Position numbers and translations under genes: made by a program. From contig ADNK01002106.1 in NCBI GenBank assembly GCA_000320545.1, positions 1 to 64,000 on the forward strand: 64,000 nt of DNA, in the 5' to 3' direction. The notes under the pieces were generated by a model, which saw only the letters and a list, made by a program, of their open reading frames with translations, was not told the DNA's origin and did no database searches. Source of the stretch: Bigelowiella natans CCMP2755 (Eukaryota > Protista > Cercozoa). Shown piece by piece: positions 1-64,000 of this stretch; position 1 is the first letter of the stretch, and every line of letters starts with the position of its first letter.

Positions 1-1146
1 TTTAGCGGTGTGTTTCCCTTTACGTGAGCAGTATCCGCAACGTCGGTTACCTTCCCTGTCCTTGTACCAGTCTCGCTGCGGCTTAATAGCGTTAATGTTT
101 CCTATGCCAGGTACCTTAGGGCTGGTAAACTTGCGGTCCTGCTCCTGCTCGCGTAGGGATATAGCCTGCACTGCTGCCTCCATCGTGGTGTAGCCTTTCT
201 CCGTAACGTAAGTGGATTCCTTTATCTTTAACTTGAACTCTTCAAACCTTGCCTGATCATCACCTGTGTTGTAATTAAAATCATGTAGTTCGTCGATCAT
301 ATCCTGGAAGCGCGTGGCAAAGTCTCTAACAGGTTCTCTCTCATGCTGCATCATTGCTCTGTATTTTCTAATAGCCTGGGGTAGGGAGTTAGCATCCTGT
401 TCATTTACAAAAGCCTTCATTATCGCCTCAACGTCTCGTAGCCCACTAACTGTAGTGTGTATTTTCTCTAGCTGCCTGATCCGGGTCCTGCCTGTCTCGT
501 AAAGGTCCATGGCTTGCTTTATTATAGCTAGCCATTTGAGCTTGTCGTTTTCGGTGGGGTTAGGGGTAAAGTCGCAGAGTATACTCCTAGCGTTCTTCCA
601 CCACCTCCTTGCCTCACCTCTTTTCCCGTTGTATTTCGTTATCATAACCGGTGCTGTTTTAACAGACATGAACTGGGTGTTCCGCTGTACCGGCTGCTGC
701 TGCTTGACGGTGCTCTGGGTCGTCCCCCGCGAGGCGCCCAGACCCCCGTCGTTCCTAAACAAAGCTGCCCACTCTGGAGGTAAGTCTGCTTCGTAATCCA
801 TGATGTCCTGCATGATAGCTGCCCAAACATCATGTGTCTGATACTTGTATTCTATCGATACTTTCAGTTTGGCGTAGTTGCTCGCCCTGGGTCGCAAGGC
901 TCGTAATGCCATTACGACCTTCTTGCTTTCGGCGGCCACGTCCTCGTCGTCCGCCTCGTAGAAGTTCTCCAGTGCCTCTGCTGCTGCATCTGCTTTCTTA
1001 ATCCCGGGTGCTGGTCCCGGCGGTGCCTGTGGAGGTGTTCCTCCTCCTTCCTTAGCGTCCGTATCGCCCTTCCTTTCCTGTTTCTGCTCGTGCCCTTGCA
1101 CGGCCTGCGAGCCAAAGTCCTGCTGTTCTTCTAGCTGCTGTGACAT
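1..1146 (-). CDS. Gag-like ORF of an LTR retrotransposon (probably Ty3/Gypsy-like), running off the left edge
   Basis: Open from ATG 1146 to position 1 (382 codons, missed by the ORF track because there is no stop). Translation: MSQQLEEQQ...KYNGKRGEARRWW...MMQHEREPVRDFATRFQDMIDEL...RRCGYCSRKGKHTAK. The Q-x3-E-x-V-x-DF-x2-RF segment resembles retrotransposon Gag and is followed by a Zn-knuckle-like CxxC...H. No introns, unlike host genes. Confidence 0.8.
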   Translation of the reverse strand, partial: MSQQLEEQQDFGSQAVQGHEQKQERKGDTDAKEGGGTPPQAPPGPAPGIKKADAAAEALENFYEADDEDVAAESKKVVMALRALRPRASNYAKLKVSIEYKYQTHDVWAAIMQDIMDYEADLPPEWAALFRNDGGLGASRGTTQSTVKQQQPVQRNTQFMSVKTAPVMITKYNGKRGEARRWWKNARSILCDFTPNPTENDKLKWLAIIKQAMDLYETGRTRIRQLEKIHTTVSGLRDVEAIMKAFVNEQDANSLPQAIRKYRAMMQHEREPVRDFATRFQDMIDELHDFNYNTGDDQARFEEFKLKIKESTYVTEKGYTTMEAAVQAISLREQEQDRKFTSPKVPGIGNINAIKPQRDWYKDREGNRRCGYCSRKGKHTAK

Positions 1147-1163
1147 TGTTAGTCAAATCGTTT

Positions 1164-1180
1164 CCCGTGTGTGGAAGCCA
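1164..1180 (-). promoter_or_regulatory. Putative primer-binding site (PBS)
   Basis: Minus strand TGGCTTCCACACACGGG; its complement CCCGTGTGTGGAAGCCA resembles a tRNA 3' end (acceptor strand + discriminator + CCA). It lies between the LTR-like segment and gag. Confidence 0.55.
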
Positions 1181-1188
1181 AAGGTTGT

Positions 1189-1457
1189 TGCGCGTAAGGT
1201 GTTCACAGGCCGAGGCGCTACGTGCACAAGTAGGCAGGGGGGGGGAAAGGCACGTTTGCTTCCTTTTGAAGAGTTGTGTTTATTTTTATTAAAGATTATA
1301 TTTTTATTAAATCGTGCACTGCGTAATCATTCGCGAAGCTTTCGCGAATGCCGCCGCACGTGGGGCAGCACACTTCCGGTGTGCTGCCATGAGTCCCGCC
1401 GGAACCCACGTGCCTATGCTGTATTAATATCTACGTTATCTATATTCTATATCCGCA
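1189..1457 (-). repeat. Putative 5' LTR
   Basis: TG...CA termini with TGCG/CGCA short inverted ends, AATAAA signals and internal hairpins. Only one copy is visible. Confidence 0.55.
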
Positions 1458-1642
1458 TGTCACGCAAGTATGGTGGGCTGTTGCCTTGCATCGTTATGCA
1501 TGCGCAGTCATGGCATGTGATGCACACATGCATGAGTGTGTGTGTGTGTGTGTGTGTGTGTGTCATGCATGTGTGCATCACATGCCATGACTGCGCATGC
1601 ATAACGATGCAAGGCAACAGCCCACCATACTTGCGTGACATG
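1456..1642. repeat. Perfect inverted repeat with 80-bp arms around a 27-nt (GT)n loop
   Basis: 1456-1535 is the exact reverse complement of 1563-1642. The same peptide appears in ORFs on both strands of the track. Confidence 0.95.
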
Positions 1643-1705
1643 TGCATGGGCAGCTACATGCTGCTGTGCAGGCGCTATGGACACTGTCATGCCCACACAT
1701 GCACA

Positions 1706-1762
1706 GCTACATCAGGATGACCATTGAAAAAATTTAATTCTTCATTACATCCGTCTCACATG
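1706..1762 (+). repeat. Short dispersed repeat, copy A
   Basis: tcaggatgaccattgaaaaaatttaattcttcattacatccgtctc is similar to 49197-49258 (+) and 57979-58030 (-). Confidence 0.65.
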
Positions 1763-1937
1763 TGTCACATGGAGCTGAAGGTCGCGTAGCTAACCCTCAG
1801 GTGCTCATCTCGCTGCAATTGCACATGACTGTCCTTTCTAGGTAGTGATGGCGGGATGCAACGATTTTGCTATGATGATACTAAAGTAAATTTCATACTA
1901 AAATAAAATGTCGGTGGATCTATATAATTGATCTAAA

Positions 1938-3961
1938 TTATGTAGATTTTGCTGCTGCCTCAGAGAAGTACTCCCCTTTATCCTCAGGAGTTGGCTTGAT
2001 TGTTCTACTACCTGGAACCCATCCGTGGGGGCACACTTCACCGTGCTTATCTGTGAATTGATAACCTGCCGCACAATATAGCCAAAGAGCCAAAGTAAGC
2101 CACGCCAATCACGGTCCACACCACAATAGTGGGTGTGATCTGCGATTAATAGTGGTTCTGTTCCAGCGACAACGATGATGCATGATCTTCATCATAATAA
2201 TGAGAGAATGGCGATATAATGATGATAGTGATGGTGTCTGGAACCAACCATTAATGAGACGTAGCACTTCGTCTGCGTTGCGACCAACCGGAGGATCGTT
2301 CAGTGAGACTGAATAAACATCGCCATCATCATCTTGTACTATTATCGATACCAAGGAGAGTGCAAGATCGAACAAAGTTGAATTGTTGTTTTGGCCTCTC
2401 TTATTGCATTAACGTACTGTGTCGCACGATGCCCTTCGGATCTATTATGAATGTGCCCCTCACATGATGGCCGCTGGGGTGTAAGCAACCTGTGGAAGGG
2501 AAGAAAACGTAAGAAAATGTACACAATGCATAGAAAAACAAGACAAAACAACTTGTTGTCCAAGCTTGCCGATTCGTAGCAAATAAGAGAATGCAGAGCC
2601 CCTCAGATTAGTCAGGAAAATATGAGAAAGTTTTTTGTGCTCGGCGCAAATACGGCATCATATTACCGTAAGCCTCCCCGATTCTATGCGTAAGGTCGGA
2701 CAAGAGAGGATATTGCAACTCCCCAACGCCGCCCTCCTTCCTGATATTGAACGACGACGATGGTGATGATGATGATGATGATGATGATGACAATACATCA
2801 AAGATGGCTAAAAGCCATGAGCAGCATTTGAAAGAAATTCTAGCTACCGGGGAGTCTTCATCCACTGTAAGTGTGTGAATTCCGAGTCGATGGATACGCC
2901 TACCACGGCTGCACCGAGCTTCTTAAATTCTGCCATTCTAAAAGGGAGGGTGGAAGGAAAGCGTGAGAATTCTTGTTCTCTCCCTCATTTCTTTATATTC
3001 CTCGTATTCAATACATTATGCGTAGCGATTCTCAGTAAACTTAGCACTAAGAAAAAAATCAAAATTGGGGATCATGTTGGTAGCATCCTCATCATCATCA
3101 CTATCATCATCATCATCATCATCATCATTATGAGCAACAACTACAGCAACACTGCATCACTACTTGTCGGAGAAGGCAGTCAGTTCTGTCGGACAGACAA
3201 ATGTGAAATCTAGAGGGTAGAAGATGAGAACAAGCCTGATGGAGGAGGGGGGAGACGATTGGATCTTAGAATAGAAAGATAACTGAACGGGATCATCTTT
3301 CGGAGAAATAATGAGTGTAATACCACTGTCCTTTGAAGTCTTCGAGACTAACATCCTTAAAACTGCCTAAGGTTGGCGCGTACATAGACATCAAGAGAAT
3401 TTTCGTCAGTCTTACATATATACGTCAAACCGTGAGGAATAGAGGAGACATCAAAGGTCGAAAGTATATCTTCATCATCGAAAGATTTCGTTCTGTGGGT
3501 GTTTTCACAAGCTACGGAGTGTTTTACCATCTGGCATTGCCGCTTTGCCAGAAAAGCTTGGAGCGGGAAGCGTGACCTGAGCAGGCTTGGTATGCTCAGG
3601 CCAACTAGTTCCTCCCTTTAAGTTCACTAGGATATCTTCTGACTTTCGTTGCCGCTTCAGCATGAGAGGGGCCTGAAATCTCGCATCGGTGCCCTGAGGA
3701 TAGCCATTCTCATCGAGGTATGACACAAAGCAGGAGGTGAAGTTTTCATGTGTGGTTTGCATGCACCTAAACAAAGGCAAAACGTGTCGGTTTTGGTATT
3801 ACATCCGCTGTGATCGTCGCTGCTGTGCCTAGGGCGTGGTCGGGACCGATGTTAGATCTGACTGAAGATACGATGAGGATCCCAACCGCCACAGCTACGA
3901 TCACGCATTTTGGGGTTACCTGAGGCAGACGTAACAGAACAGAGTACATTAAACGATGCAA
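1938..3961 (-). CDS. Typical 2-Cys peroxiredoxin (AhpC/Prx1), multi-exon, probable N-terminal targeting extension; 5' end uncertain
   Basis: Spliced exons give [45 protein letters not shown] (peroxidatic Cys), [73 protein letters not shown] (resolving Cys), GEYF. Stop TAA at 1938-1940. Confidence 0.93.
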
Positions 3962-4860
3962 TGTAGTATATTACGGATTGTAGGAAATAAGATTCTCAAA
4001 GAGTAGAGTCAGATTACTAAAAAATGGGACTTCATTTGTTTCGGCTTGAATGTTTGACATAATCCATCCAGCGACTAGCCTCCCCCCCACTTCCTTGGGC
4101 ATCTCTCTTTCTCTCTTTCTCTCTTTATGCTTCTTTTTCTTTCAATTCGGTGTCGCATTTCTGATCAGCGTAGCGTCATTTTCTAAAGACACCGCGCATG
4201 AGGATACAATCGAATGCGGTAATAATGTAGATGCAGGATTACAATGACGCCCAGTGCCTTTTGGGCGCCACCAAAAGAACCACAACTTGGGGTTTGAATT
4301 GGCCACGCACAACCCCTTTCGCCTGTGGGGTGCGAAGGCGAGCGGGGGATCGCAGACCAATGCAGGTGTACAGGAGAACGTCAATTCGAAGCGCTCAGTA
4401 AGTTTTAATCATCACCCTCTACAAGGCAGACGACCGCTCACACAGTGAGCAAGCATCGCCGGGTAGCAATTCACGTATGTTCGGCGCATGGCGAATTCCA
4501 TATGCACAAACGTCTAAAACTCAGCATCATGTATCCATGACCTGGTGAAGACGCTCGCGGTGTTGCGGCAGTAGGGGAGCCATTACGGCTTGCGGGATAA
4601 ACTTTGTTTCCTAAAAAAAAAACAGGAGATTTTTGGTCTGCGTCATGAATATTTCCAGCAAAATGGATGTTTCCTGACAAGTGATGGAATTCTCGAGAAT
4701 TCGATTCGCTCGTCGTGTGGATGTAGCCTTCAGGAAGTTCCTTCTTGGAGTGGATGCTCTGCGTCGACGCCACATTGCTGCTAGCCACATTGCTGCATTG
4801 TTGTCAGAACACCAATCTCAAATTCCTCCTGGTTGCTCCAGTTAGACCTCACTAAAGCTA

Positions 4861-5640
4861 GTTCGAGACACTCTAGCACTGCGTTTCGCACACTGCTGCA
4901 AACGTCTTGGAACACTTTGGAAGCATTGTTTCATTGTTTCATTGTGTGTCTGTTCACATGTGCATTTGTTGAACTGCTTGATTTGAGGAACCAGTGCAGC
5001 CTAGCAGCACCTGTTTGATCGATGACGTGGCGCCACTTTCATTCACGCGGGCGTGTGTGGAGTGCCACTTGGCAGGACCCACACCGAGAAGCTCACCCGG
5101 AGCGAGTGGGACGTCACGTCCATGATGTTCTCTGGTTCTGGCCAAAGCCAGCAAGTGCTAGAGTGGTTGCTTGCGGTGCTCGATTCGAAACGATCGCTGA
5201 AATCGCGAGTGGTTGCAATGTGTGCGAGGCCAGGAGGGGCAAGCACACACAATCAGACGTCTTTCCCACGCTTTGATGATCAAGGCAAGCCCTTTTGCCG
5301 AATCGAACGCACAGCACCAGAGCACGTGCACGTGTGGTGTGAGTCTGTTCGAGATGCTGGCGCACGCTGGCACGCGCGCGGCGGACGCAATCTCAGTCGG
5401 TCTGCACGTGAGGAGGCACAAGTGAGGCAGGTCAGAACAAACGCTTTCGCTGCGACGCGGACACAGCTAGACAGCATTTGCATCCATTTGACACACGTCT
5501 TCTTGCTGGACAGTCGTGTTGCCAACGAACAAGCACATGCCAGTGTGTGCAGGAAGAGCGCCGAACATGATGTGAAAATGTTGTCAAATGTGATTTGCGC
5601 CACGCTAGCACGATGTGACTCGATGTTAGCTGTTTGCACA
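4861..5640. pseudogene. Degenerate TpA-depleted relic (decayed gene or mobile element, identity unknown)
   Basis: Manual count gives 6 TA dinucleotides in 780 bp (5 CTAG, 1 TTAG). CA/TG-rich with CpG retained. ORFs on both strands are Cys/His-rich with no recognisable domain. Confidence 0.4.
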
Positions 5641-5836
5641 ACAATTGCTGGACTTCTCTAAACCGATCTGATGACATCACCACAGAGTACATTATTGCGT
5701 TGGTGTTGAATTCCTGCACAAACATGCGCAACACTGCTAAGCATTATTTTTTACTGCATCGCTGCCTTACTAGCTTAGCTGCTGCTGTTTTTGTGACTGC
5801 CAAAAATGTGAGACAAGAACCCTAAAATTGTCAATG

Positions 5837-10474
<4,638 letters not shown>

Positions 10475-10868
10475 GGAAGAGGAAGGAAGGAACGGGGAGG
10501 AGGGAGTTCTGGTCAAGTGTATCCCAGATAAACTCGAGTTATTGGGGAATTCCCGAGAATTCCTCGAGAATTGGCCTGTAATTTATACCTGCGTCACGAA
10601 CACACACCATACGTCCGTGAGCATTTCCGAGGAGCTAGATTCTTCTTATTCAAAGTTTATGAAGGAGATTTGAACACATGCGACAGGCAATTTTGGATTC
10701 CGACGCAATTAAAAACGCAAGACCTTCGGGCACAGGTCGAGCAAGCAAGGTTTACCCTCCCCCCCCCTTTCCCCGATCCCTTTCCTACGGATTGCCGCGG
10801 AAAATTTAGATATTGAATGATTCTATTCGTTTTCGCTTTGAATTAAAACCCCCAACCCGTACATTAGA

Positions 10869-12371
10869 ATGCCTCCTGGATCTGAGAAGACTGGTGCTGC
10901 TGCTGCTGCTTCTGTGCGTGGAATGCTGGACCCGGCATCTGATGGTCAGCGTTTATCAAAGCTTTCGCCGGCGTGTGCCTTAAAACGAACACAAAAACGT
11001 GCTAACAGTGTAGATTACGTGCATGTTCGAAGTCGTTCTTAGCTTGACCCCCCCTGACGACATCGTCGCTGTCTTCGTGTTGATGATGGCCAGGCACGGC
11101 AGCATTCCTGTCTCTGCATACCGAGCTACCCATAGCATGGCGACTAGATATCGTACCGTTTGCGATTGCTTATCTTCTCCTCGGCTACGTGTACTTCTTT
11201 TGCTATCCGGAGGGTGGTTCCAGGTACCGAACAACACGAACGAAGAACATCGCGAAGCAATGTAATATAATTTCATCCCGTAATCAGTTACTACCCGGAC
11301 AGTAACCTGGGCAGTGTCAATGCTACACAAACCGCTGAGAATGCGACGGCGTTGGGAGTAGGAGATGGAGAAGCGATGGGAATTCCCACGCAAATCGCCG
11401 TGGATCCCGACGCAACTGTGAGAAACACGATAATTAGAACAGTTTTCCAAAGCTCCTCCCCGTGCCGTGCATGCCACTCTGATACATCTATTCTTGCGCA
11501 ACTGAGCGTGTAACTTGCTGCACCAGGATCTCAGCTTCATTGCATTCTGTCTCTTCCCCATTCTGGGTAAGTACTACATGAAGTAGCGATGATAGCTTTC
11601 TATCATCGCAGCTCATCCTCTTAACGATTTCTTGTTCCTATCAGCAATTATACACCTTGGGACCCTATTTGCCTCGTACTGGTCAATCACCGTGCGATGT
11701 TTTCTCCAGTAAGAATAAACAGTTTTTTCACCAACGTATCACAATCATCAAAATAGTTAATGTTGGCTTGGATACCAGGTATAGGACCGAGGCCAGCTTT
11801 AATCCAGAGAAGGACTATTTTCCGAAGAAAAAAGTATTTGTGAGGGCGATGCCAAAACCCCATTGCGGAGCTGGCAAGGTATTTTTTCTTCAATAGAGCA
11901 GTAAATACTCTTGAAGAAGGATCTCAGGAATGCGTTCTAACACCACCAACGACGAGAGAAAATGGCGACTACGATGTCCTGATTTCGATCCAGGCTTTGA
12001 CTATCTGAGACATAGTACTTACTTCTACTTTCTTCTCCTGCGCTGTGATGCAAATGATCAGATGTGCCCCGTCCGTCGATTCGAGCGTCACACTTTTTTC
12101 ATGTGAGGAGCTCATGCTTACTGCCGCTTGCTGCACGTGATTGTTGACCTCGACAACGACGAAGAATAATGAGAATGACGATCTAATGTTATTGTGTGAT
12201 AAGTCGCCTGAGATTCAAAACCATGTCCCTCGATTGATCTCCTGCTTGTTTGATAAATGCTGACGTGTTGAAAAACAGCGCCTGCACTACAGAAATCAGT
12301 CCGATTGTTTCGGATTAGAAGAGACATCGCTGTTGGGCAACGTTCTCATGGAACGTCCCATTATGACCATG

Positions 12372-12409
<38 letters not shown>

Positions 12410-13499
12410 CTTCTGCATTTCTGAACCGGTATGTTCGTCTCCGCAGCTTCCAACAGTCGAAGTACGTGTATGACCCGAAACGGGGCTTGTTCTCCGCGCT
12501 GCGATACCCCGTTGATAGCCCCGTGAGCGCGTATGTTGGGAGCAAGGGACTCGAGACAGGAAGTCAATTATCAGCAGGTTCTTCTATTGATCATACTCTA
12601 CAGCCGTAGCCAATCAAAATTGAGATTCGTCTCATCTTCCATCCTCCGCTATCCCCGGCACACATCCCACCCTCATCATTTGATGTATTCTTAATTTTAA
12701 TAATTTGTGGTGGTTGGCTGGCAGCGAGAGGCAAGTTCCCTCCCAACGAGTTTGATATTCCTCTGCCAAGCTTCGAGGTAGTAGAAGCTGTTGTTGTTGC
12801 TGCTGCTGCTGCTGCTGGCCTATGAACAACATCAACAACGATGGGCGACCACCGGTTTCCTATATCGTGATATTTCACCATCGTTGGGAATACGTATATC
12901 TTGATTGTGACGACTACAGTTGACCGTGGTGATCGGTATTATCAAATCAGGAATTATTCAAAGAGCACGCACTGGCCCCGTTCTTCGTGTTCCAAGTGAT
13001 AGAAGAAGAAGAAGAAGATGATGATAATGATAATGATGATAAGACGGCTCCTCCTCCTCCTTCCCTCCATCCATACTTTGCTGGCGGTGTACGAAATTAC
13101 AGCGCTACCATTATCAACATATACCATTTATTCCTTTACATTAATAAATACATAATGTTAATGTTTCACCTTGGTCAGGTCTTCTGCGTAGGGTTGTGGT
13201 GCTTGGACGAATACTGGTATTATTCCGTCATTACTCTGGTTATGCTCTTCATCTTCGAGAAGCAGGTTGTGTTATGGGAGGAGGAGGAGGAGGAGGAGGA
13301 GAGGGGGAGGGAAGGGAGAGTAAAAATAAGAATAAGAAGAATAAGAAGCTCATGCTCACCCAGTGTCCCCGAATTGCCTTAACTGTTCTTTTTGGACTTT
13401 GATTTTGTCGTTACTACATCCGAAAAAGGTGGTCAATCGTCGAATCGATAACCTCCAGAAGCTGCGCGACATGAGAACGCCTCCGTTTCAAATTATGGT

Positions 13500-13530
<31 letters not shown>

Positions 13531-13538
13531 TATGTATA

Positions 13539-13582
<44 letters not shown>

Positions 13583-16500
13583 GGTGTGTGTATTTGCGTG
13601 TTTACATTTATGCAATATTGAATAAAAAGAAGGAAAGATGGGTGAGGGCTGCTTATATCCTCCTTGTTCCGTGATTCGTCTTTCTCCTACTGCTTCTTCT
13701 TCTTCCTCCTCCTCTTCAATTATCATCGGTTTCCTTCCCCCACAAATTATGTCACTACAGCATCATACGATGTTCTAATCTGGACGATGACTCCCTCCTC
13801 CTCCTCCTCCTCCTCCTCCTTCTTCTCCTATTAACAAACGCAGGCGTTCAGATCAGGGGCGTGGAAATGTCTATATACATTCGACCTTCTCCCTGGGGAT
13901 TTGATAGAGCTACTACCAAGCACTGGGGGAGAGGTAACCAGCGCAGCCAGTTTGATGGCCGACACAGTCCTCTTTATTGTTATGCCAAATTCCGACACGC
14001 CATCATCACGTTTTTTTCCCCATTACACTGAATGAGAAGACATCGATAAGAACTCGATACTGCAGCTGTGAGCTCATCGGTTTTTCTGTAACCGTCATTT
14101 TGGTGCGACACGATGATGATTTGATAAAGCGATCTCCTTCTATCCCCCCCCCTTCCCCCCCCCCCCCCACCTTCACCCCAAACACCGTCTCAAAAGGGAA
14201 CCTGCCCTTGCGACTGTGTGCTACTGAGCGGGACGTGTGTTGTGAATGAAGCAATGCTCACCGGGGAAAGTGTGCCACAAGTGAAGGAACCTCTGGTGAG
14301 GACGTAAAAGAATAATAATGACAATAATAATAATAATAAATAATAGAACGCTGACCATGAAAGGAGAGGGGGAGGCGGTTCGCGTGCTCAACGCTAGTGC
14401 CAACCACAACAAACGCAATTTAATTATCAGGTGGCTCGCAATGGCAGTGATAGCAGCGGCGCCGGAGGAGAGGAAAGGCTGTCCATCGACAAGAAACACA
14501 AGAGGCACATAATCTTCGGAGGAACTAAGATCATACTCACGGATAAGACCGGAGGGAGTGGCAGCGCCGTTGCTCCTGTCCCCACCGCGCTGATGAAGAA
14601 GAAGAAGAAGAAGACACCTGCTACCGGAGCAGCCGCTGCCGCAGCAGCAGCAACACCGGTGGTTTTCAAGGTGAAACCGAGGCCGATGAAGGAGAAGCCG
14701 TGCATAGCGTACGTGCTGCGAACAGGCTTCGGCACGGCTCAGGGGAATCTCGTCAGGACGATACTGTTCTCCACTGAGCGAGTCTCGGTTAACAACACGG
14801 AGAGCCTCCTCTTCATCCTATTCCTGCTGGTCTTCGCCGTCATTGCCTCCGCGTACGTCCTCGTCAAGGGCCTGGAGGACGAAACGCGGTCGCGGTACAA
14901 GCTGATCTTGAATTGCATCATGATCGTCACGTCGGTCGTTCCACCCGAGCTGCCGATGGAGCTCTCGCTGGCCGTGAACACGTCCCTTTTCGAGCTTTTC
15001 AAGCTGGATGTCTTCTGCACAGAGCCGTTTCGCATCCCCCTCGGGGGGGCGGTGGACGTCTGCTGCTTCGACAAGACCGGGACGCTCACCTCAGAGCAGT
15101 TCCTCGTCGAGGGCGTTACCGAGACTAAGGCGATGATGACGATGATGGCGGCGAATAATGGCAGTGCAGCACCAGCGGCGGCGGGAGCAGAAAAGCAGCC
15201 CGAGGAGAAGAAGACTGATGACGCTTCTCCTCTGGATGCTGCCGCCGAGGCGAAAGTGCCCGCCATCCTTGACCCCATGAACTTGCGCAGAGAGCAGCAG
15301 CTTGTCCTCGCCGGGTGCCACTCTATCGTGCAAATGCCTGGAGGAGGAGGAGGAGGAGGAGGAGGAGGAGGGGGCAGGGCAGCGAGCCGCGCTGGGAGCT
15401 ATGGCGGCGGCAGCTTGCTCGGCGATCCTATGGAAATCGCGGCGTTCGAGGCGATGGGGTGGAGCATGAACAAAAGCGGAGCGGCGATATCCCGGGGCCG
15501 CGAAGAGAGCGTGAAGGTGTTCCGCAAGTTTCCCTTCTCCTCCGAGCTGCAGCGTATGGCCACGATCGTCCTCGCCGAGAGGTCAATGGAGTACTGGATC
15601 ACGGCCAAGGGTTCCCCGGAGCGCATGGGCCCGCAGTACGCCACCCTCCCCAACGGCTACGAGGACGCACACCGCCACTTCTCCTCGCAGGGGTACCGCG
15701 TGCTCGCACTGGGGTACCGCCGCGTTGGGAAGGCGTCCTCCGAGTGCAGCCGTTCGGTGAGGAAAATGGGCAGGGCGGACGTGGAGAAGGATCTGGTGTT
15801 CGGGGGCTTCCTCCTGCTGCGCACCGCGCTGAAGCGGTACAGCCTGGATACGGTGAAGGCGCTCAAGGGCTCCTCGCACAACGTGGTGATGATCACGGGC
15901 GATCACACGCTCACCGCCTGCTACGTTGCTTCGGAGGTTGGAATCTCCACGCATAAGTACCCCAGCGAGTCTTTAGTGCTTACTGCAGTCTCGACTTCGA
16001 CGGCGACGAATGATGGCGAAAGCGATAGAACATCAGCCGATACCAAGGGGGAGGGAGGAAGGGAGATGAAGGAAAAGGCGTCTGGGTCTGCAGCAGCCCC
16101 ACCGGCTTCGTCGTCGTCATCACCGTTTAAATTTGAGTGGGTGAGTGTTGACAGGCACACGCGCATCACATACGACCCCGAGCAGACGGCGTCTCTGGCG
16201 AGGAAATTCGACTTGTGCGTCTCTGGCTTCGTTGTGGAGAAGATGCTAGAGCAGGAAGGCATGGCCTACATCGAGGGATCCATCCGCTTCATCAAGGTCT
16301 TTGCGCGATTTTCCCCCTCCCAGAAGGAGCTCGTCCTGCTCTCTCTGAAGGGTCATGGGCTGACGACGTTGATGTGTGGTGACGGCACCAACGACGTCGG
16401 GGCGCTGAAGCAGGCCCACGTTGGCGTGGCACTTATCTCCAGCAGCAACCTCATTCCGCTCTCATCAATCCAACAAGGGCATCACCAAAATCATCAAAAT

Positions 16501-17508
16501 AGGAAACAGCCATTCTCTTCGTCCTCCTCATCTGAATTGAGGAGAAGAGGCTCGGCTCGAGCTGGCAAGATTCACCCGAGGGCAAGGGGCCGGAAGCAAC
16601 CGGGCGCGGTGCCCCCGCCCCAAATCACTCCGGCAGAAACTGGCGCGGGTAGAGGCGGTGGAGGCATGCGGGAGGAAAAGAAGGTTAAGGTGTTCGGCAT
16701 GGAGCTGGATCTGGAGGAGGAGCAGGAGCTCGGAATAATACGACTCGGCGACGCATCGATCGCCGCCCCCTTCACGTCAAAGCGGCCCTATGTGAGTGCG
16801 GTTGCGCACATCATCCGGCAGGGTCGCTGTGCCCTGGTGACTACGTATCAGATGTTCCGGATCCTCGCCCTCAACTGCCTCGTGTCCGCGTACAGCATGA
16901 GCGTGCTCTATCTCGACGGCGTCAAGTATGGTGATACGCAGATGACGGTCGCCTCGCTGGCCATAACGCTGTTCTTCTTCTTCATCTCTCGATCCACGCC
17001 GCTCAAGCAGCTCTCCGCCGAGCGCCCGGCAGCGCGGCTATTCGAGGTTGGGTTCTTCGTGGAGATCATGGGTCAGTTTGCCGTGCACATGGTGACGCTG
17101 CTGACGGCGGTGGCATGGGCAATGCCGCACACGCCGCGCGATAAAGAGACGCTGGACCCCGACGGGTTGTTCAAGCCGAACGTGCTCAATACCGTTGTTT
17201 TCCTGATATCTACGTCGATGACGGTCGCCACCTTCCTTGCCAACTACCGCGGCCACCCGTTTATGATATCTCTCCGTGAGAACAAGCTGCTCCTCTACTC
17301 GCTGCTTTCGACAGAGCTGTTGCTTTTGGTGTGTGCGCTCGACTTCCTCCGCCCCCTCAACTACCTTATGGAGCTTGCCCCTATGCCCACGGTGCAGTTT
17401 GGTCTTAGCATCTTCGGCCTGATGGTTGCCGATCTGACCGTCGCGGTGGGATTCACATGGGCTGTGCGAGGCGCCTTCGCAAATGTACCACGGCCGTCTG
17501 ATCGATAA
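10869..17508 (+). CDS. ATP13A1: P5A-type ATPase (ATP13A1/Spf1 orthologue)
   Basis: 5' exons: [61 protein letters not shown]. Terminal exon 14431-17508: [52 protein letters not shown]. Confidence 0.95.
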
Positions 17509-18142
17509 CTAACGTACACGCTACGCAGTCGAGGAGATCAGTGATGCACTTAGAATAATGTAGGCGTTTGTTGTCATTTTTGAGCGGCGCGGCATACATG
17601 ATGAGCATGTTAGTTGTTGCGTGTAATGAAAGTAATAAACTGGATTCAAGTTTTAATAATCGAACCGTGTATTGGATCCACGCAGAATAAATATTTCCGG
17701 CTACGGGCCCATTTGGATATCTAGATATGCATGTAGCTATCTAGCTATTTCCTTGTTACTGTAGCTGCATGCTGGCTGGCTTTTTCACTCTTTCTTTGGT
17801 TTCAAATTGTTGTAGTATTGATTTGCATTTTGATGTTCACTGAGCGGGCTTCCTGGCTTAGCTTGAACTGCTGAAGCACACCATCCAAATCATTGCTTCT
17901 TGTAGTGCCAAGCTACATCAGAGTTGCTATACATGCAATGCGCCAACATACAATGCATGTACCGATTTTGTTGATGTCTAAAATTGTAATAGCAAATAGC
18001 TGCTACGCCTCATGAATAATGAGTCACTCGCATCATTATGGCACATTCTTGCATTCTTCTATTTGCTATAATCATGGTAAGATGCGCACTGTGTTGTCGT
18101 GTCCTCGTAGCGCAGCGCAAGCCCTGCTCGCCATTTTGCCAG

Positions 18143-18489
18143 TTAGTCATCGCAACTACGTTCGTCGAACCCTTTTCGTTTGCCGGTATTCGAACAGTTC
18201 TTTTCTTCCTCATTATCCTTGCCTCGCTTCTCTTTCCCATGAGCAACTTTTGCCTTATCGTTGTGACTCACATTGCCGGACGGTGGGACTGAAGAGGAAG
18301 GAGGGTCTAGGGTTGCATCATCATTATCATCTCCTCCTCCTCCTCCTCCTCCACGTGATTCTAAACTTCGTGCGCGTTTAGCTGCCGGAGCATTTGGGTT
18401 CCCTTTGGCATAGAAGCTTTTGAGCAGCGCTATGGCCTGCTGCTCGTCCAAACCTCCGATGCACTCATATCCTAGTCCTTCACTCCGCT

Positions 18490-18544
<55 letters not shown>

Positions 18545-19307
18545 GGGGCAAGGAGGGCGATTGACAGAGTCTCTCACTTACCCTTTAGTCTCTTATTTGG
18601 TGCTCAGCAGAGCTGAATGATCTCAGTCGTGTCAAGTCCTTTCCCTCCCCCCCCTCCCCATCTCCATCTCCAGTTTCTGACCTTAGTGTCGTGGAGGAAC
18701 AGAACTGAGCCGGTGCCTCCAAAGCGGGGATTTGCACACCTGGACATACACGATGCAGTGAATATGGATTTTATTCTCTCTTTCCTCCAATGCGTTTATT
18801 AGTCCTTCTAGATCGAGCAAACGAACCAACGATGGTACCGTCGCCCACATTCATTGATGATGCCCCTCTCCCTGCTACATACAAGGAAAAGTTACTACCC
18901 GTACACAACGCGGCCAATCTTGATGATCCTGTCGAACAGCAAAAATGGCGACTCAGCAGGAGGTGTAGGCGGTTCATCATAAGTACACCCCCCATCCAAT
19001 GAAGTCGTCGTTGTTGTTACCTCAATGCAGCCGCGCACATGATGCAGGGCTCGACAGTCACGTAGAGCTACAAAAGCAAGGCAAAACACACGATAGCAGC
19101 AGCCATTAATGCTAGTAGCAGCCTTCAAAGGCTGCGTAACCTTATTCTCTCCAGATAAAATCACTACGTCAAGGAAAAACAAAAAATCATTGATTTTTCG
19201 CGGTATATGTTGCTAACATGGTCCTATGACAAGGCTAACGGCATGTTTTGCCTCAGTGTGGACGATCAAATTGATTCATCCTAGCGGCGTAGGTAAGCTG
19301 TTCAAGA

Positions 19308-19374
<67 letters not shown>

Positions 19375-19911
19375 TTCAAATTCCCGTCCCTGTCTGTCCT
19401 GTGTGATGTTCTACGCTTTCTACCTCGCAGTGTGGAAAGATGTCCTCTGGTCGTAGCGATGCATCTCGCCCGAGGATCTATCACGGAACGAAACATAGTA
19501 CAACAACAACAACAACAACAATACACAGTGAGACCGAAGGACACGTTTCGTCGCTCCCGAAAATGCCTTCATCGACAATGTGACCGTATAGTTATTGCGT
19601 CACTACATGCTGCAAATCATGGTTATGGCATCTCAAGGGAAAAGATTTAATTGCATTTCCGAATATAAGCTGGGCTGGTGGGATCGACTTATTCTTTATA
19701 GCAACCTGGTCCACAGCCACTAATTCACAGTGCCGAGAAGCATTGCGTGTCTGACATCATTCATCGAAGAGACATGAATCTAAGCGTTTTGGGACGAACA
19801 ACGGAAATTATGATAAACTTTCGAGGCAGATCACGTTTGAGGAAGGTATTTCTTTCTTTCTCTCTCTCCCTCTTTCTCTCTCTCTTCTCTCTTACTCTCT
19901 CTCTTCTCTCT

Positions 19912-19954
<43 letters not shown>

Positions 19955-20325
19955 CTCAGAGGTAAAGCATCGAACACGAACCTTTGTAGTTTCATTGTGC
20001 GTTGCTGCAATAACCCGGTCCGTTCTAAACCAGGATTAAGAGGACAATGCACATAATCTAATCTTGTGTGAGGTTCTCTTGCTTGATGGGATATTTTTTT
20101 TGCATTGGAAGAAAGGCAACGTGGAGTGTCGAATGGATGCTCAAACTGAATGACCTTGTGTCAACAAATACGCATCCAACCGCAACCTGAGGAGAGAGCG
20201 AGGATAAGGAGGATGATGTTGCTACTCCTTTCAAATAGTTTCATTGCACCAACCTCTTCGTCGACGATGGCTTTGCGGGCTGTCTCTATGGCCATTTTCA
20301 TGAACTTTCTCTCTCGGTCCTGCAT
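18143..20325 (-). CDS. ADAT2: tRNA-specific adenosine deaminase catalytic subunit (ADAT2/Tad2), multi-exon
   Basis: Exons give FMKMAIETARKAIVDEE-VAVGCVFV, HNETTK-TRNASRHCELVA, LYVTVEPCIMCAAAL, GCANPRFGGTGSVL and ECIGGLDEQQAIALLKSFYAKGNPNAP. Confidence 0.9.
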
Positions 20326-21046
20326 AGTTATTGCAACAATTATTGGCTAGATTAAACAATTTTATTGCAAAGTTTTAGTGTACAGACCGTCCAATTGTGC
20401 CGGGATCCAGCTTGCATGGTCTCGTTCGCAGTCGTTTCGGTTGAAGCCTGGGGGCGGGGCAAGCAGAACCGATGAGAGAATTGAAATCATTGATACGAAG
20501 CTAAGGAACAACCCACACAGCAAACTTTCACATTCATCTTCTCTTCCTCACCATCGTACTCCAGTCTCAGCCCCTCCAGTGGCTGTGAGACCCTAATTGG
20601 TCCCCCCCAACTGCCTGACGTCGGATGGACGTCGAAAGGAGAGTCGCCTCGGGTTCAGGGGAGGGAGAAATGGACTTCGACACTATTTTTGCATGCGACA
20701 GATATTGTCAAACCAATATAGTTAGAATGCAGGCTATTTCTGATTCGTCGAAATTTTGACAATGAATTGTTAAGTCTGAAACTTGAAGCCTCGGGAAAGA
20801 ATACTTCCGTATGTCCGCCTCCCCCCCCTCCGCACAGCTTAGATTTAGAGATCACGAACCTATTTTTTTCCAATCGGATTCCAGTGTTTATGAATATCCA
20901 CGGAGTGGGAGGGGGGCGGAGGAGGTTTCGTTGTTTTCCTTGCGCCTACAACTAAGTCCCCCAACATGAATGATGCCGCAAAAGGCCAGGCCAAAGCTGA
21001 TGTTCTGATATTTCGTAAACTCAGTGAGACCAACACGCTCTAGAAG

Positions 21047-22271
21047 ATGGCCGCGGAGACTAAGAGGTGAGAGTTAAAACAGACCACAAAAGAGTTCCCC
21101 CTTTATTGCTCAAAAACATATTTGACATATTCTTTATTTGGAGGACAGGCTAGGATAGAGCTGATGTTCTGATGTACCTATCATCGTAAATTCAGTGAGA
21201 CCAACACGCTCGAGCTTCCATTTGCTGATGATTTTCACTTGCATCTTCGGGTAAATTTGTGTAAAGTTTTGCTGGGTCGACATCATCCTAACTGGCGTCC
21301 GTCCCCCGTCTCTCACATGTTGCTGGCATTCATTGTTTGCAGGATGGGAAAGTGACAGCAAGCTGCCTGAAGCAGATGAAAGGGGTAAGTGAGTGAGCCA
21401 CACGTACACTTACTTGCTGCTCTATGAGACAGACACGGATGATGATATTGATGATAATATTGATGGTGGTGATTGTCGTGCTGAAATTGCGCTGCTGCTG
21501 ATGGCGGAGATGATAGATGGGGTCTTTCCAATGCCCAAATATTTTCTTTTCTTCTTCGCAAAAGTTGGGTTACTAACCTCCTCCTTGTCCCCCCCCTCTC
21601 TTGGTAACTTTCGTATCGTTATAGATCGGAAGGGCCATCATCATGCCGAATTTGAAGCCCCCAGTCATCAACACAAAGATGGTACGAATGACAATCATCC
21701 TGAGTATGCTACTGTCGTACTGTACTGTGCTGTTGTTTTCTGATATTTACTCTTTTTATGCTGCTGATACCCCTCATGGCGGCAGTAACGATGATAATAA
21801 TAATGATGATGATGATGAGGATGATGATGATTTTATCACTAATGAAGGCCCTGGCATATCGTGAAAGAATACTGAAAGGGCTACCGGAAGGGATGGAATT
21901 CACGCCTCTGATGACATTGTACGGTGTTGCAAAGTTGTGTAGAGGAGGGGGGCGAAAACACCGTCGATGATGATGTGTTTGGTCTCCATCGTGATCTTCC
22001 CTTTGTTTTGTCAGGTACATGACGGATAAGACGTCCCCGGAGGATATAAAGGAGGCCAAGGCTTCAGGACATGTACGCAACCGCCATTATTCTAAATCGT
22101 CCGACTTGCTTCTGTTGATGTCGTCTGTCCACACTACACACAAATGATGATGACGACGATGATGATGATGATGATGATGATGATGATCATCGAGTTTGCT
22201 CAATGACGAGAGATATAATAACTTGGAGAATAACTACTTCCTCTCTCCTTTTGACGTCTCCTCTCCGCCTC

Positions 22272-22318
<47 letters not shown>

Positions 22319-22325
22319 CCCCCCC

Positions 22326-22358
<33 letters not shown>

Positions 22359-22681
22359 GCGCGCGCGCGCGCGCGCGTCTGCGCACATACCTTGTATTCG
22401 AAATTGCGATGCGTTCATCGTACTTGTTGTTGTTGTTGCTGCTGCTGCTGGAAGGTATACGCTGTGAAGCTATACCCGAAAGGGGTGACGACCAATTCCG
22501 AGTCCGGAGTGACCGACATCAAGAACTGCTTTCCTGCGCTCAAGTACTGCAGTTATACATCGTGTACATGTTTTACTCTGACCGTACTTGATGATGATGA
22601 GGAGGAGGAGGAGGAGGAGGAAAGAATGCAGATGATATCAATAAACATACACGCATGTCCAATATATGTCTTACCTATACC

Positions 22682-22726
<45 letters not shown>

Positions 22727-25267
22727 AGAAAGAGAAAGAGAAGGGAGAGAGAGGCACTGAAGTATGCGGGAGTTAGGGAGCGCAGGGGTCGTATTGAGTG
22801 TTCTTGTTTGCTGCTTTGGTTCTTCCTCACTCTAGGGAGATGGCTGCAATTGGCATGCCGCTTCTGATCCACGGCGAGGTGGTGGTGGTTATGCGGAGTA
22901 GTAGTAGTAATACGATGTTCAAGTTGAGATGATGACTGTGGAAGAAATAACAATATTATCATGTAGGATGCTGATATTGAGATAGAGTGTACCCTCTCTG
23001 TCCCTCCCTCCCCCCCTCCCCCCCTCCATCATCATCCAGGTGTTTACTCCGAGCGTAGATTTCTTTGACCGGGAGAAGGTCTTCCTCAAGGTGGTATGCG
23101 TACATGTACGATTGAACACTGCCCATCGATGCCTTGATGATGATCGATACGCATTTCCTCCTAATTATCTCGCTGGCTTCCTCCATATCTCTTGCTCCCC
23201 TCCCCCTCCTCCTCCTCCTCCTCCTCCTCCTCCTCCTCCTCCTCCTAATACTCTCCCATCAGGAGGTAATGGGGCCTGTCGTGAAAGCGAACCCGAAGTT
23301 GAAAGTGGTCATGGAGCACATCACAACCAAGGTTAGGCCAGCAGCAGCAGCACGTTATGATCATGATGACGACGACGAGTCACATTAGATGGCATCGTAC
23401 TTTGCTTTCTAGCTGAACTACAACTGCTACCGCTGCGGCTTCCATCTGATTATTGAAGTCCCTTGGCATTTCTCGTTCCAATCCCCCCCTCCCCCCTCCC
23501 CATCTTCTCCTCAGGATGCCGTTGAGTTCGTCTCAAAGTGCGGCCCACTGGTGGGGGCAACTATCACGCCGCACCACATGTTATACAATCGAAATGCCAT
23601 CTTCAACAAGGTGCGGTAGTAGCAGTAGTAGTAGTTGTAGCAAGAGTGATAGTAGCAGAAGTAGCAGCTGCTGCAGCGGGGAGAGCATCATTGCTTTTGC
23701 CACGTCGATCCAAAATTGACTCGGAAACCATCGCAGGGCGATGATAACGCATACTTTTTGTGCTAGGAGGCATGCATGGTGGCATGCATGGTGTTTAGGA
23801 ATAATAAGGCCTTTTATGTGATGCTTTGTTTTGTGTCAACAACAACAACAACAACAATAACAACAACAATAACAACCGCCACCAAGTATTAGCATAATCC
23901 TCCATCTCCTGGTGTTCCTCTCCCTCCTGGGTTCCTCCTCCTCCTCCTTCTTCTTCTTATCATTATTATGATCAGGGTCTCTGTCCGCATATGTTTTGCC
24001 TCCCCATCCTGAAGCGTGAAGAGCACCGGTATGCTACCTCTTCTCCTCTCTCCCCCTCCTCCTCCTACTACTATTACATCTGGAGGAAAGGGTCATTCTC
24101 GAGGTTGAATCTCCTTGCTACGTCCGCTCCTCCTCCTGCCCCCCCCTCCTCCTCCTCTTCTTAGCCTGGCGTTGGTGGCGGCAGCGACCAGTGGAAACCC
24201 CAAGTTTTTCGCCGGAACCGACAGCGCGCCGGTGCTTATGCTGCGACATCCACCAAATATCGACTCGAACGTGTGCAGAGACACGCATGCACATACACGC
24301 TCATCGCAAGCAGCATTTCAGAGAACGCACTGCAAGCCCGGATTTGCGCTTTTAACTGTTGTTGTGTATGGTGATATGATCTGCAGCACCCTCGGTCCAA
24401 GAAGGAAAGCGCTTGTGGATGTGCCGGGTGATAATTATTATTGATTTCTATCATCATTGTGATTGTGTACAACAATAAATAGATGACAATGGGCCGACAG
24501 GCCTGACGTATGGGAGAGGGGGGGAGGAGGAGGAGAAGGAGGAGGAGGGAAGCGAGGATGAGAGTGCGAGAAAAACAAATTACATCAAAATTTATCAAAA
24601 TTTCCCACTCCGCCCGGCTCTCCTCCTTGTTCACTCCTCACTCTTCTGCTTTGCTACTCGGCAATTCGTTGTTGTTATGCCTTGGGAATTGGTGTTGTTG
24701 GTCGCCCCTTGCGCGATGCCAGATGTTACGTGGGCTTTGCATCGATCCAATTATACGCGGAAACATTCGACAAAGAAGGTGCCTGCTGTGGCCGTTATCT
24801 AGCTTGCCCCTCCCCCCCTACTTCTCGCCACTCACACTCGCTCAAGACTGTTATGTTTTTATAGGCTGCGTGTCGTGTTCATATTTGCGTGTATGTTCTC
24901 GTCGCAATCCAGGTAAAATGGACAAGCTGAAGGCCTTCCTATGCGAGAATGGCTCCAAGTTCTACGGGCTCAAATCATTCACCCAGCCGAAGATGAAGCT
25001 CGAGAAGAAGGCGTGGAAGGTATGTGATACCTATGCCTCGGGCATGAAGACAATGCATGTCTTTGCACCAACCCATCTTTCGCATGTGCTGATTGGATGT
25101 GAATGAATGTGGAAGCAGCAGGGGTGATAATGTCCAAACATAGATTCTTCCTCCTCTGTATTATTAAATTGTACGTGCAGGTGCCCGACATCTTCGAGCT
25201 TGGCGACGACGTCGTTGTACCACTAAGAGCTGGAGGGGAAATCGAATGGACTCTGTCTTCGCTTTAG
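21047..25267 (+). CDS. Dihydroorotase, homodimeric class II (PyrC/URA4 type), multi-exon
   Basis: DDFHLHLR, IMPNLKPPV, FTPLMTLY, AVKLYPKGVTTNSESGV, MPLLIHGE, FDREKVF, KVVMEHITT, ATITPHH, FCLPILKREEHR, KFFAGTDSAP, NGSKFYGL. Stop TAG at 25265-25267. Confidence 0.95.
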
Positions 25268-26203
25268 CGGCCGCTGCCATAATCACCAGTCATGTATGAT
25301 GTACACGTTTGATCAGTGGCCTAAGTTTGTATAAGCTATATGTGCATCCACGCGAATGCATGCTTCAATATGCACAAGTATCACAATAGGTGTGTGTGTT
25401 TTCTGTACAAAAAACTGGTAGTCCATGTAGCAATAGCTATACCATATACACAATGCGTACGTACAGGGTGTAAAATCAAGGAAATGTTCGGCGAATAAAT
25501 GAGAAAATAATAACGTTTGTTATACTTGCAATACCATGCCAAATTATGTAAGCGCTTTGCAAAAACTGCAAGCAAATTGGGGAATATTAAATACATGTGT
25601 GAACAAGCAGCACTTGCTGATAAACTCTTTTGTAAGCTAGACTTACCAAATTGAAAGGCAAATGAAGTACGTAGCTAAATAAAATTGTCGAAATTTGAAA
25701 AAAAATGACGCTGCAAGGATTTATTACCCAGAATACGATAAACGTTAGCTAAATTTAGATCGCCCACTTGTTGACCATGCACTGTGCGCTGTGCATTGAT
25801 ATAGCGTTAATTTGTTTGCAGGAGCTCAAAATCGCGCAACAAAGCAAAATTATCATCAAATGCCGCCAAAAAATATTACAAGGTGAGGCTGTGCTGCTCA
25901 TGTTAGATGTCTTTGCATTTCCCCCGTCTAGTTTGCGTAAGAGCATCAGGCCGTGCATGACATATCGAATCGAAATGGCCGTACAACGATTCTAATGCCA
26001 AAGGAACTACCAAATATCGCACGTGCCATATTACCCCTCAAGTGCAAACGCAGCATCGCTTGTATGTGATGTGATGGAGTTTGGAGAATAGCAGCCTAGC
26101 TTCCCCTATAGGATCACCCAATCACGCAATCACGCATGGTTTCGCGAGACAATAGTAGTCGAAACTCAAGCAAGCCGCGAAGGAACCCGGCGGTCTGTGA
26201 CAG

Positions 26204-27512
26204 CTATCCTCGTTGTCGCTTGTTGCTCCTGCATGTCTGCTGCTGCTGGGAGCGGAACAACTCATACCGATCCCGCATGTAATTCTCCATGTAGGCTTTG
26301 AATTGTCGGTCCGGCAGGTTGCCGTAGGATGGCAAGTAATTCACGTCGACGACGTGGTAAGATGGCTCCTCCTTTTCCTCTTCCCGCCCGAAACTGTGAA
26401 GAGTAATATCTTTATTTCCAGTTACGACGTCAATTTACAGTGATGGAGACATCGTCCGGGCATGCATGCTCCATGCCCACGCCGCCCCCCCCCCCATTCT
26501 TTCTCATCTCATTCACTGATTTATGCATCGTTTGATAATACGTGGAGGTGAAAACGAAGCATCGAGTCCATCGTTGTCGCAGACGAAATTTTTGCATAAT
26601 TCGGTGTCCATGGAGAAACAACTAAAACATTTTGTGCTGACGTTGGGCCTTCCGCCACTCACCTGGGTTGTCTTTCGATTATATCGACTCCAATAGTCCA
26701 CAGTCTGAATTTGTCGGCCACAGAGAGACATATTTCTTCGAGAACGCGCAGCGTCTTGGGGGGTATGGGGGAAAGCTTCTTCTCGTCAAACGAAGATGTT
26801 CCTGCAATAGAATAGCGTGCAGTTAGAGAAGAGCCGTTCTCTTATGGAGGATAAATGCTGCGATGTGCTTTCTTCTTTTTGGTGAGTCTGCCTTGCCTTG
26901 ACGATGGTGTACAAATGGCGTATGGCTGTGCCACTTGACAGCGTGCTCCTCGGATGGGGGCATCGTCGAGGAAGAGCTGGACTCCGCCGTATCACCTCCA
27001 GGACCACGTTGCCCTGAACGAGATGGAGGGCTACTACCGCAGCTATCACCACTTGCAGCAGTAGCAGCAGCAGCAGCAGCCTTAGTCTTTGTTGGGTTCG
27101 TTGTTATAGAGGAGCGGAAGAAGCCTTTCGGTAACGACGCTTTTCGAATGATGTGGCATTTGTAGCCTCCTCCTCCTCCCCCTCGATCACGAGGCCGTCC
27201 TAGAAGGTACACCTGCCAAGCAACCACTTTTTATGGGTAACGAATGATGAGAGGTACAACTTGTAAACATCTCTAACTCGTCCCCTCGCCCCCCCCCCTT
27301 CTTTCTCATTCCCTGTTTAACCCTCACCTCCTCTATCAACATAAAAGTTCCCTGTCCCTGATAAGTGAAGCTCGTAGTTCCGAAAAGGTAGTACAGGGAG
27401 CTTTGATTTGTTTTGTTGCTGGCTAGGAGATGGCCTGAGAAGCAGCTTACTTGCTTCTTTTCTCCACTACTTTGTTGCGGCACTACTACTACTACTACTA
27501 CTACTACTACAT

Positions 27513-27546
<34 letters not shown>

Positions 27547-27609
27547 ATCCGACCTTGTAAACGAAGCCATCATGCTGGATCAGTTCCTGGACAATCCAAC
27601 CGCGCGGCC

Positions 27610-27650
<41 letters not shown>

Positions 27651-28299
27651 GAGGAGGAGGAGGAGGGGGAGGAGGATGGTGGTAACGATGACGACGAGGA
27701 CAGTACTGAGGAGGACGCCGCTGCTGGTGGGGGAGGAGAATGCATCGGCCGCTTCCTGCACGCGGTTCGGTCCTGCACATGTATGGCTTTTCTCTTGCTG
27801 ATGCTTCTACACCCGTCATCACCATCATCAGTGCTGCAGAAATCAGCCTGACCGCATATGTTGCTACTATTATGATTATTATCATTTCTTGACGAGTGCT
27901 TCATGTCCCCCGCCGCTTCTTTCTCGGTCACAACGGGATCTTCTCCTATCGTTGTTGGCGTGGCAGAGGCTACAGATTCGTCCAAGGACTGCAGCAAGCC
28001 GTTCAAATCCTTAGCGATGATCATTCTGACGATGATGATGGATGTTGGAGGCGGGGTTGGAAGCTATGATATATGTCACGATGCTGTGCGTGTCTGTGGG
28101 AGAGGGAAAGTGTGGTGGTGCGCGTATGCAAAGCAGGGGATCTCTTTCTCTCTCTCCCTCTCTCTCTCTTCATAGTATACAATACAGTACAAAGAAATGG
28201 TGGGTCGCAAGGTTAGCAAGCGAATAATTTCCAGAATATTGGTGAATCGTTCGAAATGTTTTGAATTGATAACACACGCAAATATTAAACAAACATAAA

Positions 28300-28339
<40 letters not shown>

Positions 28340-29833
28340 TTATATATGTATATATTTATAATATTTATACTAATATATTAATACTGATGAGATTCAGTGG
28401 TGCCACAGGCAACGTATCGCTTACAGATCACAGGGTATTGCAGCGCTAAGGAGAAGTTGAAGGAGGAGGATGAGAGAGAGAAAAAAGAAAAGGGAAGGGA
28501 ATTGAATGATGGTCATAAGTCATCAGAGTTGTTCGTTAGTGGAAGCGATGCCGTGTTTGTATGTGTTTGGGGTTTCTGGCGATTGGAGGGGGGTGAGCAA
28601 ATGAAGATGGAGACGATGATGGAGACGATAACTACGACGCTATATCCACGACGATTTCGGAGATATATTATTGTTTGCATCAGTGGAGAAGCTGCTTACC
28701 AGCTAAATTCGTCGCAAATTCTGATCTTCGTTGTCGCCAATCGCTCACGCCAATCTTCACGCTCTTTGCGGCACGAAGCTGTATTATCAATGTCACACAA
28801 GAGAGATTGATTATTGCTATCTACACGATTATCGTTCTCTAAATGAAGAGGGGTGCCTTTGGGTGCCTTATCCCTCTCAGGAGGTCGTCAATTTTGCCAC
28901 GATCCAACACGCATCGTATCTGTTGTTCGCAGGTGCAAATGGGGGTGCAACGAAGAACATGAATACACACACACACACACACACACATATTTTTTTCGGA
29001 AAATATACTGGCATACCGCCGAGGGAGGCTCAATTGCGCAGATCGATGGATTTCGTTCTAAGTAGCTCTCCCACCCCTTCCACACATTAGCAAGCAAACA
29101 AAAGTCCATCAGTGAAAGCAATAGGAGCAGGAAGGCCGACATGTTTGGGAAAATACAATTTTTAGAATCCGGTGGATAAGGCGATTAAACTACCGACGAT
29201 TACCTCAACAATAGCCGTTGCCCTGTCGTCTGCATGGAACAAACTGCGAACAACCCAGTCGTTTGGCTTTAGCAGAATTATATCGAAGGAGCCTGTCAAA
29301 TTCAGCCATCCCCACCCCATCCACACTATAGTTACTTTTCTTTTCTAAACATAACCTTCAAAGATGGATTCAAATTCGTAGCATTTGAAAACTACAGCAT
29401 TAATTGCGATTATGGGTGAGTGTAGTAAAGTATAGCATTAATTGTGATTTGGGTGAGCGTGAAGGATGGACCACCTTGGTTCTCCAGCGGCTTCTCGATG
29501 CTCAGAGCTGTATATCGGAACGCCATCTTTGCAAAAAACCCAGCGGGCAAGAAAATGGGTGGACAAACAATGTGCGGATCAGGGAGGTGGATTATTCGAA
29601 AGCATCGATACTTTTTTTAACATTTTATCTTTGTTGCACATACTTGAGGCTGTTTCTCCTCCGCTTCATCCCCGCTGGAAGCAGCAGCCACCGGTTCTTG
29701 TCCGGAGCAGAGCCGTTTCAGGAGCTTTTGCACTTTCGATGGTTTCATCAATATGCCAACCGTTAGCACTCTACGGCCCTCCATTTGGAGTTAGTTTGTT
29801 CCACAGCCCTGTCTGCCTAAAGCGAAGCGGCAT
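26204..29833 (-). CDS. ITPK1: Inositol-tetrakisphosphate 1-kinase (ITPK1, ATP-grasp), multi-exon with low-complexity insertions
   Basis: Exons give SIEKPLENQG-SFDIILLK, YLERNPSICAIEP, VLDRGKI, YPVICKRYVACGTTESH, IVQELIQHDGFVYK-VYLLG, IGVDII and YHVVDVNYLPSY. Confidence 0.85.
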
Positions 29834-30180
29834 TCACTGACGGACTGCTTCCGGACTGCATTTCGGAAGCGCAGAGAAGTAAACAAAATGTTAAGAGACT
29901 TCTGGTGTTTTTTGTAGCCGAAATACCATAAAAACCAGGAGATTTCAGGTCAACTTTCCGAACAAAATCTCCAGAAAACGGGAAGGGAAGGTGTGGATTG
30001 TTCCGGAATTTGTTGGATACTTGTTGAACATTTGTGCTTAAAACATCTGCACAAATTCGAATTAAAATTTAAATGTGTTCAAATTTCAATGCTACGATGA
30101 GCTGTCATCAGATTGTGGACGCACAGTTTTGGGTTAGTCTTCGCAGTAAAAACATGGATGACAATGACACATTGCCAGCA

Positions 30181-31380
30181 AATTCTCGAGAATTGGCACG
30201 GGTGTCAAAACCCAAAATGAAAAACACGACGGGTCAGCGTGCCAATGAGAATGAAGGCAATGGAAAGTGAGGTGTGCAAATTCAAAAGTAGACTTTGTGG
30301 TGTGTGGTGCCTTCAGTCAAAACATGGGGTCATGCCAAAGGGATGGACTCAAAGTGAGGTGCCTTTGATCTTCAATTTGTCGTGCACTTTCATCTTCTTT
30401 GTGAAGACAATTTTGGCGATTGTTAAGGTGAACGTTCCGCATGCTGGAAATTGCATCTGATGATCAGCAAAAAGAAATTCAAGAAAACATCGATGGCTGA
30501 CTGATGCAAGTGGAGAAGCTGAGACAAGATTTGACCAAGCAATTTGGTGTGCATTCGTGTCTTTGATTTCACGTTGACGATCATTCGAAAAAAACAGCCC
30601 CCTCAATCACTTGAGTGATGATCCCTGATTTTCTTCATTGATCACCCTCAATGCATTTCATGTCGATCTGAGTCCAAACAGTGCGGCACGATCGTCACGA
30701 GCTGCTGTGTTGCATCAACCCTTGTGATGTGACAGTGGCATCATGCGAAGCAAGTTGAAGCCATGTGAGACGAATGCAATGAATGAGTTGAACTAGTTCA
30801 ATGGTTGAGCAGCGCGCAAGCAAGGGAAGCAAAGCACTTGTGTGTGCTGCAATGATGAATGTGTGAGTGATGTGTTTTGTACATGGACATGTATTTGAGT
30901 GCACCAACCCGCACAAGAAGAATCACAGGATGTTCATGTTCTGCGACAACTCCAATCCTGCGAGGTTGGTTCGATCGACAAGCCGTCAATGTGTGTGTGA
31001 CGTGGGAAGTCATCGTTGGGGCGGCATCATCGATCGCAGAGCCCACATCAGGGCGGAGCTTGAAGAGGGGACGTCACGAAGCAGATGGCGGGTTCGGTCA
31101 TTAGCAGGCGATTCTGTTTGTTTTTTTGGGGCGTGGTGTCTGAGCACGCTCAAGAGGATTTTTGGCGATCAAGAAGACACAAATGCCGTGCCATGCACGT
31201 GTTTTCACACGTCACACCACGTTGAAGGCTAGGCGGTGCATGCCTCAATTCCACTGTGCGTTGTCCTGGAGTTTTGGGTTCTTGCCTTGCAATGCACTGC
31301 GCATCTGTGCACGCACACATTCATTGTGCGTGTGCATGCATCATTCCATCCAGCTAGCACAGCACAGAGGCGCTGGTGTT
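30181..31380. pseudogene. Degenerate TpA-depleted relic (decayed gene or mobile element, identity unknown)
   Basis: Manual count gives 8 TA in 1200 bp, 5 of them followed by G. No recognisable product. Confidence 0.4.
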
Positions 31381-31775
31381 TGCATGAGCACTGAGCACTT
31401 GCTCGCATCAGCGCTCAGATGTGTGCTCAGTAGGTAGCTGTAGGCAAGCGTGGGTTGCTATGAATAGCTTGCGGTTATGCATTAACGCGCATTGTTAACG
31501 TACGTGATCCCTGTCAGCATTCTTTGTGTTCGCAAGTCACTAGTGTGAACACATGTGCAAACGTTGCGCACAGTTTATTAGAGAGAGCGCAGCTTCACAT
31601 GGGCGGTGCTAAGCGTAGCAGATCAGCACAACATAGTTCTCGGACATTCAAGTGATCAAACGTTCATTAAAACGTTGTTGGACAGACTTGAAACAAATTA
31701 ACTATTATCTCTAATGACATCATCTAGGCGAGACTTTAAGGAAAAGCATGAAAAGCTGATCTAGTTGGAATTGGT

Positions 31776-33727
31776 TCAGTATGACGTCCATGGCATCAAC
31801 TCCACATCCCAGTTGAGGTCATCAGGATCAAAACAATCGATAACCTAATTATTATTTTGGTAACCTTTTAGAGTTAGCAGCCCGATGCATATACGCGCAA
31901 GTAAATTTATTTTATATTGGAGGCCCGCACCATTTTCGCTATCATTGTTACCTCGAATTCTTGGCTACGCTTGTGCTCCAGTCTGTCCAGCTCCAGGATC
32001 TGAAAAGATAAGACACAACGTAAACATGGGGTGTTTCACTTTTGGATTCTTATCGATCAATACCCTGCATCGGCATTCCAGAGCGGTGATTTTGTTGCAG
32101 AAGCTCTTAGTTCCTGGTGTGAATAGAAGAAAGCACGAAGTGTATCCTTTAGTGACTGAAATTCATGCAGATAGCTGCATTCCGGTTTTGCCGCTATCAC
32201 CGCTGCTACCGCACCTACCTTGCAGTGAGTCCGCAATTCGATCAAAATCGAAGTTGAATTTCTGGCATGACTATGGAACATTTGAGAGACAAAGAGGGTC
32301 AGCGATATTTGTGGCATATTTTCAAACTTAATGCTCGCGTGCGAAGGCTGTTCGATAAAGTGTTGAACCTGAAGTAATGCGCGGTCCATCTCGGGGTTCC
32401 ACTGCGACTTACATTCTAGAATGGGATCAGCCTGAAGCACACCGTCATATGGATATGTAATATTAGTCATCTATTTCTCCATTATCACCATTTCCACCCG
32501 CCATTATCGCTGCATCATTTGTCGATGTTGTCCTCACCAGTACAGCACACATCATCGATTTCAAGAAAAGGAATATAAATGTCTGCATGGGATCTAAACT
32601 TTTTGACTTGCTAAAAAATACCGATTATATTATCTGTGATCTTATGTGTGTAATACACACGCATAAATATAAATTTGAAAATTTAGTTAGTACCTGCAGA
32701 TCGGCGAGAGTGCGCTTATACTCCACCGTAGGCTCAGGTTTTCGCGATTTTGAATCTTTCTCATCCTTCGCATTTCCATCCTTCGCATTTCCGCCTTCGC
32801 ATTCCTAATCAATAGATGTAATTGTTCAACTTAATGTCCCAGATACTACGTACGTTTCCCAGGCATAATTCGTCGCGATATGGTGTACTTATGGTCGCAC
32901 ATCGCACAGATGACGGCAATTTCCAGCCATATTTGGATTTGGAAGCCATTACTCACTAAGATGCATCATCCAAATTAATAGCCGACCTTGTCAGAATCCG
33001 AGCCTTCTTCAAAATCGACGATTTCCACCATCTATACGTAATAGTGTGTGCGTGCGCATAGTGTTCATCATCGTCATCTTCATCATTATCATCATCATTA
33101 TCGTTGCGTCGTTGAGTGTCTGAAAAGTCACCAGACAATTAAGAATCGCTGTGGGGGCGAAGCTGTAGTATTTTTCTTCTTCTGTCCTTGCACTGCCACG
33201 GACAGCCAAGGTCTCAGGATTGGAGTTCTTTGTAAAGTCTACTACTTCTGCTGCTGTATACTCTACCACTACCTTTATTCTTGGGTCAGTATCTTGAGTC
33301 TCTTCGTTTTTCTTCCTTTTCTCTTCTGCAGCTCGTTCAGCATCCAGCTTTGCCTTCATCTCCATTCTCGCCTATCGAAGACAATGGAAGTGTGTCACAG
33401 AAACGTATGCATGCATCACTGGTGCATGAAATCACCGTCACATCTGTTTCACCTGTTTCCACTTGATCATGTTCCGGTCAATAGCGCCCCATTTTTCTTT
33501 GTTATGACGCTCCCTGATGCAGTGGGGCGGGGGGGGGATAGAGAGAAAGATGAATTGCAACCCGGCCCTATGAGATTTAGGCACTCCCCCATCTCTCCTT
33601 TGGAATCATTCAATTTATAAGATATAATCAAGTTTGGACGTTGTTTTTGTGCATGTGATACCGTTCTTTTTCGAGCCCTTCCTTCCCTCCGATCTTACAA
33701 TATACACACACAGGGAGAGAGTAGAGG

Positions 33728-33774
<47 letters not shown>

Positions 33775-34007
33775 GGGGGGGGGGGTTGTTTGACAACTTG
33801 AGGATGTATATTTATCTGTGTAAAAGAAGCGCATGTATTCAATATCATACACTTCTGAAGCACGGACAAATGAGAAATTTAAGCACGAAATTTTCAGCAT
33901 CGTCTACTCACTTTCCATGCTGAGACAAACTTCTTCTCCCAATCATAGACAGGACGGTCGTCCTGAGAAGATGATTTCCAAGTTGAAACGATTAGTCTCA
34001 GCGGCGA

Positions 34008-34043
<36 letters not shown>

Positions 34044-35657
34044 TGTGATACTCCCCCCATCCCCTATCTTGGTCTTCCTTGCAACTGACCAGGAACTCTA
34101 GCGAAGGGCATGCGTGGATTATTTCCTTCCTATAATCTTTCAGTTTTCTCACGAATGGGTTTCCCTTCAGGTACAGCGTCTTCAGATTGGGAAGCTGTAC
34201 ATATGGCGAGTGTTTGCATTAGCGGCGTACTGGAGTTCTAGCTCACGGAAATATCTCAAATAGACTTAGAGTGGGGCTGGAGGAGTTTCAGAAGAGATAC
34301 AAATGACAACGCCTACTTGTTTTAGGACATCGATGACTTCCTTAGCATCTGTCAGCTTGTTACGGTTCAGCTTTAAGGTGCTAAGAAGATAATTATGTAA
34401 GTACGCACACAAAGAGTATGGAAAGCGCGTATATGTATGGTTGCGCGTGTTCCTTAGTTTGTGCATGTGTTTTTCTTCCACGTTTCGACAACATACCTTA
34501 GAGATTTCACATGCTTCAAGTGTGATATGTCTCTAATCATATTGTCGCAAGCCGAAAATTGCTCTAAACCTGCGTTGATTGGTATCAGGCAAAATAAAGT
34601 TAATAGTTTATTGGGTGAAAAGGATCTTCTTTAGTAGCATTTCTCTCCTACAACGGCAAACTTCGATCCCCTGAGATACAGACAGGAATGAACACAAACA
34701 CAAACACAAACACGTGAGTGAACAACTTGGTAATACTAGCAGCCTCTTCTCCCTTAAGCTACTTGTTTGTGTCATCATTTTATGAACATCATCATCGTCG
34801 TTATCAACATCCCAGTCATGGAAATTTACCTCTAGATCCTCTAGGAGATTCTTATCAACGCTCATAATCTGCACGATTGCAACGATAGAGTGAACAAAGA
34901 TCTAGAAGAAAAGATGAATTTCTATCATACTTGCAGTTTTGGATGCTTATCTAGATTTTTGAACTGATGGATCTCATTTTGGCTAAGATAAAGTCCGGTC
35001 AACTTTTTCATATGGCCTAATTGTTGTACCATATTAGCTACGAACTCACACAGTACGACTCTGGATGTGCGTTACCTATGTTCTCAATTGATTCGAGAGC
35101 ATTGTTCTGAAGATACAACCTGTTGTTTTAAGTTGAATGGATCAGTTTACCATGAAATAATTGAGTATTTAATATGAGAGGGAACCAGGAGACATTGACG
35201 TACTCATCCAGATTCTGGAAAAGAACAAATATTGGCGATGCTGTCATAAACCTTAAAGCTGAGTATACAAGATAATTCAAAGGAAACTCACATCCAAGAA
35301 GAGCAGACTCTGATGCTGGAGCATGAGTTTATTATTCAGAGCTGGAGTGTCATAGCACCCTTGAATACTATCGCAGTGCTTCCGTAACCTAGCCACCACA
35401 CAGCTTGGTTAGATTTCTTTCTACCCAATGCAAAACAATCTTCTCCATTGACAAGACTTGACGAATCACAGCTAACGAGTTTTCTCGCTTCCTTCTCTCA
35501 ACGTTAAGCTTTGTGCACACACCATTTTCTGTTTATTCCGCCCTAAATAGATGGTAAGAAGTAAGCGTATAGCTCATCAAACAATGACATTTTTCTCTTC
35601 CTGCCCACCAGACAGGATCAAGCATACCTGTACGGAGGAGACCTTCTCGTCGGCCAT
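31776..35657 (-). CDS. DNAAF1: Dynein axonemal assembly factor 1-like LRR protein (DNAAF1/ODA7/LRRC50), many small exons; 3' end approximate
   Basis: LRKHCDSIQGCYDTPALNNKLMLQH, NLDEYVNV, LYLQNNALESIENI, LTGLYLSQNEI, LKLNRNKL, LPNLKTLYLKGNPFVRKLKDYRKEII..LEFL-DDRPVYDWEKKFVSAW, GGKEGLEKER. Confidence 0.78.
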
Positions 35658-36134
35658 CGAAATTTGATGAACGGTTCGAGTTTCGGTTTGGGGGCTGTAG
35701 GAGGAAACAAACACTGATGGATCTCTAAACAATATTCTTCCGTTTCTTTCCCTTTGATTGATCATTTTTCTAAATCGAAAAATAAAGTTGCGAATCGTTA
35801 ACAGCGGGATGCAAAGTATGCGCTGTATGACTGATGCAATACACGATGTTCTTGGGATGTAAAAGAGGCTACATCTGAGCGTTTCTTTTCACCGGAAGAT
35901 AAATGAATTCCTTGAAATAGATCCCTATTCATGCTCTAAAGAAATGAAATTTATTGTCGTTGAAGAAAAATGAAGAGACATAAATTACTCACAACAAAAC
36001 GGCCACAAAGGCAGAAAGAGGCGCTTTGCCCATTTTTCTCGAGGGCTTGGCAAAATTCAATACCGGTATGCTCTCTCCGGGATTCGCCGCAGGGAGAGTC
36101 TCCCGTGAACATCTTCATCAAAATTTGCAAAAAT

Positions 36135-36208
36135 TGATCAGTACTGGACTCGAACCAGTGACCTTCGGGTCTGGAATCCGACGTTCTACCGAGCTGAACT
36201 AACCGACC
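36135..36208 (-). tRNA. tRNA-Trp (anticodon CCA)
   Basis: GGTCGGTTAGTTCAGCTCGGTAGAACGTCGGATTCCAGACCCGAAGGTCACTGGTTCGAGTCCAGTACTGATCA folds as a cloverleaf with D arm, TTCGA T-loop and CCA anticodon. A T5 Pol III terminator follows. Confidence 0.9.
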
Positions 36209-36624
36209 ATGTAGTCTTTCCAACACTTTTAATATAAAAAGGACTCATATTCCATAATTAGATCTATATTTCGAAATCGGTCAAAATCTTTCATCATGCG
36301 ACCAAGAAATCCGTTGTGCAGCCCTTATAGATTTTGTTCGTTTGCAGCCTCAAATACCAATTTCTTGACGCAAATACAGGCTAATTTTCCGGAATTTGTC
36401 AGTGCCTGGGCTCCCATTGTCCCCAATGTAGCCGTTGGGATCCGTGTTCAAGCAGATAAAAGTTAAATTAAATCCTAATTTTAAGGTGCGACAAAAGAAA
36501 TGACTGGTTCTTAGAGCTATTTGTAGGCGATCTGTGCAGATCAATTCGCAGGTGTGACCTTTGCGCCACAACTCAAATCGCTCCTCGAGAGACGTTGCGA
36601 AGCAAATCAACAAACCTTAAAACT

Positions 36625-38106
36625 ATGACTAACTACTCTGACCTCTGCGAGATCGATGAAATTATGTCCCAGCCCGTCAAGTCTTCCATGCCGACGCGGT
36701 GGGAGCGCAAATCACGCGAGCGCTCTGTTCAAAACGGTGAGTTTCCCGCATATCTTGACTTACCAGTCATTTATGTTGACCATGAATGTTCTGTGGCAAT
36801 CCTTAGGGTGCCGATTCATCCCAAACCGTAATGGCGTGAAGACTGAGCTGATGACTCTGGGAAATCATGGCTCGGAGAATCAAGACCCCGATAATAAGAA
36901 GTATAAGTCTGTGATTGCGAAAACCATCCTTGACGGAGATGCTAGCTCAAAGATTCTTGCGTACCGTCAAAAGGCGCCAAAGCCTTCCGAAGCTCATCAC
37001 AATAAGTTGCGCGTCCTGTATGCAAGCAACCGAGAAAATGTGAGAGTACGAAGGCAGCAGTTTCGCCACATCAACTCAACTCCGGAGAGAATCCTCGATG
37101 CTCCAGATCTCGTCAATGATTACTACATCAATGTTCTCAGCTGGTCGTCCAGGAATACGCTTGCTGTGGGCCTTGGTCCCTGCATCTATCTCTGGGACGC
37201 GTCTTCTGGCGGGATTCAATCCCTTTACGAGGGCGAGAATGACGAAGACATCATCACCTCTATTGAATTTATGCATGATGGCAACTTTTTAGCGGTCGGA
37301 ACCTCAAACAAGGACGTCCAGATATGGGACGTCAACCAACAGAAGCAAGTCCGATCGATGCAGGTGTGTATTCACAGCCACACATAACCCGCCAAAGACC
37401 ATAAGTAATATGGTGGCATTTGACTGTGTATATATCATCATCATCATCATCATCATCATCATCTTTTCAGGGTCATGCTGCGCGGGTGGGATCGCTCGCA
37501 TGGAACAATCACATCCTATCCTCTGGAAGCCGTGATTCGACGATCTTCAACCACGACGTGCGCATAGCCAACCACCACGTTCACACCTACCGAGGCCACG
37601 AGCAGGAGATCTGCGGCTTGACGTGGTCACCGGATGGCACCCAGCTTGCATCTGGTGGAAACGATAACATGTGCAATGTGTGGGATCTGACCAACACCAG
37701 GCCGGTTCACACCTTCCACCATACGGCGGCTGTAAAGGCGCTCGCGTGGAATCCGACACAGAAGTCCCTGCTTGCGACAGGGGCGGGAACTTCGGATAGG
37801 CACATCCGGTTCTTTAACACGCAATCTGGGAATCTGGTCAACTCCGTGGAGACGGACAGCCAAGTGTGCTCCATCCAGTGGAATAATGAAGGCAAGGAAC
37901 TCGTATCGGCGCATGGCTTCAGTAAGAACCAGCTTTCGGTCTGGAAGTACCCTACCATGACCAAGATTGCTGATCTCACTGGCCATACCGAGAGGGTGCT
38001 GCACACCGCAAAGGTAGATCTTCATCTCGGGCTGCTTCAAACGAAGAAGTTGGTTGGGACCGTGATGATTAAAATAAAATACAAACACTTGAATACAAAT
38101 ATTTAA

Positions 38107-38149
<43 letters not shown>

Positions 38150-38323
38150 TATTTATTTATTGTATATGTATTCTTTCAGTCTCCGGATGGAACGATGGTG
38201 TGCAGCGCAGCAGCCGATGAATCTTTGCGGTTTTGGAAGGTGTTTGAGGCTCCTTCAAAGAAGAGAAGCTCCAACTCCCACGTTACAACCGCACATAAGA
38301 GTTCCCTGCGCCAAATTCGGTGA
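36625..38323 (+). CDS. CDC20: APC/C activator CDC20/Fizzy (WD40), 4 exons
   Basis: C-box-like CRFIPNR, KILAY, LRVLY, PERILDAPDLVNDYYINVLSWS, GH..RVGSLAW, LASGGNDN, HTAAVKALAW, SQVCSIQW, GHTERVL, AADESLRFW and a C-terminal IR tail before TGA 38321-38323. Confidence 0.95.
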
Positions 38324-38439
38324 GAGGGGGAGACAAGGTTGCAGTGTTTCATCACATCAAATATACCAACACGTTCATCAATGGCGACGAGGAAGATCGT
38401 CGAAGTATTCTTCGTCTTCGTCATCATCATCTTCTTCTT

Positions 38440-39400
38440 CCTAGTGAAGAAGTAAGTAGCTCCCTTCTTCCCCGGAGTGATGAAGCATAAGATCCCGCAG
38501 GATACGATATATTCGTGCTCTTTTGCGGATCACAACGATCTCTCTTCTCTCTTAAGATATACCAACCACCCCATCTCCGACCTTCGTTTGACGATTGATA
38601 TACACCCCACGTGTGCCACCGCCTTCATTTGCCTCTGTTGTACTACACACGTACATTCAAGCAAGCAAACCACACTGGTGTTCGTCGAGAGTGGGGCCGC
38701 CTGGGTCACATACCAAAGGCTAAGGGAAAAAGAGAGAGAGAGAGAGATGTTAGCCTATAATCGAAGCTACTTCGTTTCGATAGGGCAATCGTCCATCAAT
38801 CCACCCTTCTTCCGTCCTGGATAAAACCATCACCACTCTATTGATGCATGCCTGCCCCAAAGGACTGGAATGTGAGTGCTAACAACGGTGGGGAACTTAC
38901 GCGTGGCTGACGGTTTCGCCGAAAAACAAAAACGAGCATGCTGCTCCACGTAGTACCACCGGAGGACCAAAGAAGGGGGGGGGGTGGGGGGGGGGCACCT
39001 TACCTGTTACGTGCTTTTGTTGCGACAATTTGAATACTTAGGTTGTGCTGTCCCCGTAAGGAAAAGCAAAGCTCTTTGTTCTCCCATATGGCATGAAAGG
39101 TGGCTCATATACTATATATATGTTAGTACTGGTACTGTTTCCTCCTCCTTTACCCGTACCATATGCCTGTACAGATTCATGCAAAGCGAGAGAGGACCTA
39201 TCATTGTTTCGAAATACCCCAGTGTTGTGACTGTGTTGTTATGGTTTTATAAGATATCTCCGTGAAAGAAAAGAGGGCCTTACTCATACGCTTGATTATG
39301 ACGATTACATTCGAATAAGGTAGGTAGGTAGGTAGGTAGGTTGGAGAATGCATGATGATGCTGCTGGTAGCTGCTGAAGTATTTGGTGGTTTCAATGTGT
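38440..39400 (-). CDS. Possible multi-exon hypothetical gene convergent with CDC20 (boundaries approximate)
   Basis: Several AG...GT-bounded open segments (e.g. HARFCFSAKPSAT, HASIEWMVLSRTEEGWIDGRLPYRNEVASII) between microsatellite-containing introns. No family recognised. Confidence 0.3.
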
Positions 39401-39740
39401 GTGTGTGTGTGTTGTGTGTTAAGATTAGATTAGATTAGATTAGATCAGATTGGTGGCGTCGGTGTGTGGATGGTATGTGGAGAGGGATGTAGTTTTGCTG
39501 TCTTATGAAGTAGCCAAAAAGAAATTTCAACCAAAGTCGAAAGACTTGACCACCCAGTGCTATGAAAACTTCCTTTGTGGAGCGGAGCACAACGTGGATA
39601 AACTCAAATAAAGTCGAAAGACTCAACCAAAGAAAAACTTTAGCATCCAGTGCTATGATAACTTCCTTTGTGGAGCGAAATTCGAAAGACTTAACCGTTT
39701 TCGTTCCGACTTTCGTGATAAAATCCTAATTCAACTGATC

Positions 39741-40200
39741 TTGAGAGATTAAAGCATATAACTTTCCCAACTTGACCACATATTTCCCCAAAGTGTCCAC
39801 TGCTTCAAACGAATAAAGAAGAGCCATAGAATTCAGATATTGAATGCCTGAAAATATACAAGTGAGAAGTAAAGAAGCATGATACAATACACAACCGAAC
39901 TTGAGAGATCAAAGCATATAACTTTCCCAACATGACCACATATTTCCCTAAAGTGTCCACTGCTTCAAACGAATAAAGAAGAGCCATAGAATTCAGATAT
40001 TGAATGCCTGAAAATATACAAGTGAGAAGTAAAGAAGCATGATACAATACACAACCGAACTTGAGAGATTAAAGCATATAACTTTCCCAACATGACCACA
40101 TATTTCCCTAAAGTGTCCACTGCTTCAAACGAATAAAGAAGAGCCATAGAATTCAGATATTGAATACCAGAAAATATACAAGTGAAAACAAAACCAGCAT
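39741..40200. repeat. Tandem repeat, 160-bp unit, about 2.9 near-identical copies
   Basis: Unit start ttgagagat(t/c)aaagcatataactttccc at 39741, 39901 and 40061. Confidence 0.95.
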
Positions 40201-40859
40201 GAATACCTCAAACTAGCTTTGTCTAGAAAGCCCAATTTTGAGTTGCTATTGGTGTTCTCCTGCGATGTGACTTATATCATCAGTTCTTAGTTCGATCAGC
40301 GTGTGTGGCGTGTGCAAACGAGTTTTATGGATGCAACCAACATTATTAAAAAAAATGGAAAAGTAGCCCGCACTTGTTGCATTGCATTTGTACGTGAATC
40401 ATCATCGTGTACTAGTCATTGGTGATGGGTGTAGCCTGAAACTTACCGGCTAGACCGGAGCACCCGATAATTAACCAAATCTGCTAGATTGTTTGTGAAT
40501 GATACAGAGTTATGTGGATCACTTGCGTGTGCACGGTAATATTAAGAAACAAAAACGAATCAATCAAAGGAACGCATGCAATAATGGCACATGTTTAGAT
40601 GTGCTGAGGTCGGAAGGGTAAATTGTTTCACCAAACAACAATCATTATGCACTCGAGAAAATATTTCCGCATTGAGAGATTTAAAAGTTAACATTAGCTC
40701 TTTTTTTCCTCTCCAAATTGATGTCAATTAAACTTGATGGTAGTTTTGTGGCATAAAGCATTGTTAAAGCATACATTGCAACAGTTGTGTTGTTAGCGCT
40801 GCGCAATACAACTACACTTACATGGTGACTTAGAACCACATGCGCTCGTTGAACGCATG

Positions 40860-41600
40860 ACTTGTTGTTTGTACATGGACTTGCATGCATGGCGCTGGCG
40901 CTGCAATTTCGATCAGCGCAACGCATGCTAGCTAGCTAGTGTGGCTTCACAGTCTCTAGAAATGTGCGGCTCATCTTGCTAGCTTGTTGGATTTGCACTC
41001 GAAGCCACAGAGCCGCATCTAGCTAGCTAGCTAGCTAGCCATCTTGATGCTACATGCACCATGCTACACATGCATCATGTGTCCATGCTGGCTAGACAGC
41101 ATGCTGTAGCTAGCATGTCTAGATGTCTAGATGTGTCGATGCTGTCGTCATTGCCTCGATCAGCGCAGCACACTCTGTGCATGCTAGCTAGTAGCTAGCT
41201 AGCTGCAGCATGCTAGAGCTCTGTGCTCGCTTGCGGTCATTGTGTGGCATGCATGTTCTAGAGCGAGTTGTCTAGCTAGCTAGTTGTTAGCATTTGCACC
41301 GCTACGCTAGCACACTAGCTACACATAGCTAGTACGCTACGCTAGACCAGGCTGCTAGCAGGAAACAATTCTAGAATTGCTTAGCAACACTAAAGTACTA
41401 AAGTACCACAGATAGACAGCGGTTTGAGCTCGCATCCTAGCATCACTGTGCGTTTTAGTACGTACGTGTGTGCACATATGCATGCAGCATGCTAGCTAGA
41501 TGTGCGACGAGCTAGCGAGTCTCAATAGTATATCTAGATATTACCAGTACAAATATGTAGCCCTGCTAAGCCACATGTGCATCATCACATCAGCTAGCTC
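40860..41600. repeat. Low-complexity tract rich in CTAG/AGCT/CATG/TGCA
   Basis: Many gctagctagc and catgc motifs; TA occurs mainly as CTA or TAG. Confidence 0.7.
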
Positions 41601-41627
41601 GATCTTACCAATTTTATATTTAGAAAT

Positions 41628-43960
<2,333 letters not shown>

Positions 43961-44846
43961 CTTCTTACCTCCGAGATTAAAAGGAAGCACGTAAAAAAAA
44001 AAGAAGGCTGGAAGCTCCCACTTCACTATGCGAAGAAGGTCAGAATCAGCCAATTGCGAAGACCAAAATAAGTCTTTTCTCGGCCCATTTCGATAGATCT
44101 AGGACGACAAAAGAACAGAAGCTCTTACGCGACGCAGCAACACGTGGGCTACGTATGCTTGGAGAAATCCCGGTGTCAGGTCTACTTATCCTTTAATCTA
44201 TGGGCATTTATTTCAATTTTGGCCGGAATAAAACATATTTAGAGGTTAAACGGAAAGATGTGGTGGATAGTGTTATGGTCAGTGACCGTCTGTGCCCGCG
44301 CTTGTGGCCCAAATTTAGGATTAAGGAGCAGGGCTTATTAGCTATTTTTGAGCCCTGTGAGCCATGTTCATGACCTAGATCTAGGAGAATTTCCTCATAT
44401 ACAAGAATGACCAGTATCTTCAGGGATTCGGGATTATGAGAAAGGCTCCGCGTCACTGGTATTGAAACGCCGTGTGTATGAGACAAATATGTGACAAAGA
44501 GAATTGTCGTCTATAAAAAATTACAAATATTTTATATTTCTGTTCTTGGCCGTTCAAGTCCGCCTCGTCGTCCTCAGTCAGACAAGCAGTTAGGGATCAT
44601 AGAATATAAAATATAGTCTATAATTATTTTGAGACAAGTCATTAATGTTTTTTTAGGCTTGCAAATCCTCGGCGTTATCGACCTCAATTTAGGGTTTTGG
44701 CCCTGAAAGTCCGCGTGCATACTCACTTCTGGCCATTCCTTGACTTACACTCACCGGTCCTACTTCTTTCTTCTGTAGAGGAGAGGTAGAATACACAGCA
44801 GAACAGGGGTCGAAATTGGAGAAGTCTAGAATTGAAGGATTTGAAG

Positions 44847-47800
44847 ATGACTGCAACGACTGCTTCCAGACGAATTACTAAGAATCTGAAGCTCGACAAA
44901 GCAGAGGTGCTGTCTTATCGACTCGTGATTGACTTTTGTAGTAATTTTCACACAGTTGTTTGTAGAACTTAAGATTTCCTCTCTACATTACAGGCTGCGT
45001 CCATGAAGGAACAGAAGAAGAAGGTAGGAAAAGGATACATCTCTGATGAAAGTGTCTCGGAAGATGATCTTCTCTTTTTTAGGTGGTGCCAACAGATAAG
45101 GCTCCCTTTTCTCAGGAAGCACTTTGGGCGTTGTACTTCGCTATCGTTGGTGGCATCTCCTCAGCACTCATGTACGACTCTGAGACGATAAAGGTAGGAT
45201 CCGTATGAGTAAGAAGTAAAATAGTAATCTCTGTAATAATCGAGACGTGGGAAGCACGTGCCTACTTGCTGTGTGACACTGATGTGACGACTGGGCCCTC
45301 ATTACATTAGAACTTCTCAAGTTCGGGATTCTCAGCTTCTGCTCTGATCGATGGCATCAATAACTTCACTTGGAAAAGAGGAGTGACAAATTGCTCTAGT
45401 CTGCAGTTTCTCATCATTGTCCACGTGGTCTACGTCTTCTGTCTGTTCGGTGTGCAGCAATATGCGGTATGTTTGAGTGCAAATTACCCCGGCGTGTTTG
45501 AAGAGTGCCCTCTCTAACTTTCGCTGAAATTATTCATCTGCGTCACATGTATCAGGCTTCACGTAAGAGCATTCCAGGCTGGCTCCCAGCTATGCGTCAG
45601 GCTCACAACTGCTTCCTTGCGCTTCTTTCTGGCCTCATGCTTACTGGACTTATCGTCGGAGGACTAATGGACTCACGTTTCGACTCCTTCTACACGTAAG
45701 TCGAATACATAATTCCCCATATTTATCATTACAGTGATCTCACAATCTCTGGGAATATAAAGGAGGGCCGTCAAAAATTAGTTTTTTAACTTTATTCTCG
45801 TGCGTGTGCCGCGCGCCTCTCTCTTTCTCTCCTACTAGGTTTGCGTGCCGTCGACCAAGCGAAAACCAACCTGGCCTTACTGTATGGACTATGTACATCT
45901 TTTACTTGTCAAAGATGCTGGAGTTCATTGACACCTTCTTCCTCATCCTCTCGAAGAAAAAAGTGATCTTGCTTCACAAAGTCCACCACCTCACCACGAT
46001 GTCTCTTGTCTGGCATTCTCTTGAGGCCGGAATCAACAGTGAAATCCTTTCCGGAGGTCTCAACTGCTTCGTCCACACTCTCATGTACGCTTACTTTGCT
46101 TTCCCCAAGGGCAACGCATGGCTCCGGCAGTACATGACTTCCACGCAGATTATTCAGTTCGTGCTGTGTCTCATTGCGTTCGTTTACGCTGTACACTCCC
46201 GTCTCGTGGCAAAGACGCCATGTTATGGAACGCTTCTTTCTGAGTTGCATGGAATCGCTATGTACGGGGTGTATCTGGCCATGTTCACTGCTTTCTTCAT
46301 CTCCAACTACTGCAAGTCGAAGAAGCCATCATCCGCTTCGAAGCCCAGCGACGCTGCTGCTGCTGCTGAGGCCGACAGAACAGCCGCAAAGGAGGCGCCT
46401 AAAGACATGTACTCGATGGCCGCCAAGAGCTTTATCTGGGCGTGCTACTTCGCTGTGGTATCAATGGGCTGTGCGTGGCTGATGCAGGACTCCCGCACCA
46501 TGAAGGCCCTCTCGAAGTCGGAGATCTCCCTCGAGTCGGTTGTCCAGGCTGCGGTGGACGACGTCGAAGGCTTCCAGTGGGTTTCCGGTCAAACTCGGGG
46601 CGGCAGCTGGCAGTTCCTCGCCGGTGTGCACGTGGTCTACGCTGTGGTCCTGAGCACCCTCACTTACATCATGAAGGGGATTGAGAAGCGCATCTCGTGG
46701 GCGAAGCCTCTCAGCAAGGCGCACAACCTCTTCATGGCGTCCCTCTCCGCCTTCATGCTCACTATGCTTGTTTATGGGGCCGTCCGCGATGGTCGATTCG
46801 CTAGCTGGAATGCATTCGTCTGCGAGCGCCCGGGGCACTCCGGCCTGATCCAATGGGCGATGTACGTGTTCTACCTCTCCAAGATGCTCGAGTTCATCGA
46901 CACGTTCCTGCTGGTTATGTCCAAGAAGAAGGTAATCCTCCTCCACAAGGTCCACCACCTGACGACGATGTCGCTCGTCTGGCACTCGCTGGAGACTGAC
47001 CTTGCGACTGAGATCCTCTGCGGGGGGCTCAACTGCTTCGTCCACACCCTCATGTACGCCTACTTCGCCTTCCCCAAGGGCAACGCATGGCTTCGCAAGT
47101 ACATGACCTCCACGCAGCTCCTCCAATTCGTGTTCTGCTTGATCGGGCTTGGATACTGCGCATACAAGCGCATGACGCTCGGCACCTCTTCTTGCAACGG
47201 AACCGTTGGCGCTGACGCCCACGGCATCATCATGTACGGGGTCTACCTGGGCATGTTCGCCATGTTTTTCTACGATCAATACCTCAAGAAGTCATCGAAG
47301 AAGAACCAAAAGGGCAACAAGTCTGCTGCTGCTACCGCTGCTGGTGGTGAAAAGAAGCAGCGCGACGCCGAGAAGCACGAGGTCATCCTGTACGGCAAGC
47401 GCGTGGACGTCACCAGTTTCATCAAGAAGCACCCAGGAGGGTCCAAGGTACTCCGCATCTTCCGAAACCGCGACGCGACCGAACAGTTTGAGTCCTACCA
47501 CTCCGACCGCGCGCACAAGTGGCTGAAGGCGCTCCCCAAGCGTGACGCCGAGAAGGACGACTACCTCTCGTCGCAAACCGAGATCGCCAAGGACTTCAAG
47601 AAGATGATCGAGAACTTCAAGAAGATGGGCTACTACAAGGCGGATCTGCTAGAGGAGATCATGAAAGTCTCCTTAGTATTCGGTCCTTACATCGCGGGGC
47701 ACTACCTCCTGTGGAACGGTCAGCCTCTCGTCGCTGTGCTTCTCATGGGGTTCGGTCTTTACTACGCAGGCTGGGTGTCGCACGACTACCTCCATCATGC

Positions 47801-48563
47801 CGTCATCCGCGGCGGTAAGAACAGGGACGAAACCACCGCCGCCGTGGTACCTTTGAACAATGCCATGGGCTACGTGATTGGCTTCATGCAGGGGTATGAG
47901 GTCGACTGGTGGAGGGCTCGCCACAACACGCACCACGTCGTCACCAACGAGTTCGGAAACGACCCCGACATCAAGACCGCGCCGCTGCTCACGTACGTCC
48001 GCAACTCACCCGCCATCGCCAAGGGCCTCAACTGGTTCCAGCGCTGGCAGCAGTACTACTACCTCCCTGTGATGGCCATTCTCGACCTGTACTGGAGGCT
48101 CGAGTCGATCGCCTACATTGCAATGAGGCTGCCGCGCTACTGGAAACAGGCACTGGTCATGGCCGCTCACATGGCGTGGACGGCGTACGCGTTCCAAGGC
48201 CAATGGAAGTACTTCCTCATCATGACGCTCTACCGCGGCTTCATGACCGGCACCATCGTTTTCTCCACTCACTACGGCGAAGACATTCTAGACGGAGACC
48301 ATAAGCTGACGCTCGTGGAGCAGACTGCTCTCACATCCCGAAACATCGCCGGCGGTTACGTCGCCAACCTGCTCACTGGTTTCCTCTCCCTTCAGACCGA
48401 ACACCACCTCTTCCCTATGATGCCGACTGCCAACCTCGCAAAGGCGCGCCCTCACGTCCAGGCGTTCTTCAAGAAGCACAAGCTCGAGTACCGTGAGAGC
48501 AACATCATCGAATGCATCAGGTACAACATCAGGGCGCTCAGCTACCAGCACCTGCTCGAATAG
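44847..48563 (+). CDS. Trimodular fusion: ELO-family elongase + ELO-family elongase + cytochrome-b5 front-end (delta-8-like) fatty acid desaturase, about 1073 aa
   Basis: Exons 44847-44906, 44994-45023, 45083-45193, 45311-45466, 45556-45695 and 45839-48563 join in frame through GT-AG introns (3222 nt). Two copies of KMLEFIDT / HKVHH / NCFVHTLMYAYF / TSTQxxQF are followed by HPGG, HDYLHH, HNTHH and QTEHH, with no stop between modules. Confidence 0.92.
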
Positions 48564-49196
48564 ATTGGAGAGGCTCAAGGGAGGCGGCTTATATCGACAT
48601 TGCGCTAGTGCAATCGGAAGGGTTTCTATTTCGCTTATGTCAGATCTGTACTCACCCAGATAAGGAAAATAATGATATACTCCATGTCAGTGATAGAGTA
48701 GGGCAGACAACAGGTTTCTGTGAAAAGCCTCTCTTTTTGGAAATATATGCGAACTGAAACCGGTTCATTAGTACAAGGCCTCAAGATCCCATTATTTTTC
48801 TGTTGTATACTTGCGCACGCAAGTACGGCGTGCATGTTTCCCGCAGGGATTTCAAATATTACCTAATTCGAATCGACTATACCCGCTATCTCTGCATCCG
48901 TTTCACAATCGACTGCGTCTTTCTAGCATGCGACAGCACTTCTCTCACGCGCTACGTACGCTCATCATAATAGGCAGAGCGCTTGGCGGTACATGTCACT
49001 GCTGCATGATAGACATGCAATACACACTATATACTGCGCGGCCACCGCGCGATATCGGAAGATATACAGCGCATGTGGATGCTTTTGCATGGATGAGACA
49101 CATAGTAGCAGATGAATTCAATAGACACAACATGACATGACAAGTGCTGTGGCCACTGCTAGACATGTACAGCTCTAGTGCTTAACAAATGAGACA

Positions 49197-49258
49197 ACTA
49201 CATCAGGATGAATATTGAAAAGTTTGATCACATCATCATCATCACATTCGTCTCATGC
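49197..49258 (+). repeat. Short dispersed repeat, copy B
   Basis: ctacatcaggatgaatattgaaaagtttgatcac...cattcgtctca is similar to 1706-1762. Confidence 0.55.
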
Positions 49259-49532
49259 ATGTCTAGATGTCTAGACACGTGTGACGTGTGCAATGTGTGA
49301 CACGTACATGCACAATCGAAAGTGACAATGACATGATTCGCGCTGCTGCCATTGCGATGCATGCTGAATGATGAAGCTTTATTGGTTTGATTTGGCTAGT
49401 TGGGCACAAAAAGCAATGTATTCTCTGCGCGTCGCTAGGCGGTCGCTTATCACGTACGATGTCCTTCTTACGAGACGATAAACGATTTATTGAACAATCG
49501 TGGGGCGCCGGCAGCAAGCCGAAGCTAGCTCG

Positions 49533-50227
49533 CTAGACTTGACTGCGAGCGCTGGGGTCAAAACTGTACCTCTTGAACTCATCATTGAACAAGACCAGAA
49601 CAGGCTTCTCTGTTTCAGTCAGGTGGTTTTTTAGAAGGCACTGTATTGCGAAAAAAGCTGATGCCGACTCCTCTTTAGCATTATTCCTCCACAGCAGCAA
49701 CGGAACGCCGAACAACGACCCAACGAACAAGATCTATGTCGCGCAGCGCACAGCAACGAATTAGAATATGGAAGAAAATTGACATATTGCATGGAGGAAC
49801 GCCTATGTATCTAACTCTCTCACACAAGAAGAGCTACTTCTGCCACCTCCACCACGACTAGCACTACTACTACTACTAATAATAATAATAATAATAATAC
49901 CACAAATGCCCAGTTGCCATATATGAGCAGATCAAGGTATCCAGACAAATCCTTTTTAAAATTTGAGATATGCAGATAGAGCATACTTAGACAGCAGGTA
50001 ATCATCGTCTGTATTCAAAAGCCCAAAATTGGTGGTGTGTAGTATTGTTAGTATTGATCCTACTTTGCATTGGCCAGCATTAGACTGTGATGATGCTGCC
50101 TCAATAGACACAGCCACCTACGAAGGCGTAGTAAGGGTGAGGGGAAGGGGGGAGGGGAGCCAGACAGGAAATTCGGAAGGCTCAGGGGATGGAACAGGAC
50201 AATACACGTACACACACACACACACAC

Positions 50228-50269
<42 letters not shown>

Positions 50270-50385
50270 TTATTATTACGAATTGAAATTATATCATGTT
50301 TCTACTGATTGAAGTAAGTCAATCGAAGTGGGAATTTTCAATATGTTATCATTGCAGTCAGGGAGCCACTCGCCAGGAGGCTACT

Positions 50386-50424
<39 letters not shown>

Positions 50425-50817
50425 AAACTGTCGTTACCAACGCCGAGAAGTAGATAGATCCAAATACAGCAATCAAGCGTCTATTAAAACATATGAAAGA
50501 AGGAGGAGATGGAGGAGGCAGTGAAGGAGAGCAATGAGCACATGTACGAGAATCAAAGCCCCAAGACAGAACATCCGCACGAAAGCGAGATTCGATATCG
50601 CTTGTTGATGGTTGGCAGCCCGTAGGTGTAGAGCAGCATCGTACGCAACGAGTGGCGAGTCGTGTGTAAGTTGCAGATTCAGCAAATGGACTTTACATCG
50701 ATTATTGTTTCTCCTTGTGGCTTTCCGGAGAGGGAAAATACGATCAAGACGGCCCATACAGCTAATGCACGGGTATTTCTCGGTATTCATGTGCATGCGT
50801 GCATGTGTGCATGTGTG

Positions 50818-50854
<37 letters not shown>

Positions 50855-52733
50855 ATGTATATTTACTTGGTGATTGTAGGTGGAGTTGGGCTGGCTGGAG
50901 CTGCTAATTTCTCCCTAGAGAAGGAAGGAGGCAGGTTAAAAAAAGAAGAAAAGGAACCATAGCATTCAGATACACATTACGAAAGTGAAGAAGCGATAAA
51001 TAATTTATAATCTTTTCATCATCATCATCCTCATCATCATCGCATTTTGGTGATTTCTTTTACGATGTAAGCGGTTGTTGGCGGCAGAGCTGGTCAAGCT
51101 TTACGATCGACACGCCACCCTATAGGAGGGAAGAAGTGGCAAGGGAAATAGAAGATGACGTGTAGGCGACGAAGTGAACATAGATAGTCTTGCTTCAATG
51201 AGAGCGAGGGACGGATTGTGTAAGGATAAAACAGGTTTCGTCGGTTTTTCCCCGTAAATAACCAGAAAATTGTTCCCCCCCCTTTTGTGGTGTGTGTTTT
51301 TTTTTTTTCCCCCCCCCCCCCCCCCCCCCCCCCGCCTCCCTCGCACGCATTGCAATAATGATGGCATACCATTGCAACTTGCGTCATCCCAAGGAGGAGA
51401 GTCACCGTGCGGACTCCGACGGAGCATCTATTCATCGCCAACTGATGGGGAAAATTTTTGGTTTGATGGTGATGAGAGTGATGATGAAGATGATGATAGC
51501 AACATATAATAAAAACACAACATAAGCGAAGACAGCATCATAACGTTCATACGTACCTCCTCGTGCAGCACGAGAACAGCGGCCCCAACGACGATGAAAA
51601 ATATCGCTAACAAACGTGCAGTGGCATTTGTGTTATTGACGAAGAGAGCAATAGCAGTAGGCAGGGAAGTTAGGACGAGACAGGTAGAAGAACGAGGTCA
51701 AATCACTTAAGATGTATACAACAGTCAGCATGGGTGTGCATTGGAACTTATGGTTTCTTTCACACAGAAAGAGAGAACTTTGATTTATCTTCACACTGAA
51801 ACCGACCGCACAGTCGGGTCGAAGGATAGAAAGCGCCGGTTCACATTACGCAATAGTCTTTTTCATCACCATCATCATCATCATCATCATCATCGTCGTC
51901 GTCGTCGTCGTCGTCCTCATCATCTCTTCTATACCGCAGATGCTTGTGAGTGCGAACTCCACTTCCGGGAACAATATGATCTGAAAGTCCCCATTTTAAC
52001 GAAACAGATTAGCAGTGTCAGTCAAATTTAGCAGTGTAGCACGATGATGGACTAGTTTGTAATATACTATGCTTTCTTATACTTATAATCGTCCTTCGCG
52101 ATTCCCTCCCCCCCTCTCTCTTGCATTGTCTCCCCTCCCCTTCGTCTTCATTCTTCATCGTCTTATTTTCCTCCCAACTGACATCTTCGCCAATGATGAG
52201 CCTGTCCGTTGTCCACTCCAAAGTGGCAGTTTTTCCACGGTCTATGGTACGTGCACACGTGCAATTATTAGCTATTGTAGTATTTGCAAGGGCAGCAGCG
52301 GCAGTGGTAGTAGTAATAGTAGTATTAGTATTAGTATTAGTGGTAGTAGAGTAGTAGTTGTAGTCATCGTCCTCGATCCTCGCAAAATACTTCTGATGAA
52401 CAATAGTGTGTGTGTGTGTGTATGTGTGTGTCTGTATGTGTGTGTGTGTGTGTGTATGTGTGTGTGTGTGTGTTGTGGCAACAAAATCATCGTACTTATG
52501 TATTTCCTGCCCCTCTGCAGAAGTGATTTTTCTTCCGATTCCCAAATTTCCTCGGCATTTTCACAGAACGGCTCCTTGTCCCGCCCACCACCATAGTTCC
52601 TTCTTGGCTTCTGCTTCGCAATGTCAGTCTCCACGCCCAGGTGGCTGTCCAACGACCCCCATCCAGGTGTATCGTCTTCAATATTTTCCTTAGTTTTTCC
52701 GTCCGCCTCCCGTATTCGCTTTATATAGCTCAA
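49533..52733 (-). CDS. Hypothetical multi-exon gene, possibly a membrane protein
   Basis: ATG 52733 (MSYIKRIREADGKTKENIEDD...). Downstream exon-like segments include hydrophobic LLAIFFIVVGAAVLVLHEE and ILFVGSLFGVPLLLWRNN. Exon chain not resolved. Confidence 0.4.
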
Positions 52734-52926
52734 ATCTAAGGAGGCACAGCATCAACAGTCCAGTACTTAATTGGGATGCTTCTTTCGAGATGGGCAGTGT
52801 TGTACGGACGTCGTGGAATTGAACGTAAAGATAAACACATATTTTCAATCAATTTACACCTTTAACTTTACTTTGACGCCGCTCCTCGTTTTTCCTATTC
52901 CATGCATCCTTTGCATCTGCTCCATC

Positions 52927-52965
<39 letters not shown>

Positions 52966-53821
52966 CATACATTTACAATTAATATTGTCATGTAACCGCT
53001 CGCACACGCTCACACACAAATATATATTTTATATTATATTGTGTGCTGTCATTCCACAGGAATGTGTATGAGAGATTACATATGATAGTATCATGTTGTT
53101 ACCATTTTTTAACTTCGTCCGGGCCGAACAAGAAGAACTTACACGCGGCAAGCCAAACATTATGCCAAAGCCGTCTGCAATCTCTCCCAACTAATTTTTT
53201 TAGTCTGGATTCCCTACTCTTTCCTTTCAGCTATGGAGTAAAGATGACGAGATTCTATTCCTTATTCCAAAGCTGGCAGCGCGAGCTCATTGATTTAATT
53301 CCAGGCTCGTCGGGATATATCGAGAGATGAGTAAATGAAAGGTCAAATGCGCTCCACAGCCGAAGCGTCGCTCTGTTTTCTCCTTCCTCCTCCTCTTCTC
53401 TCTCCGTCTCCGTCTCTCTTGCTGCTTGCTGTGCCTTCAAGAGAAGTTCAAACGGCAGTTCAAACAGTCATCGAGCGTGCCGCGAAAATCAAAATATAAA
53501 AATTTCCTCTTTTTCCCAATAATTTCGCGCGGCAGTCCGGGCGCCGGTTGGAATGGGGCTGTTGGCGCACTGCGCCTTGACGAAAACCAGAAACAGTGGC
53601 TCGAAAGGGATCCGACGACAAAGCGAAGACAGAACTTCCCAAACTCCGATGTAAGAAGTTTGGACTTCGTTATTATCTTACGAGAAACCGCCTTTTGTCA
53701 CTGCCTTGCGACATGCCCTGCTGTTGTCTCGCATGGAAAACGCGTCCAAAGCCGCACAGGGCTCAGAAATCAGCGCTGCCTTCCCCCTCCCTTTTTCCAA
53801 AGGCTGGTAGCACGTTCACTG

Positions 53822-56800
53822 ATGTCGTACAGAAAGGGCGGGAGACTAGACGAGGATGATGGGAGTGGAGAAAAAGGGCTCATAGAAAGAGGCGGCGGTG
53901 GCCAGCGTGTGAAGGGGAGGTCGCAGTTGGGTTTGGATGTGCTCGCAAGCAACAAGCGCGAGGAAAGTAAGTTGTTCTTATCATCTCTTCCATTTGGTAT
54001 TTTTCCTACAATGAACGTGTTTAAACTAATTTATCCATCATAAATATGAATAAAACAAGGGAAAAATGCACAGAGGAAGCGGCGGCCGAGGAAGGATGAA
54101 GATGCTGTCAGGGACGAATTCGGGCGAACGAAATCTCTTGCAGGATCAGATCATAGTGGGGAGGATGATGATGACTACCATTTCGCAAAGCCAAAGGTAT
54201 AATAAGAATCTAATTCTGAGAAACAAACTCACCCAATGATCGTTTCATAACTATAGCACAAGCGCAGACGGGAAGAAGGAGGCAGCTACTCAAGAAGCAG
54301 AAGTAGCAGCAAGGGGGGTGACTCAGATCGCAGACGTGATAATAGCAGACGGCGCACTGACCGATATGATAGAGACCGAGACGATGATTACAGGGGAAGG
54401 TCGCGCAGCAGTAGCAGGAGCTCGAGCAGGAGCTCGAGCAGGAGTCGCGACAAAGGTTCCAACCGCCGCGTCTCCTCTTGGGATGATGATTCAGATGAGG
54501 AGGACGAGGATGGGCGTGGCCGATCGCGATCTCGATACTCAGACGACATCACCCCTCGAAGAGATCGCTCGCGCTCTAAGACTCCATTGCTTCAAGGTAG
54601 ATTCGCGTCACGGACGCCACGGAGAGGTGCCGCAGGTGATACTCCCAGGAGAGAATCGAGTGGGGGGCAAGCTACACCTCTCCGCCGTGATGAGCCTGGC
54701 ACCCCGCAGAGGTATGGCGGCAAGAATAAACTAGATTCATACAAGGGTAATGATGCTAGTGGCAACGGCGCGGTGAAGTTGTCGAACAAGGAGAAAAAGC
54801 AGTGGGAAAGGAGTGAAAAGTCGGTGGAGCAAGAATGGTACGCTATGGATGAGGGCGGCTACAACGAGGGGCAAAAGGCCTTCCTCGGCGACCCCGACAA
54901 AATGAAGAAGAAAGAAGAAGAGCTTGTCAAGAGCCAGGTGCAACGATTGACCGCAAGGCAGAGGATGCGCAACGAGGACCAGGATCGTTGGGAGGACTCC
55001 CGGCTGCTTGCGAGTGGCGCCGTCACACAGGCCAACGTGCAGACCGAGTTTGAAGACGAGACTGAGAATAAGGTGCATCTCATCGTGCACAACCTCAAGC
55101 CACCGTTCCTCACCAAGGGCTTCAAGTTCACCACGCAGCAGAAGATGGTCTCGGTGGTCAAGGATGCGACCAACGACTTCGCCCAGTGCGCGCGCAAGGG
55201 CAGTGCGCTGCTGAGGGAGGTGCGCGAGCAGAACGAGCGATCCAAGATGCGACAGCGGTTTTGGGAACTTGCGGGAAGTCGGCTAGGTGATGCGCTTGGG
55301 GTGGAGAAGGAGAAGAAGGAAGAGGAGAAGGATACTGATGCCTCCAACATGGACGAGGAGGGTAACGTCGACTATAAGAATGCGTCGCAATTCGCGGACC
55401 ACATGAAAGGCAAGAACAATGCTGCCTCCGCGTTTGCCAAAACTAAGACGATTACTCAACAGAGGGAGTTCCTGCCTATCTTCACCAAGCGAGATGAGCT
55501 GCTGCAGATCGTGAGAGACCATCAAATCGTCGTGGTCGTTGGGCAGACGGGATCCGGGAAAACAACGCAAATGACCCAATATATGCTGGAGGACGGGTAT
55601 GGGGAAACAGGGATGATCGGCTGCACGCAGCCCAGGCGTGTGGCCGCCATGTCTGTGGCGAAGCGAGTGAGCGAAGAGCAGAGTTGTGAGCTAGGAGACC
55701 GGGTCGGGTACTCGATCCGGTTTGAGGATGTGACTGGCCCCAACACCAAGATAAAGTACATGACCGATGGCATGCTTCTGCGCGAGTCGATAAACGATCC
55801 GGACATCGAGAAGTACTCCGTGATTATCATGGACGAAGCGCACGAGCGCTCGTTGAACACGGACGTGCTGTTCGGCATCCTCCGCAAGGTTTGCGCCCGT
55901 CGCAACAACCTAAAGCTCATTGTGACCAGCGCGACCATGGACTCCAAGAAGTTCTCCAACTTTTTCGCGGGCGCCCCTGTCTTCGAGATCCCCGGGCGCA
56001 CATTCAAGGTCGACATGCAGTTCTCCAAGGGGGTGGTGGAGGACTACTTGGACGCTGCCGTGAAGCAGATCCTTTCGATCCATCTTGGGGGAATACAGGG
56101 CGACATCCTGGTGTTCATGACTGGGCAGGAGGACATCGAGGCCACCTGCTGCGTGCTGGCCGACCGCATCGACCAGCTCGACGAAGGAGTCGCCCCGTTG
56201 GCCATTCTGCCCCTCTACTCCCAGCTGCCCTCGGAGCTCCAAGCTAAGATCTTCCAAGCCGCTCCGGAGGGAACCCGCAAGTGCATCGTGTCGACCAACA
56301 TCGCGGAGACGTCCCTCACAGTGGACGGCATCCGTTTCGTGATAGATTCGGGCTACTGCAAGCTCAAGGTCTTTAACCCGCGCATTGGGATGGACTCGCT
56401 CAAGGTCACGCCGGTCAGCCAAGCCAATGCGCGCCAGAGGGCCGGAAGGGCAGGGAGGACAACCAACGGCTACGCGTATCACCTCTACACGGAGCAGCAG
56501 TTTCACTACGAGCTGCTCAAGACCACCGTTCCAGAGATCCAGCGCACGAATCTGGGCAACGTGGTGTTACTGCTCAAGAGCCTCGGTGTCGACAACTTGC
56601 TGGAGTTCGACTTCATGGACCCTCCCCCCCAAGAGAACATCGAGAACTCGATGTACCAGCTCTGGGTGCTGGGCGCGCTGGACAATACGGCCGCTCTGAC
56701 GAAGATGGGCCGGAAAATGGTCGAGTTCCCTCTGGACCCGGCGCTCTCAAAGATGCTCATCGTCGCTGAGGAGCTCGGATGCAGCTCGGAGATCCTGACC

Positions 56801-57571
56801 ATCGTCTCCATGCTCTCGGTGCCCCGCATCTTCTTCCGCCCCCCGGACCGCGCAGAGGAGTCAGATGCGGCGAGGGAGAAGTTTCAGGTGCCGGAGAGCG
56901 ACCACCTCACGCTGCTGCACGTCTTCCAACGATGGAAGGCGGAGCACTACCGGGTGGACTGGTGCCAGAAGCACTTCATCCACGTCAAGACTCTGCGTAA
57001 GGTGCGAGAGATCCGATCCCAGCTGCTCGACATCATGAAGTCGCAGCGTATGGTGGTGACATCGACGGGCACTGACTGGGACCCCATCCGGAAGGCCATC
57101 TGCTCTGCCTACTTCCAGAACTGCGGCCGCCTCAAGGGGATCGGCCAGTATGTCAACATGCGGAACGGGATGCCCTGCCACCTGCACCCCACGAGCGCGC
57201 TCTATGGCCTCGGCCACACGCCCGACTACGTGGTGTACCATGAGCTGGTGATGACGTCCAAGGAGTACATGCGCACGGTCACCTCCATCGATGGCAAGTG
57301 GCTCCCCGAGGTCGGACCGATGTTCTTCAGCATCAAGGAATCGTACGCCGAGACGCAGGCGCGCAAAAGGAAGGCCGAGGAAAACAAGAAGAAGATGGAC
57401 CAGGAGATGGAGGCCCACCTCGAGGAGAAGAAGAAGAAGAAGGCCGAGATCGCTCAGAAAGAGAAAACAGGGCTGCAGAAGCTCAAGCAGCAGGTCTCCG
57501 TTGCGGGAGGAAAACTCTCCAGGAAGCAGAAGAAATTTATCTTCAAGAAGAAGAGGAGATTTGGCATGTGA
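53822..57571 (+). CDS. DHX38: Pre-mRNA splicing DEAH-box helicase PRP16/DHX38
   Basis: Exons 53822-53966, 54060-54196 and 54257-57571. N-terminal [13 protein letters not shown]-rich region, [40 protein letters not shown]. Confidence 0.95.
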
Positions 57572-57835
57572 TTATTCCTTTCATCCTGTACTTGCTGGTA
57601 ACGGCCAGTCTTCTCAATATTCGTAGTAGTCGCATATCCTTCGGCATGGAAGCATCGACCGATAATTATATGGACTACAGACACTTCTTATATACATGCT
57701 CTTTTTTTAGCGTGTGTGCATATTTATTTGTTCTCACGCAACACCTGACCGATAATATGGGTGAGGACAACAAGAACCAAAACCAACAAAAATAAGAATC
57801 TACCCAGCACTTCCACTGTCAGCTTTCAGTGAGCC

Positions 57836-57881
<46 letters not shown>

Positions 57882-57978
57882 GCACTGTGCATGCACATGT
57901 ACAACTGGGCTATAGCTGAATGTTGAGCGAGTAAAATAAATTCTGGCATGTATCTGGTGTGATAGCTGGTGTTGAGAT

Positions 57979-58030
57979 CATGCGAGACAGATGTATTGAA
58001 GTGATTAAATATGTTCAATGGTCATCCTGA
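57979..58030 (-). repeat. Short dispersed repeat, copy C
   Basis: Reverse complement tcaggatgaccattgaacatatttaatcacttcaatacatctgtctcgcatg is similar to 1712-1762. Confidence 0.65.
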
Positions 58031-58562
58031 GATCATGTATGAGAATGTGCTACAAATAGCACCTACGCATTGATCATATTATCTGTGGCTCTCGCAGGCA
58101 TGGATGGCATGGTGCGCCCCGCGTACGTCCCTGCCACTGTGGCTATCGACTCAATGTTTGAATGTGTACATGAGCGTTTGACTATAGTGCTAAAATGATA
58201 TTATTGATGCAGCTACGTACGTAAAGTGTGCATATACGCGTTTATATTTCCGATGTTATAGACTAGATGTATCTCACCAAAGTTTGCTATATTGCATGCC
58301 AGCAATCATAACTTTACGAGGGAGGTGTAAAACGTTTAGGTTTGAGCTGTAGCTATAGTATTACGCCTGCTTACGGTCTCAATATCTAGACAGCGCACTA
58401 CTTACGTACGTGAGAGAAATAAGGCGCTGATACATGAATTATTCTATCCAAGCTAGCTAGCTGGCTTTTCATGTGGTAAAAGTATTTCAATATTAACATA
58501 AGCCCCGCAAGAGTTGTGTACATTATTGTGCTAATTTTTCATTCACACATGCTCGTAAAATA

Positions 58563-59638
58563 TCATCTTGGAGTCCATTTCAGTCCAAGTTCGCGGGACA
58601 CGACTCGGGGTTCATCGGTGCCTAGCTTGCAGGCTGTTCCTCGTAAGTAGCCCAGCTTTGTCTTGAAGACCGAGAAGTTAAGAACACCTGCTTCTGCCTC
58701 TCGCAGCAAGGCAACATCCTCGTCACAGAAGCGTATCTCGTTCCGTCCACTGGTCGCAAACTGGAAAGGCTCCACGAATTGATCCGGCCCAATGTCAAGC
58801 GGGCCGTCCAAGTGAGCAGGAACAACGCGCTGGAAGTCCCACTGCCTGACCGTGTCTAGCCACCGCTGCAGAGAACCGTCACCGACACCCCGGTTCAGAA
58901 TGATTTGGATGATGGGGAGAAGCGCGGGCTTGCCGTTGGCGCTGTAGGTTTTGAACGACTCCAGAGCTGACTCTTCTCTCCAGGCAAAAGGCTGCCACCC
59001 CCCCCATCCAAGCTCAAAGTTTGGGTCCAGCCTCAGGAGAGGGCCTAGTCCGATATCAGCCTGAACTGAGCCAGGAATAAAAAAGTTGAACAGCAGGACT
59101 ATACGCCTCCATCCCTTCCGTCGCATCTCGGGGGTATCAGGCACAGTTTCTAACGGGTCGTCGCGTGCATGGAAGAGCAGCGCCCGCACATATTCGGGAT
59201 CGCTTGTGATTATCTCCGGAGGCTCATCCGTCACCGCAAAGACAGCATCGCACACCATCAGAGTCTTCGACGGCTTGTGTACAAATGCGGCGTCTTGGTA
59301 CATGGAAGCTACTCCAGGTTGCACGGTAAGCACCTCATGCTCGAATTCGCCGTCCCAGAGACCAGGAAGTCCTTTGCTGCTCGGTGGCAAAGGTTTCGCC
59401 CAGCTCGGAAAGCCTAGGTAGCTGTTGGGCAGGGGGACCGGGAAGGAGTACTGCTTGTCGGTTACGTAGAACTCTGCCTTCGGGAACCGACGAGCAAACG
59501 GACCTGCCAGGACCTTGTGCTCCACCGCTACCTGGAGTTGTTGTTGTTGTTGTTGATGATGATGATGATGAAACGCAGGCAGGTTGTCTTCCAACAGCTC
59601 TACTGTATCGTGTGGTTGCACATGCATGTATGTTGGAA

Positions 59639-59675
<37 letters not shown>

Positions 59676-60565
59676 GTACGTGTGTCTGTGGTGCTTGCTG
59701 TGTGGATGCTGGCGTGCATATATAAAGAAATGACCGAAGGTAGAATGATGTATTTTATTGGTCCGTATTCGTCGATAAGGGGTTCCAGAAGGGATAGGCA
59801 TTCTTCCGTTGGGGCGACTGGAGCGTACACGAACAGGCCACCCGAGTTCATCTTGATGACGGTCATACGGATCGGAACGTGGACGTAGTAGATACCTGAC
59901 GTGCGTTGTATGAGAAGAGAATAAGAATAATCGGCCTGGTGATAGATCTTTATTCGGCCCTCTTCGATGTTCATCGCCATACAGTCATATATGCAAAAAG
60001 AATGTAAATATACATATACAAATACAAACACATACATACACGGGAAAGGGGGGGGGGGGGGGACGGCGAAGAAATGCAGAATATCCGTACCGATGAGCTG
60101 ATCAAATGTCCACACTCCAGGTCCAGCCTCACGGCGAATTGTCTTACGCCTCGAGTATGGAAATACGGGCAATGCCGGCCAAAGCGGCCAATCAGCCTCT
60201 TTCGTAATGGCCGCCTCTGCCGCTCCCCCAGGCAACGAATTGACTCCCAATACCCCCAACCCAAGGCTCGCTGTGCCTCTTAGAATACATTTTCGATTCA
60301 ATTTCGTGCACGGTTGTAGTGTGGGCATATCATTATCATCATCGCACTCAGCTTGCGGCGGCACAAGGTCACGTGGCAGGTCACGTGGCAGATGATGCGG
60401 TCGCCGTGCTAATCGGCGCCGAGGGAGAGACTGCAGAAGGCGGGAAATTGAGCCGGACGCCTTTTTCCGTGATAGGTACTGGGATCTAGAAGAAGACGAC
60501 GCGAGCAGTCCATAGCAGTGTATGATGGTGGCTGAAAGAAGCAGCCCCAACGTGATACCCCTCAT
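58563..60565 (-). CDS. DUF4336-family protein with plastid-type presequence, 3 exons
   Basis: WPLWPALPVFPYSRRKTIRRE, WTFDQLIG-IYYVHVPIRMTVIK..GGLFVYAPVAPT, IILPS-VAVEHK, LLFHARD, GWRRIVL, VPAHLD. The N-terminus has a signal peptide and a Ser/Arg-rich segment. Confidence 0.85.
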
Positions 60566-60938
60566 CCCCCCCCCCCCACAGGGTAATGGACAGGAGAATT
60601 AAGTACAATCTAGGCAGGAATATTTGGTTTATTTAGGCTATCATAAAGATAATTATCAACGACACCAATATGTGGTAAAGAAGAATAGCCGAACAGTAGC
60701 GTATCAAAAATCAATTTTTTTTTTGGATATATTGGGCTTAATATAATTTCTAAAGTGAAGTATCAAGCTGATCTTTTTGCCCACACACAACCCCCTTCCC
60801 ACCCATTGATGCTGCGGCTTCGGATTAGCCTCGATCGATCGATTACTCTCGCTCTCAAGACGGTCTAAACTATACACAGTTTCCACTTCCTCCCCCTCCA
60901 CTCCCCCGTTGTCATTCGTTCATATACTGTTATCTCAA

Positions 60939-61610
60939 ATGCACAATCAGAGCCCAAACGCCTCGGGACGTGCATGGCAGTGTCGCTCGCTGTTCAGCCT
61001 CTCTAGAACAGCACCCTCCCAGCTTACGGCACAGAATAAACGCTCGTTGGCGACGTGGGGTCGAAAGCAGCTGCTGGATCCAAGGAGCCTCTGTGTTACC
61101 AGGATGGTAAAAATGAACGGTGCAGACAAGCCTCGTCATTTTGCGACACGGGATCGCGCAAGGAGGAAGGAATCGTCGAATCTGAAGCCACAGCCTCCCC
61201 GCAAGTCCAATGAAAACCAATTTTCTGAGGTAAGAACACAGTAGAAATGAAGATATGTGTGTGTGTGTGTGTATATATAAGGAGATCAACGTTTCTGCCT
61301 TTGTCTCTTCGTGTCTGCTCCTCCTCTTCCCGCTCCCTTCACAATTTGAAGGATCTTCTGGTATACGAGTATCCTCTGGGGCGCAGATTTCGACTGGCAA
61401 CTCTACTGATGGGTTGAGAACAGAGACGATGATGTGTGGTGATGATATGGGATGATAATGATGATAAACAAACCGTTGTCCAAGTGTTCAATCATGGAGA
61501 AGGTTAATGCCTGTGCATCTGCCATATATAGGAGCTCAAACCGTTTTTTTTGGTTCATGCGCCCTTAAAATGTACATTCAGCCCGAATTCGTAAGTGGAG
61601 GAATGGGGGG

Positions 61611-61649
<39 letters not shown>

Positions 61650-62433
61650 GAGAGGTTGGGGAGAGACTTTGTAAATCACTTAATCATACTGTTCACTCCA
61701 CCATGGCGTTCCACCTTTAAAGGGTCAAGGCTTGATGCCGACTACGCTAGCGTGCGCCGCATTCAGTCTGTCCGCCGTCTATTTCCTCAACATCCTGTGG
61801 TAGTTGTAGTAGTAGTAGCTGTAGTTGAAAGTAGTAGTAACTAGTTGCAGTTGTAGTCTTGACAGTCGTGGAAGTAGTAGCAGTAGTAGCCGAATTTGTA
61901 GCCAAAGCAACCAACACCGTATCGTCGATCAAATTTGCTCCTCCTTCCTCCTTCCCTTGTTGGCAGTGGGCGACATATCGCGCAGATCGTGCTGGAGAAA
62001 GGGGGGGACACCGTCAGGCTCGGCCACCATGTAAATTTGGAACTTGCTGTGCTACTTAGATGGCGCTGTTGGCGACGCCTTGACTGCCTGCTGCTTCTTG
62101 GAATTTCTCCGCACGTAGTATACAATGTTCACGTGTTATTCGTGGTGCTATTTTCCCCGTCAGAACGCAATCGGCCAAATATCAGAGACATCGTACGACG
62201 TCAGCTCTCTGAAGCAACCGAATGTGTCCCGAAACCAGAAGGGCGATTTCCGATATTTCACGGTAGTGGTTGTGGTGATAGCTGTGGGCTTTGGAAAGTT
62301 GCCGTTGTTGATGACGGGCAAACACAAGCAAAGATCGATGGGGAGCGCTTTCAATTACACATAGGGAGCCCTTGTAGCGAATGGTCTTGTCATCTTATGT
62401 CGCTCGCCGTATTTGAACCGAGAGCTGAGTTGA
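60939..62433 (+). CDS. Possible multi-exon hypothetical gene divergent from the DUF4336 gene
   Basis: Open first exon ending at a GAG|GTAAG donor near 61229, followed by several AG...GT-bounded segments. No family recognised. Confidence 0.3.
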
Positions 62434-63311
62434 TGGATGGTCTTCTTGTTGCACTCCTCCTCCTCCTCCTCCTCCTCCTCCTCCTCCTCCTCCTCCTCCT
62501 CCTCCTCTCCCTTATCACTGTGTGTGCGACTGCTGTGTGTGGTACATGGGTGTAGATCGATGATGGCTTTGGCTACTACTTATATCACATAGAAGGTAGG
62601 TTCTTCAATAGTAGTAGTCTTAGAAGTAAGCAAAGAGAAGGACGACGAGGAGGGGGAAGAGGGCAGGCTAGGAGATAACGATCCGTGTATATAGCAATAT
62701 GGTCCAATACATATGCAAATCGAATCGAAAGAACTGCTGGGTTTTCGTGCGGCTTTTCGCTTCTCTGTAAGCTGGCTGAGTTATTTTGGTGCATGCTGTC
62801 CGTAGGTGTCCTCGACTACAAGCTCATTCAACACATTCTACACAAATAATAACGGCGCTCGCTGTGAAATATTTTTAAATGTATTTCTCCCAGCCCCCCA
62901 TAGTTGGTACTTTGAAAATAGTGCTACAACAACGATTTGTTGCGTAGTTTCATATATTATTACAATGACTGCTGGCATGCGTACTCATACATTGTACATT
63001 ATGACTGATGTGTGGGCACGCACGATAAATAAAGGCGAATCATAATCGTCCTTTTGCGCTGCAGTAGCTTGCGTTTGGAGCAACGGTCTCATGCACGTTG
63101 TACATCGTAATGACCAATATACATAATAAGAGCACCGCGCGATCGCATGCGCCATGCATGTAATATTCGCGCAAGCGCTGAGTATATCTGTATGCATCCT
63201 CTGCGTGCTTGGCTTTTTTAAACACGTGGTTAGAAACAAGCTTTAGCTAATTGATAATGACGACAACGACGACGATGATAATTTACAGTTGCGCGTGATC
63301 TCAGCATATCC

Positions 63312-64000
63312 TCAGATCTTCTGATCGCTTCTACTGCCTCTAGTACCACCAGTGTTACTTCCTCTGACTTCAGAGCTTAGTTGTAGGGCTCGGCCAAGAG
63401 CCAAGCTCAGACTTCCTTCTTTCTGCCGCAGCTCCTTCGACAGGGCCGCGTTCTCCTTCTGGAGCTTCTCCATGCTGGCGCCGACGCCCTCGAATTTCCT
63501 GTCTGCTTCCTCGATTTGGAGGAGGAGCTTCTGGTTGAGGTCTGCCAAGCGGAGTGCCTTCGAATCTGGCTTCGAGAGAGAGGGGACGTTCGGGACCTGA
63601 GAGAGGCCGGCAACGGCCATACACTTGCTCAATGAGGCAAGGTCATGCGCAAGCCTCTCTACTTGCTCGTTGAGATCGACGAAGTGCGTGCGCCACTGCC
63701 CCTCCAGTTCGCCCAGCGTCTCCATGAAGGCTTGATGCACCGTGCAGATGGCCTGCAGCTGCGAGCGAATCCAAGCGACCGCCTTGGAGCGGAGGCCTTC
63801 GGTCAGCTCCCCGTCCTTAGTCTCATCAACCAGTTTCATAAAGAAGCTCACTTCCCCCCCGCTGCTGTCACTACTCCTGGCGGCGTAAACAGCCGGGACC
63901 TTGACCTTGGCTGCTGCGAGAGTGGAGATATTGGTGTCGTGCATGGCCCAGCAGATGTCCTTCAGCAGGCATGACCACGAGCTGATCGAGCTCTTGTAGC
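63312..64000 (-). CDS. Internal/3' exon of a coiled-coil protein continuing beyond the right edge
   Basis: GC-rich coding-like frame open to the window edge, with heptad-like LADLNQKLLLQIEEADRKFE..MEKLQKENAALSKELRQKE. Confidence 0.6.
   Translation of the reverse strand, partial: YKSSISSWSCLLKDICWAMHDTNISTLAAAKVKVPAVYAARSSDSSGGEVSFFMKLVDETKDGELTEGLRSKAVAWIRSQLQAICTVHQAFMETLGELEGQWRTHFVDLNEQVERLAHDLASLSKCMAVAGLSQVPNVPSLSKPDSKALRLADLNQKLLLQIEEADRKFEGVGASMEKLQKENAALSKELRQKEGSLSLALGRALQLSSEVRGSNTGGTRGSRSDQKI

What the first reader, a model, noticed from the sequence alone, without database searches (positions are those of the whole stretch)
44847..48563. Natural three-enzyme PUFA 'multizyme': elongase-elongase-desaturase in one polypeptide
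Seen: one reading frame holds two full ELO/GNS1 elongase modules (His boxes HKVHH near 45975 and 46944) followed by a cytochrome-b5 domain (HPGG near 47430) and a front-end desaturase (HDYLHH 47781, HNTHH 47922, QTEHH 48393). Both inter-module junctions lie inside a single 2.7-kb exon, so the fusion does not depend on splice prediction. The five upstream exons rebuild the N-terminal half of module 1, which aligns with module 2. Known: aerobic LC-PUFA synthesis normally uses separate elongases and desaturases, and two-domain elongase-desaturase fusions have been reported from Euglena. I do not know of a described ELO-ELO-desaturase architecture. Inference: it may carry out and channel the alternative delta-8 pathway (C18 delta-9 elongation then delta-8 desaturation), possibly with a second elongation step.
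Basis: partly seen in the sequence, partly recalled or inferred. Interest (0 to 1): 0.92.

Follow-up and report, generated by a model that had tools for sequence, protein, structure and literature searches.

The report
Natural elongase-elongase-desaturase fusion gene
This alga (Bigelowiella natans) makes one long membrane protein that joins two fatty-acid elongase units to a delta-8-type desaturase, a natural version of a fusion that engineers built to boost omega-3 production, and no paper I could find describes it.

Summary
Window 44847-48563 (+) is a six-exon gene of 1073 codons. Its last 2.7-kb exon holds, in one frame, the catalytic part of a first ELO module, a complete second ELO module, a cytochrome b5 domain and a front-end desaturase. 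Every motif sits at the stated coordinate. Spliced RNA contigs from four independent studies remove five GT..AG introns, and single contigs run through both junctions. The genome is Bigelowiella natans. The same ELO-ELO-b5-desaturase protein occurs in at least four other named chlorarachniophytes, one of them confirmed in its own genome.

Both ELO modules keep all four catalytic motifs. The duplication is old and both copies are under purifying selection. The desaturase is 61% identical to the Rebecca (Pavlova) salina delta-8 desaturase, so delta-9 elongation followed by delta-8 desaturation is the best reading. The elongase specificity is inferred, not shown.

Each ELO module has an extra helix before the usual seven. 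That would place both ends in the cytosol and make tandem fusion topologically possible.

Wider context:
- Natural ELO-desaturase fusions are widespread: two more in this genome, plus Mataza, Vermistella, Paramoeba and Chloroparvula.
- Ten literature searches found no description of them.

Verdict: new variant of a known kind.

The parts
44725..48888 (+). Transcribed region (approximate ends, taken from assembled RNA contigs)
   Evidence: Contigs of runs X1, X2, X3 and X14 begin at 44725-44744 and end at 48879-48888.
44847..44906 (+). Coding exon 1 (20 codons, MTATT...). Its ATG is the first ATG of the transcript.
   Evidence: No ATG in 44725-44846, in-frame stop at 44787, GT donor at 44907.
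44994..45023 (+). Coding exon 2 (10 codons). It contains the ATG at 45003 used by the JGI model.
   Evidence: Joints in the RNA contigs, AG/GT borders.
45083..45193 (+). Coding exon 3: the extra N-terminal helix (TM0) of ELO module 1
   Evidence: Its translation is found in P0001. Hydrophobic segment at P0001 20-38; helix 18-36 in the model.
45311..45466 (+). Coding exon 4: the loop and helix 1 of ELO module 1
   Evidence: RNA joints. It aligns with module 2.
45556..45695 (+). Coding exon 5: helix 2 of ELO module 1
   Evidence: RNA joints. Its translation is found in P0001.
45839..48563 (+). Coding exon 6 (2725 nt, stop codon included). It holds the rest of ELO1, linker 1, ELO2, linker 2, cytochrome b5 and the desaturase.
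   Evidence: ORF, Pfam, continuous RNA contigs.
45839..46313 (+). Catalytic core of ELO module 1 (helices 3-7), with KMLEFIDT 45912, HKVHH 45975, HTLMYAY 46074 and TSTQIIQF 46137
46314..46415 (+). Linker 1: Lys/Ala/Ser-rich and predicted disordered
   Evidence: pLDDT below 50 at P0001 303-328.
46416..47312 (+). ELO module 2, complete (TM0 plus 7 helices), with KMLEFIDT 46881, HKVHH 46944, HTLMYAY 47043 and TSTQLLQF 47106
   Evidence: Pfam ELO covers positions 5-241 of 242. Helices, motifs.
47313..47366 (+). Linker 2: Lys-rich and predicted disordered
   Evidence: pLDDT below 50 at P0001 628-652.
47367..47555 (+). Cytochrome b5 domain (HPGG at 47430)
   Evidence: Pfam PF00173. Foldseek matches to cytochrome b5 structures.
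47646..48560 (+). Front-end desaturase of delta-8 type, with His boxes HDYLHH 47781, HNTHH 47922 and QTEHH 48393
   Evidence: Pfam PF00487. 61% identity to D8FAD_REBSA.

Best explanation
This is a real, expressed nuclear gene of the chlorarachniophyte alga Bigelowiella natans. It encodes one membrane polypeptide of about 1073 residues with four units in the order ELO1, ELO2, cytochrome b5, front-end desaturase, joined by two short disordered Lys/Ala-rich linkers.

Shown:
- Both ELO modules keep all four catalytic boxes.
- The duplicate is old and both copies are under purifying selection.
- The architecture is shared by all sampled chlorarachniophytes.
- A related organism has the shorter form ELO-b5-desaturase, and its ELO resembles module 2.
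- The desaturase is a close relative of the delta-8 desaturase of Rebecca (Pavlova) salina.
- Each ELO module has one extra helix ahead of the canonical seven.

Inferred:
- The ancestor was an ELO-b5-delta-8-desaturase fusion, and the ELO unit was duplicated in tandem before chlorarachniophytes diverged.
- The extra helix puts both ends of each module on the cytosolic side. Modules can then be strung together, and the b5 and desaturase domains end up on the correct side of the ER membrane.
- The ELO modules condense C18 delta-9 fatty acyl-CoAs (18:2n-6, 18:3n-3) with malonyl-CoA. After the three other elongase-complex enzymes act, the tethered desaturase places the delta-8 double bond in 20:2 and 20:3. 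These are the first two steps of the 'alternative' route to arachidonic acid and EPA.
- The fusion fixes stoichiometry and co-location at the elongase complex. It does not provide a direct tunnel between active sites.
- Because the two modules are 70% identical in the catalytic helices, both most likely perform the same condensation, giving two elongase sites per desaturase.
For: - Architecture and frame.
- Expression and splicing: spliced contigs from four studies, with single contigs spanning both junctions; exon phases.
- Organism: P0135 is named jgi/Bigna1 and matches G000 at 100%.
- Orthologues of 1043-1068 aa with the same Pfam set: Lotharella oceanica, Norrisiella sphaerica, a MMETSP0109 protein (organism field reads 'Chlora...', taken as Chlorarachnion) and Amorphochlora amoebiformis. 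The Amorphochlora gene is collinear over at least 28 exons in its own genome.
- Motifs are intact in both modules in 5 of 6 full-length orthologues.
- The ELO1 clade has 100/99 support and contains all six species. The single ELO of P0009 groups with the ELO2 copies and shares the ELO2 state at 4 of 5 fixed differences.
- ELO1 against ELO2 core: pS 0.72 (saturated), dN 0.11.
- Module identity is 38% in the N-terminal part and 70% in the helix 3-7 part.
- Desaturase: 61% to D8FAD_REBSA, 57% to a Pavlovales delta-8 desaturase, but only 27-30% to the other front-end desaturases of the same genome.
- Extra helix: hydropathy and the AlphaFold model, mean pLDDT 86.6, with 1+7 helices per module. ELOVL7 is the best solved match, TM 0.74.
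- Precedent for benefit: engineered delta-9 elongase/delta-8 desaturase fusions nearly doubled delta-8 activity (PMC4322222).
- EPA was the only fatty acid recovered from the single Chlorarachnion strain in the SAG survey (PMC3175173).
Against: - No enzyme activity was measured, so the substrate of either ELO module is unknown.
- The word-based homologue search for the ELO module returned only 11 unnamed relatives and no characterised delta-9 elongase. The Atlas look-up gave only generic ELO clusters.
- ELOs of the same clade are also fused to a delta-9-type acyl-CoA desaturase (L002, P0025), so the clade is not tied to one substrate.
- The closest characterised desaturase, PsD8, is regarded as phospholipid-dependent (PMC4973703), whereas ELOs use acyl-CoA. 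Tethering may therefore not shorten the path.
- pTM is 0.52, so the relative placement of the domains is not predicted.
- Contigs cannot exclude extra shorter transcripts or cleavage of the protein at the linkers.
- The MMETSP0109 orthologue P0005 carries a frame-shift-like stretch over the His box of module 2.
Confidence: 0.62

Rival explanations
1. The two ELO modules have split the work. They differ in substrate, for example n-6 against n-3 C18 acids, or a C18 delta-9 elongation plus a later C20-to-C22 elongation. The protein would then carry three different activities.
For: Both modules have been kept intact since before the chlorarachniophyte radiation, which suggests that neither is redundant. 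The N-terminal third (TM0 to helix 2) is only 38% identical between modules, and five positions are fixed differently.
Against: The helix 3-7 part that carries all the catalytic boxes is 70% identical between modules, and the boxes themselves are identical. From my own knowledge of ELOVL7, helix 1 lies outside the substrate barrel. The diverged parts are the extra helix, a loop and helices 1-2. Of these, the extra helix, the loop and helix 1 lie outside that barrel; helix 2 belongs to it, so a substrate difference cannot be excluded. There is no direct evidence on substrates.
Confidence: 0.22
2. The polypeptide is a precursor. It is cut at the disordered linkers, or shorter transcripts start inside the long exon, so the cell actually uses separate elongases and a separate desaturase. 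The fusion would then only ensure co-expression.
For: Both linkers are predicted disordered, Lys/Ala-rich and exposed. Assembled contigs cannot show transcript starts. B. natans also keeps a stand-alone copy of ELO1 (L008).
Against: The linked architecture is conserved in six or more species, and the wider family includes ELO-Des and ELO-Des-Des forms. The extra helix in each module is what an uncut tandem needs for a consistent topology. No contig ends at the junctions apart from the break at the repeated His-box region.
Confidence: 0.1
3. One ELO module is catalytically silent and serves only as a membrane scaffold or pseudo-dimer partner for the active one.
For: The MMETSP0109 sequence (taken as Chlorarachnion) has a garbled stretch over the His box of module 2. 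The model gives no reliable inter-domain placement (pTM 0.52), so a packing role cannot be judged.
Against: All four boxes are intact in both modules in the other five species. About half of the compared columns are invariant in each module: 130 and 137 of 273. dN is 0.11 against saturated synonymous change. The garbled stretch looks like two compensating frame errors in a transcriptome assembly.
Confidence: 0.05
4. The tandem arrangement is an assembly or gene-model artefact.
For: The modules share a 300-nt repeat at 76% identity. Some RNA assemblies break there (X1 and X2 contigs end at 45977-46004). One public Amorphochlora transcript (P0008, 724 aa) is a collapsed chimera of ELO1 and ELO2.
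Against: Single RNA contigs in two independent studies cross the whole region without a mismatch. The genome contig agrees with them. An independent Amorphochlora genome carries the same order. Five further species give full-length proteins.
Confidence: 0.01

Closest known systems
Engineered delta-9 elongase / delta-8 desaturase fusion genes used in Yarrowia lipolytica for EPA production (Damude et al. 2008, as cited in PMC4322222)
   Same: An ELO-type elongase and a delta-8 front-end desaturase sit in one polypeptide. The reported benefit was roughly doubled delta-8 desaturase activity.
   Different: Those fusions are man-made from separate Euglena and Eutreptiella genes and have one elongase unit. 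The protein here is natural, conserved across a whole algal class, has two elongase units, and each unit has an extra helix.
Rebecca (Pavlova) salina acyl-lipid delta-8 desaturase (D8FAD_REBSA, P0027)
   Same: 61% identity over the whole b5-plus-desaturase part. Same HPGG motif and three His boxes, with Q in the third.
   Different: The haptophyte enzyme is a stand-alone protein of 427 aa and is regarded as phospholipid-dependent (PMC4973703). Here the domain is the C-terminal end of a 1073-aa fusion, and its acyl carrier is unknown.
ELO/ELOVL condensing enzymes (Pfam PF01151; human ELOVL7, PDB 6y7f)
   Same: The four conserved boxes and the seven-helix fold. Foldseek TM is 0.74 over 248 columns.
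   Different: There are two copies in tandem. Each is preceded by an eighth helix and followed by further enzymes. The elongated substrate is unknown.
Uncharacterised ELO-desaturase fusions in other protists: P0009 (ELO-b5-Des, 772 aa), Mataza sp. P0023 and Paramoeba atlantica P0270 (ELO followed by two b5-desaturase units), Vermistella antarctica P0014, Chloroparvula japonica P0148
   Same: The same ELO clade and, at the C-terminus, a delta-8-like desaturase (42-58% identity).
   Different: They have a single ELO. Several carry a second, different desaturase instead of a second ELO. The Mataza and Vermistella ELOs lack the extra N-terminal helix. In the representative library only one 50% cluster has the ELO-ELO-Des form.
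[quoted passage not shown] 2007, cited in PMC4973703; the details are from my own knowledge)
   Same: Physical linkage of consecutive steps of the alternative pathway.
   Different: That case is neighbouring genes, not one polypeptide. As I recall, its elongating enzyme is of the FAE1/KCS type rather than ELO.

Membership tests
ELO/GNS1/SUR4 fatty-acid elongase (PF01151), module 1 | Pfam match above the gathering score, plus the four boxes KxxExxDT, HxxHH, HxxMYxY and TxxQxxQ | tested here: met
   Second ELO stretch. G000 hit at 45777-46328, 142 bits. Boxes at 45912, 45975, 46074 and 46137.
ELO/GNS1/SUR4 fatty-acid elongase (PF01151), module 2 | Pfam match above the gathering score, plus the four boxes | tested here: met
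   Profile positions 5-241 of 242. Boxes at 46881, 46944, 47043 and 47106.
ELO/ELOVL fold | Seven-helix barrel as in ELOVL7 | tested here: met
   The AlphaFold model has seven helices per module plus one extra. Foldseek best match is 6y7f, TM 0.74.
C18 delta-9-specific PUFA elongase (Isochrysis IgASE1 / Euglena type) | Sequence grouping with characterised delta-9 elongases | tested here: inconclusive
   No named delta-9 elongase appeared among the 11 relatives found. The search is word-based and sees only close kin. No reference sequences were available for a tree.
C18 delta-9-specific PUFA elongase | Elongation of 18:2n-6 and 18:3n-3 to 20:2 and 20:3 | not testable with these tools
   Needs heterologous expression and fatty-acid analysis.
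Front-end (cytochrome b5 fusion) desaturase | N-terminal cytochrome b5 with HPGG, and three His boxes with Q replacing the first H of the third | tested here: met
   PF00173 and PF00487. HPGG, HDYLHH, HNTHH and QTEHH.
PUFA delta-8 desaturase (Pavlova/Rebecca type) | Close sequence kinship to a characterised delta-8 desaturase, clearly above kinship to other front-end desaturases | tested here: met
   61% to D8FAD_REBSA and 57% to a Pavlovales delta-8 desaturase, against 27-30% to the other front-end desaturases of the same genome.
PUFA delta-8 desaturase | Delta-8 desaturation of 20:2n-6 and 20:3n-3 | not testable with these tools
   Needs an activity assay.
Elongase-desaturase 'multizyme' (single functional polypeptide) | One transcript and one open frame across all units | tested here: met
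   Single RNA contigs span all junctions and the frame is open.
Elongase-desaturase 'multizyme' (single functional polypeptide) | The protein persists uncut and all units are active | not testable with these tools
   Needs proteomics or immunoblotting, plus mutant assays.

The most novel reading that the evidence does not exclude
Chlorarachniophytes, and more widely Rhizaria, Amoebozoa and some green picoalgae, build parts of the aerobic PUFA pathway as natural covalent assembly lines. An ELO unit is fused to the very desaturase that acts on its elongation product. Here two differently specialised ELO units feed an acyl-CoA-dependent delta-8 desaturase. This would avoid the acyl-CoA/phospholipid 'substrate dichotomy' that limits engineered omega-3 production.
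Probability: 0.25. Interest if true: 0.85.

Novelty: new variant of a known kind. Interest (0 to 1): 0.7.

Why it matters
Aerobic long-chain PUFA synthesis is normally described as a relay between separate elongases, which act on acyl-CoA, and desaturases, which often act on phospholipid-linked chains. The hand-over between those two pools is the main bottleneck when the pathway is moved into crops or yeast (PMC4973703).

Engineers fused a delta-9 elongase to a delta-8 desaturase and nearly doubled the desaturase step (PMC4322222). This gene shows that nature reached the same solution long ago. It keeps the fusion under selection in a whole algal class and adds a second elongase unit.

Three consequences follow:
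- It adds chlorarachniophytes to the short list of organisms likely to use the alternative delta-9/delta-8 route.
- It offers ready-made linkers, and an eight-helix ELO module whose ends both face the cytosol, as design rules for fusions.
- It makes directly testable whether tethering changes the acyl carrier or the flux.

The related ELO-Des-Des proteins of Mataza, Vermistella and Paramoeba may hold three steps of the pathway in one chain.

Tried and rejected
- Literature: ten full-text searches found no paper on a natural ELO-desaturase fusion. The only fusions found were engineered. Subscription journals and patents are not covered, so this is absence in the library, not proof.
- ELO subtype: the homologue search with module 2 gave 11 unnamed relatives and the Atlas gave generic ELO clusters. 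Neither assigns a substrate.
- Earlier scan notes: nothing by place or by words.
- Misassembly was considered and rejected.
- Recent gene conversion between modules was considered and rejected. Nucleotide identity is 76% over the 300-nt repeat and synonymous sites are saturated.
- A genuine single-ELO form in Amorphochlora (P0008) was rejected. It is a collapsed transcript, identical to the two-ELO form after the repeated His-box stretch.
- The antisense ORF at 46461-47279 (272 aa) is taken as a shadow of the GC-rich coding strand and was not followed.
- The loose contig ends at 46353 and 47343 lie on GCT-repeat (alanine) stretches and belong to unrelated transcripts.
- Domain arrangement cannot be read from the model, because pTM is 0.52. 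No complex prediction was run, because no binding claim is made.
- Joined spliced model: the 1073-residue spliced translation was not assembled or sent to any search. Exons were translated one by one. All searches used window references or the stored protein P0001.
Full report
**1. The observation**

The ORF listing shows one open frame of 919 codons at 45804-48563 on the + strand. Pfam finds three families in it: ELO in two stretches (E 6.7e-87), Cyt-b5, and FA_desaturase.
- HKVHH at 45975 and 46944
- HPGG at 47430
- HDYLHH at 47781
- HNTHH at 47922
- QTEHH at 48393

The other three ELO boxes (KxxExxDT, HxxMYxY, TxxQxxQF) are also present twice.

**2. Gene model and expression**

One run search found about twenty runs of one organism that hold 83-87% of the sampled words of 44700-48700. 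That share is what a spliced RNA would give. I laid the contigs of four runs from four different studies on 44200-49400.

- All four show the same five joints with GT..AG ends.
- One contig (X14, record 6, 3656 nt) runs from 44744 to 48888 with no mismatch. Another (X3, record 14) runs from 45160 to 48879.
- Both junctions, ELO1-ELO2 and ELO2-b5, are therefore present in single assembled transcripts.
- Some assemblies break at 45977-46004. That is the His-box stretch repeated in module 2 (300-nt repeat, 76% identity), so the break is an assembler effect.

The six exons are 44847-44906, 44994-45023, 45083-45193, 45311-45466, 45556-45695 and 45839-48563. They are in phase, total 3222 nt, and all have AG/GT borders. 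There is no ATG in the 5' leader, and an in-frame stop lies at 44787. The JGI model P0001 (1050 aa) starts 23 codons later, at 45003.

I translated the exons one at a time and did not assemble or search the joined model. All database work used window references or the stored protein P0001. P0001 was reported as 100% identical over the ORF searched. It differs from the window's translation at two residues: A/S in exon 4 (one search compared) and R/K in exon 6.

**3. Organism and conservation**

A relative of module 1 carries the source name jgi/Bigna1/43518 and matches another contig of this genome at 100%. The genome is therefore Bigelowiella natans.

Full-length proteins of 1043-1068 aa with the same three Pfam families come from several chlorarachniophytes:
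- Lotharella oceanica (P0002)
- Norrisiella sphaerica (P0003)
- a MMETSP0109 protein whose organism field reads 'Chlora...', taken as Chlorarachnion (P0005)
- Amorphochlora amoebiformis (P0267, NCBI GAB5360687.1)
- two further unnamed transcriptome or JGI entries (P0004, P0006)

The Amorphochlora gene lies on an 859-kb contig. It is split into at least 28 small exons over 21 kb, collinear in the order ELO1, ELO2, b5, desaturase. B. natans has thus lost all introns from the 3' 2.7 kb, which is why the junctions fall inside one exon here.

A 724-aa Amorphochlora entry with a single ELO (P0008) is a collapsed transcript. It is ELO1 up to the repeated His-box stretch and identical to the two-ELO form after it.

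**4. The two elongase modules**

- The modules are 53% identical overall. Identity is 38% in the part from the extra helix to helix 2, and 70% in helices 3-7, which carry all the boxes.
- All four boxes are intact in both modules in five of six full-length orthologues. The exception, P0005, has a frame-shift-like stretch and was not resolved.
- In a maximum-likelihood tree, the ELO1 copies of all six species form one clade (100/99). The ELO2 copies lie outside it, unresolved, together with the single ELO of P0009.
- P0009 is a 772-aa ELO-b5-desaturase from a different, compact genome. A gene on the other strand ends 113 bp upstream, so no second ELO is hidden there. It shares the ELO2 state at four of the five positions fixed differently between the modules.
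- Between the two B. natans cores, synonymous sites are saturated (pS 0.72) while dN is 0.11.

Together these results indicate an ancestral ELO-b5-desaturase fusion and a tandem duplication of the ELO unit before the sampled chlorarachniophytes diverged. They also indicate purifying selection on both copies since then, with no recent gene conversion.

**5. Topology**

Hydropathy finds an additional hydrophobic segment ahead of the first canonical ELO helix in module 1 (P0001 20-38), in module 2 (340-358) and in P0009. It is absent from the N-terminal ELOs of Mataza and Vermistella.

The AlphaFold model (mean pLDDT 86.6) gives one helix plus seven in each module. The linkers at 303-328 and 628-652 are disordered. 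The best solved match is human ELOVL7, TM 0.74.

From my own knowledge of ELOVL7, the canonical seven-helix ELO has a luminal N-terminus and a cytosolic C-terminus. An eighth helix at the front would place both ends in the cytosol. That is what a tandem needs, and what the b5 and desaturase domains need. This step is an inference. pTM is 0.52, so the mutual placement of the domains is not predicted.

**6. The desaturase**

The b5-plus-desaturase part is 61% identical over its full length to the Rebecca salina acyl-lipid 8-desaturase (Swiss-Prot D8FAD_REBSA). It is 57% identical to a Pavlovales delta-8 desaturase and 44% to a Capsaspora protein named delta-8 desaturase. It is only 27-30% identical to the other front-end desaturases of the same genome.

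The Pavlova salina enzyme has been used as a working delta-8 desaturase in plants and is regarded as phospholipid-dependent (PMC4973703). [quoted passage not shown] Chlorarachniophytes are not on the list. EPA was the only fatty acid recovered from the single Chlorarachnion strain in the SAG survey (PMC3175173).

**7. Function**

A delta-8 desaturase has substrates only if C18 delta-9 acids are first elongated to C20. The best reading is therefore that the ELO modules perform delta-9 elongation and the tethered desaturase performs the next step.

This is inferred. No named delta-9 elongase was among the relatives found. ELOs of the same clade are also fused to a delta-9-type acyl-CoA desaturase (L002 in this genome, P0025 in Mataza).

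The common pattern appears to be an ELO fused to a desaturase that could act on its product. Because an ELO only condenses, the product must pass through three other enzymes first. The likely gain is co-location and fixed stoichiometry at the elongase complex, not a tunnel between sites. Engineered fusions of this pair nearly doubled delta-8 activity (PMC4322222).

**8. Wider family**

Besides this gene, B. natans has:
- an ELO-b5-desaturase ORF of 725 aa (L001), with a typical PUFA-type ELO and a different front-end desaturase
- an ELO-spacer-desaturase ORF of 860 aa (L002)
- a stand-alone copy of ELO1 (L008), 82% identical to it

Mataza sp. (P0023), Paramoeba atlantica (P0270) and Vermistella antarctica (P0014) have an ELO followed by two b5-desaturase units, the last of which is delta-8-like. 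The middle unit has a 54%-identical stand-alone counterpart in B. natans (L003). Chloroparvula japonica has an ELO-desaturase of 685 aa.

An exhaustive search of 1.84 billion representative proteins found many ELO-Des fusions but only one 50% cluster with ELO-ELO-Des.

**9. Novelty and verdict**

The sequences are public but unnamed ('hypothetical protein', 'cytochrome b5 heme-binding domain-containing protein'). Ten searches of the paper library found no description of a natural ELO-desaturase fusion. The domains and chemistry are known, while the natural tandem architecture and its extra helix are new as far as I could check. I file it as a new variant of a known kind, with interest 0.7.

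Noticed in passing
L001:3131-5308 (G000:C3382): A second elongase-desaturase fusion in the same genome. It is one ORF of 725 aa with ELO (FLHCYHH His box, PUFA-elongase type), Cyt-b5 and a front-end desaturase (HDAGH, HNKHH, QIEHH). The desaturase is only about 27% identical to the delta-8 domain. The Atlas features point to FADS1-like clusters, which is a lead only.
   Followed up: partly
L002:3421-6003 (G000:C573): A third fusion: one ORF of 860 aa with an ELO of the same clade as the window's modules. A hydrophobic spacer of about 330 aa without any Pfam match follows, then a delta-9-type acyl-CoA desaturase (HRLWSHR, HRVHH, HNWHH). Mataza sp. has the same architecture (P0025), and the same spacer sits inside the Mataza ELO-Des-Des protein (P0023). 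The spacer is unexplained.
   Followed up: partly
L008:4719-5961 (G000:C952): A stand-alone paralogue of ELO module 1 (JGI Bigna1/43518, P0135), 82% identical to it and with a similar exon pattern. It ends just after helix 7. In the tree it is sister to B. natans ELO1, so it is a recent partial copy. Its expression was not checked.
   Followed up: partly
L003:2529-3650 (G000:C1729): A stand-alone front-end desaturase, 54% identical to the middle desaturase of the Mataza ELO-Des-Des fusion and 47% to that of Vermistella. It is a candidate for the next pathway step (delta-5?), unassigned.
   Followed up: partly
P0005 residues about 535-595 (MMETSP0109 transcript, organism field truncated to 'Chlora...', taken as Chlorarachnion): Module 2 has an out-of-frame-looking stretch of about 60 residues that removes the His box and the HxxMYxY box, after which the normal sequence resumes. 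It is either two compensating assembly errors or a real loss of module 2 activity in that species.
   Followed up: no
window 45840-48560: Third-position GC is 0.64 in the ELO1 core but 0.84 in ELO2 and 0.83 in the b5-desaturase part, all within one exon. In exons 1, 3 and 4 it is 0.45-0.57, and 0.80 in the ten-codon exon 2. The cause was not examined.
   Followed up: no
L009:3001-24306 (Amorphochlora amoebiformis, BAAHQB010000063.1): The orthologous gene has at least 28 exons of about 40-90 nt spread over 21 kb, against six exons in B. natans. This is a strong case of intron loss biased to the 3' part of the gene.
   Followed up: partly
window 14431-17508, 54587-57571, 58563-59801(-): Other long ORFs in the window: a P-type ATPase-like exon (Hydrolase, Cation_ATPase), a DEAH-box helicase (DEAD, Helicase_C, HA2, OB_NTP_bind) and a DUF4336 protein. 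None is lipid-related.
   Followed up: partly
L006:8001-10319 (GCA_977009605.1): The single-ELO relative P0009 lies intron-free in a compact genome of unknown identity. Its upstream neighbour has weak AP2 and SNAPC1 matches. Knowing the organism would date the ELO duplication.
   Followed up: no
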